From Octopus sinensis (taxonomy: Eukaryota), in NCBI RefSeq assembly GCF_006345805.1, contig NC_043012.1:1798001-1862000 (forward strand): 64,000 bases of DNA, read 5' to 3'. The position numbers and the translations under genes were made by a program. The notes beneath the pieces are model-generated. The model was not told the origin of the DNA and did no database searches. It saw only the letters and a list, made by a program, of their open reading frames with translations. Every line of letters begins with the position of its first letter. Within the stretch, counting starts at the first letter, position 1. Shown here piece by piece: positions 1 to 64,000 of the stretch.

Positions 1-99
1 CTGGTACGTATTCCATCAGCCTTTTTTGCTGAACTTCTAGTTACAGCGATGTTAAAAACATCCACAACAGTTGTAAAGTGGTGATGGCAGGGACACACA

Positions 100-109
100 C
101 ATAGATATG

Positions 110-172
<63 letters not shown>

Positions 173-184
173 TACATACATACA

Positions 185-227
<43 letters not shown>

Positions 228-302
228 CATACATACATATAATATATATATAATATATATACATACATACATACATATATATATATATACATACATACAT
301 AC

Positions 303-335
<33 letters not shown>

Positions 336-365
336 TATAATATATATATATATTATGTATATATA
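100..365. repeat. (TA)n/(TACA)n microsatellite
   Basis: Direct reading of the sequence. Confidence 0.95.
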
Positions 366-656
366 TAAAATATTATTTGAGACAAAACCACTATTTTGCA
401 AAACAAACAAGGAAAGACTTAATCAATACATAATCAATACATAATCAATACTTAATCAATACATAAAATCAAACAACAATCGTTTCTTGTCTTGATCGAC
501 AATCTTCAGGTGGACTTCCACCTGAAGATTGTCGATCAAGACAAGAAACGATTGTAGTGGCGGTTTTTTTGACTATTTATTAAATTTTATGTATTGATTA
601 AGTCTTTCCTTGTTTGTTTTGCAAAATAGTGGTTTTGTCTCAAATAATATTTTATA
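364..656. mobile_element. Fold-back element: ~70-bp outer inverted repeats plus a 39-bp inner perfect hairpin carrying a hammerhead motif (Penelope-derived, non-autonomous)
   Basis: 364-~433 is the reverse complement of ~587-656. 476-514 is the reverse complement of 517-555, with a 2-nt loop. Confidence 0.8.
518..560 (+). ncRNA. Minimal type I hammerhead ribozyme motif
   Basis: CCAC-CUGAAGA-UUGUC(GAUCAA)GACAA-GAAAC-GAUU-GUA-GUGG. Stem I, core, stem II, GAAA and a GUA cleavage triplet are all present. Confidence 0.8.
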
Positions 657-734
657 ATATTTTACTATAAAATTGATTTAATCCTAAATCTGATTTTTTT
701 TCCCTGTAAATTTGGATATATTCCCTAATATTTA

Positions 735-738
735 TTAT

Positions 739-777
<39 letters not shown>

Positions 778-834
778 TATATATATATATGATATATATA
801 TATATATATATAGATATATATGTATATATATATG

Positions 835-894
<60 letters not shown>

Positions 895-899
895 TATAA

Positions 900-944
<45 letters not shown>

Positions 945-958
945 TATATATTATATAT

Positions 959-1008
<50 letters not shown>

Positions 1009-1021
1009 ATGTATACATATG

Positions 1022-1110
<89 letters not shown>

Positions 1111-1127
1111 TATATATATATATTATG

Positions 1128-1196
<69 letters not shown>

Positions 1197-1448
1197 CATA
1201 TCTATGTGTGTGTATATATGTATGCATATCTATGTGTATATATATATATATATAATATATATATATACATACATATGTATACATATATATATATATACAT
1301 ACATATGTATACATATATATATATATACATACATATGTATACATACATATATATATGTATATATGCATACATACATATATATATACATATATACATATAT
1401 ATATATATGTGTGTGTGTGTGTATGTATATATATATGTATGTATATAT
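735..1448. repeat. (TA)n-rich compound microsatellite
   Basis: Direct reading of the sequence. Confidence 0.95.
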
Positions 1449-1850
1449 GAAAATTTTTGTAATGAGATAAAAAACCAAGGCTGTATAGATATTAGAGCAT
1501 TTATAGATAGAAGGTCTTACAGATGTTTCTAGAATATTAATTAATAATATCCCTTCATCAGAGTCGGTGTGAGAGGAAAAGTCATAGTTAGTTTCGATGT
1601 GATACAAATAGAGAGTGAGGTGGAGAAAATAAAATAGATGTAAGATATGTATGGGTATTGAGTTCATAAATCCGTTTTATAGGCATAATGGTATATATGT
1701 GTAATATTCCAATATCCTTTGAGTAAAATCCAAAAGTCCAACAGAGTTTAATATGAGTCCATCCAAATGTAAAGTTTATAAGCAATGTAAGATTCTCTTA
1801 AAGTTGGTCATTCCAGTAGGGAATATATATAGAATGTAGCAGATTCAAGG
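1449..1850 (-). mobile_element. Probable Penelope-like element 3' end / pLTR remnant with a hammerhead motif
   Basis: The minus strand at 1513-1565 has CUGAUGA, an 8-bp stem II, GAAAC and GUA. 1459-1490 recurs in the palindrome at 12161-12262. Confidence 0.55.
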
Positions 1851-1888
1851 TTTGTGTTTAAACTGACCTAGAAATAGGGAGTGTATTA

Positions 1889-2216
1889 GTCGCCTTACTA
1901 GCACTGGGGCCACATGAAAAAAAACATTCGAGCAAGGTCGTTGCCAGTACCGCTGGACTAACTCCTGTGCAAGTGGCACATAAAAAGCACCATTTGAGCG
2001 TGGCCATTGCCAGTACCACCTAACTGGCCCTCGTGACGGTGGCACGTAAAAGCACCCACTACTCTCTTAGAGTGGTTGGCATTAGGAAGAGCATCCAGCT
2101 GTAGAAACTCTGCCAGATCAGATTGGAGTCTGGTTCGCCATACCTCAGTCAAATCGTCCAACCCATGTTAGCATGGAAAGCAGACGTTAAAAGATGATGA
2201 TAAACGATGATGATGA
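1889..2216 (+). mobile_element. Family B retroposon (RTE-type 3' tail ending in (GAT)n)
   Basis: Matches the tail at 7010-7523 and other copies (gcacccactac...aacccatgctagcatggaaag...gatgatgat). Confidence 0.85.
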
Positions 2217-2854
2217 TATCATCATCATCGTTTAGTGTTCGTTTTCCATGCTAGCATGGGTTGAACGGTTCTACTGGGGTCTGTCCAACCCATGCTAGCA
2301 TGGAAAACGGATGCTAAACGATGATGATGATATCATTTACATATATATATATATAAAAGCTGCAGTACAGCTTTTATATATAAAATCTGTACTGCAGTAT
2401 GGCCAAAGCTGTGTTGCATTCACAAAATTGAAAGAACTAAAGTATCATAGTGCAATGTCTGTAATTTAATATTATTATTTCTTTGAATAAAAAAGGAAAA
2501 AAGCTTTTATGTTTCACTGCTTTTCATTCCCAATGAATTGAGATATTTAATTGCTTTTCCAAGAAAAAGTTTTGCCTGCATTTCCCAGGTAAAGTCATGA
2601 TATGAAGACAAACTAGTCACTTGACAATGAAATGACTTAGGGCTTGGCTAGCATCAAACAAAGCAAAAACACTGCTTACAATGCAATGTAAGTTCAAGTA
2701 GGGAAACAATTTATTTACTTATTTTCTTGTTTTCTTCTTTTTTTTTTCTTTCTTTTTCCTTTATGTAAATGCATTTTATAGTGCATGAATTCTAATACTC
2801 TGCTCTATCTCTTTTCAAGTCATGTAACATATATAGGTATTGTGCAATATGTTT

Positions 2855-3315
2855 TGGCCATGTGGATTACAAGTTCCTTTTGCGGCAGTACCCTTTCGGG
2901 TTCAGTCCCACTGCGCAGCAGCTGGGAGGAAAGTGTCTTCTACTGTATAGCCCAAGGATCAATCAACACCTTGTAAGTGAATGTGAATCTGACAGATGGA
3001 AATTACTAGGAAGCCTCTTGCATGCATGTATGTATGAGTATGTGTGTATGTGCATGCATGCATGTATATGTGTATGCATGTGTGTATATGCATGTGTGTG
3101 TGCATGTATGTGTGTGTGAGTGTGTGCGCATGCGTGTGTGTGGGGGAGGGTGTTGGTTTCATTATGTCCTCATAATTTAGTGGTTTGGCAAAAAAGAGAT
3201 AAATAGAATAATTATTATTCGTAAGATAAGTGCTGGTATCAGTTTGTTCAACTGATCCCTCCAAGGGGGTGCTCCAGCATGGCTGCAGTCGACCAACTGA
3301 AATCAATAAAAATAT
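2855..3315 (+). mobile_element. Degenerate family A tRNA-derived SINE
   Basis: B-box-like ggttcagtcccactgcg, a central microsatellite and the ggtgctccagcatggc tail, as at 61688-62103. Confidence 0.7.
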
Positions 3316-3550
3316 AAAGATACTTACATATATGCATATATGTACTTACATACAAACACACATATACGCATGCACATACACATACACATGTGTGTGTATG
3401 ATGACCTCTCTCAGTTTTTGTTTACCAAATGCATTCACAAGGGTTTGGTCAGCCTGGAGCAATAACTGAAGACATTCATGGTGCCAGTGAATGAGACTGA
3501 ACCTGGAACCATGAGGCTAGAAAGCAAACTTCTTACATCATTGCCACACC

Positions 3551-3586
<36 letters not shown>

Positions 3587-3657
3587 ATACATACACGCAT
3601 AGACACTCATACACACACACACACACATATATATATATACACAAACACACTCATACA

Positions 3658-3707
<50 letters not shown>

Positions 3708-3715
3708 AATATATA

Positions 3716-3872
3716 TATGGGCTTCTTTCAGTTTTAATCTACCAAATACACTCACAAGGTTTTGATCAACCCAAGGCTATAGTAGAAGATACTTGCCCAA
3801 GGTACCATGCAGTGGGACTGAAGCCAGAACCATGTGGTTTGTAAGCAAGCTACTTACCACACACCCATGCCT
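3716..3872 (-). mobile_element. Family A SINE head
   Basis: Reverse complement of the family A head. Confidence 0.8.
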
Positions 3873-3896
3873 GCACATATGTATATAGATATATAG

Positions 3897-3928
<32 letters not shown>

Positions 3929-3929
<1 letters not shown>

Positions 3930-4080
3930 TGGCATTAGGAAGGGCATCCAGCTGTAGAAACATTGCCAGATTAGACTGGAGCCTGGTGCAGCCTTCTGGC
4001 TTCCCAGAACCCCGGTCGAACCGTCCAACCCATGCTAGCATGGAGAACGGACGTTAAACGATGATGATGATGATGATGAT
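3929..4080 (+). mobile_element. Family B tail fragment
   Basis: ggcattaggaagggcatccagctgtagaaac...gatgatgat. Confidence 0.85.
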
Positions 4081-4632
4081 ATATATATATATATACTTTA
4101 TTTAAAGCAGCAGAAAATTCAACAAAACCTGTTACTCTGAGTTTCCCATTGCTGTTCATCGGACAATTTTTGTTAGAATAAAATAAAGCATATTACTCTA
4201 CCACTGGTATTTGAGTACTCTTTTATCCACCTTGTTTCACATTTATGTGTTTACTCCGGTATATATATATAATGCATATGGATAGAGAGGAGAGTTAGAG
4301 AGAGGTTAGCTGTAGAGGATTCTTTATTCAGTCAGTGCAGAGAATGCTTACAGTTGATGGAATAGGAGGTGGGAGGGAATAGCAGCTATAGGACTGGGTC
4401 CAGTAATATCTCTCACCACTTCTTTATTGGTGAATGAACCAAGTATCAACCACATGAAAAAAAAATAACCTGGATCTCATAACCCAATTCTCTAAAGACA
4501 TTGGAATGAAATTTGATGTGTCCAAATGTTGATTTTTGGGCGGCGAATTTGTGTCGTCATCCAAGATACCAAACATGAACAATTGATAAATTCAGCCAGA
4601 TATTGTGTGGGAGACCACAAGAAAATAAATGT

Positions 4633-4790
4633 GTGGCTGTGTGGTAAGATGCTTGCTTCCCAACCACATGGTTCTAGGTTCAGTTCAGTCCCACTGTGTG
4701 ACACCTTGAGCAAGTGTCTTCTGCTCTTGCCTTGGGCCAACCAAAGCCTTATGAGTGAATTTAGTAGACAGAAACTGAAAGAACCCTGTC

Positions 4791-4833
<43 letters not shown>

Positions 4834-5030
4834 TATATGTGTGTATGTGTGTGCGTGTGTGTATGCATGCATTTGTGTGTCTGTGTTTGCCCCCAGCTGT
4901 AGAAACCATACCAAATCAGATTGAGGCCTGGTGCAACTCCCTGGCTTACCAGTTTTCAATCAAACTGCCCAACCCTTGCCAGCATGGAAAACAGATGTTA
5001 AATGATGATGATGATGATGATGATGATGAT
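4633..5030 (+). mobile_element. Family A SINE head joined through a microsatellite to a family B tail
   Basis: Head at 4633-4790 and B tail at ~4895-5030. Confidence 0.75.
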
Positions 5031-5344
5031 ATCTGTGTGCATGTGTGTCTGTGTAGATATGTATGTGTAATGCATAGAGACAAAAGGGTGAGATAGAGAG
5101 TGGGACTTGAAAGAAAAGAGGACAACTAAATAATAACTATTTAATATTTCATGCCTTTTCAATTTGGTAGACATTAATTTACTTTAACAAATGTTACAAT
5201 TAACAGTTTTGGCATGTTCATGTTGTTGTGTATGTGGTGAGTACTAGATGCATGTTGTGGCGTATGTAAATGTGGCACTAGATTAACCATTCAACAAAAT
5301 AAGCGCGTGGCATCAAGGAAAGACGGGGATACCACAGAAATAGT

Positions 5345-5688
5345 AAATGGTCTACAGCACAAAAGAAATCACTTTAAACTCGCAAAACTAATATTTGGGA
5401 TGCCTTTATTTCTAAGTATAGATGCAAATGTGTTACCTAAAATTAATTTTGAGGATCTGATCAAAGACTTTGCCATTCAAAAAAGTAGGAGGAAACTTCT
5501 CAAATATAAATAAAGTGAAAGTATACAAAAATAAACATTATTTTCCCTCTTACTGTTTTATTTCATTTTGAAAAATAAAAATCTATTTTACAGGTTGTTA
5601 CTGTTTATATTTTGGATTACATAATCTTTTATGGGAGCACCTAAATCTTTTAAGTGCTTAGGCTTCGACGGGTCTTAATCCGGCCCTG
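5345..5688 (+). mobile_element. hAT transposon 3' end (dimerisation-domain remnant and terminal inverted repeat)
   Basis: Translation LSIDANVLPKINFEDLIKDFAIQKSRRK resembles the C-terminus of ZMYM1-like hAT transposases. The element ends in ...atccggccctg, the reverse complement of a CAGGGCCGG-type TIR. Confidence 0.75.
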
Positions 5689-6306
5689 TGTAAATGTGAA
5701 GATTTAGCTTTCTACATTTGGAGACCTTTAATACAGAGAGAGAGAGAGAGGGAATTTCTAAGGGTTCATGTGACAGTACAGAACATAATGACTGCTTTAT
5801 ATAAATCTAAACCACCATATTGCCGGTGGGTGGTAGCAAAGGGTAATGTGCCATGCAGGCATGCTTGAATGATACTGAATAATGTTATATAAATTATTTT
5901 TGTTATTAGTCACCGAAAGTAAATTGTGCATTGGAGCAGAACTGCTCTTTGAAGCTGCAGCATGTGATAGTGATGTATTATGAGCTCCCTTATTAAACCA
6001 GGAGGGAAAAACATGAATTGCAATAAATAGTAACGCATAGCAACTGAAGGGTAATATTCTGACATGTGACCCTGATGTGTGATGCAGAGGAATCTGATGG
6101 GTGATGTAGTGGCATTTGACACTGTTATACCATGAACAAGCATCACACCCATGCACCTGCCATTATTTCCCTCCATATAGATATCCCATACATAAACAGC
6201 ACCACTACTCAACAAATTCAACCATACCTGTCTACATACACACACATATTTATAGGTATATGTATAGATTTATAGGCATATGTGTGTGTGTGTATATGTG
6301 TGTATT

Positions 6307-6356
<50 letters not shown>

Positions 6357-6469
6357 TATATATATGTATATAAATATGTAAATATATGTGTATGTATGTA
6401 TATATATATGTATATATGTATATATTTATATATATATTTACTATATATATATATATATATATATACAGA

Positions 6470-6530
<61 letters not shown>

Positions 6531-6554
6531 AGGGTTATCTATATAATGATGATG

Positions 6555-6595
<41 letters not shown>

Positions 6596-6737
6596 TGGGG
6601 TTCGTAAATTTTACCCCAGTGTCACTTTGATGGCATGCACTGCTCTCTCACTCAATAATAATAATAATAATAATAGTAATAAAAATTGACAGCAAAGAAT
6701 GAGACCTAGATATATATATATATATATATATATATAG

Positions 6738-7523
6738 GGAACCTGTGGAAGAGGTAGAACCAGGAAGACCTGAAATGAAGTGGTGAAGCACGACCTTCAA
6801 ACTTTAGGCCACGCCAAGGAAATGACTAGTGACCAAGACTTGTGGAAATATGCTGTGCTTGAGAAGACCTGGCAAGCCAAATGAGACCATAACCTCATGG
6901 CCTATGCCAGGGGCGTAACCAGCCCACTTATGCATACATTTTCCTTCTTTGGATACTAAACACTGCTTGCGAAGACCTGTTGAGGCAAGTGAAATCGAAA
7001 TCAAATTCTATAACTGGCATCTGTGCTAGCAGGGTGCAAAGAGCACCATTCGAGTGTGATCATCGACAGAGTGGCTAACCGGCTTCTGTGCCAGTGGCAC
7101 ATAAAAGGCACCATTCGTGTGTGATCATTACCAGCGTCACCTTACTTGCACTTGTGCCCCGTGCTAAGAGCACCATCCGAGAGTGATCGTTGCCAGAGTG
7201 GCCAACTTGCTTCCGTGCTAGTGGCACGTAAAATGCACCATTCGAGCATGATCATTACCAGCGCAGCCTTACTGGCACGTGTAAAAACATTCAAGCAAGG
7301 TCGTTGCCAGTACTGTCTGACTGGACCCCGTGCCGGTGGCACGTAAAAGCTCCCACTACACTCTCAGAGTGGTTGGTGTCAGGAAGGGTATCCAGCTGTA
7401 GAAACTCTGCCAGATCAAGATTGGAGCCTGGTGCAGCTATCCAGTTCGCCAGCCCTCAGTCAAATTGTCCAACCCATGCTAGCATGGAAAGCGGACGTTA
7501 AACGATGATGATGATGATGATGA
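6738..7523 (+). mobile_element. 5'-truncated RTE-type LINE: ORF C-terminus plus long 3' tail
   Basis: Decayed GTCGRGRTRKT*NEVVKHDLQTLG...EMTSDQDLWKYAVLEKT, followed by the family B tail and (GAT)n. Confidence 0.8.
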
Positions 7524-7539
7524 TACATTACGTTTAAAT

Positions 7540-8990
7540 TAAAGTTTAGATAGGAGACTTTAAAATGTAGTATCCAAACCTTGTTTTGGGTATGTCCCTT
7601 GTAGTGTGCCTTTGAAAGCAGATTCATCAGTTATGACTACCAGGCATCATCCATGGTACTGCACTTTAGTCATAGGATCTATAGGGTACTTCATTTAACT
7701 TATTTCTGGCTGTGAGGGTGGTGAGGTGTTAATAGGTGAATGTGGATTTCTTGGCATGCATGCAGCGTGCAACCCTTTCGGGTAATTTGTTGATAAGTCT
7801 TTCTCTAGTTAACAGAATGGACAAAGATTATTCAGAGCACAACCCACACCTCCCAGACGGGGGGTTATATGGCCCAGGACAGTTCATAATTCATGTTGTC
7901 TGATTTTAATTTCCACAGAAAATCCACCAGTGATGTTGCATGTCTCTTAGTTACATTTTTGAAGCTAGAGATGTGGTTGCAATATCGATTCTTAAATGCA
8001 TTGGCCATTGCACCTATATACACACACAGGCCTCCTCGTGTGTGCACTGTGTATTTATATATGAGGTTAGACTCGTGCAGAGGTTACGCAATGGGCATCT
8101 TGATTTGTCCCTACACGAGCATTTGTTGTTAGTTGTTGTTACTGACCTGCAGTTATTCCAAGCTGGTCTGGCTGTTCTTGTTCCATCCTGGTTCCTGTTT
8201 GCTATGCTGTTCTTATGTGGGCTCATGGGATTATTTAGGATTTGGTTGTTATTATTTCTAGAGTGGTTAGTGCTGTGGATTCCTATGCATACTGTTTCCA
8301 GTGGGGATTGGTTGAGAGAGCATTGTATACAGGTTTGTTAGTTTTGTGTAAGATTTTGTTTAGTTTTCTGCTGTTGATTCGGTGCATATACTGCTCTAAG
8401 TTGCAGGAGTTGGCCAAAGACACTTTTATGCTATGCCTGTTAGATATGGAATGGTATTTGTGTGATTTGGGGAACCACTTGTCTAAGGCTATAAAGAACT
8501 GCCTAGAAATCCCTGAAGACACATCCGATCTCTTGATTTGGTTGTACCAGAGTACATTTCGGTTTTTATATTTTCGGTTAGGTTTATTAGTCAGAGTGTG
8601 TTGTGGGTGTTTAATGCAACCAGTTTTGCTGCATGGTGTGTTTAGGTGGCAGTTTTTATTACTAGAAAGTTTGGTATTCGGATATCATTATTGTTGGGTG
8701 TTATACGTCCATGGTGATATTTTGAGCCAATCTAATTTCTGTAGGTATGTGCTCTAGTTGCTTTGGTATTGTTGTTGGTGGTGTGTGCATCATATATGTG
8801 TGTGTTGTTTTCTGTATCCAGCCCTAGCTAAAGCCTCATCATAATAGGATGCATGCAAGTTGAATATTTCTTCATTGACAATCTGGATATCCTGGGTCTG
8901 AATATTACCTACCAGTCCCCATATATTGGACGGTGAATGCTTAGACATAGCATTAATGTATTTTAAGTGAGTGTTTGGTTTGTGAAATGG
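7540..8990 (-). mobile_element. Decayed Penelope-like retroelement (RT thumb, linker and GIY-YIG endonuclease)
   Basis: Minus-strand peptides EEIFNLHASYYDEALARAGY, RKYKNRNVLWYN, LDKWFPKSHKYHSISNRHSIKVS and VYIGAMANAFKNRYCNHISSF...LWKLKSDNMNYELSWAI follow the domain order of Penelope-like elements. Confidence 0.85.
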
Positions 8991-9654
8991 CTCATATAGC
9001 TTGGTGTCAAGGCTGAATGTGGCACCCAGAAAGTTACATTCACTCTCTACAGTGATGGCTTGTCCTATAATCCCAAATAGTTTGAAAAGTTTTTTTTTCT
9101 TATGCCTCTCTAGTTCTATGTTACTGCAGGCCCCTTCCAGTATCTTCGCTTTACAGCATTTCTTCAGACCCTCATGGCTGGTGGCCTGTAACCTCTCTTC
9201 AAGACCTTGTAGCTACTTGTTGAATGCATTGACAATGGAGAAGGATTAAGTGCAAAGGATTGTCTCCCTATATGTGTGTGTGTGTGTATACACACACACA
9301 CACACTGCATGGTAGTTCAACCTATACCTTGTCTATTTATGGAACAAAGCCATTTAACCAAATCCATGAAGCTACTCTGCAGCATGACACCTATTTCTGT
9401 CCTGTCTATTCCTTAAATTGTCCAACTGATACAAATCCACATCCCCTCAATACTGCTCCCCCACAACCAGTTGAGGGGGTTTTGTCTTGCAAAATGGTTA
9501 TCCTGTTGGTGCTGGTACCACGAAAAAGGCACCAGTGCTGATGCCACATAAAAAAAAGGTACTGAAGCCATATAAAAGTACTGATGATGGCGCCACATAA
9601 AAAGTACTGATGTTGGTGCCATGTGAAAAGTACTGATGCTGGTGCCATGTAAAC

Positions 9655-9863
9655 AGCACTGGTGATGGCCCCCACATAAAAAAACATCCAGTACACTAAG
9701 TAAAGTGGTTGGTGTTAAGAAGGGTATCCAGCCATAGGAACCATACCAAAACAGACTATGGAATCTGGTGCAGCTTCTGACCTTGCCAGTTCCTATCAAG
9801 CAGTCCAATCCATGCCAGCATGGAAAACAGATGTTAAATGATGATGATGGTGATGATGATGAT
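9655..9863 (+). mobile_element. Family B tail
   Basis: Similarity to the other copies; ends in (GAT)n. Confidence 0.75.
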
Positions 9864-9879
9864 TAATGTCCAGTTTGTT

Positions 9880-10500
9880 CTGCTAATTAGAACTTTGATC
9901 ACTGCTAAGTTAACTTTAAGGTAACTTTGATTCCAGCTTCTGTTTCCACACTTGGAATTCTAATTCTAATTCTCCTACAGTTTCTACTATAAGAACAAGG
10001 TCATCAGCACAGAGCAGTTCCTATAGGCAACTAGTCTTAAATTCCTCTGTTATAGCCTTGAGGATTATGGTAAATAAGAGGTGACGTATAACTGAACCCT
10101 GATGAACTCCTACCTGCACACTAAATTCATTGCTGTTAACTCTCAGTTTGCTAACAGCATCCCTGTACATGGCTTAAATGGCTCTCACTAACCATTCATC
10201 TAATCCGGGCTCCAAAGCAACCACCTTGGATCAAGTCACCCTGTCAAACGCTTTCTCCAGGATGGCGAATGCTAAGTACAATGGTTTACTTTCTGCTAAA
10301 TGCCTCTCGTGCAGTTGCCAAACTATAAAGAGAGCATCAATAGTGCTTCTCCCTGCCACGAAACCAAATTCATCCAGGTTAACTCTCTTTCTAATTAACT
10401 GCGCTATGACTTTTTCAGTGACTTTCATAACTGGTCCAGTTATTTGATACACCTGTAATTACTTTTTTCTAAGGCATCTCCTTTACCTTGGTAACAGTTA
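9880..10500 (-). mobile_element. RTE-type reverse transcriptase fragments
   Basis: FGFVAGRSTIDALFIVWQLHE...YLAFAILEKAFDRV and VGVHQGSV...ELLCADDLVL, with stops and deletions. Confidence 0.85.
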
Positions 10501-10662
10501 ACAAAAATGCATATTTTATATATATATATATATGCATGTGTTTTTATGTATATGTATATATATTTGTGTGTGTGTATGTATATGTATGTATATATACAAA
10601 TATATGTATATATATATATGTATGTGTATATACATACATACATACATATATATATATATATA

Positions 10663-10980
10663 TCATCATCATCATCATCGTCGTTTAACGTCTGCTTCCC
10701 ATGCTGACATGAGTTGGACGGTTTGACTGAGGGCCGGCGAGCCAGAAGGCTGCACTAGGCTCCAATCAGATCTGGCAGATTTTCTACAGCTCAATGCCCT
10801 TCCTAACACCAACCACGCTGAGAGCGTAGTGGGTGCATTTCACATGCCACTGGCACGAGGGCTAGTCAGGTGGTACTGGCATTGACCACGCTCAAATGGT
10901 GCTTTTTATGTGTCAGGCGGCACTGGCGGCACTGGCAATGACCACAATCGAATGCTGCTTTTTCACGTACCACTGGCACA
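10663..10980 (-). mobile_element. Family B retroposon
   Basis: Reverse complement of the B tail, starting at (CAT)n. Confidence 0.85.
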
Positions 10981-10989
10981 AGGCAGACA

Positions 10990-11570
<581 letters not shown>

Positions 11571-11596
11571 ATAATATATTAAAATTTGGTATACAT

Positions 11597-11967
11597 AAAA
11601 TTTCAGATATTTGTCTTAAACATTCATACAAGCAAATTCATAATTGAGATGTATGACATGAGATATTATTCCATTCAAATAACCACATATTTATATTAAG
11701 ACACAGATGATAGAAATATAGAAATATAAGAATATAAACATAAAAAATATGAAGCGTACCATGGCCTTTTTTAATCTATTCTAACTATATTTTCTATTTT
11801 CCTGTTATTCCTTATATTCTTTATGTTTATATTCTTATATTTCTATATTTCTATCATCTGTGTCTTAATATAAATATGTGGTTATTTGAATGGAATAATA
11901 TCTCATGTCATACATCTCAATTATGAATTTGCTTGTATGAATGTTTAAGACAAATATCTGAAATTTT
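11597..11967. repeat. Long inverted repeat (~148-bp arms, ~75-bp spacer)
   Basis: 11597-11744 is the reverse complement of 11820-11967. Confidence 0.9.
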
Positions 11968-12136
11968 TATCGTATTTTATATTTTTATCATGATTTTATC
12001 TGAGACTGTATTGCTGAACATAAAATAATTACAGTATGGGAAACACATATAAACCATTCAGAAGCACACAAAATTGTGAACTTCATTTAAACATAATAAT
12101 TGTTTAAGTTAACATTGTGTGTTTTTGATATATATC

Positions 12137-12160
<24 letters not shown>

Positions 12161-12167
<7 letters not shown>

Positions 12168-12262
12168 TTTTTTCAGTAATGAGATAAAAAAAACCAAGGC
12201 TGTGTAATGTTCTAAAATCTACACAGCCTTGGTTTTTTATCTCATTACGGAAAAAAAAAATA
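12161..12262. repeat. Inverted repeat (~45-bp arms) related to the Penelope-like end at 1449
   Basis: gtaatgagataaaaaaaaccaaggctgtgta pairs with tacacagccttggttttttatctcattac. Confidence 0.85.
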
Positions 12263-12348
12263 TTATATACACAAGCTGACATATAACCAACGTTGAACCC
12301 CTTATTTGCATAATCACCGAACCTGGAACTTAACTATGGGCTATCTAC

Positions 12349-12451
12349 AGCACTTATTCAACATTACCTGACACCTTTGAGTCTCAATGATACCATTACC
12401 TCTCATAACCTCTCTCTCTCTCTATATATATATATATATGTGATACCATTA

Positions 12452-12497
<46 letters not shown>

Positions 12498-12824
12498 GAG
12501 AGAGAGAGAGGTTATGAGAGGTAATGGTGTCATTGAGACCCAAAGGTGTCAGGTAATGTTGAATAAGTGCTAAATGATTAGATATGTTAGGTAAGTGCTG
12601 TAATAGATTACTAGGGTTCAAAGGTTATGAATGAGATGGCAGTTATGGAGCCATTTCAGATTTCCAATACAGTGGATATATAATATGTTGTCCTCTTTAA
12701 CAATTATGTATATATATCCACTGCATTGGAAATCTGAAATGGCTCCATAACTGCCCATCTCATTCATAACCTTTGAGCCCTAGTAATCTATTACAGCACT
12801 TACCTAACATATCTAATCATTTAG
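12349..12824. repeat. Two abutting inverted repeats (12349-12571 and 12570-12824)
   Basis: Arms of ~80 bp and ~113 bp are nearly perfectly complementary. Confidence 0.9.
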
Positions 12825-13142
12825 ATCACCTGTGAACTAAGTCCCCATACTTTGGAGATATATGTATAAAATGTGAGAAACAGAAAGTGTAATTTATGAG
12901 ATTCTTCATTAATCACAAATGTTTGTTTCGATCCATTTTGCATCAGTACCTTGCAGATGAGGTACTATATAACTAGTTCTGGAGCATCCTTCAGTACAGG
13001 TGTGTCTCGTTAGGTGACTTTTCAAAAGGTTTTGTTTTGTTTGTTCCTTCTCGAGTCATGCCTGGCTCATAGTGCTGGTTTCCTGGGTCCTTGGCATATA
13101 GGTTCCCCACCTGGATGGGACGTCGGTCCATTGCAGGTGAGC

Positions 13143-13338
13143 TGCAAGATGCAGGAGGAAAGAGTGAGAGAAAGTTGTGGCGAAAGAGTCAGCAGAAGTT
13201 TGCCATTACCTTCTGCCAGAGCCGCGTGGAGCTTAGGTGTTTCGCCCTTAAACACACACATCACCCGGTCTGAGATTCAAACCCATGATACCTCAACCGT
13301 GAGTCCGCTGCTCTAACCACTAGGCCATGTACCTCCAC
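13143..13338 (-). mobile_element. Family D tRNA-derived SINE head
   Basis: Reverse-complement similarity to 58674-58860. Confidence 0.7.
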
Positions 13339-13451
13339 TTCCAAAAGAAACCTCGTTCAATAAACTTGGTTTTATTTGGTTTTCTAATACAGTCCATTGT
13401 TATTTACCTGTAGGAGGTTACCTGCAGGCTTCATGGTTTCGAATGGTGTGC

Positions 13452-13765
13452 GCAGATTAGTGGTTAGGGCATTCAGCTCATGATAGTAAGGTCGTGAGTT
13501 CCATTCCCAGCAACATATTGCGTCCTTGTGCAACAAACTTTATTTCACATTGCTCCAGTTCACTCAGCTAGCAAAGATGAGTTGTACCTGTATTTCAAAA
13601 GGGCCAGCCTTGGCACACTCTGTGTCATATTGAGTCTCCCTGAGAACTATGTTAAAGGTACACATGTCTGTGGAGTACTCAGCCACTTACACATAAATTT
13701 CCCGAGCTGGCTGTTCTGTTGATCGGATCAACTGGAACCCTTGTCATCATAACCAATGGAGTGGC
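13452..13765 (+). mobile_element. Family D-like tRNA-derived SINE (uninterrupted; shows the empty site for the insertion at 61498)
   Basis: tagtggttaggg A-box and gagttccattcc B-box-like motif; body gagaactatgttaaaggtacacatgtctgtggagt. Confidence 0.75.
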
Positions 13766-13870
13766 ATATATATATATATGTATATTTATATATACACACA
13801 CACATATAAACACACATACACATTCAAATCATGTAACAGAAGCAGCTCTATTATGAAACTATTACCAATT

Positions 13871-14266
13871 GGCATAGGAGTGGCTGTGTGGTAAGTAGCT
13901 TGCTTACCAACTACATGGATCTGGGTTCAGTCCACTGCGTGGCACATTGGGCAAGTGTCTTCTACTATAGCCTCAGGCCAACCAAAGCCTTGTGAGTAGA
14001 TTTGGTAGACGGAAACTGAAAGAAGCCCGTCGTATATATATATGTGTGTATGTGTGTGTACATGTTTGTGTGTCTGTGTTTGTCCACCCAACATCGCTTG
14101 ACAACCGATGCTGGTGTGCTTATGTCCCCGTAACTTAGTGGTTCGGCAAAAGAGTTCGATAGAATAAGTACAAGGCTTACAAAGAATAAGTCCTGGGGTC
14201 GATTTGCTCAACTTAAGGCGGTGCTCCAGCATGGCCACAGTCAAATGACTGAAATGAGTAAAAGAG
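13871..14266 (+). mobile_element. Family A SINE, near full length
   Basis: A/B-box-like head, central (TA/TG)n and aaaagag tail. Confidence 0.9.
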
Positions 14267-15304
14267 TAATACTACATATTTAATGTGTGTGTTGTTTAAA
14301 CACCAAACATACATTTTTACATCTGGGGAGAATCCCTTTGAAGGCATATAGTGCTAAAAACCTTGATATACTTCATAGCTAGGCAAAACATTATATATAT
14401 ACATATATATAGTTGAAATTTATAGAAAAAATACAAAGACAGGCGTGTGAAAAAGAAGTAAATGTATTAGTTTGATGCTTGGGAAAAATGAAAAAGTCTT
14501 TTACATTTTGAGCCTATGCTTTTCAACAGAAAGAAATAAGAGAAAATAAATACAGAAAGAATGAAAAAAATGTGTAGAGTTCAGCAGTCCAGCATGGCAG
14601 ATGATTGGAAAATAAGAGGTTGAAAGAAAGGGAGGTAATAATAATAAAAAAGGAGTAGAATGAAAGGAAGATAATAATAGTACTAGTGATCCCAACAAGA
14701 GAAGGTACGCGTGCATGTGTATGTGTAAGTGTGTATGTATGAATAGGGGTGAGTGATTCTGACCTGTGTGAGTGTGTGTATGTGTGTGTGCACACGTGGC
14801 ATATAGTATATAGTTATATATTATTAGTTAAGTCCAATCAAGTTTGTTTTGTTTTGGAGAGAAAAGATTATAAAAACTTTCACTTTTATATTAATAATTA
14901 TAGAAGACTGGTGGGAATATTATCTGTGTGGACTTCAAGGGCTTGGTCACTATTTAGTTATATAATTTAGAAGTTAGTTATAAGTTTACTTATTGAATTT
15001 ATTTATTTACCAATACTGTTGTACATAGGGTAAATGTGTTTCTTTGTTATAGTTTAATTAATGATGTTAGTGATTAATCCTTCCTAGAATTAAGATTGAA
15101 TGAATGTGGTGATATCTAAGGTTTGTTTGTTCCCAAACAGCACTTATTTTAGTGCTGTTAACAACTGCCGGACTGAATGGCACTGCCCAGGTGTTGAAAC
15201 CATAATGATATCCGTAGGGCAGCTGATGATGGAGGTATGTTGGATTGTTGGTATGGCTGTTATTGTATGTGTGGAATAGTTTTATAACACATCCATTTGA
15301 TATA

Positions 15305-15525
15305 AATGAGGGGTTGCTGAAAAGTTCCTGGTTTTGGGTAAAAGAAAATACAGGAGGATCAGTTAATTGTGATTCTATTCAACATATTCCCCTCTCAAAT
15401 CCACACACTTATTGCAGTGGTATTTCAGTTTTTCTGAGCCCTATAAAAGAACTTGGAAGGTTGGACTTCCAACCAGACCTTTCACAATGCCCTTGAAGTC
15501 AGGAAATTTTCAGCGCCCCCTCATA
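15305..15525. mobile_element. Mariner-type MITE (~220 bp)
   Basis: TIRs atgaggggttgctgaaaagttcctg / caggaaattttcagcgccccctcat in a TA context. A second, inverted copy lies at 17988-18207. Confidence 0.8.
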
Positions 15526-15540
15526 TATCATGATCATGAT

Positions 15541-15588
<48 letters not shown>

Positions 15589-15695
15589 TGCCTGTGTGTG
15601 TATTCATACTATGCAGGTTTCCAATCATCTGTATTAAATGGACTGGCCATTTAATACAGATGGGGAAGGGTAAGCACATCCTTAAGCAAGTTTCT

Positions 15696-15913
15696 TTAAC
15701 CCTTTAGCATTCCAACTACTCCACTAAATGTAATACTTATTTATTCACATTGTTTTGAATTTATCCTGCATTTTCTTGTAGCCTTGAAATTTTGATGATG
15801 TGATTGTTTATTTTTAGAGTAACATTGGAGGTTAGGTGTGAAAGGCTGGATCTGACCTGCTTCTATATAAAACAGGTAGAATATTTTGGCTGGTTTAAAG
15901 GTTAAAAGGTTAA
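15696..15913. mobile_element. piggyBac-type MITE
   Basis: Starts TTAA-CCCTTTAGC and ends in a degenerate ...aaaggTTAA. Confidence 0.55.
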
Positions 15914-16069
15914 AGCGAGCTATCTGCTGCAAAGCAAAGAGAGCACAAAGCAACAAAAAAAAATAAGAAAGAAAGAAAAAACAGATAAAAACAAAATAAA
16001 GGCTTGCAGAAAATCAGGTTTTGGGAGTTGAATATACTATATAAAGATGTTGAATTTGTTACTCTTGAT

Positions 16070-16500
16070 TTTTTATTCTGGTGAACCTCCCATAGCCATT
16101 TGATGTTTAAAAACTAGTTTTATAGAAACTTCTTTCAAAATTCCTATTTTGTTTTTTCACACATTCCCTTGTGTAGGTTGAACTATGTGAAATGTTAGAG
16201 AAAGAAACCCAGCTGTTTCTTGCAAAACATACCAATACACACATCTAAAGCAGAGGCTCTCAACCATTTTTTCTTTTATCTATGGACCCCTTTGAGTACT
16301 ATTTTATTTTGGTGAACCTCCCATAGCCATTTGATGGCTATGGGGGTTTCAAAATTCCTATTTTGTTTATTACATATTAACTTGTGTAGGTTGAAATATG
16401 AAAAATGTTAGAAAAAGAAACTTAGCCGTTTCTTGCAATACATACCGATACATAGATCTAAAGCAAAATTTTATCAGGGACCCTTAAAAAACTACAGGAG
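16070..16500. repeat. ~235-bp imperfect tandem duplication, possibly a hAT-type MITE
   Basis: ggtgaacctcccatagccatttgatg...ctaaagca occurs twice; cagaggctctcaacc resembles a hAT end. Confidence 0.5.
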
Positions 16501-17197
16501 ATCCCCACTTTACTATTTTGCTAACATGAACTTCCTTTGATTACCTGGGGTAGATTTGTTCGACTAAAGGTGGTGCTCCAGCATGGCCACTGTCAAATAA
16601 CTAAAACAGTTAAAAGAGTAAAAGAAAATACAGTACTGTTTCTACTTCGTAGATTTTCACCTATTGTGGTGGCAGAGTGGAACGTAACACCCACAATAGT
16701 CGAGGATTTACTGTAGACATGTTTGTCACTGATGTGACCATTGGCTGAGTAAGTTCAGAAAAAACACAATCTACAAAATTAAAGAAGAATAAAAAAAAAA
16801 TGCACAATAAAAAAGCCCTGTAGAAGAAAATAAAAATAGAGTTGCCATTCAGTCGGTGTGATGACTGAGTAACTAGAATATTGAATAGAAACGTAAGAGG
16901 TACAAAAGAGGTAAGTTGGCGTGTTCTCCTGAATATGAAACACTTTCTATGCATAAATGGGAGAAACACTTTCTATGCATAAATGGGAGAATCACTGAGC
17001 AGAAAAGAGCTGAGGAGATCAAAAAATTGCCAGAATGCAAAATAATAAATATGCTGACATACATACAAATACATATACATGTATAAATATGTATACATGT
17101 ATGTATGTCATCATTCAATTTAATTCAGGATTTCTTACCTGTAGAGAAAGAATCAGTTTCTAACCTAGATCCAAGGCTCCTTCACTGGAATTTCAAT

Positions 17198-17375
17198 GCA
17201 GGAGTGGCTGTGTGGTACGTAGCTTGCTTACCAACCACATGGTTCTGGGATCAGTCCCACTGCGTGGCACCTTAGGCAAGTGTCTTCTACTATAACCTTG
17301 GGCCAACCAAAGCCTTGTGAGTGGATTTGGTAGATGGAAACTGAAAGAAGCCCATCATATATATGTATATGTATG

Positions 17376-17423
<48 letters not shown>

Positions 17424-17626
17424 TGTGTGTCTGTGTTTGTCCGCCCAACATAGCTTGACAACCGATGGTGGTGTGTTTACATCCCTGTAACTTAGCAGTT
17501 CGGATAGAACAAGTACTAAGCTTACAAAAAAAAATCCTGAGGTCGATTTGCTCAACTAAAGGCAGTGCTCCAGCATGGCCGTAGTCAAATGACTGAAACA
17601 AGTAAAAGAATAAAAAAATAAAAGAA
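17198..17626 (+). mobile_element. Family A SINE (a further 3' half follows to ~17850)
   Basis: Similarity to 61688-62103. Confidence 0.9.
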
Positions 17627-17987
17627 TATATATATATATTTGTGTGTGTGTATGTGTGTATCTGTGTTTGTTCCCAACCATCACTTGACAACTGGTGTTG
17701 GTGTGTTTATGTCCCTGTAACTTAGCAGTTTGACAAAAGAGACCGATAGAATTAGTACCTGTACTGGAGTTGATTCATTTGACTTAAAGTTCAAGGTGGT
17801 GGTGCCCCAGCATGGCCACAGTCTAATGACTGAAACAAGTAAAAGCGATAGAAGAGACAGATTATATAAATTGATATGTAACAATATACAAGATAATGTA
17901 ACATTATGCAAATTTGGGCTTTTATAAAGCATCCTTTCATTGAATGTGTTTTTTGGGGATATGTCACCAAAAATTTAGTGATTTATA

Positions 17988-18207
17988 TATGAGGGTGTGC
18001 TGAAAAGTTCCTGGTTTTAAGGGCATCATGAAAGGCCTTGTTGGAGACCAAACTTCCAAGTTCTTTTATAGGGCTTAGCAAAACAGGACTGCTGCAACAA
18101 GTGTGTGAATCTAAGAGGGGAATATGTTGAATAAAATCATAATTAACTGAACCCCCTGTGTTTTCTTTTACCCAAACCCAGGAACTTTTCAGCACCCACT
18201 CCCTCGT
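17988..18207. mobile_element. Mariner-type MITE, second copy
   Basis: tatgagggtgtgctgaaaagttcctgg...ccaggaacttttcagcaccc. Confidence 0.8.
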
Positions 18208-18557
18208 GTGGACTGTTGGCGATTTTTTGCCTCCTTCTTCCTTTTCTTTTGGACTTTCCTATGTCTCCTGTTTCCGAAGAAGATCTTTGCATGAAACATA
18301 AAACAACCGCTCTTTCTTTCTTTCTCTGAACATCTTATCAATACTTTGCATGTATCATGTCCTTGCATTGTTTTTTTATTGTCTTTTTTCTTCTGTCATA
18401 TCTACATACATGTACAAACATATATATATATATATATATATATTACGGAGATGTACTTGCATAGCAAGTGATTTGATCTGAGATCGTGTGCTGAAACGAA
18501 AACGGCTTTTGTGTATTTCTTAAATGGCTTACAAACACCTTCCACGCTGCAATTGTT

Positions 18558-18612
<55 letters not shown>

Positions 18613-18620
<8 letters not shown>

Positions 18621-19500
18621 CATATATTCTATTTTATTAACATATATACGATAAACGCACGCCCCTCTAAGTAAGATGTTTGTTTATCAAGTTAACCTTG
18701 ATATTAACTCTCACGCGACTCTGCATTTTCTTTCTTTCTCTCCCATTCCCTTTTTCGTCTTTTTTTTCCCTCACTTATTGTCTCTTCCTCTCTCTCTCAT
18801 TCTTCATTCTTCCTCCCTTTCACCATTCTTCATGTCTCCTCGCACCATCCCCTTCTTCTCTCTCTTCCTCCTCTCCCCCATTCCGACATCCATCTGCGAC
18901 GACACTTCCGTCGTAACTGCTTCCTGTCCTTTCTCGCCCGCCTTGCAAGGCTTCTGGTTGACAAAATTTCCCTCTCTGTCTTCCACTATAATCCAGCGTT
19001 TACAATACCTTTTCGTCTGGCGTTAACAGCCTTCTTATCTTGTTCTCCTTGTCTTGTCTCTCACTGTTATATATTTATTTTTCCACTGTTTTTATATATA
19101 TTTTTTACTGTTTATATGTTTGTACTGTCGTTACCGTCTTGCTTTTTTTTTTTTTTTTTTTTTTCCACCCCTCTGCGAAAAGATCTCAGAATTTTATTGA
19201 TTTCTTTTCGCGGGAGGAATTTTTCTTCGAAGTATACGTCTCGCTTTTATCCTTCGAAACGTTTAGTAGATGAAATCTTAGCGACTGAAGAAGGGGATTT
19301 TTCGTTGTGCTTATTGTCCTGTATCTCTCCTTTTTTTGCTGTCTTGTTCCTTGGTTTGTGTCTATGTGTTGTCGTCTCTCTATGTGTTCGACGTCTTTTT
19401 GGGTGTCCTGTACACCATATGCCGTGTATATGTACATGTAGAGGTAGGTACGTACATATATGTTTATATATGCATATATTCTATTTTATTAACATATATA
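18613..19500. mobile_element. CpG-rich non-coding insertion flanked by 36-bp direct repeats
   Basis: tatatatgcatatattctattttattaacatatata occurs at 18613-18648 and 19465-19500. The interior resembles 60340-60900. Confidence 0.55.
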
Positions 19501-19575
19501 TAATATATATTGATTAAAACGGTAAGATAACAAAAGAAAGAAAGAAACCTTGATATTATGTAAACAGAGGAATTT

Positions 19576-19903
19576 ATCTGTAAATGTAATATGTGACAAT
19601 TATTCGGTAGCCATGATAAAACTCCGAGTTTCGGATGCCGAGGTGGAAATCCATGCCACCATCTCTTCAGTTATCCAGCTTGGAAGACTTCGAAGCGGAC
19701 CTACCGAAGCTTATGAACAAAATAAAATTTCCTAAGTCTTTTAACACTTTCCAACAGAAACTGAAAGAAGATATAAATTACAAGGTTTTTTTTCCGATGG
19801 CCGGATAACTGAAGAGATGGCGGCGTGGATTTCCACCTTGGCATCCGAAACTCAGAATTTTATCATAGCTACCGAATAATTGTCACATATTACATTTACA
19901 GAT
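19576..19903. mobile_element. Fold-back element with 101-bp arms, each carrying a hammerhead motif
   Basis: 19576-19676 is the reverse complement of 19803-19903 with few mismatches. Confidence 0.8.
19615..19675 (-). ncRNA. Minimal type I hammerhead ribozyme motif
   Basis: GAUAA-CUGAAGA-GAUG...CAUC-C-GAAAC-UCGGA-GUU-UUAUC. Confidence 0.7.
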
Positions 19904-20132
19904 GTGTGTGTGTGGTGTGTGTGTGTGTGTGTGTGTGTGTGTGCATGTGTGTGTGTGTGTGCGTGTGTGTGTGTGTGTGTGTGGTTCCTAGTATTGCCAG
20001 CTCCTGTAAAACCCTCCAACCAATGCCAGCATGGAAAACAGATGTAAAATGATGATGGTTATGATGATGATGTTGATGATGACAATATATATATTTATAT
20101 GTGAGATGGTGGTGAGGTGTATATTCGTATAA

Positions 20133-20191
<59 letters not shown>

Positions 20192-20625
20192 CACACACAC
20201 ACACATTGTTGTCATCTATTTGTTTTAAACATTTGTTTTCTTTTCTGTATATTACCCATGAAAACACTCAAATATAAACAGTTAATGAGGCTTGTTTGTT
20301 TGTTTATTTTTAGAACATAAATTTCCAGTTCGATGCTTCTCGCGTGTGTGCGTTACCTGTAAGGTGTGTTACCTTTAAGGAGATTCCCAAGACATTGTTG
20401 TACACACAGGTGAGAGGAAAGAGTTTATTCTTTAAAGTTAGTAAAGCATAACTACAATATAGCCCTTGGCTTCATGTATATACCAAAATATTATCCTTTA
20501 TACTCTATTTGCTTCAGTTATTGGACTGCAGCCATACTGGGACATAATGTTGTTGTTTAAATATTTTCTAAAATTTAATTTGATCTGACAGCCTTCATTC
20601 TCACTTAGTTGTTACATGTCTCTCT

Positions 20626-20880
20626 GAGAGCACGGGCTACTAACCCCAAGATTCCGAGTCCGATTCCAGGCAGTGACCTGAATAATAATAACAATAATAA
20701 TAACATCGAAAAATACCTTAGGAATGAGAACCCAAGTTCGAAATTTCCCCCAAGATACCTGATGAAGGCTGGAGGGTATATCAGCCGAAACATTGTGTTA
20801 ACAACAAACAAGATGAGGACAAATATCTGTCAAATGTAAATAATGTACATAATTCCTCATCTTTTAAATATAGAACTGTA
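20626..20880 (+). mobile_element. SINE-like element: tRNA-like 3' half, (AAT)n and a hammerhead-bearing tail
   Basis: B-box-like gagtccgattcc at 20656-20667; hammerhead motif at 20754-20799. Confidence 0.6.
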
Positions 20881-21771
20881 TTTTTGTGAACTTCCATTTT
20901 ATTTATATTTGGAAAATTTTCTTCTACTTTTTTAATCACAAAGTTTTTGATTAGATCCTCACTATGACACCATGAACATTTCAAAATTATATTTCTGATC
21001 ATATAAAACGCGTCAAAGTGATTTTCTTTTGTGCTGTCAACCAATTACCATTTCTGTGATGCTCCACCCCTTCCCTTGATGCTGTAAGCATCTGTTTATT
21101 CAGCTTAATGGTTAATCCAGTGTTGCTTAAGACCTTCCCATGATACAACAAAATATGTTTCATCATACGAGTTCACATCAAGAATCTTGCAAACCAAAAA
21201 CACAAAAACAAAATAATATTTTTGTTTTATTTGGGGTTTTTTTGTTGTTGTTGTTTTTCATATGCTTTCTTCACTCATATTTCGTTTTATCTTTTTGTTT
21301 CTTTTCGATTTTTATCACTATTTTTGACTCTCCTTGTTTGTGTGTTAATCCAGGTGACGAAACATCAAATATTCTCTCTCCCTTCTCCCCTATCCACCAT
21401 CTTGTTTTTACTCCCACCCCTCACATAACACTTTCATACTGTAACATCATCATCACTACCACCACCACCACCATTATCATTGTCATCATCATCATCATCA
21501 CCAGTGTCATTGTCATCATTTTATTTTTTTCGCTCTGTTAATTATAAAAACAGAAATATTTCTTAGACCAACTGAAACTGAAAATTCGTTAATTTTTATT
21601 AAATTTGTTATTAATGATGCTTTTAATAATGTGACTGATATTAGTTGGTGAGTAAATGTACTAAATAGTTTGTAACTATTTATAGTAACTCATTGGTAAG
21701 CAAGTATACATACAAATTGGTGTCAGCTTTTATTTGTACTTCATGAGCTCGCTCTGCTAATGACCACAGCA

Positions 21772-22590
21772 GAGTTACTCTTGAGGTAGTGTCATAACTC
21801 AGTGGAGTGAAGGTTAGCATTGTGGTGATGTTACATTCAATAGAGTGAGGGTTATTATTGCAATAGTGCCACATCTCAATGGAGTGAGGGTTATTGTTGT
21901 GGTAGTGCCACACTTCAGTGGAATGAGGATTACTGTTGAGGTAGTGCCACACCTCAGTGTAGTGAGGGCTCCTGTTAAGGTAGTGTCACACCTCAGTGGA
22001 GTGAGGGTTATTGTTGAGGTAGTGTCACATGTCAATGGAGTGAAGATTCCTGTTGTGGTAGCATCAGACCTCAGTGGAGTGAGGGTTACTGTTGAGGTAG
22101 TGTCACATGTCAACGGAGTGAGGGTTTCTGTTGAGGTAGTGTCACACCTCAATGGAGTGAAGATTCCTGTTGTGGTAGCATCAGACCTCAGTGGAATGAG
22201 GGTTACTATTGAGGTAGTGTCACATGTCAATGGAGTGTGGGTTCCTGTTGAGGTAGTATCACACCTCAATGGAGTGAAGATTCCTGTTGTGGTAGCATCA
22301 GACCTTAGTGGAGTGAGGGTTACTGTTGAGGTAGTGTCATATCTCAATGGAGTGAAGATTCCTGTTGAGGTAGTGTTATACCTCAGTGGGGTGAAGGTTA
22401 CTGCTGAGGTAGAGTCACATTTCAATGGAGTGAGTGTTCATGTTGAGGTAGTGTTACACCTCATTGGAGTGATGGTTAGTATTGGGGTAGGGGCACATGT
22501 CAATGGAGTGAAAATTCCTAATGAAGTAGTGTTACACGTCAGTGGAGTGGTGATGAGTTTTCAAGTGATGTCACACCTAAGTGAAGTGTT
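21772..22590. repeat. 39-bp minisatellite, ~21 copies
   Basis: Unit gaggtagtgtcacacctcartggagtgagggttactgtt; 13-aa periodicity in the overlapping ORFs. Confidence 0.9.
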
Positions 22591-22869
22591 GTCATAGAAT
22601 GATCATGGTGGGAATTGTGCTTAGTGGAGTGGAGTGGTGATAAGTAAGTACAATACCTGTTGCTTCCATTCCTCTATTATGAGACAGAGGTAATCCATTA
22701 ATTCACTAAATTACACTACTTAGGTGTGTTATCACAATTTTTGATACCTATTGTGATGTTTGACTAATTATAGGTGTATTGTGTCACGAAATAAAGGCCC
22801 CAATATACATTAGAGGCAGATATCTTAATTTATTATTATGGTACACCTGCTTGTTAATTGTAAGGTATG

Positions 22870-23385
22870 GTCAGTCACCATCATCATTATCATCATCAAC
22901 ACAATAATCAGCACCACCACTACCAACACCACTACAAACACAACCATTAACATGAATACAGTTACCACTATCATCATCACTATTATCACACCACCACCAC
23001 CACCACAATCACCAATACAAACATTTCCATCATTATGACTACAACTACTACAACCACCCACACAAATACCACTACCACCACTACAACAACAACAACAACA
23101 ACTACCAACGCAAACTCTACTGCCACCATCAATACAACTAATAACACCCGCACCACCGACACCATCACTACACCATCACCACCACCACCACCAACAACAA
23201 CAACAACTACCACCAGATCCACTACTATCATCATTCTCATAATCACCACTACCATCACCACCACCACCACCAACAACAACAACAACTACCACCAGAGCCA
23301 CTACTATCATCATCCTCATCATCACCATTACCATCACCATCACCACCATCACCACAACCATCGACAGCTCCATCACCACCATTGA
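22870..23385. repeat. Mixed (CAC/CAA/CAT/ACT)n trinucleotide tract
   Basis: Direct reading of the sequence. Confidence 0.9.
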
Positions 23386-23465
23386 TTTATTGTATGCAGA
23401 AAGTTCCAAGAACCAAATTTTATTAATTTTAGTTTTATACTCTCTGGTTACACAGTCCTTGTTAC

Positions 23466-23960
23466 TGTGAGCTAGTATCAAAAAGTTCTTGGACTAGTTA
23501 TGTATCATAAAAATAAAATAACTTATTTACCGAAGTTTCAATGCCATCTCCTTTGAAATAGTCGCCTTATGCAGAAATACACTGGTCCCAGCATTCCGTC
23601 CACTTTTGGAATCCGGCCTTGAAGTTGTCTTCTGTAAACGAGTTGAGGACCTTCTGTAATTCATCTTAGATCTTGACAACGGTGTTAAAATGACAACCTT
23701 TAAGCTGCATTTTCTTCTTGGAGAAGAGATGGAAGTGTGCAGCTGCTAAATCTGGCAAATAGGGCAGATGCGGAAGTGACACCATTTTGTTTTTGGTAAG
23801 AAACTTTTGAGTGAGGAGAACTCAGTTCAGAATCCAATTCTTTGCACTTCACAGATCCGGCCACTTTCACCAAATGTGCTCCCTAAACGCTTCAAAACAT
23901 TGCAGTAGAACTCTCAAATGATGGTCTGGCCCTAGGGAACAAATTCTTGATGCATGATAC
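23466..23960 (-). mobile_element. Mariner transposase C-terminal remnant with TIR
   Basis: Reverse complement gives a decayed YSPDLAP.DF.LFPK.K region. The tatcaaaaagttc TIR-like end is at ~23476. Confidence 0.7.
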
Positions 23961-24189
23961 CACATTTCCAAGGATGATGCTCATAGTAGGTACTCCAGAT
24001 CACTCACCTACTTTCAAAGATAGTCTTCTATCATCTGACAACATGAGGCAATCATCATCTACATATGTACACACATATATATGTCTCTTCTACTTTTTAA
24101 TTATTATAAATCTTCCACTGAGGAGGGAGCTGGTTTCCAACAAAGATACAAAGCTCCATCTTTGGTATGTAGTCAACACAGGCAAATTT

Positions 24190-24600
24190 ACATTTGGAAC
24201 TTTAGAGAAGTCCTTCATATTTTTACTGTTTCACTCATAGATTGCACTTTTAATGTACGAATCAGCTGGTCGATTTCTCTTTCTGAAAATCCCAGTTTAT
24301 CCAGATTCTTCTTGAAGCAGTTACTAACAAAACCTAGTGCTCCAATTATTATTGGTATGGAAATGAATCCATAGTCTGGATATAGAAGCTGGAGGTTTCA
24401 AAGCAGTTGTCCATAGATAACCTCTTTTTTGGGGGATTTTCAAAGAGATATTTATATCTGAAGGGCAGCTAACCTTTATGATGGTACATACCTTTGACCC
24501 TCTGTTCCAAACAACAATATCCAGCCTGTTATGTTTACATTTGACAGAAATTTTGATGGGAATATTCAGTATTCTACCAGCAGAAGACAAAACTGTTTTG
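24190..24600 (-). mobile_element. R4/Dong-type non-LTR element, restriction-like endonuclease remnant
   Basis: NIPIKISVKCKHNRLDIVVWNRGSKVCTIIKVSCPSDINISLK resembles the RLE N(R)PD...D..P.D.N motif. Confidence 0.75.
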
Positions 24601-25332
24601 TTGCTCTATGCTATAGAAACATGTTGTTGCAATAGTGACATGTTGTTGCTATAACAACAAGCACACTAGTCTAGGTGTTTCCACTCCATTCATTTTTTTT
24701 TTTTTCAATTGAGTATGAACCAGTGACCTGAAATTCCTTTCAAAATGAGTTCCTCAACAATTTTTTTCATTTTGTCAGAGAAAATGAAGCCAGGGGAAGA
24801 AGCAGCGATGTTTTAGCAAGAGAAAGTTCTTCCCAAGCAAAAGATGCCACTAGCAAGGTGGGGTGCAGAGGGGTCGGTCCACCTCAGGTGGCACTACTTT
24901 TGGGTCTGCTGTAGGCAACATGCACTTTTTGTGGGGGCCCAGGAGTGGAAACCTGTAGGGCCACTCCAGGTGGCACACACTTTAGCAACACTAGTGAAAG
25001 ATACATAAGAAAAATCATCATTGAATGAACATAAAACATTCAACAGTGAACTTAGAAATATAAGTTTATGTGATGCCATGGTTACAAAAAATGTGAAAAT
25101 AAATACTAGAAAGTATATCACAATCTCGCTAGCTTCATTACATTCTGTTTCTTTCATTAAATAGCATTTTAAAAACTTGAAAAAAATTCATTTTTGGATC
25201 TTTTCTGTTGCTGTCACAAGATTTTGAAATTTTGAATTTAGTATATTGACGCTGAATCTGATTTTGTTATTCACTTGTTCCAGAAAAAATTTTAGGAAAA
25301 TGTTACAGATGTTTAAAGTTTGCTTACTTTTA

Positions 25333-25706
25333 CTGTGTGGTAAGTAGCTTACTTACCAGCCACATGGTTCCAGGTTCAGTCCCACTGCATGGCACCTTAG
25401 GCAAGTGTCTTTTATTGTAGCCTCAGGCCAACCAAAGCCTTGTGAGTAGATTTGGTTGACAGAAACTGAAAGAAGCCTGTCGTATATATATGTCTGTGAG
25501 TCTTGCTTGTCCCCCCCCCCCAACATTGCTTGACAGCTGCTGCTGCTGTTTTTACATCCTTGTAACTTAGCGGTTCGGCAAAAGAGACCAATAGAATAAG
25601 TACTAGGCTTACAAAGATTAAGTCCTGGAGTCACTTTGCTCGACTAGAAGTGGTGCTCCAGCATAGCCACAGTCAAATGACTGAAACAAATAAACGAATA
25701 AAAGAA
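25333..25706 (+). mobile_element. Family A SINE
   Basis: Similarity to the other copies. Confidence 0.85.
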
Positions 25707-26368
25707 TCAGAAACCAGGATTTTGTACATGATAGCTGTCTCTGACAACATTATGACAACGGAAGTTTTAATAAGTTTTAAATGAACAAAGTCATTGAAAT
25801 TTTGAAACAGACATGTAAAAATTAAGGAATGGAAAAATCCTTAATGAATATTTTTCCTTTGTTTTTTCAAAAATTTAAACAGAAGAACCTGAACATTAAA
25901 TTACTAAAAAAAAAACAACTCTAGTTCACTTCATATACACAATACAATTTTTGTAGTGAAAATTCAAAAGCAAAAGTTTGAGATATATTCTAGGAGTTTG
26001 TCAAGCAAATTACAATTTTCGTATCTCCTGCACCACAAAAACTCACAGAGATATGAATCAACCATAGAAAGGTGGGCCCCCACACTGTCATTTATTACTT
26101 TGTTTTACACAGGTACATGTACTCTCCACTTGTTGCATATGGGTACCATCTTAAAATATTATGGGTAAAAAATAGTTAGGAAAATGGCTTTAAAAGATGT
26201 TTATTCACAGTTTTGAAAGGTATCTATTTGAGAAGCATATGACATTTACTTTTAAGAAATTGCACAGATACAATACTGAAGGCATAAACAAAAATGTAAA
26301 TAATCTATTGATTCAAATATTTCCATTCTTAAGTACTCTCATAAATGAATTTTTCTTTTTCATTTACA

Positions 26369-26648
26369 TCGTTGCCAGCACCGCTGGACTGGCTCCTGTG
26401 CAGGTGGCACATAAAAAGCACCATTTGAGCGTGGCCGTTGCCAGTACCGCCTGACTGGCCCTCGTGCTAGCGGCACATAAAAGCACCCACTACACTCTCG
26501 GAGTTGTTGGCGTTAGGAAAGGCATCCAGTTGTAGAAACTCTGCCAAATCAAGATTGGAGTCTGGTGCAGCCGTCTGATTCGCCAGACCTCAGTCAAATT
26601 GTTCAACCCATGCTAGCATGGAAAGCGGATGTTAAACGATGATGATGA
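26369..26648 (+). mobile_element. Family B retroposon
   Basis: Similarity to 1889-2216. Confidence 0.85.
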
Positions 26649-26759
26649 GGAGGAGGAGGGGGAATTCAAACAAAAATAAGTAATCAAAAGATTTAGTTTT
26701 GATTGACCATAAATGAACTTCTGTACTTGTTCTTTAACCTTTGTCTTCATTCTTTTCCT

Positions 26760-27400
26760 CTTTAACACGCTATATACAAACTTACATTTTACTTTCCTTC
26801 ATTAACCATACAATTTTTGCATCATCTGGTCTATTTGAATTTTGTTTGCCAGGTTCGTTTACTGTCTTTCCTGGCACATACCAATTTTACTATATGTCTT
26901 GTCTGAAGTATCACATGTTAATTTTATCAAAAACCAACCAGTGCAAACTTGGACAGTCCTAAATTGATGACACAGTGACAGTAAACAAACTTTCCATTTT
27001 TCTATTGAAGTCTTTCCACACCCAAAATGCGTCACGATTCTTTGTCACTTTTTCTGTTATGTCTTTGAAACTTTTCATTATAACTACTTTCTTTTCAAAA
27101 ATAACTTTGCTTTGTTACACACACCCCTTTTTATGTTTGACTGTAGTAAGTCTTAGCTCCGTTGCAGCATATTTAGGTCATTTTTCACTACTTGCTGACT
27201 TTTGCTCTCCTTCCACGCTTCTAAAAACAACTTAGTCTTCTCTCTTTCAGATCTACCGTTTCATTCATAAACAATTGGTATTTGCTTTTGAGTTGCATAC
27301 ATAGTTAGGGCTTTTCTAAAGCATTTATTTCGTTGCCAATAGCCAGTCTGTGCTGCAGATGCCTAATTTTTTCATAACCCACCAGCTTTTCACAACATCA
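26760..27400 (-). mobile_element. Heavily decayed RLE-type non-LTR remnant (zinc knuckle to RLE)
   Basis: Hand translation with stops: ...I*DCPSLH...NWYVPGKTVNEPGKQNSNRPDDAKIVWLMKE. Confidence 0.45.
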
Positions 27401-27466
27401 CTGACTGTTTGGCCATTAATTATACAGTATAAAGCAGCAAGCTGGCAGAATTGCTAACAAAAAATA

Positions 27467-27618
27467 GGTGCAGGAGTGGCTGTGTGGTAAGAAGCTTGCT
27501 TCCCAACCACATGGTCCTGGGTTCAGTCCCACTGAATGACACCTTGGACAAGTGTCTTCTACTATAGCCTCGAGCCAACCAAAGCTTTGTGAGTGGATTC
27601 AGTACTGAAAGAAGCCCG

Positions 27619-27669
<51 letters not shown>

Positions 27670-27890
27670 CATATATATGTATATATTTGTGTGTTTGTGT
27701 TTGTCTCCCCACCATCACTTGACAACCTATGTCGGTGTTTTTACATCCCTGTAACTTAGCAGTTCAGCAAAAGCGACCAATAGAATAAGTACAAGGCTTA
27801 CAAAGAATAAGTCCTGGGGTCGATTTGTTTAACTAAAGGCAGTGCTCCAGCATGGCCACAGTCAAATGACTGAAAGAAGTAAAAGAATAA
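27467..27890 (+). mobile_element. Family A SINE
   Basis: Similarity to the other copies. Confidence 0.9.
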
Positions 27891-28879
27891 ACCAGACAAA
27901 ATACTTAGCAACATTTTGCCTATCTTTACATTCTGAGTTCAAATTCCACTGTGGTCGACTTTGCCTTTCATCTTTCCGGGGTTGATAAAATAAGTAACCA
28001 GTCAATTACTGGGGCCAATGTAATCTACTAGTGCCTCTCGCTGAAAATTTCAGGCCTTGTGCCTATAGTAGAAAAAATTATAATACTATATTAGTTCAAC
28101 TGATTTTCTGCCTACGTCAGAAAAAAAACTGATAAAAGCAGTGTATTAGTGGAATCATAAGAGCATTGGAAAAAACCTCGTTCCAGCTCATTATGTTCTG
28201 AGTTCAAATCTCAGCAAGGCTCTGGAGTTGATAAAATAAAATAACAAGTAATGAAGTTTGTTTAATCAGCTAACAGCTTCCTTTGTAATTAGAAACATTA
28301 TTATTGTTAAATTCTTTGTATCATATTGAACAGTGGTCTAGTTTATTCAATAGAAAAGGAAAAGTGATTCTCGCAATTAGTTATTTCTGAATACTTAGGG
28401 AAAACAGCTGTCGTATTTAGGTAATTATTCAAATTCCAGTTTGTCAATGATCTACATCAGTAAACAATTGCACAACACAATTAATAAGTGTGGCAGTCAA
28501 TGGAGTATGATGACTTATTATCTCACCTGTGCACAACACACCTGATGAATTTCTTTACTTTCCATTGAACAATTTCCATTACACAACATATATTTTTGCT
28601 GTGTCAATGTACTGAGTTTATTAAAAACCTTATTTATTCTACACATTGTTCCCCAAATTTTTGTGTGTTTGTGAATGTGTCTTGTTCTTTCATATTGTGT
28701 ATTTTCTATATACAATTTTTTCCTTCAATGCTCATAGAAAACATGGTCCCTTATAACACCCAACTCGCTCTAATTGGTTAAGTAATTGCTGATGCTACTG
28801 CTGCTGCTGCTACTATCACTTTGATCTCCCTTTGTTGAAAAACAAATCTATGAATTTGTTTATAATGAGGTCAGGCTGG

Positions 28880-29270
28880 TACTGAATTTGATACAGATAA
28901 GAGTTCACCAAGGCTTGATCCTCAACCCCTTCCTATTCATTATCATCTTCAAAACCATAACAGAGCGCAACAATATGCTGATGATCTTGCCCTGATGATA
29001 GCAGACTCTGTAACAGAATTAGGAAAGAAATTCCAGGTATGGAAACAAAACCTGGAATTAAAGAGTCTTAAAGTTAACTTGACAAAGACTAAGATCCTAT
29101 TAAGCAAGAAATCAGACAGGATCCTTTACCCTTCAGGTGAATGGTCCTACTAAATATGTAGGAAGGTCTAGGTAGAAATTCTGCTTAGTGTACCCAGTGC
29201 AAGCAATGGACACACAAGAGGTGTAGTGGAATAGAAGGAAGGTTAACAGAGGAAGTAGTGTTTGTATGTG
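28880..29270 (+). mobile_element. RTE-type RT fragment
   Basis: YADDLALMIADSVTELGKKFQVWKQNLELKSLKVNLTKTKIL. Confidence 0.85.
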
Positions 29271-29434
29271 ATAGGTGTATGTATATATGTGTATATATAT
29301 ATATGTGTGGTGTGTGTGTATACTGTAAATTTAGGGTGAATACTTGATAAGTGTAAGCACCTGTATACGCCAGCTAGTGGCAGATGTGAGAGGGTATATA
29401 TATATATATATATACTGTATATACATATATATAT

Positions 29435-29476
<42 letters not shown>

Positions 29477-29479
29477 TAT

Positions 29480-29526
<47 letters not shown>

Positions 29527-29538
29527 CATATATACTGA

Positions 29539-29592
<54 letters not shown>

Positions 29593-29650
29593 CTGTATAT
29601 ACATATATATATATATACTGTATATACATATATATATATATATATATGTA
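29270..29650. repeat. (TA)n compound microsatellite
   Basis: Direct reading of the sequence. Confidence 0.95.
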
Positions 29651-29812
29651 ACAGATTTCTTACAGTTTCCATCAACCAAATCCACTCACAAGTCTTTGGT
29701 TGGCTCAAGGCTATAGTAGAAGACACTTGCACAAAGTGCCATGCAGTGGGACTGAACCTGTAACCATGTGGTTGGGAAGCAAACCTCTTACAACACAGCC
29801 ATGCCCACACCT
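29648..29812 (-). mobile_element. Family A SINE head
   Basis: Reverse complement of the family A head. Confidence 0.8.
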
Positions 29813-30089
29813 TATAAGACTATATATTGTATTATATATTATATAGGTTTCAAGCAATCTATTTATATTGTGAACTGTGGCAGTTCACAATATGGTTGGT
29901 AGTTATGTGAGAACAATCATGTAACAAAAGTAAGGCCTGATAAATTAGGTTTCTGACAGTTTCTGACAACCTGCTGTGTTACAGAAAACCGAGGGGAAGC
30001 CATTGAAGAGATCTTTTAAAATGTTCGTGTTAAAATCACAAAGCAGGTAGTGGGGGTCATACCCTTCACCAATACATCTTTTTCCTTTG

Positions 30090-30120
<31 letters not shown>

Positions 30121-30197
30121 TATACACACCACTGACACTGCAACCACCAACAACTACAACAATGCACAGACACACGCCATGACTACCACTAACAATA

Positions 30198-30273
<76 letters not shown>

Positions 30274-30974
30274 ACAAGACACATGCTCTCTTAAATACTG
30301 TCCAATCAGATTAGGGAATAGTTCACTAGACCATGTCTACCTGATTTTTCAAAAATCCTGTTCTTTCATGTGTGGAAAACACTATCTAAGATGATCCAAA
30401 TGCCAACTTCATCACACAATACCAGAACATTCTTAAGTGGCCACAGTATTACTCCAACACAGTGAAACGTGTGGAGGAAGCATATCACCACAGATTACTG
30501 GTACTCTTTTGGTTATGACAACAACAAGGGCTCCGGTTCATCCGGTCAACAGAACAGCCTGCTCATGAAATTAACATGCAAATGGCCAAGTACTCTACAG
30601 ACATGCTTACCTTTAATGTAGTTCTGAGCGAGACTCATTGTGACACAGAGTGTGATAAGGCTGATCCTTTGAAATACAGACAGACAGACAGACAGACAGA
30701 CAGGCAGGCAGGCAGGCAGGTAGACAGACAGGCAGACAGAAGTATCTACCAACATTTTTTGCCTACTAGATCCAGAAGTATTCCCATCTTTTCTTTGTTG
30801 ATAACCTGAATCTCTGGGCTAAAATACCAACCACATAAAAAAAAAAAACAACTGAACCATATAACCCAGTTTGGTATAAAATTTAGTTCAGTTAAAATGT
30901 GCATTATTAACAATAAAACATGGAAAATTTGTACCCTCCTCTGAAAACCTAAAACTAAACAGCTAGACAACACA

Positions 30975-31215
30975 ACCTCTACAAGTAACAGTTATAGGTA
31001 TCTTGGACACGATGAAAATGTCAGATATGATGGACCCATATATAAGGAGAGGACCAGAAAGGAATACCTCAGGATAGTGAAGAGACTATGGTCATCAGAA
31101 CTCACAGCTTAAACAAGCTTATTGCCTGCAACATCTTTGCGATGCCTGTTCTCATGCTTACACTTGGCCTTTTGAACTGGTCACTGCATACACAGCCACC
31201 AAGATATTGTTGTGT
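30975..31215 (+). mobile_element. R4/Dong-type RT thumb remnant
   Basis: YRYLGHDENVRYDG...KEYLRIVKRLWSSELT..NKLIACNIFAMPVL...GLLNW (frameshifted). Confidence 0.7.
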
Positions 31216-31614
31216 AGGACCACAAGGAAAAGATATGCTCTGTCATGGACACTTCTGGACATCAATATGGTTATAAAAATACATGAGAAAGTGGACATCT
31301 ATAGACCATCCACAAGGAGTTTGCAAACCTGGTACCAAAGATAGACTTTCAGTTTCAATTGTTTTATTATTGGAGCAACAGGGTACATACTGACCAGTCT
31401 GGAGCAAAATATGGCTGAACTTGTAATCCTGGAAAAGAATGCAAATCCCTCATTCATATGCTACAACTGATCATGATATCTGGCACAATATAAATCTACA
31501 AGACCTTCTCAAGATTTAAAGGATGATGATTAAATCATGATGCTTTCCTTCACAACCTTGCTACCAGGTGGGTGACTGGGGAAAACCTACTCTAAATTAA
31601 AAAGAGAAAGAGAA

Positions 31615-31820
31615 CACATACACATACACACATACATACATACATACATACATACATACATACATACATAATACATACATACATGCATACATACATACAT
31701 ACATGCATACATACATACATACATACATACATACATACATACATACATACATACATACATACATACATACATACATACATGCATACATACATACATACAT
31801 ACATACATACATACATACAT
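31615..31820. repeat. (TACA)n microsatellite
   Basis: Direct reading of the sequence. Confidence 0.95.
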
Positions 31821-32256
31821 AGCATATTTCTTATTGTGAAGAAGGTGACCTGTTAAAATTCATGAGAGAAAAACAGATATTTATTTGTAAGTTTTCTCAA
31901 GAGAAATTTAAAGAATGAACATTTCAAATTTTCTTTCAGTAATAAGCTTATTTCTTTGAAGAGAAGAAATTTATTATATTTGAAAAGATTGCTTAATGTC
32001 TTTAAAGATCATGTGGGAAATATATGTGTGTGTGTGTACATACATACATACATAAATGCATGCATACATACATACATACCTACATACATACATAATAATA
32101 CATACATACATGCATGCATGCATACATACATATGTACGTACGTATGTACATACATACATACAAACACACACACACACGCACACACACACACACATACATA
32201 CATACATACATACATACATACATACATACATACATACATACATACATACATACATA

Positions 32257-33557
32257 CAGGTGCGTTCCAGAAGTTTTAAGACTCTTTTAGGTGAGGCAGT
32301 TACAATTGTCCTAAATTGTTGTACATGTTGTATACCATTAAAATACATTGACTAAGTTGATTTGTCCACATTTTGTATTCAAGGTTGAAGGAGACAGGTG
32401 TAACAACATTTTGAATGGACAATACTAGACACTGCTTGTCACAGTTAACTAGTTTAATAGAATGCAGTCAGGGTGTGAAGACAATATGGAATAGTTTTGT
32501 ATTAAACTGGACAAAAAAAGCTATAGAAACTTATGAAATTCTCCAGACAGGTCATGGATTAACTTGTATGGGCTGAACATCTGTTTGGGACAAGAGGTTT
32601 GAGGACAATAGAGAGGAGGCAAGAGATGATGGGAGGTGTGTGGCGGAGGATGACATCAAAACATCAAGGACTGATTGAGAAAATTTGGAATTTTCTAGAT
32701 GAGAACCATCGTATGTCTATAAAGACAATAAGCATACAGTTCGGAGTTGGTGTGACAACTGTACATGGAATTATTCATGAAGAACTGAACATACCCAAAA
32801 TTTGTGCAGTTTGTTCCCTGGGAGCTCAGTAACAAGCAGGAGAAAAGCCACAGTGACAGCAGGATATTAGTTGAACTCATTACCTCCAATCCCAGAGTAC
32901 TTGAGTCTCTGGAGGCCTGTGACAAAAGCTGTGTTTAATGCTATGATTGAGAGACCATGAGACAGAAGGCTCAACAGAAGCATCCTGGCTCCCCTAGATT
33001 CAAGAAGGCCATGTAAAGAAAGTCCAATGAGAAACTCATGATGATCTACTTTTTTGACAGCTGGGGCATCATGGGTTCCTTCTGATCAGATGGTCAACAA
33101 AGAGTACTTTTTTTTAAGGTTTTGAGGAAGGTCAGAAAGATATATCATTGCAAGAGATTTCATTGCAAAAGGCCAGAGCTCTTTCACTCAGGTCAGTAGC
33201 ACCTGCACCAGGACAATGCATCAATCAACAATTCCATCCTGGTAACTGACTACATCACAGAGATGAGCATCAAAACTCTCCCTTAACCTCCCTCCCTGAA
33301 GTCAAGACCTTAATCCTTGTGACATTTGGTTGTCCCCCACCCCAGCTGAAGGAGAATATCAGGGGCAATTGTTTTGAAGACATTGAGAGAATGAAGGAAG
33401 ATGTGAGGGTCTTGGATACTTACTCTTTGGAGACCTTCCATGGAGCCTTCACAAGGGGCTGGAATGGTAGAACAAGTGCACTGAAGTCAGTTTTGTTCTT
33501 CTTTGAAATTAATAAGTCTTTCCTGAAAAAGTCTAAAACCTTCAAGAATGCACCTTG
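32257..33557 (+). mobile_element. Full-length but inactivated mariner transposon (~1.3 kb)
   Basis: TA-flanked TIRs caggtgcgttccagaagttttaagact / agtctaaaaccttcaagaatgcaccttg. Fragmented transposase includes KTISIQFGVGVTTVHGIIHEEL, HQDNA and QLKENIRGNCFEDIERMK. Confidence 0.9.
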
Positions 33558-33914
33558 TATACACACACATACATATTGGGCTGTGAGATAAATTTATTTT
33601 TGATGGGTATTTTTTCTTCTAATCCCACTGGAGCCTGGTGCAGCCTCCTGGCTTCCCAGACCCCGGTCAAACCATCCAACCCATGCTAGCATGGAAAACG
33701 GACGTTAAACGATGATGATGATGATGATATATATATATATACACACATATATGCGACGAGCTTCTTTCAGTTTCTGTCTACCAAATCCACTTACAAGGCT
33801 TTGGTCGGCCCGAGGCTATAGTAGAGGACACTTGCCAAAGGTGCCATTCAGTGGACTGAACCCAGAACCATGTGGTTGGTAAGCAAGCTACTTATCACAC
33901 AGCCACTCCTGAGG

Positions 33915-34135
33915 GGAAATTATCAAATCACCATCCGTGAGATATCAGAGGATGTGTAGATTATTTACAGTTCAGTCCAGTCCATTATCACTGAAGATTT
34001 GGGTATGAGACGCATGTCTGTCGAGTTTGGGCCAAAACTGCTTTCAGCTGACCAAGAAGACACTCGGGTTTCAGTTGCACAAGATCTCCTTCATTGTGTC
34101 GAGAATGATGAAAACTTTTCGAAAACTTTGTGTAG
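33915..34135 (+). mobile_element. Mariner transposase N-terminal fragment (second element)
   Basis: ITIREISED...IITEDLGMRRMSVEFGPKLLSADQEDTRVSVAQDLL. Confidence 0.8.
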
Positions 34136-34339
34136 GCCTCTGAGCAGGTATTGCCTAACTTTTGGCAAAAATTTGATGCAAATTCTCTGCTCAACTTTCT
34201 CTGTCATGGTCAATGCAACAATCACACACTACACACCTTCCTTCCAAGCACTGCTTTAAACAGCGGGTTTAAGTTTGAACGTTAAAACTTAGTGCACATG
34301 TACAGCAGAGTTCAAGGTCAATCTGTGCCAAGTGGCTTC

Positions 34340-34690
34340 ACTTTCCATGGTTTAGCTTCATTACTATAGCAACATCTTGAAGTATTTGCAGTTGAATGAA
34401 TCAACCCCAGTACTTTAATTTTTTTTAAAGCCTGGTACTTGTTCTGTTGATTCCTTTTTGCCAAACTTCTAAGTGACAGGGATGTAAACATACCAACACC
34501 GATTGTCAAATGGTGGTGGGGACAAACACAGAGATAAACACACACACACAACAGACTTCTTCCAAATCAACTCACAAGGTTTTGGTCAGCCTGAGGTTAT
34601 AGTAAAAGACACAAAGTGTCATGCAACAAAACTGAACTTTGAACCATGTGATTGGTAAGCAACCTTCTTACCACACAGCCACACCTTCAC
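34340..34690 (-). mobile_element. Degenerate family A SINE
   Basis: Tail and head similarity on the minus strand. Confidence 0.65.
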
Positions 34691-35254
34691 CTATATGTAT
34701 ATTTTACTCTATTATAGCAGCAGAGATTTGCTATCATAGGTGGGTAAGTAAGTAGGAGACAAAACCTAATGTGGGACAAAGATTCACATCATAATTTTTA
34801 TAGCTATTTCACTTCAGTGCTATGAATAATGTCCCTCAACACAGCACAAAGCTACACAACCCCTCAACACTGCACGAAGCTACACAACCCCTCACTTTTC
34901 TCATCTCATACTCTTAAAAGCAACAATTATGTTTTTCTGTTTCAATTAAACTATTTCAGAAAATTTGTTTTAAATCTCTGAGCAAGAGATATAAAATATG
35001 AATAAAATCTTTTATATCTTCATACCTCTTGAGCCCTCTCATCTGTTTTCAAAACATAAAAAAAAGGCTGTGGTAAAATACTTGATATTTTTAACATCAA
35101 CCATTGACCTCAATGTGCCTTTTTAAATGGTTGAATTAATAATTAAAAGAAATACGATTTCCTCTTTCTTTTTTATTGCCAGCCAAGTCTTTACCCATTG
35201 CAATACTGCCAGTAAAAATATTTGTGAATCATGCACATGCCTTCTTTTAATTAA

Positions 35255-35585
35255 AGACCCCCTTTGGTCATGAATGACCATGGGATTGCACCTAGAAAGT
35301 TCCCCTCCGAGGCACAAGTCCAGGTAAGGTTGTTTATGGAAGACCAGGTGTCGCCCAAGCATACAGCTTCCCCTTTTCACATCACTGATGTTATCCAAGG
35401 GAAAGGCGATGGCCAATACAGCTTGGCATCAGTGACATCACAACTCATTTCTACAGCTGAGTGAACTGGAGCAACGTGAAATAAAGTATCTTGCTCAAGA
35501 ACACAACACACAGCCTGGTCCCGGAATCAAACTCACGACCTCGCAATCATAAGCTTGACGCTCTAACCACTGAGCCATGTGCCTT
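35255..35585 (-). mobile_element. tRNA-derived SINE (D-related head, different tail)
   Basis: Minus strand: ggctcagtggttagagc A-box and gagtttgattcc B-box-like motif. Confidence 0.7.
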
Positions 35586-35672
35586 CCTTTAATAGTATTC
35601 TGCTATATAGTGAAAGTCTCATTAGTTACTATGGTGACAACAGTCTACCTAACCATCTATTTAACACACACA

Positions 35673-35729
<57 letters not shown>

Positions 35730-35759
35730 TCTCTCACTCTCTCTGTAGTTAGTAGAGTT

Positions 35760-36130
35760 TTCTGCAGCTAAAGAGTTTCTTGGTAGCCAAGAAATTTCTC
35801 TGTAGCTAAGGAACATCTCTGTTGCTAGGAAAAATATCTCTGTAACTAAGGAACTTCTCTGCGGCTGCTAATGAAAACCTCTGTTACTAGAGAACTTCAC
35901 TCTAACTAAAAAAACTCATCTAAAGTTAGGGATATCTAGTCAATGAATTTCTCTTTAGTTGGAGCACACCTATGGATAGAGAATTTCAGTGTCACTAAGG
36001 GCCCTCTATCAGCTTTTACATAATAATGTTGTTTCTAACCAACTTCTCGTTAACTAGAGAGCTTGTATAGCTTGAGTTCTTCCTTTTAGCTTAGTTGAAG
36101 AGTGTCTCCATAGCTAGGGAATTTTTGAGT
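35760..36130. repeat. Degenerate ~20-bp tandem repeat (ttctctgtagctaaggaac-like)
   Basis: Recurring ctctgtagctaag variants. Confidence 0.55.
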
Positions 36131-36414
36131 AACTATGGAGCCTGTATATAAGATAAGAAAATTCTCTGTATATAGTGTGATAATCAACAGTGATGTGTGA
36201 TGTGGTGGTGTATTGTACAGTGTAATAGTCTACAGAATAGAACATAGTATAGAGTGGGCATCTGTAGTATATACTACACTACAGAGGTCTTTTTTTATTA
36301 GCTTACTCTGGAATAAGATGATGGAATTAGTTGAGTATATAAGAAATGACAAGCAAGTCGAGAGTATTTGGGTAAAGGTAGCATGTAATCAGCCTGTCCC
36401 AAGGAGCAGAGGCT

Positions 36415-36800
36415 AATCATCATCATCATCATCATCATCATCGTCGTTTTACATCCGCTTTCCATGCTGGCATGGGTTGGACGGTTTGACTGAGGACTGG
36501 TAAGCCAGAGGCTACACCAGGCTCAATCTGATCTAGCAAAGTTTCTACAGCTGAATGCCCTTCCTAACGCCAACCACTCCGAGAGTGTAGTGGGTGCTTT
36601 TACGTGCCACCAACACGAGGGCCAGTCAGGCGGTTCTGGCAATGACCCCACTCCAAAGGTGTTTTCACATACTACCTGCAAGGGAGTCAGTCTGGCAGCA
36701 CTGGCAACGACCACACTCAAATGTTGCTTTTCACGTACCACCTACACATTTGCCGGTAAAGCGACGCTGGCAACAATCACGCTTGAATGGTGCTTTTCAC
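36415..36800 (-). mobile_element. Family B retroposon
   Basis: Reverse complement of the B tail. Confidence 0.85.
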
Positions 36801-36859
36801 ATAGTTTGTAATAATTTCAGAAATAAATTTAAAGAAATTATATCTTACTAATATATATT

Positions 36860-37090
36860 TATTTCTTTATTACCCACAAGGGGCTAAACATAGAGGAGAC
36901 AAACAAGGACAGACAAAGGGATTAAGTCGATTACATCAACCCCAATGCATAACTGGTACCTATTTAATCGACCCCAAAAGGATGAAAGTCAAAGTCAACC
37001 TTGACGGAATTTGAACTCAGAACATAGTGGCTGATGAAATACCACTAAGCATTTCACCTGATGTGCTAATGATTCTGCCAGCTCACCGCA
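36860..37090 (-). mobile_element. Family C tRNA-derived SINE
   Basis: Reverse complement of 63614-63847. Confidence 0.85.
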
Positions 37091-37170
37091 AAGGTTAATA
37101 TAGTAGCACCAAAATGAGATAGCATGTCTGTGGGATGGGGACTGGAGGATGTTTGTAATGGCTTCTTGTC

Positions 37171-37515
37171 AGCGAGGTGTAAGTGTTATAGCATAGTAAG
37201 GTGTAAGTGTTATAGCATAGTGAGGTGTGTTATAGCATAGCAACGTGTGTTATAGCATAGCAACGTGTAAGTGTTATAGCATAGTGAGGTGTAAGTGTTA
37301 TAACATAGTGAGGTGTAAGTGTTATAGCATAGCGAGGTGTAAGTGATATAGCATAGCGAGGTGTAAGTGTTATAGCATAGCAACATGTGTTATAGAACAG
37401 TGAGTTGTAAGTGTTATAGCATAGCAAGGTGTAAGTGTTATAGCATAGTGAGGTGTAAGTGTTATAGCATAGCGAGGTGTAAGTGTTATAACATAGTGAT
37501 GTGTAAGTGTTATAG
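37171..37515. repeat. 24-bp minisatellite (gtgttatagcatagtgaggtgtaa), ~14 copies
   Basis: Direct reading; includes some shorter deletion units. Confidence 0.9.
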
Positions 37516-37624
37516 TGTGGTATAATCAGTTGTAGAGGGTCGTAACAGTGCAATTAAATTCAAGTAAGAACATTATTATGATTAAAACTTTGTTCGTTTT
37601 TCAATTAACATTATTTTTAACACT

Positions 37625-37643
37625 AAATTTTTTTTTTTTTCAG
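37625..37643 (+). promoter_or_regulatory. Probable 3' splice acceptor (poly-T then CAG) ahead of the coding exon
   Basis: aaattttttttttttttcag ends 160 bp before the ATG. Confidence 0.5.
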
Positions 37644-37802
37644 AATGGAATTAATTTAAAGAAAGGAATAAAATAAAACAACACTGAAATTAGCTAAATC
37701 AACAACAACAAAAAGAAGAAGCAAAAAAGCAAAGCAAATCGAAAAATCAGGATTTTTTTTTTTCTCATAATCTCAAATCCATTTGATATTTTGTATGAAA
37801 GA

Positions 37803-38879
37803 ATGATGGTAGCCACACCAATAACAGAGCAACTCTCCGCAAAGTGTTCCAAACATCATATTGATGTCACCTCTGATGTTGATGATAGTCTGAATGTGTT
37901 CGCAAATGGTGACAGTGAGATTTCACTGATTCAGAAAGCTAAGATTAAGAAAACTGAAGAGAAAAACGATGTCAGTGAGAAACTGGAAGAAAGCAGTCAA
38001 AGCGATTCTATGTTAACTGATGATGGTGACACAGAAACCAGTAGCATCGGGTCAAACAAAGGGTCGACTGGATTGACCCCAGATGAAATTAAAGTTGATG
38101 AACAAGTGATTGAAAAGAAAGTTAAAAAAAAATATTATTGGTATGGCAACCATAAACTAGTGAAACCCATCAAAGACATCCCACCACGATTCCAACAGAT
38201 GCTGGCAGAAACTAATGCTGAAAAAATACGATGTGAAGGACGACCTATCATTCTACAACAGCAGGTTGAACAGAACCGAAATGACGCAAACATTACGTCA
38301 ACGTCTTTCAACCCAGATGCACAGTGTTTTATTCCGAATCAAATATTTGACAAGATGGATGCTAACGTTAAGGACATGCCATTGTCCGTGACAAATGGAG
38401 TAAGCAACAGTAGCAGCAGTGATAGTAGCAGCAGTTGCAGTAGTAATAGTAGTAATACCAGTAACAGTATGATGTGTAGCAGATCTGGATGTGGTAATGC
38501 AGTGAGTGGTACTCATTCTGAAATGCTGTCACCTGCCAATGGAGCACACGTGCCCTTCACAGCGAATCCTATATACACAATACACATTTACAGCTCAGCG
38601 AACACTCCGATGACAAATGCAAGCATTTCTTCATCTGCTAACCCTTGCTGCATGCATGCCACTAATTCATGTACTAACATGTACCCTTCAGCAAACAACC
38701 AGCAACCATTACAAGCACCGGTGTATTATACCTCGCAGCCGTTTTCACAACCAACCTATGCAACAGCTGAATATCAACCATTCAGACATTCCGTAAATCA
38801 TGCCCAGTCGGTCCAGTATGCTCCCTGTATTACTTATACTCAAAATCACCAATACCCGTTAGCTGCAATGCCTCATTAA
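37803..38879 (+). CDS. Uncharacterised 358-aa, probably largely disordered protein with a PAM2-like motif; putative post-transcriptional regulator
   Basis: The only long non-repetitive ORF, with natural composition. It has an acidic/Ser N-terminal part, a KKKYYWYGNHKLVKPIKDIPPRFQQML block, SFNPDAQCFIP (PAM2-like) and a Ser/Pro/Tyr/Gln-rich C-terminus. The track ORF starts at TTG 37791; the first ATG is at 37803. Confidence 0.85.
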   Translation: MMVATPITEQLSAKCSKHHIDVTSDVDDSLNVFANGDSEISLIQKAKIKKTEEKNDVSEKLEESSQSDSMLTDDGDTETSSIGSNKGSTGLTPDEIKVDEQVIEKKVKKKYYWYGNHKLVKPIKDIPPRFQQMLAETNAEKIRCEGRPIILQQQVEQNRNDANITSTSFNPDAQCFIPNQIFDKMDANVKDMPLSVTNGVSNSSSSDSSSSCSSNSSNTSNSMMCSRSGCGNAVSGTHSEMLSPANGAHVPFTANPIYTIHIYSSANTPMTNASISSSANPCCMHATNSCTNMYPSANNQQPLQAPVYYTSQPFSQPTYATAEYQPFRHSVNHAQSVQYAPCITYTQNHQYPLAAMPH

Positions 38880-41449
38880 TTTGCAGTCAAAGCATTACCC
38901 TCTTCCATTTAGGGTAGAATTGAAGATTTCAGAATCAGAAAATATCGAATGTTGTGTCTCAGGAATTAGACCATTTAGAGTGACCGACTGATCTCAACAC
39001 ATTCATACTACGGAAACTTGTTAGCAACACTGACCAACTGACCGTAGTTATGTTGCTGTTATAGAAACTGACACTGACCACAACTATATAGATGTGAGCA
39101 CTGACTGCAAATGTGCTGAAATACCTTTTGACATTGACCACAGCTAACATAATGTGGCTGTCCTGGAAGGGATGACTGTTACTGTTGTTTAGCACCAGGA
39201 AATATCATTTCCAGCTGGCTACACGACACAATATTTGTGTCCTTATATATTGTCATATAGATATTGGGTCATATAGCCAAGTGGAACCGCTATTTCCTGG
39301 GGCTAAACAACAGTAAGAGTCTTCCCTTCCAGAACAGCCGCATTATGTTGGCAAATAGCATTTACTTAAAAGAACTGTTACTGAAATCTCTCTATGAGAG
39401 ATTTAGAAATAATAATATTGACAACAGCTGCTTGGAATATTGAATCACATAGTGAAACTGAGAACTGACCACTGCCATCTTGCAACCATAAATAATGTAT
39501 TGATATTATAGATACTGACCAATTGCCTACATCTGTATTGATGTTATACGTACTAACACTGACAGGTAACTATACTAACACTCTCATTACTGATAACATA
39601 GTGACTGATATGCTGATATGAAATCAATTTATTGATTCTTGCAGCATATATTTCCTAAATGGTATATGATATGACCAAACAAGGTGACAGCAGAAATATA
39701 ACTTATAATAAGAAAGAAAGGCACTGGAAAAAAATTTTATACAAACACTTACGAACAATGTACAAATGAACAAACGTTACAAGCTGAGAATAAAATATTT
39801 TTAATATATTTATGAATGGTACTGATATGATACACTCAATATTTGGGATATATCAAATAGTTATGATGCATCAAATATTTGTGATATATCAGATATCACA
39901 TGAAATATCATATGATAACAATTAAGGTTAGAGCTTTGTCTTAATATTCTAAATTTAACTCTTATAGTCAAAAGGAAAAAAAATTCAATATTATAAGACT
40001 GGAAACCTTGTTTTCTTTTTAGAATACTGCATAGAACCATAGTTATTATAAATTTTACATTGACATTAACAAGAAATTAGACAATGTCCTTGACAAACAA
40101 AGGTGATTAATACAGACAGGACTATTTCTTCTACCAATAACATTAAGTACAAATAATTTATGTGAGGTTAAGTTAATTGACACCAATCCTTCATCGTTCT
40201 TTCAGATCATTGAAAAATAGGGGTGAAAAAGGGCAATAAACTGGCAGCAACAATATTTAGTGGGCCAGTCTAAACAGCATGCTACGTTAAGTTGCATTCC
40301 TTAACATTCAGAATTCAAATGAGACCAAGACGTAAATATACATTTTGCTGCTCTAGAGTTGATAAATTATATAGATAATAGTCATATACGAAGATTTATT
40401 TATCCACCTATGCCCCTCCCATATGAATATGGGAGGGGTAAAAAACCAAGAGCACTCGATTGGATGAATTGGTAGAGTGGCAGCTTTTCCCCACCCAAAT
40501 TTCTGGTGTTGTGCTCATTGCTAAAAATTATAATTATTTGAAAAAGTCTAATTAAAATTATCATATTTTGTAGTATTGAGTATTATCTGATATATCACAA
40601 TCTTGTACTGCTATCATTGTATTGAATATCACATATATGGCAGCTGTATTACCAACTTTTATCCCCTAGATCATAATTATCCTGTATATTACAATTCTAA
40701 TATCAATTGTTATTCCATGTATCACGATTGTAATATGAAATGTTATTGCATGTATTGCTTTCATGATATCAAATGTTATCACCCATAATGCAATAAACAT
40801 TACAATAGAAATCTCAAGTCTTTATTCCAATTGTAATATCAAATGTTAGTTTGTATAATGCAATAAGGAATTGCTATTGTAATAGTGCTTATTGTTCCAT
40901 ATGTTAGAATTAGCATATCAACTCATTAATCTCATTAATGTCATCAAGTCTCACTCATATATATTAATTATTATGCAACATGTTCAAAATATATTATATA
41001 CAGCTTACAATACTATAATAGAAATAATGTATTATAATTGTATACTATAATAATATAGATGATAATAACATAATATGAAAACAAATTGTATACTATAATA
41101 ATATATATGATAATAATATAATATGAACATGGAATTTTGTCGGTGAACAGGTCGCGGTCTCAAAGCGATGAAAATATTTTGACAAATTAAATTTAAATGT
41201 TGAAGTGAATCTAACAGATTTTGAGTGTTTCTTAAATGGCTTATATACACCTTCCATGCTGCAATTGTTTTCGTTCCAGCACACAATCTCAGATCAGGTC
41301 ACTTGCTATGCAAGTACATCTCCGTAAAATATAATATGATATCATAATAAATTATAATTATGTATGTAATAACATTATTATAATTTTATAATATTGTATT
41401 ATGATGTTATTATATTAGGATAAGGCAGCAAGCTGGCAGATTTGTTAGT

Positions 41450-41710
41450 ATCATCATCATCATCATTTGACATCTGCCTTCCATGCTGTCATGGGTTGGA
41501 TGGTGTGACAGGATCTGGCCAGGTAGAAGACTACACAAGGTTTCTGCGTCTGTCTTGGCATGGTTTTTACAGCTGGAAGCCCTTCCTAACACCAACCACC
41601 CAGCAGAGTAGACTGAGTGCTTTTTACACAGCACCGGTACAGGTGAGGTTAGTTCTGGCATAATTTTTACAGCTGGATGCCCTTCCAAATGCCAACCACT
41701 TCACAGTGTG
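41450..41710 (-). mobile_element. Degenerate family B retroposon
   Basis: (CAT)n followed by the reverse complement of the B tail. Confidence 0.7.
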
Positions 41711-42355
41711 GACTGGATGCTTTTTATGCCACATTTTAGCAGCATTACTTTTGGTTCATTACATTCTAAGTTCAAATCATATTACCTAACATTACACTAG
41801 CAACATTATCAAGCACTACACAGACATTATCATACACCTTGCAAATCAGCTTATTAAAATTCCTCACCAGTCACATTTTCAAGCACCACACCAACCGTGT
41901 TATTAAACATCACGTCAACAACATTATCAAACATTACATGAACTTACTACCCAACATCATACTAACTTCATTATCAAACACTATGCCAGTAGCATTATCA
42001 AACACTATGCCAGTAGCATTATCAACCACACATTATCAAACATGTTATCATCATCCACACAATTAAATATTCCAATAACCACATTATCAGGTGACAACCT
42101 ATGTTAATTCATACTCTTCAAATGCATATTATTTAAATATTTTTGATTCTTTGTTTACTTTATTGTTCGTTATAGTTTTTATTCTAATAAAAAACTGAAT
42201 AAACAATAAAATTTAAATAGAGACTGCTAGTAATGCTGTTGTTACTATTACTGTTTTTGTTGTTGTCGTTGTTGCTCCTGTTGATGATGATGATCATGGC
42301 GGTCATGTGGTGTTGCTATTGCTATGGTTGTTGATGTCATTACTATTGCGGTTAA

Positions 42356-42391
<36 letters not shown>

Positions 42392-42743
42392 CTATCACCA
42401 ACATTACCATTGAGATACCATTCACACACAAAAAAAAACACATCACCATATCACCCTCCCCGTTATCATCATCATCATCATCATTGCCATCATCATCTTT
42501 GTTGTCAACAACATCACCATCATCTTCATTAATAGAAGGTTGCAAATATTAATCAGCTGAAGTTTATATTGTTTCCCATCAACACAAGTCTATCTGGAAT
42601 ACAGGTAGTTGTAAAAAGTGTTTAGTTATGACTTGTATCATACACAAACACAGCAACCATATTATCAAACATCAAACCCACCGTATCATCAAACACCACA
42701 CCAACTATGATCAAACACCACACTGATTACATCATCATACACT

Positions 42744-45700
42744 ACACCAGCAACATTATCAAACATCACACAGCAACATTATCAAACATCACACCAGCAA
42801 CATTATCAAACACCACACCAGCAACATTATCAAACATCACACCAGCAACATTATCAAACATCACACCAGCAACATTATCAAACATCACACCAGCAACATT
42901 ATCAAACATCACACCAGCAACATTATCAAATACCACACCAGCAACATTATCAAACATCACACCAGCAACATTATCAAACATCACACCAGCAACATTATCA
43001 AACAGCACATCAGCAACATTATCAAACATCACACCAGCAACATTATCAAACATCACACCAGCAACATTATCAAATATCACACCAGCAACATTATCAAACA
43101 TCACACCAGCAACATTATCAAATACCACACCAGCAACATTATCAAATACCACACCAGCAACATTATCAAACATCACACCAGCAACATTATCAAACATCAC
43201 ACCAGCAACATTATCAAACACCACACCAGCAACATTATCAAATACCACACCAGCAACATTATCAAACATCACACCAGCAACATTATCAAACATCACACCA
43301 GCAACATTATCAAACACCACACCAGCAACATTATCAAACATCACACCAGCAACATTATCAAACATCACACCAGCAACATTATCAAACATCACACCAGCAA
43401 CATTATCAAACATCACACCAGCAACATTATCAAACATCACACCAGCAACATTATCAAATATCACACCAGCAACATTATCAAACAGCACACCAGCAACATT
43501 ATCAAACATCACACCAGCAACATTATCAAACATCACACCAGCAACATTATCAAATACCACACCAGCAACATTATCAAACATCACACCAGCAACATTATCA
43601 AACATCACACCAGCAACATTATCAAATACCACACCAGCAACATTATCAAACATCACACCAGCAACATTATCAAACACCACACCAGCAACATTATCAAACA
43701 TCACACCAGCAACATTATCAAACATCACACCAGCAACATTATCAAACATCACACCAGCAACATTATCAAACATCACACCAGCAACATTATCAAACATCAC
43801 ACAGCAACATTATCAAATATCACACCAGCAACATTATCAAACACCACACCAGCAACATTATCAAACATCACACCAGCAACATTATCAAACACCACACCAG
43901 CAACAATATCAAACACCACACCAGCAACATTATCAAACATCACACCAGCAACATTATCAAACATCACACCAGCAACATTATCAAATATCACACCAGCAAC
44001 ATTATCAAACACCACACCAGCAACATTATCAAATACCACACCAGCAACATTATCAAACATCACACCAGCAACATTATCAAACACCACACCAGCAACATTA
44101 TCAAACATCACACCAGCAACATTATCAAACATCACACCAGCAACATTATCAAACATCACACCAGCAACATTATCAAACATCACACCAGCAACATTATCAA
44201 ACATCACACCAGCAACATTATCAAACAGCACACCAGCAACATTATCAAACATCACACCAGCAACATTATCAAATACCACACCAGCAACATTATCAAACAT
44301 CACACCAGCAACATTATCAAACATCACACCAGCAACATTATCAAACATCACACCAGCAACATTATCAAACATCACACCAGCAACATTATCAAACAGCACA
44401 CCAGCAACATTATCAAACATCACACCAGCAACATTATCAAACATCACACCAGCAACATTATCATCAACACCACCAGCAACATTATCAAATACCACACCAG
44501 CAACATTATCAAACATCACACCAGCAACATTATCAAATACCACACCAGCAACATTATCAAACATCACACCAGCAACATTATCAAATACCACACCAGCAAC
44601 ATTATCAAACATCACACCAGCAACATTATCAAACATCACACCAGCAACATTATCAAACATCACACCAGCAACATTATCAAACATCACACCAGCAACATTA
44701 TCAAACATCACACAGCAACATTATCAAATATCACACCAGCAACATTATCAAACACCACACCAGCAACATTATCAAACATCACACCAGCAACATTATCAAA
44801 CACCACACCAGCAACAATATCAAACACCACACCAGCAACATTATCAAACATCACACCAGCAACATTATCAAACATCACACCAGCAACATTATCAAACATC
44901 ACACCAGCAACATTATCAAACATCACACCAGCAACATTATCAAACACCACACCAGCAACATTATCAAAACCACACCAGCAACATTATCAAACATCACACC
45001 AGCAACATTATCAAACATCACACCAGCAACATTATCAAATACCACAGCAGCAACATTATCAAACATCACACCAGCAACATTATCAAACACAATACCACAC
45101 CAGCAACATTATCAAACATCACACCAGCAACATTATCAAACATCACACCAGCAACATTATCAAATACCACACCAGCAACATTATCAAACATCACACCAGC
45201 AACATTATCAAATACCACACCAGCAACATTATCAAATACCACACCAGCAACATTATCAAACAGCACACCAGCAACATTATCAAACATCACACCAGCAACA
45301 TTATCAAATACCACACCAGCAACATTATCAAATACCACACCAGCAACATTATCAAATACCACACCAGCAACATTATCAAACATCACACCAGCAACATTAT
45401 CAAATACCACACCAGCAACATTATCAAATACCACACCAGCAACATTATCAAACATCACACCAGCAACATTATCAAATACCACACCAGCAACATTATCAAA
45501 TACCACACCAGCAACATTATCAAATACCACACCAGCAACATTATCAAACATCACACCAGCAACATTATCAAATACCACACCAGCAACATTATCAAATACC
45601 ACACCAGCAACATTATCAAACATCACACCAGCAACATTATCAAATACCACACCAGCAACATTATCAAATACCACACCAGCAACATTATCAAACAGCACAC

Positions 45701-47135
45701 CAGCAACATTATCAAACATCACACCAGCAACATTATCAAATACCACACCAGCAACATTATCAAATACCACACCAGCAACATTATCAAACATCACACCAGC
45801 AACATTATCAAACATCACACCAGCAACATTATCAAACATCACACCAGCAACATTATCAAACATCACACCAGCAACATTATCAAACATCACACACCAGCAA
45901 CATTATCAAACATCACACCAGCAACATTATCAAACATCACACCAGCAACATTATCAAACATCACACCAGCAACATTATCAAACATCACACCAGCAACATT
46001 ATCAACAGCACACCAGCAACATTATCAAATCACACACCAGCAACATTATCAAACATCACACCAGCAACATTATCAAATACCACACCAGCAACATTATCAA
46101 ACATCACACCAGCAACATTATCAAACATCACACCAGCAACATTATCAAACAGCACACCAGCAACATTATCAAACATCACACCAGCAACATTATCAAATAC
46201 CACACCAGCAACATTATCAAACATCACACCAGCACATTATCAAACATCACACCAGCAACATTATCAAACATCACACCAGCAACATTATCAAACATCACAC
46301 AGCAACATTATCAAATATCACACCAGCAACATTATCAAACACCACACCAGCAACATTATCAAACATCACACCAGCAACATTATCAAATACCACACCAGCA
46401 ACATTATCAAACACACACCAGCAACATTATCAAATACCACACCAGCAACATTATCAAACATCACACCAGCAACATTATCAAATACCACACCAGCAACATT
46501 ATCAACACCACACCAGCAACATTATCAAATACCACACCAGCAACATTATCAAACATCACACCAGCAACATTATCAACATCACACCAGCAACATTATCAAA
46601 TACCACACCAGCAACATTATCAAACATCACACCAGCAACATTATCAAACATCACACACCACAACATTATCAAACATCACACCAGCAACATTATCAAAATC
46701 ACCAACACCAGCAACATTATCAAACATCACACCAGCAACATTATCAAACATCACACCAGCAACATTATCAAACATCACACCAGCAACATTATCAAATACC
46801 ACACCAGCAACATTATCAAATACCACACCAGCAACATTATCAAACATCACACCAGCAACATTATCAAATACCACACCAGCAACATTATCAAACATCACAC
46901 CAGCAACATTATCAAATACCACACCAGCAACATTATCAAACATCACACCAGCAACATTATCAAACATCACACCAGCAACATTATCAAATACCACACCAGC
47001 AACATTATCAAACATCACACCAGCAACATTATCAAACATCACACCAGCAACATTATCAAACATCACACCAGCAACATTATCAAACATCACACCAGCAACA
47101 TTATCAAACATCACACAGCAACATTATCAAACACC
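42744..47135. repeat. 24-bp minisatellite (acaccagcaacattatcaaacatc), ~183 copies, 4.4 kb
   Basis: Direct reading; variation is concentrated at aa(c/t)a(t/c/g)c, with scattered 1-bp indels. Confidence 0.97.
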
Positions 47136-47410
47136 AATAACAATATCAAGCAATGTATTAAGCTCATCAGAAACCACACCAACAACATTGTTAAACACTA
47201 TACAAACAACATTATCAAACAACACATGAAGCACATTGACAAAAGCTACAACAACAACATTATCTAATGCTACACTGACAACATTATCACGCCAGAATTA
47301 TCAAACACCACACTATGTTGTCAAATGATACAGCAGCCATATTATGAGACACTACACCAACAGCATTATCAAACAATATACTAGCAATATTATCAAACAC
47401 CACAAAGCAA

Positions 47411-48830
47411 GGTCTAGGATCGAGGAGCCTTAGAGTTAACCTAGAACCAACCAAAGTCTTAGTACATAGGAAAGCAGGTGAATCACAAGTTCTTTTTTGA
47501 TCTGTAGGAAAGGCATTGGTAGAAATTCCATAAGATGTACTCAGTGCAAGCTATGGATACATAAGAAGTGCAGCAATATCAGAGGAAGTTTAAATGGGGA
47601 AATGGATATTGTGTGTGGAAGGTACACAGGTACAGTTACTGTACAAAAAATAGACTCCATCAAATGCCATTGGGGTAAGCTAGAGGTAGTTGATAGCTTC
47701 CGTTACCTAGGTTATCAAGTCAGTAGTGGAGGTGGACGCCCTGGGAGCATAGCTGCAAGAATAAGAATAGGCTGAGCAAAGTTCAGAGAGCTCCTACCTT
47801 TGTTGCCTGTGTGTGACCAGCTATGCTACATGGCAGTGAAACATGGGCTGTGACCACTGAGGGCATAGGTAGGCTTGAAATAAATGAAGCTAGTATACTT
47901 CACTAGAAGTGCAATGTCATTGTGCATGTATGACAGTGTGTAAGCATCTTGAGAGAAAAATTAGGCATGAGAGGCATCAGATGTGGTGTGCAAGAGAGAC
48001 AACTCCGCTGGTATGATCATGTGATGCATATGGATGTGGATAGCTGTGTAAAGAAATGCTGATCGCTAACTGTAGATGGAACTTGTGTAAGAGGTAGACT
48101 CAGGAGGCATAGGATGAGGTGATGAAGCATGATCTTCAAAAGTTGGGCCCCACGGAGGCAATGACTAGTGACCAAGACCTTTGGTGATTTGCCATGCTTG
48201 AGAAGGCCTGTCAAGCCAAGTGAAATCATAGACGTGGCCAATGCCAATGTCACATAACTGGCATGTAAAAAGCACCTTTCACGTGTTGGGCCTCATGGAG
48301 GTAATGACAAATGACTGAGACCTTTGGCAATATGCTATGCTTGAGAAGAAGACCCATCAAGCTAAGCGAAATCATAGTCGTGGTAGATACTGGTATCATG
48401 CAAATGGCTCCCATGCCGGTGGCACATAAAAGCACCCATTACACTCTCAAGGTGGTTGGCATTAGGAAGGGCATCCAGCTGTAGAAAACCATGTCAAATT
48501 AGACTGGAGTCTGGTGCAACCCTCCGGCTTACCAGTCCCTGGTCAAACCATCTGACCCATACCTATTTCTTTATTACCCACAAGGGGCTAAACACAGAGG
48601 GGACAAACAAGGACAGACATAGGTATTAAGTCGATTACATCGACCCCAGTGCGTAACTGGTACTTAATTTATCAGCCCCGAAAGGATGAAAGGCAAAGTC
48701 GACCTCGGTGGAATTTGAACTCACAATGTAAAACAGAAGAAATACCGCGAAGCATTTCCTTCAGCGTGCTAACGCTTCAGCCAACTCGCCACCAACTGAC
48801 CCATACCAGCATGGACAATGGTCATTAAAT
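47411..48830 (+). mobile_element. 5'-truncated RTE-type LINE (post-RT region, Cys-rich motif, C-terminus and family B tail) interrupted by a family C SINE
   Basis: CRKGIGRNSIRCTQCKLWIHKKCSNIRG...KLEVVDSFRYLG, followed by the tail, which resumes after 48795. Confidence 0.85.
48564..48795 (-). mobile_element. Family C SINE with a 12-bp target-site duplication
   Basis: CTGACCCATACC at 48552-48563 and 48796-48807. Confidence 0.9.
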
Positions 48831-49499
48831 GCTACTGCTGCTGCTGATGATGATGATGATGATGATTATGATGATGATGATGATGATGATTGCACCGACA
48901 GTATCGAACACCTCACTAACTATGTCATACAATGCTCCAACCACATCAACTGCATTATAAAACATCACACCAACAGTATTATCAAACAATATATCGACCT
49001 TATTATCAAATGACTTTGTCAAGCACCGACCAATCACATTATCAAACAAAATATCAATCAGAGTATGGAACAACATACACTGACTATATTATCAAGCAGG
49101 TTTCTTTCCTCAATTTCTACAGTTTTGAGTTGGTTGGATAATAGTCATAGTAGCAGATGGCCATGCTTGAGAATCCAGAGAATAGGACCATATGAAGAAG
49201 GTGCTTGAAATAGTGAACAGCAAAAATGTGTGGATGGACATTATCAAACATACAACAATATAAAAGTACAAAACTGGATTTTAAAACTGTTTTCTCTTTT
49301 ATATTGCTTTATTTTTTTTTTTGCTGCATTGCTAAGAAATTTTCTGCCAAAAGAAAATTTTAAAATTGAAGAGTTATTATTGCAGAAGGATTGTACAAAT
49401 TTGCACAAGCTGTTTAAAAATACTAGGTTAAGGAAAAAGTTTGTGTGCTATGTTAAAATAATGATTTTTTCATGCAAGAATTTATTCAAAAACAACAAC

Positions 49500-49900
49500 A
49501 ACTACCCTTCAAAATAAAGACCACCATTTTCCCACCAAAGTACCAATCTTTCAGCTTTGAATCAAAAAATTCTTGACGGGCTTCTTCAACTTCATCGAAT
49601 GATTCAAATCGGTGACCTTTCATAAAGAGCTGCATTGACTGGAAGAGACTGTAGTCAGATGGAGCAACATCTGGACTACAGGTTGGGTGTGGCAGAACTT
49701 CCACGCTGACCATTTCTTCAGTCTTGTTACTGGTCTTTCTGGTGGTATGTGACTGGCTTTGCATTGTCTTATTGAAACAAAGCGTGTTTTCAATGAACAA
49801 GTCTTGGGAACTTTTCAACCAGTGCATCACAGACTCGATCAAGTTGCTCGCAGTAAAGTTCAGCATTGATGGTGCAACCATTCAGCACAAGTTTGGCACA
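49500..49900 (-). mobile_element. Mos1-like mariner transposase C-terminal remnant
   Basis: VEVLPHPTCSPDVAPSDYSLFQSMQLFMKGHRFESFDEVEEARQEFFDSKLKDWY. Confidence 0.9.
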
Positions 49901-49932
49901 CAAACTTTTTCCTCAACCTAATATATATGTAT

Positions 49933-50345
49933 TGGCATGGCTGTGTGGTAAGAAGTCTGCTTCCCAACCACATGGTTCTGGGTTCAGTCCCACAGCATAG
50001 TACCTTATATGAGTGTCTTTTACTAAAGTGTTGGGCTGAATAAAGCCTTGTGATTGGATTTGGTGAACAGAAACCAAAGGAAGCCGAATGTATGTGTGTG
50101 TGCGCAAGTGTATGTGTGTGCACATGTGTGTGTGTGCGCACGTGTGTGTCATTGTGTCTGTTTTATTCCTCGCCACTGCTTGACAACTGGTGTTGCCTTG
50201 TTAACTTAGCAGTTTGGCAAAAGAGACCAAGAGAATAAGTACCAAGCTGAAAGAAAAAGTACTGGGATCAATTCATTCACTAAAAATTTCTTCAAAGGAG
50301 TGCCCCAGCATGGCCACAGTCTAATGATTGAAACAAGCAAAAGAA
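49933..50345 (+). mobile_element. Family A SINE (diverged)
   Basis: Similarity to the other copies. Confidence 0.8.
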
Positions 50346-50544
50346 AGGACAGAAGGAAGAGAGAGATGGGAGGAAGAAAGAAATTTTAAACTTGGGTATA
50401 CACCTGGTAGTATGCCAATTAAAGCACATTCACTGTCTGTGGCTATCTCATGTCATCAACAGGATGGAGGATATAAGTGCCACTGAATTTACTTCAGGAA
50501 TTCCTTCATGTCCATCAAGTGTATAACAAAAGAGAGAGAGAGAA

Positions 50545-50900
50545 AATGGAATTCACAAGATTCTTTTTTAATCACTATGATCGTTTCGACCCATCATGTG
50601 TTGGTCCCTCACAGGTAAGACTCTGAACAACTGGTTGTGGTGTATCATTTGTTGCTGATGTGTCTCATCAGGTGATCTTTCAAAAGGTACCTCGTTCTTT
50701 AAACTCAGTTTCACTTAGTTCGATTATAATATATTTCATCGTTTGCTTCAGCAAGGTACCTTTTGAAAAAGCCACTTGACAAGACACATCTGCACCAAAA
50801 GATGCACCACAACCAGTTGTACAGTATCTCGACTGCAAAAGACCAATGCATGATGGGTCAAAACAATTGTAGTGATTAATAATCTCATAGATACCATTTT
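50545..50900. mobile_element. Older fold-back element with a hammerhead motif in each arm
   Basis: Arms ~50545-50690 and ~50755-50900 are diverged reverse complements. The motif is at 50571-50676 (-), with a decayed copy at 50773-50877 (+). Confidence 0.7.
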
Positions 50901-51050
50901 CTCTTTCTCTCATCTTTTTGTTTGTATGTGTATATGTATGTATGTATGTAAGCACATACATACATATGTTGAAGTTAGAGATTTAGATATGCAAACGGGT
51001 TTGTTTCAGTGGTGACAGAATAAAAGAACTAAAATAAGTTTGACAAATCC

Positions 51051-51531
51051 ACAACTATTTCATGTCTGAAATGAGAAAAAAAATTTTAATGTTTTGATGA
51101 AATTGTACAGAAAATTTGAAATTGTTAAGCTAACTATTTTGTTCAAGGTCTAAACGTGTGGGATGTTAATGTTAAATACATCAAAGCTTTATAAAATAGA
51201 TGGTAACAGCTTAATTTGATTATAACAATGTAAAGACATCATGTCTGAAATGAGAAAAAACTTAAAATGCTTGGATGAAATTGTTAAGCTAACTATTTTG
51301 TTCATGGTCTAAATGTGTGGGATGTAAATATTAAATACGTCAAAGCTTTAAACTTTATAAAATATAGGCATAGGAGTGGTAAGTAGCTTGCTTACAAACA
51401 ACGTGGTTCTGGGTTCAGTCCCACTGTATGGCATCTTGAGCAAGTGTTTTCTACTATGGCCTCAGGCCGACCAAAGCCTTGTGAGTGCATTTGGTAGACG
51501 GAAACTGAAAGAAGTCCGTCATATATATGTG

Positions 51532-51587
<56 letters not shown>

Positions 51588-52033
51588 GTCTGTATGTGTG
51601 TGTATATGTTTCTGTGTCTGTGTTTGTCCCTCCAACATCGCTTGACAACCGATGCTGGTGTGTTTATGTCCCTGTAACTTAGTGGTTCGGCAAAAGAGAC
51701 CGATAAAATAAGTACTAGGCTTACAAAGAATAAGTTCTGAGGTCGATTTGCTCAACTAAAGGCGGTGCTCCAGCATGGCCACAGTCAAATGACTGAAACA
51801 AGTTTTAAAAAGATTTTTGGAACGAGCTTATTTTGATTATAACAATGCAAAGACATCAAGTCTACAACTATTTCATGTCTGAAATGAGAAAAAAATTCAA
51901 GTGCTTTGATGAAATTGTTAAGCTAACTATTTTGTTCAAGGTCTAAATGTGTGGGATGTAAATGTTAAATACGTCAAAGCTTTATATAATAGAAGGCAAC
52001 AGCTTAGTTTGATTTTAACAACGTAAACACATC
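51051..52033. repeat. ~170-190-bp tandem repeat, 3 copies; the second is split by a family A SINE (51366-51802)
   Basis: catgtctgaaatgag...aagctaactattt...gtgggatg...tcaaagcttta at 51060, 51240 and 51874. Confidence 0.85.
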
Positions 52034-52448
52034 AACTCATCCATGTCATTCCATGCAATAATGTACAATAATATAATCAGTCAATACAAAGATATTGCAA
52101 GCCATGCACACACATACCTCCCCACCCCCACACACAGATAGGTAGATACACACACACACACACACAGGACATGCATACACATGTACATTTTAAATTATTT
52201 CATCCCTTTTGTACATATTTTAAACGCCGACCTCCCACACAGCTCCTGCAACAAAGTTCAATTTATTGTTAATGTAAAAAGAATTTTCAACATTCCATAA
52301 AGTTCTACTCCCCCGACCCCCCCCCCCCGACCCCCACCCACATAAAACACTATGGTATATCTGGCCATTGTTAAGTTCCATAGCGGTAATTCGAAACTGA
52401 ATCCCTGGAAACATGGTCAAACATCACAAGAGCAAACCACCGTAGTTT

Positions 52449-52478
52449 CACGTGATTGGTCTAATAAGCGACCAATCA
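52449..52478. promoter_or_regulatory. Candidate promoter module: CACGTG E-box overlapping two inverted CCAAT boxes
   Basis: cacgtgattggtc-taataagc-gaccaatca, in non-repetitive sequence. Confidence 0.35.
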
Positions 52479-53139
52479 GTGTGAGACAATGTTATGATCA
52501 GGGTTTTCTCCAATATTCAAGAATTTGATTTCCTGTCCCCCCACAAAAACCATTTGGTGAGCATTTTAGAGGCAGACAGACAATGCAGATGGCCTAGAAG
52601 AGATGACCAAGAACCTCTGTTACTATTAAAAAAGCACCTCTGTTACTATTAAAAGGCGGTGAGCTGGCAGAAATGTTAGCACGCCAGGCGAAAAGCATAG
52701 CCGTATTTCGTCTGGCATTATTGTAAAAATTACTTGGAAACAAAGGAACTCTCAATTAGTACATGTATATAACCAAAATACAGCATGCAAAAACATGCCC
52801 AGGACAACTCAGTATGTCTAGCAGAACATCCCCTTCTTAATGCATGTACCTGACATGACACAAACTGCACAGATTGATGCAACACAAGTAGATTCTGAAT
52901 AAAGACTAGTGCTAAATCTATCTTCCATTTCCTTCATCATTATATATATATATAATCAAAATAAGCAACAAGAATGACTCCGGTAATTTGGTACAATTGT
53001 TTCACACTACATCATTTTATTAAATGTTGTAAGTATTACAGCAGATTTAAGATACTGAGTACTCATCAGCCAATTATAGAGGTTTTCCATTAATACAAAA
53101 GTTTTCAAATCAAGTGGCAACATTATAGAGAAGGTAGAT

Positions 53140-53187
53140 ATACAGTATATATTATATATATATATATTTATATATATATATATATAT

Positions 53188-53256
<69 letters not shown>

Positions 53257-53501
53257 ATGTGTGTGTGTATATATGTGTATTATATATGTATATATTTATA
53301 TATATGTATATGTATGTGTAAGTGTATATATATGTGTGTGTGTATATGTATATATGTGTATATATATGAGTGTACGCGAGTATGTCGATGTATATGTAGG
53401 TATGTAGAGTTATGTGTATGTGCAGGTATGTGAGTGTAGATACAAATTGTAGATGTGTATATATATGTATGTGTATATATACATGTATATAGGTATATGT
53501 A

Positions 53502-53546
<45 letters not shown>

Positions 53547-53633
53547 GCGAGTATGTAGAGATATAAGTATGTGCATGTGTATATATATGTGTGTATATAT
53601 ATGTATGGGTATGTGTATGTGTATGTATGTATG

Positions 53634-53666
<33 letters not shown>

Positions 53667-54703
53667 ATGTATGCATATACGTATGTATGTATGTATGTAT
53701 ATGTGTATGTATATATGTGTGTAAGTGTGTGTATATATGTAAATGTAAGTGTGTGTGCTTGTATGAGAATGTATGTATGTTTGCACACATGTATATATGT
53801 GTGTGTATGTGTATATGTATATATATATGTATATATATATGTATATATATATATATATATGTATATATATGTGTATGTATATATATGTGTATATGTGTGT
53901 ATGTGTATGTATGTATGTATATATATGCGTGTGTATGTGTATGTATGTGTATATGTGTGTGTGTGTATACATGTGTGTATGTGTATGTATGTATATATAT
54001 GCGTGTGTATGTGTATGTGTATATGTACATATACGCGTACGCTCGTGTGTTTATGTATATGTAGGTACGTAGAGTTATCTATGTGTGTATTTATATGTAC
54101 ATGTGTGTAAGTATGTATATATATATATATATATATATGTGTATGTGTGTGTGTGTATATATATATGTATGTATATATGTATGTGTATATATATGTGTAT
54201 ATATGTATATGTGTATGTATATATGTGTGTAAGTGTGTGTATATATATGTAAATGTAAGTGTGTGTGCTTGTATGAGAATGTATGTATGTTTGCACACAT
54301 GTATATATGTGTGTGTATGTGTATATGTATATATATATATGTATATATATGTGTATGTATATATATGTGTATATGTGTGTGTGTGTATACATGTGTGTAT
54401 GTGTATGTATGTATGTATATATATGCGTGTGTATGTGTATGTATGTGTATATGTGTGTGTGTGTATACATGTGTGTATGTGTATGTATGTATATATATGC
54501 GTGTGTATGTGTATGTGTATATGTACATATACGCGTACGCTCGTGTGTTTATGTATATGTAGGTATGTAGAGTTATCTATGTGTGTATTTATATGTACAT
54601 GTGTGTAAGTATGTATATATATATATATATATGTGTATGTGTGTGTATATATGTATGTATGTATATATGTATGTGTATATATGTGTATATATGTATGTAT
54701 ATA

Positions 54704-54760
<57 letters not shown>

Positions 54761-55137
54761 TGTGTGTGTGTAAGTTTATATGTATGTATCCGTCTATATA
54801 ATAGGTAACTGCACGTACATATACTTAATATTTATTTTTTGAGTATGCATGTATGAATAACTGCGCGTATATATATTTTACTATTTACTTATTTTTTGAG
54901 TATGCATGTAAGTATGAATATAAGGAGGCGCGTGTGTGTGTGTGTATGTGTAAGCATAGATATATGTATACTTTTACGCATGTGTGTACTTATGTGTATA
55001 TATGGATGCGCGCGTGTGTGTGTGTGTGTATGGGTACGCATGTACATGTGTATGTGCGGTATGAGTATATGAGTATGTATGTATGTGTATGTGTGTGTGT
55101 ATATATGTATATGTATGTGTGTATATGTATGTATGTG

Positions 55138-55191
<54 letters not shown>

Positions 55192-55388
55192 TATATATGT
55201 ATGTATGTGGGTGTGTGTATGTGTATAAATGTATGTATGTATGGATGTATGGATGTATGTATGTATGTATACGTATGTATGTGTATGTGTGTATATGTAT
55301 GTATGTGTATGTGTGTATATATATGTATATGTGTGTGTATGCGTATGTGTGTGTATATATATATATAATATATATGTGTATATATATG

Positions 55389-55431
<43 letters not shown>

Positions 55432-56230
55432 ATTTGTATGTAGGTGTATATGTATGTGTGTGTATTTATATTTATTGGTGTATATATATAGACTAGCCTT
55501 CTAAGAGTGTAGACATGAATCTGTAGGTACGCGTACGTATGTGTATATACGTGAATGTATGTAGATGTATGTATGTATGAATATAACGCGTGCGTGCGTG
55601 TATGTGTATGAGTGTACGAATGAGTGAGTGTACGTGCTAAAGAGTGTGCGTGAGTGAATGAGTGCTTGTTTTCCAGTAGACAGATAAATGGACTGGCTGT
55701 CATAGCCAAGATGTTTGTGACCAAACGGCCAAAGATAACAAAAGTAATAAACGAAGATAATAAAATTAAAATTAGGGAATGGGTCTGTATTTGTATGTGT
55801 ATATATATGTGTGTATGTGTAGGTATGCATAGGTACACATATGTATATATATATATATATACATGTATGTATGTGTATGTATGTGTGTGTATATGAGTGT
55901 GTATGTGTATATATGTGTATATAGGGACTAGTGTGCTGTGTGTGCATGTGTGTGTGTGGATATGTGTGTGTATGCGTGTATGTGAGTATGTGTGTGTATG
56001 TGTATATATATTTTTCTGTGCGTATATGTATGTGTGGTCGTGTGTGTATATATACATGTGTGTATACGTGTATGCATGTGAGTGTGTGTATGTATACATA
56101 TATGTGTATGTGTAGATATGTATATGTATGTGTAAGTGTATATATATGTATATATATGTGTGTGTATGTATGTGTGTATGTATATGTATATATGTTTGTA
56201 TGTGTGTGTATGTATGTATACATGTGTGCA
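53140..56230. repeat. 3.1-kb mosaic (TA/TG/TATG)n microsatellite field
   Basis: Direct reading; contains a ~500-bp internal tandem duplication. Confidence 0.95.
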
Positions 56231-56597
56231 TAGGTATAAGTGAGAATCTCCTTATTTACCTAAAACTCTATTCCCCTTTTTTTATATATAGATTTTTTTA
56301 TTTTTTTATTTTTTTATTTATTCTTCTATCTAATTTAACACTGACTCCTTGACCACTCCCCCAAGTATGATATTTTGCACTATGCCTACCCCCAAAAAGT
56401 CCCCCACCAACACCCCTTTAAACCTGCCTAAATGTATAAATGCCAATACAATTCTTGTTAACTAGCTTCCTGAAGATTTCTCTTGAATGAAACAGTTCTA
56501 GTCCTGTAGAAGCTCCTTCTATATAATAAATTAATTTTACTCTGCTATGTATTGAGTACCTTATTTACTGTGGTTAACCCCGAATCAACCCGGGACC

Positions 56598-56631
<34 letters not shown>

Positions 56632-56904
56632 AAAGTAATATGTTACAATTATTCGGTAGCCATGATAAAGCTTGTTTGAATCAGTTCACTTTGTATACGT
56701 TGTGAGTAATGGACTCTTGATGAAATTGCAATGATTAGAAAGCATAATTACATACAAAGCAATATGCAGTCACTGCAGTCGAAACATGTGTAGGCCAGAG
56801 ATATATATGCTATAGAAAACTTTTTAGTAGAAATGTTTTGGATGTGAATAAATCTCCACTCTCCTCTCCATTATCAATGTTATATATATATATAATAATA
56901 TAAA

Positions 56905-56920
56905 TAATGATAATAATAAC

Positions 56921-56976
<56 letters not shown>

Positions 56977-56986
56977 TGATAATAAT

Positions 56987-57035
<49 letters not shown>
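56905..57035. repeat. (AAT)n microsatellite
   Basis: Direct reading of the sequence. Confidence 0.95.
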
Positions 57036-57116
57036 TTAGGGAATATGATTCCAAACTTACTGGGTAAGATTCAGTTTAGTAATACTAAATCAAATTTCTC
57101 TAATTTATATACATAC

Positions 57117-57420
57117 ATCATCATCATCATCATCATCATCATCGTTTAATGTCTGCTTCCATGCTAGCATGGGATGGACGATTTGACTGAGGTCTGGCAA
57201 ACCAGATGGCTGCACCAGACTCCAATCTGATCTGGCAGAGATTCTACAGCTGGATGACCTTCCTAACGCCAATCACTCCAAGAGTGTAGTGGGTGCTTTT
57301 ACAAGCCACCGGCACGAGGGCCAGTCAGGCGGTACTAGCAACGGCCACGCTCAAATGGTGCTTTTTATGTGCCACCTGCACAGGAGCCAGTCCAGCGGCA
57401 CTGGCAACAACGTTGCTCGA
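57117..57420 (-). mobile_element. Family B retroposon
   Basis: Reverse complement of the B tail. Confidence 0.85.
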
Positions 57421-57912
57421 ATGTGTGTGTGTGTGTGTGCAGTCTTTTACTTGTGCCAGTCACTGGAATGGACCTGTGTTGAGGTACATACACATGCATA
57501 CGCATACACATTTTTATTTTTTAGAAAAAATCAATATTAATTTACTTTATATGTATTAACAATAACATACAGCTGTTTTATAAATTTGAATATTGAAAAT
57601 AACTTCTGTTTGTGTACAGAGAGATACTCTGGTAAGGAGTGAGTATGGTTGAGAAAGAAACACAGAACAGAGAGAAAGAGAGGGGGAGAGAGAGAGAGAA
57701 AGGGATAAGGAAACAGAGATGTAGAAAGACAAAGAGAACAGCAATGAAACTAAACGCAAAAGGAATGTTTATCTAGTCGTACAAATTGTTAACAATATTG
57801 ATTGCATCATGTAACAAGTACAGTTAAATAGACACGATCAGATGACAAAATGGCTTTTGTTTTAATGGTCTCTGACTTCAATAAATCAAAATTCAAACAT
57901 CTGGTCTGGCCA

Positions 57913-58519
57913 TCTCTATATACATAAAACTGAGAATGTCTGTCTGTGTGTTTCCCTAAAACTTGATAACTACACAACCAATTTCATTCAAATTTTACAC
58001 ATGTCTTACTTAGGGTCCAGGGAGTGTCATCGGCAAAAAACATTTTAAACTTTTTGCCTAGGGCGAGCCCACAGCAATATCATATCTTCTCCACTACGAT
58101 TCCCAAAAACTTGAGAACTACACAACCAATTTCATTCAAATTTTACACATGCCTTACTTAGGGTCCATGTAGTTTCATGGGCAAAAAAAAAGTTCATCTT
58201 CTTGCCTAGGGCGAGCCCATAGCAATATCATATCTTCTCCACTATTTCAGTAATACATGTTAAAAGTGAAACAAAAACATTTCTCTATTTTATGTCAGAT
58301 ACTTTCACTTTAACAATAAAAATTAGAGATAATAATAACAATTGAATTATTGTAGTAAGTAATAATTAAAATCAAACTAAATTAAATCGTAACATATTGT
58401 ATTTTGTATTTTATGTGTAGATGTATATATATAGATGTATATGTAATATGTACACATATATATACACATATATACATGCACTAGCACTATGACCCGGCAA
58501 CGACGGGTCATAATGCTAG
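57913..58519 (+). mobile_element. Non-autonomous Helitron-type element
   Basis: A|TC 5' end, 3' hairpin tatgacccg/cgggtcata and CTAG|T 3' end; internal ~145-bp tandem duplication. Confidence 0.8.
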
Positions 58520-58673
58520 TTTTCTTATAAACAAGAACTAGATCAATCTAAAATAGCTTTTCTCTTTTACCTGTTTTAACCATTAGGTAGTAAGTCATGC
58601 TGGGGGGCCCTGCCTTAAAGGGTTTAATTGACCAAATCAATCCCAGTATTGATTTTTTCTTTTAAACTCTATC

Positions 58674-58980
58674 ATGGAGGCGCAATGGCCCAGTGGTTAG
58701 GGCAGCAGACTCGCGGTTGGAGGATCACGGTTTTGATTCCCAGACCAGGCGTTGTGTGTGTTTAATGAGCAAAAACACCTAAAAGCTCCACGAGGTTCTA
58801 GCAGGGGGTGGTGGTGACCCCTGTTGTACTCTTTCACCACAACCTTCTCTCACTCTCTCTTCCTGTTTCTTGAGTAATGCTGCAATGGACTGGCGTCCCG
58901 TCCAGCTGTGGGGAACACATACGCCACAGAAACCAGGAAACCAGGCCCATGAGCCTGGCTAGGCTTGAAAAGGGCGCATA
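58674..58980 (+). mobile_element. Family D tRNA-derived SINE
   Basis: A-box tggcccagtgg and B-box-like ggttttgattccc; the head matches the reverse complement of 63240-63442. Confidence 0.85.
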
Positions 58981-61126
58981 CATAATAAAAAAATTTCTCT
59001 ATCTGCATTTTTTTGGCTGAAATGTTATGTTATAGGGATGTAAACAAACCAACACCAGTTGTCAAGCGGTGATGGGGCAAACACAACACAGGGGGACACA
59101 CACACACATACGCATAATGCATACATATTTTTACGAGAAACTACCAAATTCACTCACACATTTTTGGTTACTAACAGGCACTTTAAAAAGATGAAAAAAA
59201 GAGAGAAAAGGGGAGAGGCAAAGCTAAGGGAGATGGAAGGGGTGAGGCTGTGGACTACATATTTCAGAACAAGTGGGATGCTCAGCCGTGCCCTGCATTA
59301 GTGACTACGATGGCTGACCAGCAGCTATAGTAGACGACATTCGTCCCAAGTATCATGCAGTGGGACAGAACCCAAGACCACATCATCAGAAAGCGCATAG
59401 CCACATCAGCACCTCCACTTTTTTCTTTTTACTTTTAAACACATGGAATGGGTAATGTTGCTGTTTCAGGACAATTACCCCCAACCCCCACCCAGAGGAC
59501 AATCCCCCCTAACAACAACTACCTCCAGGACAATAGCCCTCCTTGGTTAATTACTCCCTCTCCAATATATTAAGAAATTTTAAATCAACATGTGTTGTTC
59601 TCAGTGGTAGTTGTTTGTTTTTTTGGGGGGGAGTTATTATTCATGAGGGATAAATGTCCTAGACGCCAGTGTTCTGTAACAAATTGGCGGATGTCATTTT
59701 TTCAGCACTTTTAAAAATCATAAGCAGTGTCCTCAATTACAATAAGTGTAATTTCCATGTTCTGTATTGCTTTGTTTGCAACCATCAGCAGAAACACTAG
59801 TTTTTCAAGTATTTTTTTTGTATTTTGCTCGTTGTGATAAGATCTATCTATTTGTTTGTACACACAAACACACACACACACACACCACACACACACACAC
59901 ATATATATATATCACGTGATCATGTGACCGACCAGACCATCAGATGTTGTTACACATCGCTGGTCACAATGCGTTCGCATTGTTTTAGCCTTCGAATGAC
60001 GCCACCCCACTGGCTAAGCAAGCAGGCCAATATATATATATACACACACACATATATAGGATATATAAATACATATGAATATATATATGTATGTGTGTGT
60101 ATATATATATATGTATACACACACATATAAAGATATATATATACATATATATATATATGTATATATATAATACATATATATATATACTAGCATTATGGCC
60201 CAGCGTTAAGAAGACACTTGCCCAAGGTTCCACGCAGGGGGACTGAACCCAGAACCATGTGGTTGGTAAGCAAGCTACTTACCACATAGCCACTCATGCC
60301 TATATATATATATACTTTTTTTTATTTATATTATATGATTGAACGCTACGCATCCTCTTCCAAGTAAATTTTATTTTAAATCTGATGTACACTCTATACA
60401 ATCTTTTCACACTTTCCTTTTTCTATCTCTTATTCTTTTACCTCATCTTCTCCCACTATTCTACCCTATTACTCTGTCACTCTCTCTCTCTCTCTCTCTC
60501 ACTCTTTCTCCCTCGCTTACGTGGCTCCCACATGACCATCAGCCATTTTTCTTTATTTCTCTCCGTTGTGGCTGGAGCAAGAAAGACGTGTTTTACTTGT
60601 CTCCTGTCCTCACTTGATTTATGCGTTTATCACAACAACTTCGTTTAGGCTTAGCAGCCCTTCCTGTTAGTTTTCACTGTCCTGCTTGTGTTACCAATTT
60701 TGACCCTCCGCAAATTCCCAAATTTTATTTAATTTCCTTTGCGGGAGCAACTGTTTTATCGAAAGCATATATTCTTGTTAAATACTCGAAATACGAGACT
60801 AGAAAAACAGCCAACAACTGATGAAGGGTTGTTCTTTATTTTTGTCTTGTTTTCCGTTTCTGTCTTTCGTTGTTCGAAAGAATAGTTCATGTTCCATGTA
60901 CTCGTGCTTTTACACTTTTACTTGTTTCAGTCATTTGACTGTGGCCATGCTGGAGCACTGCCTTTTAGTTGAAGAACTCGACCTCTGGACTAATTCTTTG
61001 TAAGCCTAGTGCATATTCTATTAGACTCTTCTGCCAAACTACTCAGTTATGGGGATGTAAACACACCAATGTCAGTAGTCAAGCAATAGTGGCAGGGACA
61101 GACATAAACATACACATATAAATATG

Positions 61127-61168
<42 letters not shown>

Positions 61169-61497
61169 AGAGTTTATGAAAAATCAAAAGACGAAAACAG
61201 GTGGTGTACAAAACAAACAGATGTATTAGAATAAGTCCTGGGGTCAAATGACTGAAACAAGTAACAAAATAAAAGAATACTCAGTGTAGTTAAGATTCGT
61301 GGTTAGGGTATTCAGCTGACAATCATAAGGTCGTAAGTTCAATTCCCAACAGCACACTGTATCGTTGAACAGCAAAACACTTCATTTCATGTTGTTCCAA
61401 TTCACTCAGCTGACAAAAGCAAGTTGTACCTGTAATTCAAAGGGGCCAGCCTTGTCACATTCTGTGTCACACTGAATCCCTCTGAAAACTACGTTAA

Positions 61498-62135
61498 CCC
61501 TTTTGTTACCAACCCGGCTGAAACCAGCTCTGGCTCTGAGTACAAATGTCTTGTTTTCATAAGTTCTGAATTAAAATCTTCCACCAAACCTTAGTCATAA
61601 TTTATGTTCCTAACACTGGCTTAATGATAACTAAGTTATTTTACTAAATTCTTTGTTATATTTAAAGTAATTGAAAGAAATACAGAGCAGGAGTAGCTGT
61701 GTGGTAAGTAGCTTGATTACCAACCACATGGTTCCGGGTTCAGTCCCACTGCGTGGCACCTTGGGCAAGTGTCTTCTACTATAGCCTCAGGCCGACCAGA
61801 GCCTTCTGAGTGGATTTGGTAGATGGAAACTGAAAAGAAGCCCGTTGTATATACGTATATATATATATATATATGCATGTGTGTGTTTGTGTGTCTGTGT
61901 TTGTCCCCATAGCATTGCTTGACAACCGATGCTGGCGTGTTTATGTCCCCGTTACTTAGCGGTTCGGCAGAAGAGACAGATAGAATAAGTACTGGGCTTA
62001 CAAAAGAATAAGTCCTGGGGTCGAGTTGCTCGACTAAAGGCGGTGCTCCAGCATGGCCGCAGTCAAATGACTGAAACAAGTAAAAGAGTAAAAGAGTAAA
62101 GAGAGTATCACAAAATAAATACAGTAACAAAAGGG
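61498..62135. mobile_element. piggyBac-type MITE with TTAA TSD
   Basis: TTAA-cccttttgttac...gtaacaaaaggg-TTAA; perfect 12-bp TIRs. Confidence 0.9.
61688..62103 (+). mobile_element. Family A SINE, near full length, inside the MITE
   Basis: Complete head, central microsatellite and (taaaagag)n tail. Confidence 0.9.
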
Positions 62136-62316
62136 TTAAGGACATGCATGTCTCAGGAGTGCTCAGCCACTTGCATGTTAATTCTGCAAGCGGCCTGTTC
62201 CTTTGCTCAAATCAACTGGAACTCTTGTCATCATAACTAATGGAGTACCAGTTATTACCAACATCTACGTATCAGTTGCTGTCGAGATTAAATCCATCAA
62301 ATATAATTACCAGCAT

Positions 62317-62538
62317 TTACTCTTTTACTTGTTTCAGTCATTTGACTGTGGCCATGCTGGAGCACCGCCTTTAGCCGAACAAATCGACCCCAGGACTTAT
62401 TCTTTGTAAGCCTACTTTTTCTACTTATTCTATCGGTCTCTTTTGTCGAACTGCTAAGTTACAGGGACGTAAGAACACCAGCATCGGTTGTCAAGCGATG
62501 TTGGGGGGACAAATACAGACACACAAACATATACACAT

Positions 62539-62603
<65 letters not shown>

Positions 62604-62774
62604 CATATATACAACAGGCTTCTTTCAGTTTCCGTTGACCAAATCCACTCACAAGGCTTTGGTCGGTCCGAGGCTATAGTAGAAGACACTTGCCCAAGGT
62701 GCCATGCAGTGGAACTGAACTCGGAACCACGTGGCTCGTAAGCAAGCTACTTACTACACAACCACTCCTACACC
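62317..62774 (-). mobile_element. Family A SINE, near full length
   Basis: Reverse complement of 61688-62103. Confidence 0.9.
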
Positions 62775-62989
62775 TTGGAATATCTTTTTTGCTGTATAGA
62801 TTATAATGATTATAGTTGTTGTTATTGTTGTTGCCAATGACATTGTTATAGTTGCTATTGTTGTTGTTCCTGATTTTTCTTGCTACTACTGTTATTTCTG
62901 TAGATCATCTTGCCACTTTTGTTGTTGTTGTTGTTACTGCTGCAGCTGTCTTCTTCTTCTTCTTCTAATCAGGACTCACGTCATTAGCC

Positions 62990-63442
62990 ACAAAGAATAA
63001 TCTCTAATTCGAGCCTACTCTAAGCTACTAAGAATGCATGTGGCAACTTGAAGATCCACCCAACACTCGCGATAGACTGGTGGTTGCACGGGCGTGAAAG
63101 CTACGTTGTTATCCTCATTCCGTAAACGGTGGCTTTGAACGGGTGGAGAGCTGAACCATCCTGGGGTACAGAGGATTCGCAATCTAGACTAGAGTCTGAA
63201 AGTTTACCACACCATAGTGGGTTATGCCATGGTTCCTCTGCTTTGTGGCAGAAGTAGAAAGAAAGAGTGAGAGAAAGTTGTGGTGAAAGATTACAGCAGG
63301 GTTCACCACTACCCCTGCCAGAGCCTCGTGGAGCTTAGGTGTTTTTGCTCAATAAACACTCACAATGCCCGGTCTGGGAATCGAAACCGCGTTCTTACGA
63401 CCGCAAGTCCGCTGCCCTAACCACTGGGCCATTGCGCCTCCA
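62990..63442 (-). mobile_element. Family D head with a different CpG-rich body
   Basis: 63240-63442 is the reverse complement of the D head; the extent of the body is inferred. Confidence 0.65.
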
Positions 63443-63613
63443 CTGCTGCAGCTGTTGTACTCTTGTACCATTGCTGTTGTTTTGTTGAAGGGTTGGTTTT
63501 TTTTTTTGGTTTAAAGTTGTTACTGTAACTAATGATGTTGCTAAAGTCATTGTTGATGTTGTTGCTGCTGTTATTGATCAGCATAAGTTGTTGTTATTAT
63601 TACATCATAACAT

Positions 63614-63847
63614 AAGGCAATGAGCTGGCAGAAACGTTAGCGCGCCGGGCGAAATGCTTAGCGGTATTACGTCTGTCGTTGCGTTCTGAGTTCAAATTCC
63701 GCCAAGGTCGACTTTGCCTTTCATCCTTTCGGGGTCGATAAATTTAGTACCAGTTACGCACTGGGGTCGATATAATCGACTTAATCCGTTTGTCTGTCCT
63801 TGTTTGTCCCCTCTATGTTTAGCCCCTTGTGGGCAATAAAGAAACAG
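63614..63847 (+). mobile_element. Family C tRNA-derived SINE (a partial second copy follows to ~63965)
   Basis: gagctggcagaaacgttagc A-box-like and gagttcaaattcc B-box; matches 36860-37090 and 48564-48795. Confidence 0.9.
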
Positions 63848-64000
63848 ATATTTCATCTGTAGCTACAGTCTGAGCTTAAATTCCACCGGGTCGACTTTGC
63901 CTTTCATCCTTTCAGAGTCAAGAAATTGAGTACAGCTGTGTACTGGGGTCGATCTAATCGACTGACTCCTCTCCCCCACCCTGAATATCACTCCACGTGT

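What the first reader, a model, noticed from the sequence alone, without database searches (positions are those of the whole stretch)
37803..38879. Orphan protein combining a PAM2-like motif, an eIF4E-binding-like motif and a DIPPRF block
Seen: YGNHKLV (38142-38162) fits the canonical eIF4E-binding pattern YxxxxLphi, next to KPIKDIPPRFQQML. TSFNPDAQCFIP (38301-38336) resembles the PAM2 consensus (LNxxAxEFxP) that binds the PABP MLLE domain. The rest is low-complexity. Inference: a lineage-specific regulator contacting both cap and poly(A) machinery. Both motifs are short and can occur by chance.
Basis: partly seen in the sequence, partly recalled or inferred. Interest (0 to 1): 0.7.

Follow-up and report, generated by a model that had tools for sequence, protein, structure and literature searches.

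The report
Stand-alone octopus PAM2 adaptor protein
This octopus gene encodes a mostly disordered 358-residue protein that is not an orphan: it is a free-standing copy of the tail of mollusc and annelid Otu/OTUD4-like proteins, it carries a well-conserved docking motif for poly(A)-binding protein, and its proposed cap-binding-factor motif is not supported.

Summary
The protein is not an orphan. A profile of its core finds 54 representative relatives in molluscs and annelids. The long relatives are OTU-Tudor proteins (Otu/OTUD4/ALG13 kind) that carry the same module in their disordered tail. The octopus gene is a stand-alone copy without OTU or Tudor. It is under purifying selection (dN/dS 0.23 overall, 0.08 in the core), and its orthologue in another cephalopod is represented by a spliced transcript contig.

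The PAM2 reading is well supported. TSFNPDAQCFIP meets every defining PAM2 position, and N, A, F and P are unchanged in 50 of 57 relatives. The family motif profile finds only the PAIP2 PAM2 peptide as a significant match in the whole PDB. Pfam PAM2 is the only recurring family.

The eIF4E reading is weak. The Tyr is missing in the 13 annelid-type relatives, although the adjoining KLVKPIKDIPPRF block is kept. AlphaFold2 places YWY-GN-HKL in a beta-hairpin, not a helix. Comparison with 4E-BP1 gives no signal.

Best reading: a new PAM2-bearing, PABP-docking adaptor with a second conserved hairpin-helix element whose partner is unknown. Moderate interest.

The parts
37637..37643 (+). Predicted splice acceptor (TTTTCAG after a T-run) of a 5'UTR intron. 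The coding exon would start at 37644.
   Evidence: Read from the sequence and also present in Octopus contigs L001 and L002. It is inferred by analogy. In the orthologue P0004, transcript-like contig L008 is 100% identical to genomic L007 up to a ttttcag acceptor 66 nt before the ATG, then diverges.
37803..38879 (+). Complete coding sequence, 358 aa plus stop, in one exon.
   Evidence: ORF shown. There is an in-frame TAA 108 nt upstream, inside the same predicted exon. It is 99% identical to the O. vulgaris predicted protein P0001. dN/dS against another Octopus species is 0.23.
37803..38111 (+). Acidic Ser/Asp/Glu-rich N-terminal disordered region (residues 1-103, pI 4.3).
   Evidence: Composition. 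pLDDT is about 45-55. dN/dS is 0.45, the least constrained part.
38115..38132 (+). Basic cluster KKVKKK (residues 105-110).
   Evidence: A basic run (KRK, KRR or RRK) precedes the block in mollusc-type relatives.
38136..38162 (+). YWYGNHKLV (residues 112-120). It is predicted as a beta-hairpin with G115-N116 at the turn.
   Evidence: Core-only AlphaFold2 gives strands at 112-114 and 117-119, with pLDDT 87-91. The Tyr is kept in 45 of 58 relatives and absent in the 13 annelid-type ones.
38154..38192 (+). Block B, KLVKPIKDIPPRF (residues 118-130): the most conserved element of the family.
   Evidence: P122 and P127 are invariant. K118, L119, K124, I126, R129 and F130 are at least 90% conserved in 57 sequences.
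38184..38234 (+). Predicted alpha-helix PRFQQMLAETNAEKIRC (residues 128-144).
   Evidence: It is the only helix in the full-length model (pLDDT about 78) and appears again in the core-only model. L134 is nearly invariant.
38235..38249 (+). EGRPI (residues 145-149), a conserved [CF]-E-G-x-P-[ILV] element closing the module.
   Evidence: G146 is invariant. E145 and P148 are at least 90% conserved.
38301..38336 (+). PAM2 motif TSFNPDAQCFIP (residues 167-178): F3, P5, A7, F10, P12.
   Evidence: It fits the refined PAM2 definition. [LF]N[PA]xAxxFxP is kept in 50 of 57 relatives. The motif profile hits the PAIP2 PAM2 peptide 1JGN_B at E 0.004, the only significant hit in the PDB. Pfam PAM2 hits 18 of 57 members. 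hhalign against PAIP2 gives 80% probability.
38337..38876 (+). Ser/Asn/Thr/Pro/Gln/Tyr-rich disordered tail (residues 179-358). It holds small conserved aromatic motifs: PIYTIHIY (256-263), NPCCMH (280-285), VYYTSQ (307-312) and QYAPCITYTQN (338-348).
   Evidence: The motifs are conserved among cephalopods and partly beyond. pLDDT is about 40-53. dN/dS is 0.21.

Best explanation
The ORF is a real, expressed-type gene for an intrinsically disordered 358-aa adaptor protein. It is a stand-alone cephalopod copy of a module that, in other molluscs and in annelids, lies in the disordered C-terminal half of OTU-Tudor proteins of the Otu/OTUD4/ALG13 kind.

The module has two conserved elements joined by a linker of variable length:
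- A small hairpin-plus-helix element centred on KLVKPIKDIPPRF...EGxPI. Its partner is unknown.
- A canonical PAM2 motif.

Inferred mechanism: PAM2 docks on the MLLE domain of cytoplasmic poly(A)-binding protein and places the protein on polyadenylated mRNPs. The hairpin-helix element brings in or contacts a second factor. The Tyr/Gln/Pro/Ser-rich tail favours association with RNA granules, as described for the disordered regions of OTUD4.

Because it lacks the OTU and Tudor domains, it would act as a pure adaptor, or as a competitor for PABP, and not as a deubiquitinase.

Shown here: the gene, selection on it, family membership, motif identity and conservation, and predicted disorder. Inferred: MLLE binding, granule association and adaptor role.
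For: Gene reality:
- The ORF is intact and 99% identical to an O. vulgaris predicted protein.
- dN/dS is 0.23 overall and 0.08 in the core.
- Orthologue P0004 has a spliced transcript-type contig, and an in-frame stop lies between the splice acceptor and the ATG.

Family:
- The core profile finds 54 representatives.
- Named members include 'protein ovarian tumor locus-like' and 'deubiquitinase otu-like', and Capitella, Aplysia, Biomphalaria and Littorina proteins.
- The long member P0065 matches the OTUD5 OTU domain (E 1.8e-6) and the SPF30 Tudor domain (E 0.04).
- P0084, which carries the module, aligns with hemichordate 'ALG13-like' P0086 over OTU, linker and Tudor (E 2e-47) and over the LRFFFNLG motif (E 3e-11).

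Stand-alone status:
- tblastn finds no OTU or Tudor exons in the 64-kb window.
- None lie within 10 kb of the paralogue P0008 either.

PAM2:
- All defining positions are met.
- N, A, F and P are invariant in 50 of 57 relatives.
- The only significant PDB hit is the PAIP2 PAM2 peptide.
- Pfam PAM2 is the only recurring family, in 18 of 57 members, best E 1.2e-4.
- hhalign against PAIP2 gives 80% probability, E 1.4e-5.

Disorder and the hairpin-helix. OTUD4 as a disordered RNA-granule protein: PMC6602300.
Against: - No binding was tested or modelled; no multimer prediction was available.
- Position 9 of the motif is Cys, not the preferred Glu.
- The window protein itself falls below Pfam's PAM2 reporting threshold, and the best family member scores 19.5 bits against a cut-off of 20.
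- The octopus paralogue P0008 and the scallop long forms have a degenerate PAM2 or none, so PAM2 is dispensable in some lineages.
- The partner of block B is unknown.
- No transcript evidence was obtained for this octopus locus itself.
- OTU-Tudor exons further than 37.8 kb upstream cannot be excluded by search alone. The in-frame stops downstream of the predicted acceptor argue against this.
Confidence: 0.72

Rival explanations
1. One reading: one protein contacts both ends of the mRNA. It would bind eIF4E (or 4EHP) through YGNHKLV, or the extended YWYGNHKLV, and bind PABP through PAM2. It would act as a cap-to-tail bridge or a repressor.
For: - YxxxxL-phi is present and is invariant in the 45 mollusc-type relatives.
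- It extends to YxYxxxxL-phi, the pattern of the GIGYF 4EHP-binding motif (PMC5538437). That pattern appears in only 0.3% of shuffles.
- It is followed by a Pro-rich stretch and then hydrophobic residues F130, M133 and L134 10-14 residues on. This loosely resembles the elbow loop and non-canonical motif of 4E-BPs.
Against: - The Tyr is essential in 4E-binding motifs, yet it is absent in 13 of 58 relatives that keep block B and PAM2.
- AlphaFold2 puts Y112-Y114 and H117-L119 in a beta-hairpin with Gly-Asn at the turn, pLDDT 87-91, and not in a helix.
- Pro122 lies 8 residues after the Tyr, inside what would be the canonical helix.
- hhalign against 4E-BP1 gives 0.2% probability. Its only match (PIKDIPPR to PVTKTPPR) would put the Tyr four residues out of register.
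- The core profile finds no 4E-BP or eIF4G peptide in the PDB.
Confidence: 0.1
2. The PAM2 motif mainly docks on the MLLE domain of the HECT ubiquitin ligase UBR5/HYD, not on PABP. That would tie the module to ubiquitin signalling, in keeping with its origin in deubiquitinase-type proteins.
For: From established knowledge, not tested here: MLLE domains occur in PABPC and in UBR5, and PAM2 peptides can bind both. The module sits in OTU-domain proteins in most lineages.
Against: Nothing in the sequence distinguishes the two MLLE partners. The closest match to the motif is the PAIP2 peptide solved in complex with the PABP domain. The two partners are not mutually exclusive.
Confidence: 0.12
3. 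The [LF]NPxAxxFxP motif is conserved for a reason unrelated to MLLE domains, for example as part of an intramolecular fold with block B or as a site for another partner. Its likeness to PAM2 would then be convergent.
For: Position 9 is Cys in 35 of 50 members, not Glu. That Cys and Cys144 are invariant among close relatives. The motif always occurs together with block B.
Against: - The linker between block B and the motif varies from 32 to 73 residues and is predicted disordered, so a fixed fold is unlikely.
- Annelid-type members replace both cysteines.
- All five MLLE-contacting positions are kept.
Confidence: 0.06

Closest known systems
PAIP2 (PABP-interacting protein 2) and other PAM2 proteins (ataxin-2, eRF3, Tob, PAN3, LARP4)
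   Same: It carries a 12-residue PAM2 in a disordered region with all MLLE-contacting positions. The motif profile matches the PAIP2 PAM2 peptide. Like PAIP2, it is a small, largely disordered protein with an acidic N-terminal part and a second conserved element upstream of PAM2.
   Different: Outside PAM2 there is no detectable similarity to PAIP2; hhalign aligns the PAM2 only. No PAM1 was detected. Position 9 is Cys. The upstream element (KLVKPIKDIPPRF plus helix) matches nothing in Pfam or the PDB.
Otu / OTUD4 / ALG13 OTU-Tudor proteins
   Same: The module is homologous to the C-terminal disordered region of the mollusc and annelid members of this family. Both are long, disordered and aromatic-rich. 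OTUD4 is an RNA-granule protein (PMC6602300).
   Different: The octopus protein has no OTU domain, no Tudor domain and no LRFFFNLGVEYY motif. Conversely, the hemichordate ALG13-like relative lacks block B and PAM2. No paper held in the library links OTUD4 to a PAM2 of its own.
4E-BPs and GIGYF1/2 (eIF4E- and 4EHP-binding proteins)
   Same: It matches the patterns YxxxxL-phi and YxYxxxxL-phi, followed by a Pro-containing linker.
   Different: The Tyr is not conserved across the family. The predicted conformation is a beta-hairpin. There is no profile similarity to 4E-BP1.

Membership tests
PAM2-motif (MLLE-binding) proteins | A 12-residue motif xx-phi-x-(P/V)-x-A-x-x-F-x-P: hydrophobic residue at position 3, Ala at 7, Phe at 10, Pro at 12. 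| tested here: met
   T-S-F3-N-P5-D-A7-Q-C-F10-I-P12 at residues 167-178, checked against the definition in PMC2854688.
PAM2-motif (MLLE-binding) proteins | The motif is conserved in orthologues and relatives. | tested here: met
   [LF]N[PA]xAxxFxP is present in 50 of 57 relatives, with N4, A7, F10 and P12 unchanged.
PAM2-motif (MLLE-binding) proteins | Profile-level similarity to validated PAM2 peptides. | tested here: met
   The family motif profile against the whole PDB gives one significant hit, the PAIP2 PAM2 peptide 1JGN_B, at E 0.004. hhalign against PAIP2 gives 80% probability, E 1.4e-5. Pfam PF07145 hits 18 of 57 members, best E 1.2e-4, though all are near or below the 20-bit cut-off.
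PAM2-motif (MLLE-binding) proteins | The motif lies in an accessible disordered region. | tested here: met
   No regular secondary structure is predicted at residues 150-358, and pLDDT there is about 55-71.
PAM2-motif (MLLE-binding) proteins | Physical binding to a PABP or UBR5 MLLE domain that depends on Phe10. | not testable with these tools
   No complex prediction or experiment was available.
eIF4E-binding proteins (4E-BP type) | Canonical YxxxxL-phi motif present. | tested here: met
   Y114-GNHK-L119-V120. The same pattern arises in 9% of shuffles.
eIF4E-binding proteins (4E-BP type) | Motif residues, especially Tyr, are conserved wherever the surrounding block is conserved. | tested here: not met
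   The Tyr is present in 45 of 58 relatives. In the 13 annelid-type relatives it is replaced by N, P, G, R, M, T or S, although KLxKPIKDIPPRF is kept.
eIF4E-binding proteins (4E-BP type) | The motif can form the canonical alpha-helix. | tested here: inconclusive
   AlphaFold2 predicts a beta-hairpin with G115-N116 at the turn, at pLDDT 87-91. Pro122 lies at +8. A monomer prediction cannot exclude folding on binding.
eIF4E-binding proteins (4E-BP type) | Sequence or profile similarity to known 4E-binding regions. | tested here: not met
   hhalign against 4E-BP1 gives 0.2% probability. The core profile has no 4E-BP or eIF4G hit in the PDB.
eIF4E-binding proteins (4E-BP type) | Binding to the dorsal surface of eIF4E or 4EHP. 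| not testable with these tools
   No complex prediction or experiment was available.
Otu/OTUD4/ALG13 OTU-Tudor proteins | N-terminal OTU domain. | tested here: not met
   The ORF has no Pfam hit. tblastn with long members finds no OTU exon in the window.
Otu/OTUD4/ALG13 OTU-Tudor proteins | Tudor domain and the LRFFFNLGVEYY motif. | tested here: not met
   Both are absent from the ORF and from the window. They are present in long relatives.
Otu/OTUD4/ALG13 OTU-Tudor proteins | Homology to the C-terminal module of the mollusc and annelid members. | tested here: met
   Profile hits at E 1e-18 to 1e-31 to long members that carry OTU and/or Tudor regions.

The most novel reading that the evidence does not exclude
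In molluscs the hairpin region YxYGxxKL-phi, with the Pro-rich linker and helix after it, is a new kind of eIF4E- or 4EHP-binding region. The small protein would then tie a cap-binding factor to PABP through PAM2. It would be a one-polypeptide cap-to-tail clamp derived from a deubiquitinase tail, and cephalopods would have released it as a free regulator.
Probability: 0.08. Interest if true: 0.8.

Novelty: new member of a known kind. Interest (0 to 1): 0.4.

Why it matters
PAM2 motifs are how many translation and mRNA-decay regulators attach to poly(A)-binding protein. A previously undescribed PAM2 family in molluscs and annelids would link Otu/OTUD4-type proteins directly to poly(A) mRNPs in these animals. 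These proteins are known for germline and RNA-granule roles. The family also defines a second, very strongly conserved element (KLVKPIKDIPPRF...EGxPI) with no known partner. Cephalopods appear to express the module as a free protein without the enzyme part. That gives a simple system for asking what the tail of this family does by itself.

Tried and rejected
- **Pfam on the ORF and on 15 relatives:** no hits except sub-threshold PAM2 and, in one long member, weak OTU and Tudor.
- **Core profile against PDB sequences:** only a chance hit to a fluorescent protein, E 1.5.
- **Foldseek of the core model against the PDB:** no match.
- **hhalign against 4E-BP1:** no signal.
- **PAIP2 PAM1:** I recalled that PAIP2's 'CFQEMLEE' looks like 'RFQQMLAE'. 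hhalign against PAIP2 aligned the PAM2 only, so I dropped the idea.
[quoted passage not shown] Rejected.
- **Literature string search for IPPRF/DIPPRF:** the hits showed no connection to this motif.
- **Search for a cephalopod OTU-Tudor gene:** no cephalopod hit, but the word index limits sensitivity, so this is not evidence of absence.
- **Taxonomy of the annelid-type clade:** only Capitella is named; the others come from unnamed assemblies.
- **Pseudogene or retrocopy without function:** rejected on dN/dS and on the start codon being conserved across four cephalopod sequences.

Full report
**1. What is in the sequence**

ORF 37803-38879 (+) is open for 358 codons.
- YGNHKLV is residues 114-120 (38142-38162).
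- KPIKDIPPRFQQML follows immediately.
- TSFNPDAQCFIP is residues 167-178 (38301-38336).

The N-terminal third is acidic and Ser-rich (pI 4.3). The core is basic (pI 9.4). The C-terminal half is Ser/Asn/Thr/Pro/Gln-rich.

It is the only long ORF in the 64-kb window that is not a translated simple repeat. The window has octopus-like composition, with many microsatellites. The protein is 99% identical to an Octopus vulgaris 'hypothetical predicted protein'.

In 200,000 shuffles of the protein:

| Pattern | Share of shuffles |
|---|---|
| YxxxxL-phi | 9% |
| YxYxxxxL-phi | 0.3% |
| PAM2 pattern | 0.05% |

**2. It is a real gene and a complete one**

Against a contig from another Octopus species (83% nucleotide identity, colinear through both flanks), dN/dS is:
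- 0.23 over the whole ORF,
- 0.08 in residues 100-180,
- 0.45 in the N-terminal region,
- 0.21 in the tail.

Four cephalopod sequences start at the homologous Met.

For the orthologue P0004, a genomic-type contig (L007) and a second contig (L008) are 100% identical from 66 nt upstream of the ATG onwards. They diverge exactly at a ttttcag acceptor, so L008 is a spliced transcript with a 5'UTR intron. An in-frame TAA lies 12 nt before its ATG, inside the coding exon.

The window has the equivalent T-run plus CAG at 37637-37643 and an in-frame TAA 108 nt before the ATG. O. vulgaris has one 6 nt before. The coding sequence is therefore complete in one exon.

tblastn with long relatives finds no OTU or Tudor exons anywhere in the window. 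It finds none within 10 kb of the second octopus paralogue P0008, which has the same layout: an acceptor 21 nt upstream and a stop at -3.

**3. It is not an orphan**

A word-indexed search gave 11 homologues in cephalopods and the limpet Lottia.

Conservation is concentrated in KKKFYWYGNHKLVKPIKDIPPRFQLMLAETNAEKARCEGRPI and in FNPDAQCFIP. A few aromatic motifs in the tail are also conserved.

A profile of the core, searched against 1.84 billion representative proteins, found 54 proteins at E <= 0.001 and 38 at E <= 1e-10. Named members come from Littorina, Biomphalaria, Aplysia, Plakobranchus, Mizuhopecten ('protein ovarian tumor locus-like') and the annelid Capitella.

Long members carry additional regions upstream of the module:
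- an OTU domain, or its C-terminal end;
- a linker of the type PYRIAKALDPxxYRNxELD;
- a Tudor-like domain;
- a DLPxxDxNTLRFFFNLGVEYY motif.

Supporting results:
- Biomphalaria P0065 matches the OTUD5 OTU domain (E 1.8e-6) and the SPF30 Tudor domain (E 0.04) in the PDB.
- Further relatives are named 'deubiquitinase otu-like' (Argopecten) and 'ALG13-like' (the hemichordate Ptychodera and a scorpion).
- The module-bearing snail protein P0084 aligns with hemichordate P0086 over OTU, linker and Tudor (E 2e-47) and over LRFFFNLG (E 3e-11).
- P0086 has neither block B nor PAM2.

So the module is an addition to the disordered tail of Otu/OTUD4/ALG13-type proteins, seen so far in molluscs and annelids. 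Octopus has two stand-alone copies of the tail.

**4. The PAM2 motif**

The refined published definition is: a hydrophobic residue at position 3 (Leu, sometimes Phe or Pro), Pro or Val at 5, invariant Ala at 7, invariant Phe at 10 (the key determinant) and Pro at 12, with Glu preferred at 9 (PMC2854688).

The octopus motif is T1 S2 F3 N4 P5 D6 A7 Q8 C9 F10 I11 P12. Every defining position is met, and only the preferred Glu9 is missing.

Evidence across the family:
- [LF]N[PA]xAxxFxP occurs in 50 of 57 sequences, with N4, A7, F10 and P12 unchanged.
- It lies 32-73 residues after block B.
- A profile of 26 family motifs, searched against every PDB chain of 20 residues or more, gave one significant hit. 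That hit is the PAIP2 PAM2 peptide solved with the PABP C-terminal domain (1JGN_B, E 0.004).
- Pfam PAM2 is the only family that recurs among members: 18 of 57 at E <= 1, best 1.2e-4. All are close to or under the 20-bit cut-off, as expected for an 18-position model.
- hhalign of the core alignment against PAIP2 aligns the PAM2 at 80% probability, E 1.4e-5.

Binding itself remains an inference.

**5. The proposed eIF4E motif**

The pattern is there. In mollusc-type members it is invariant and extends to YxYxxxxL-phi, the pattern described for GIGYF binding to 4EHP (PMC5538437). Four results speak against a canonical 4E-binding helix:
- In the 13 annelid-type relatives the Tyr is replaced by N, P, G, R, M, T or S, while KLxKPIKDIPPRF, the helix, EGxP and PAM2 are all retained. 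The conserved unit is therefore block B, not the Tyr motif.
- AlphaFold2 on the core alignment places Y112-W-Y114 and H117-K-L119 in the two strands of a beta-hairpin with G115-N116 at the turn, followed by a helix at 128-144. This part has pLDDT 87-91. The full-length model shows the same helix and is otherwise disordered (mean pLDDT 52.7).
- hhalign against 4E-BP1 gives 0.2% probability. Its only match is PIKDIPPR to the elbow-loop PVTKTPPR, which would put the Tyr four residues out of register.
- The core profile finds no 4E-BP or eIF4G peptide in the PDB.

I rate the cap-binding reading at about 10%.

**6. Block B**

KLVKPIKDIPPRF...L...[CF]EGxP[ILV] is the most conserved part of the family. 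P122, P127 and G146 are invariant in 57 sequences. It has no match in Pfam, PDB sequences, PDB folds or the text of the held literature. Its partner is unknown.

Many PAM2 proteins pair the motif with a second PABP- or RNA-contacting element. This is from general knowledge and was not tested. A cooperative second contact is my best guess, and it is only a guess.

**7. Mechanism proposed**

The protein is a disordered adaptor that docks on the MLLE domain of PABP through PAM2. UBR5, the other MLLE protein, is a possible alternative partner. The hairpin-helix element engages a second factor. The aromatic-rich tail favours association with RNP granules, as reported for the disordered parts of OTUD4 (PMC6602300).

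Without OTU and Tudor, the octopus protein cannot be a deubiquitinase. It may act alone or compete with other PAM2 proteins.

The second octopus paralogue has a degenerate motif, FGPDTPCFLP, with Asn4 and Ala7 lost. Scallop long forms lack the motif entirely. PABP docking is therefore not universal in the family.

**8. Novelty**

In the held library, the only paper mentioning both OTUD4 and PAM2 does so once each, in an unrelated context. I found no description of this module.

It is a new member of a known kind: a PAM2-bearing protein family, with an unexplained companion element. Interest is moderate, 0.4. The PAM2 call was a good catch. The orphan label is wrong, and the dual cap/tail model is unsupported on the cap side.

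Noticed in passing
window 37171-37515: A 24-bp tandem array (about 15 copies, 83% matches) lies 290 bp upstream of the start codon. The same array is present in the contig from another Octopus species (L002), so it is a conserved feature of the upstream intron or promoter region.
   Followed up: partly
window 42660-47136: A 4.5-kb satellite with a 24/48-bp unit and about 187 copies. It has very strong GC and AT skew. It produces a spurious 1477-aa ORF and several antisense ORFs.
   Followed up: partly
window 49486-49881 (-): A fragment of a mariner/Mos1-type transposase C-terminus. It matches SETMAR and Mos1 transposase at E about 2e-12 in PDB sequences. Pfam reported nothing at E <= 0.01.
   Followed up: yes
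L004/L005 10001-11632 (octopus paralogue P0008): A second stand-alone, single-coding-exon paralogue of 543 aa. It keeps block B, but its PAM2 is degenerate (FGPDTPCFLP: Asn4 to Gly, Ala7 to Thr), so it has probably lost MLLE binding.
   Followed up: partly
P0035, P0038, P0039, P0085 (scallop long forms): These OTU-Tudor members keep block B and the helix, but my pattern searches found no PAM2. The two elements can therefore be lost independently.
   Followed up: no
P0065 residues 17-30 (Biomphalaria long form): In the alignment to OTUD5, the catalytic Cys position of the OTU domain is Ser. Argopecten P0085 has Cys-Cys there. Some members may be catalytically inactive.
   Followed up: no
window 37644-37661 versus L001: The O. 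vulgaris copy appears to lack about 18 bp (AATGGAATTAATTTAAAG) just after the predicted acceptor, judged by eye from the printed sequences. It has a TAA 6 nt before the ATG where the window has GAA. The proteins also differ at a few residues (99% identity). The window therefore comes from a very close relative or another haplotype.
   Followed up: no
window 740-1532, 11038-11448, 29243-29810, 53168-56231 and others: Many long (TA/CA/TG)n-type microsatellite tracts generate Tyr-Ile, Cys-Val and His-Thr repeat ORFs of 120-410 aa. None is a gene candidate.
   Followed up: no
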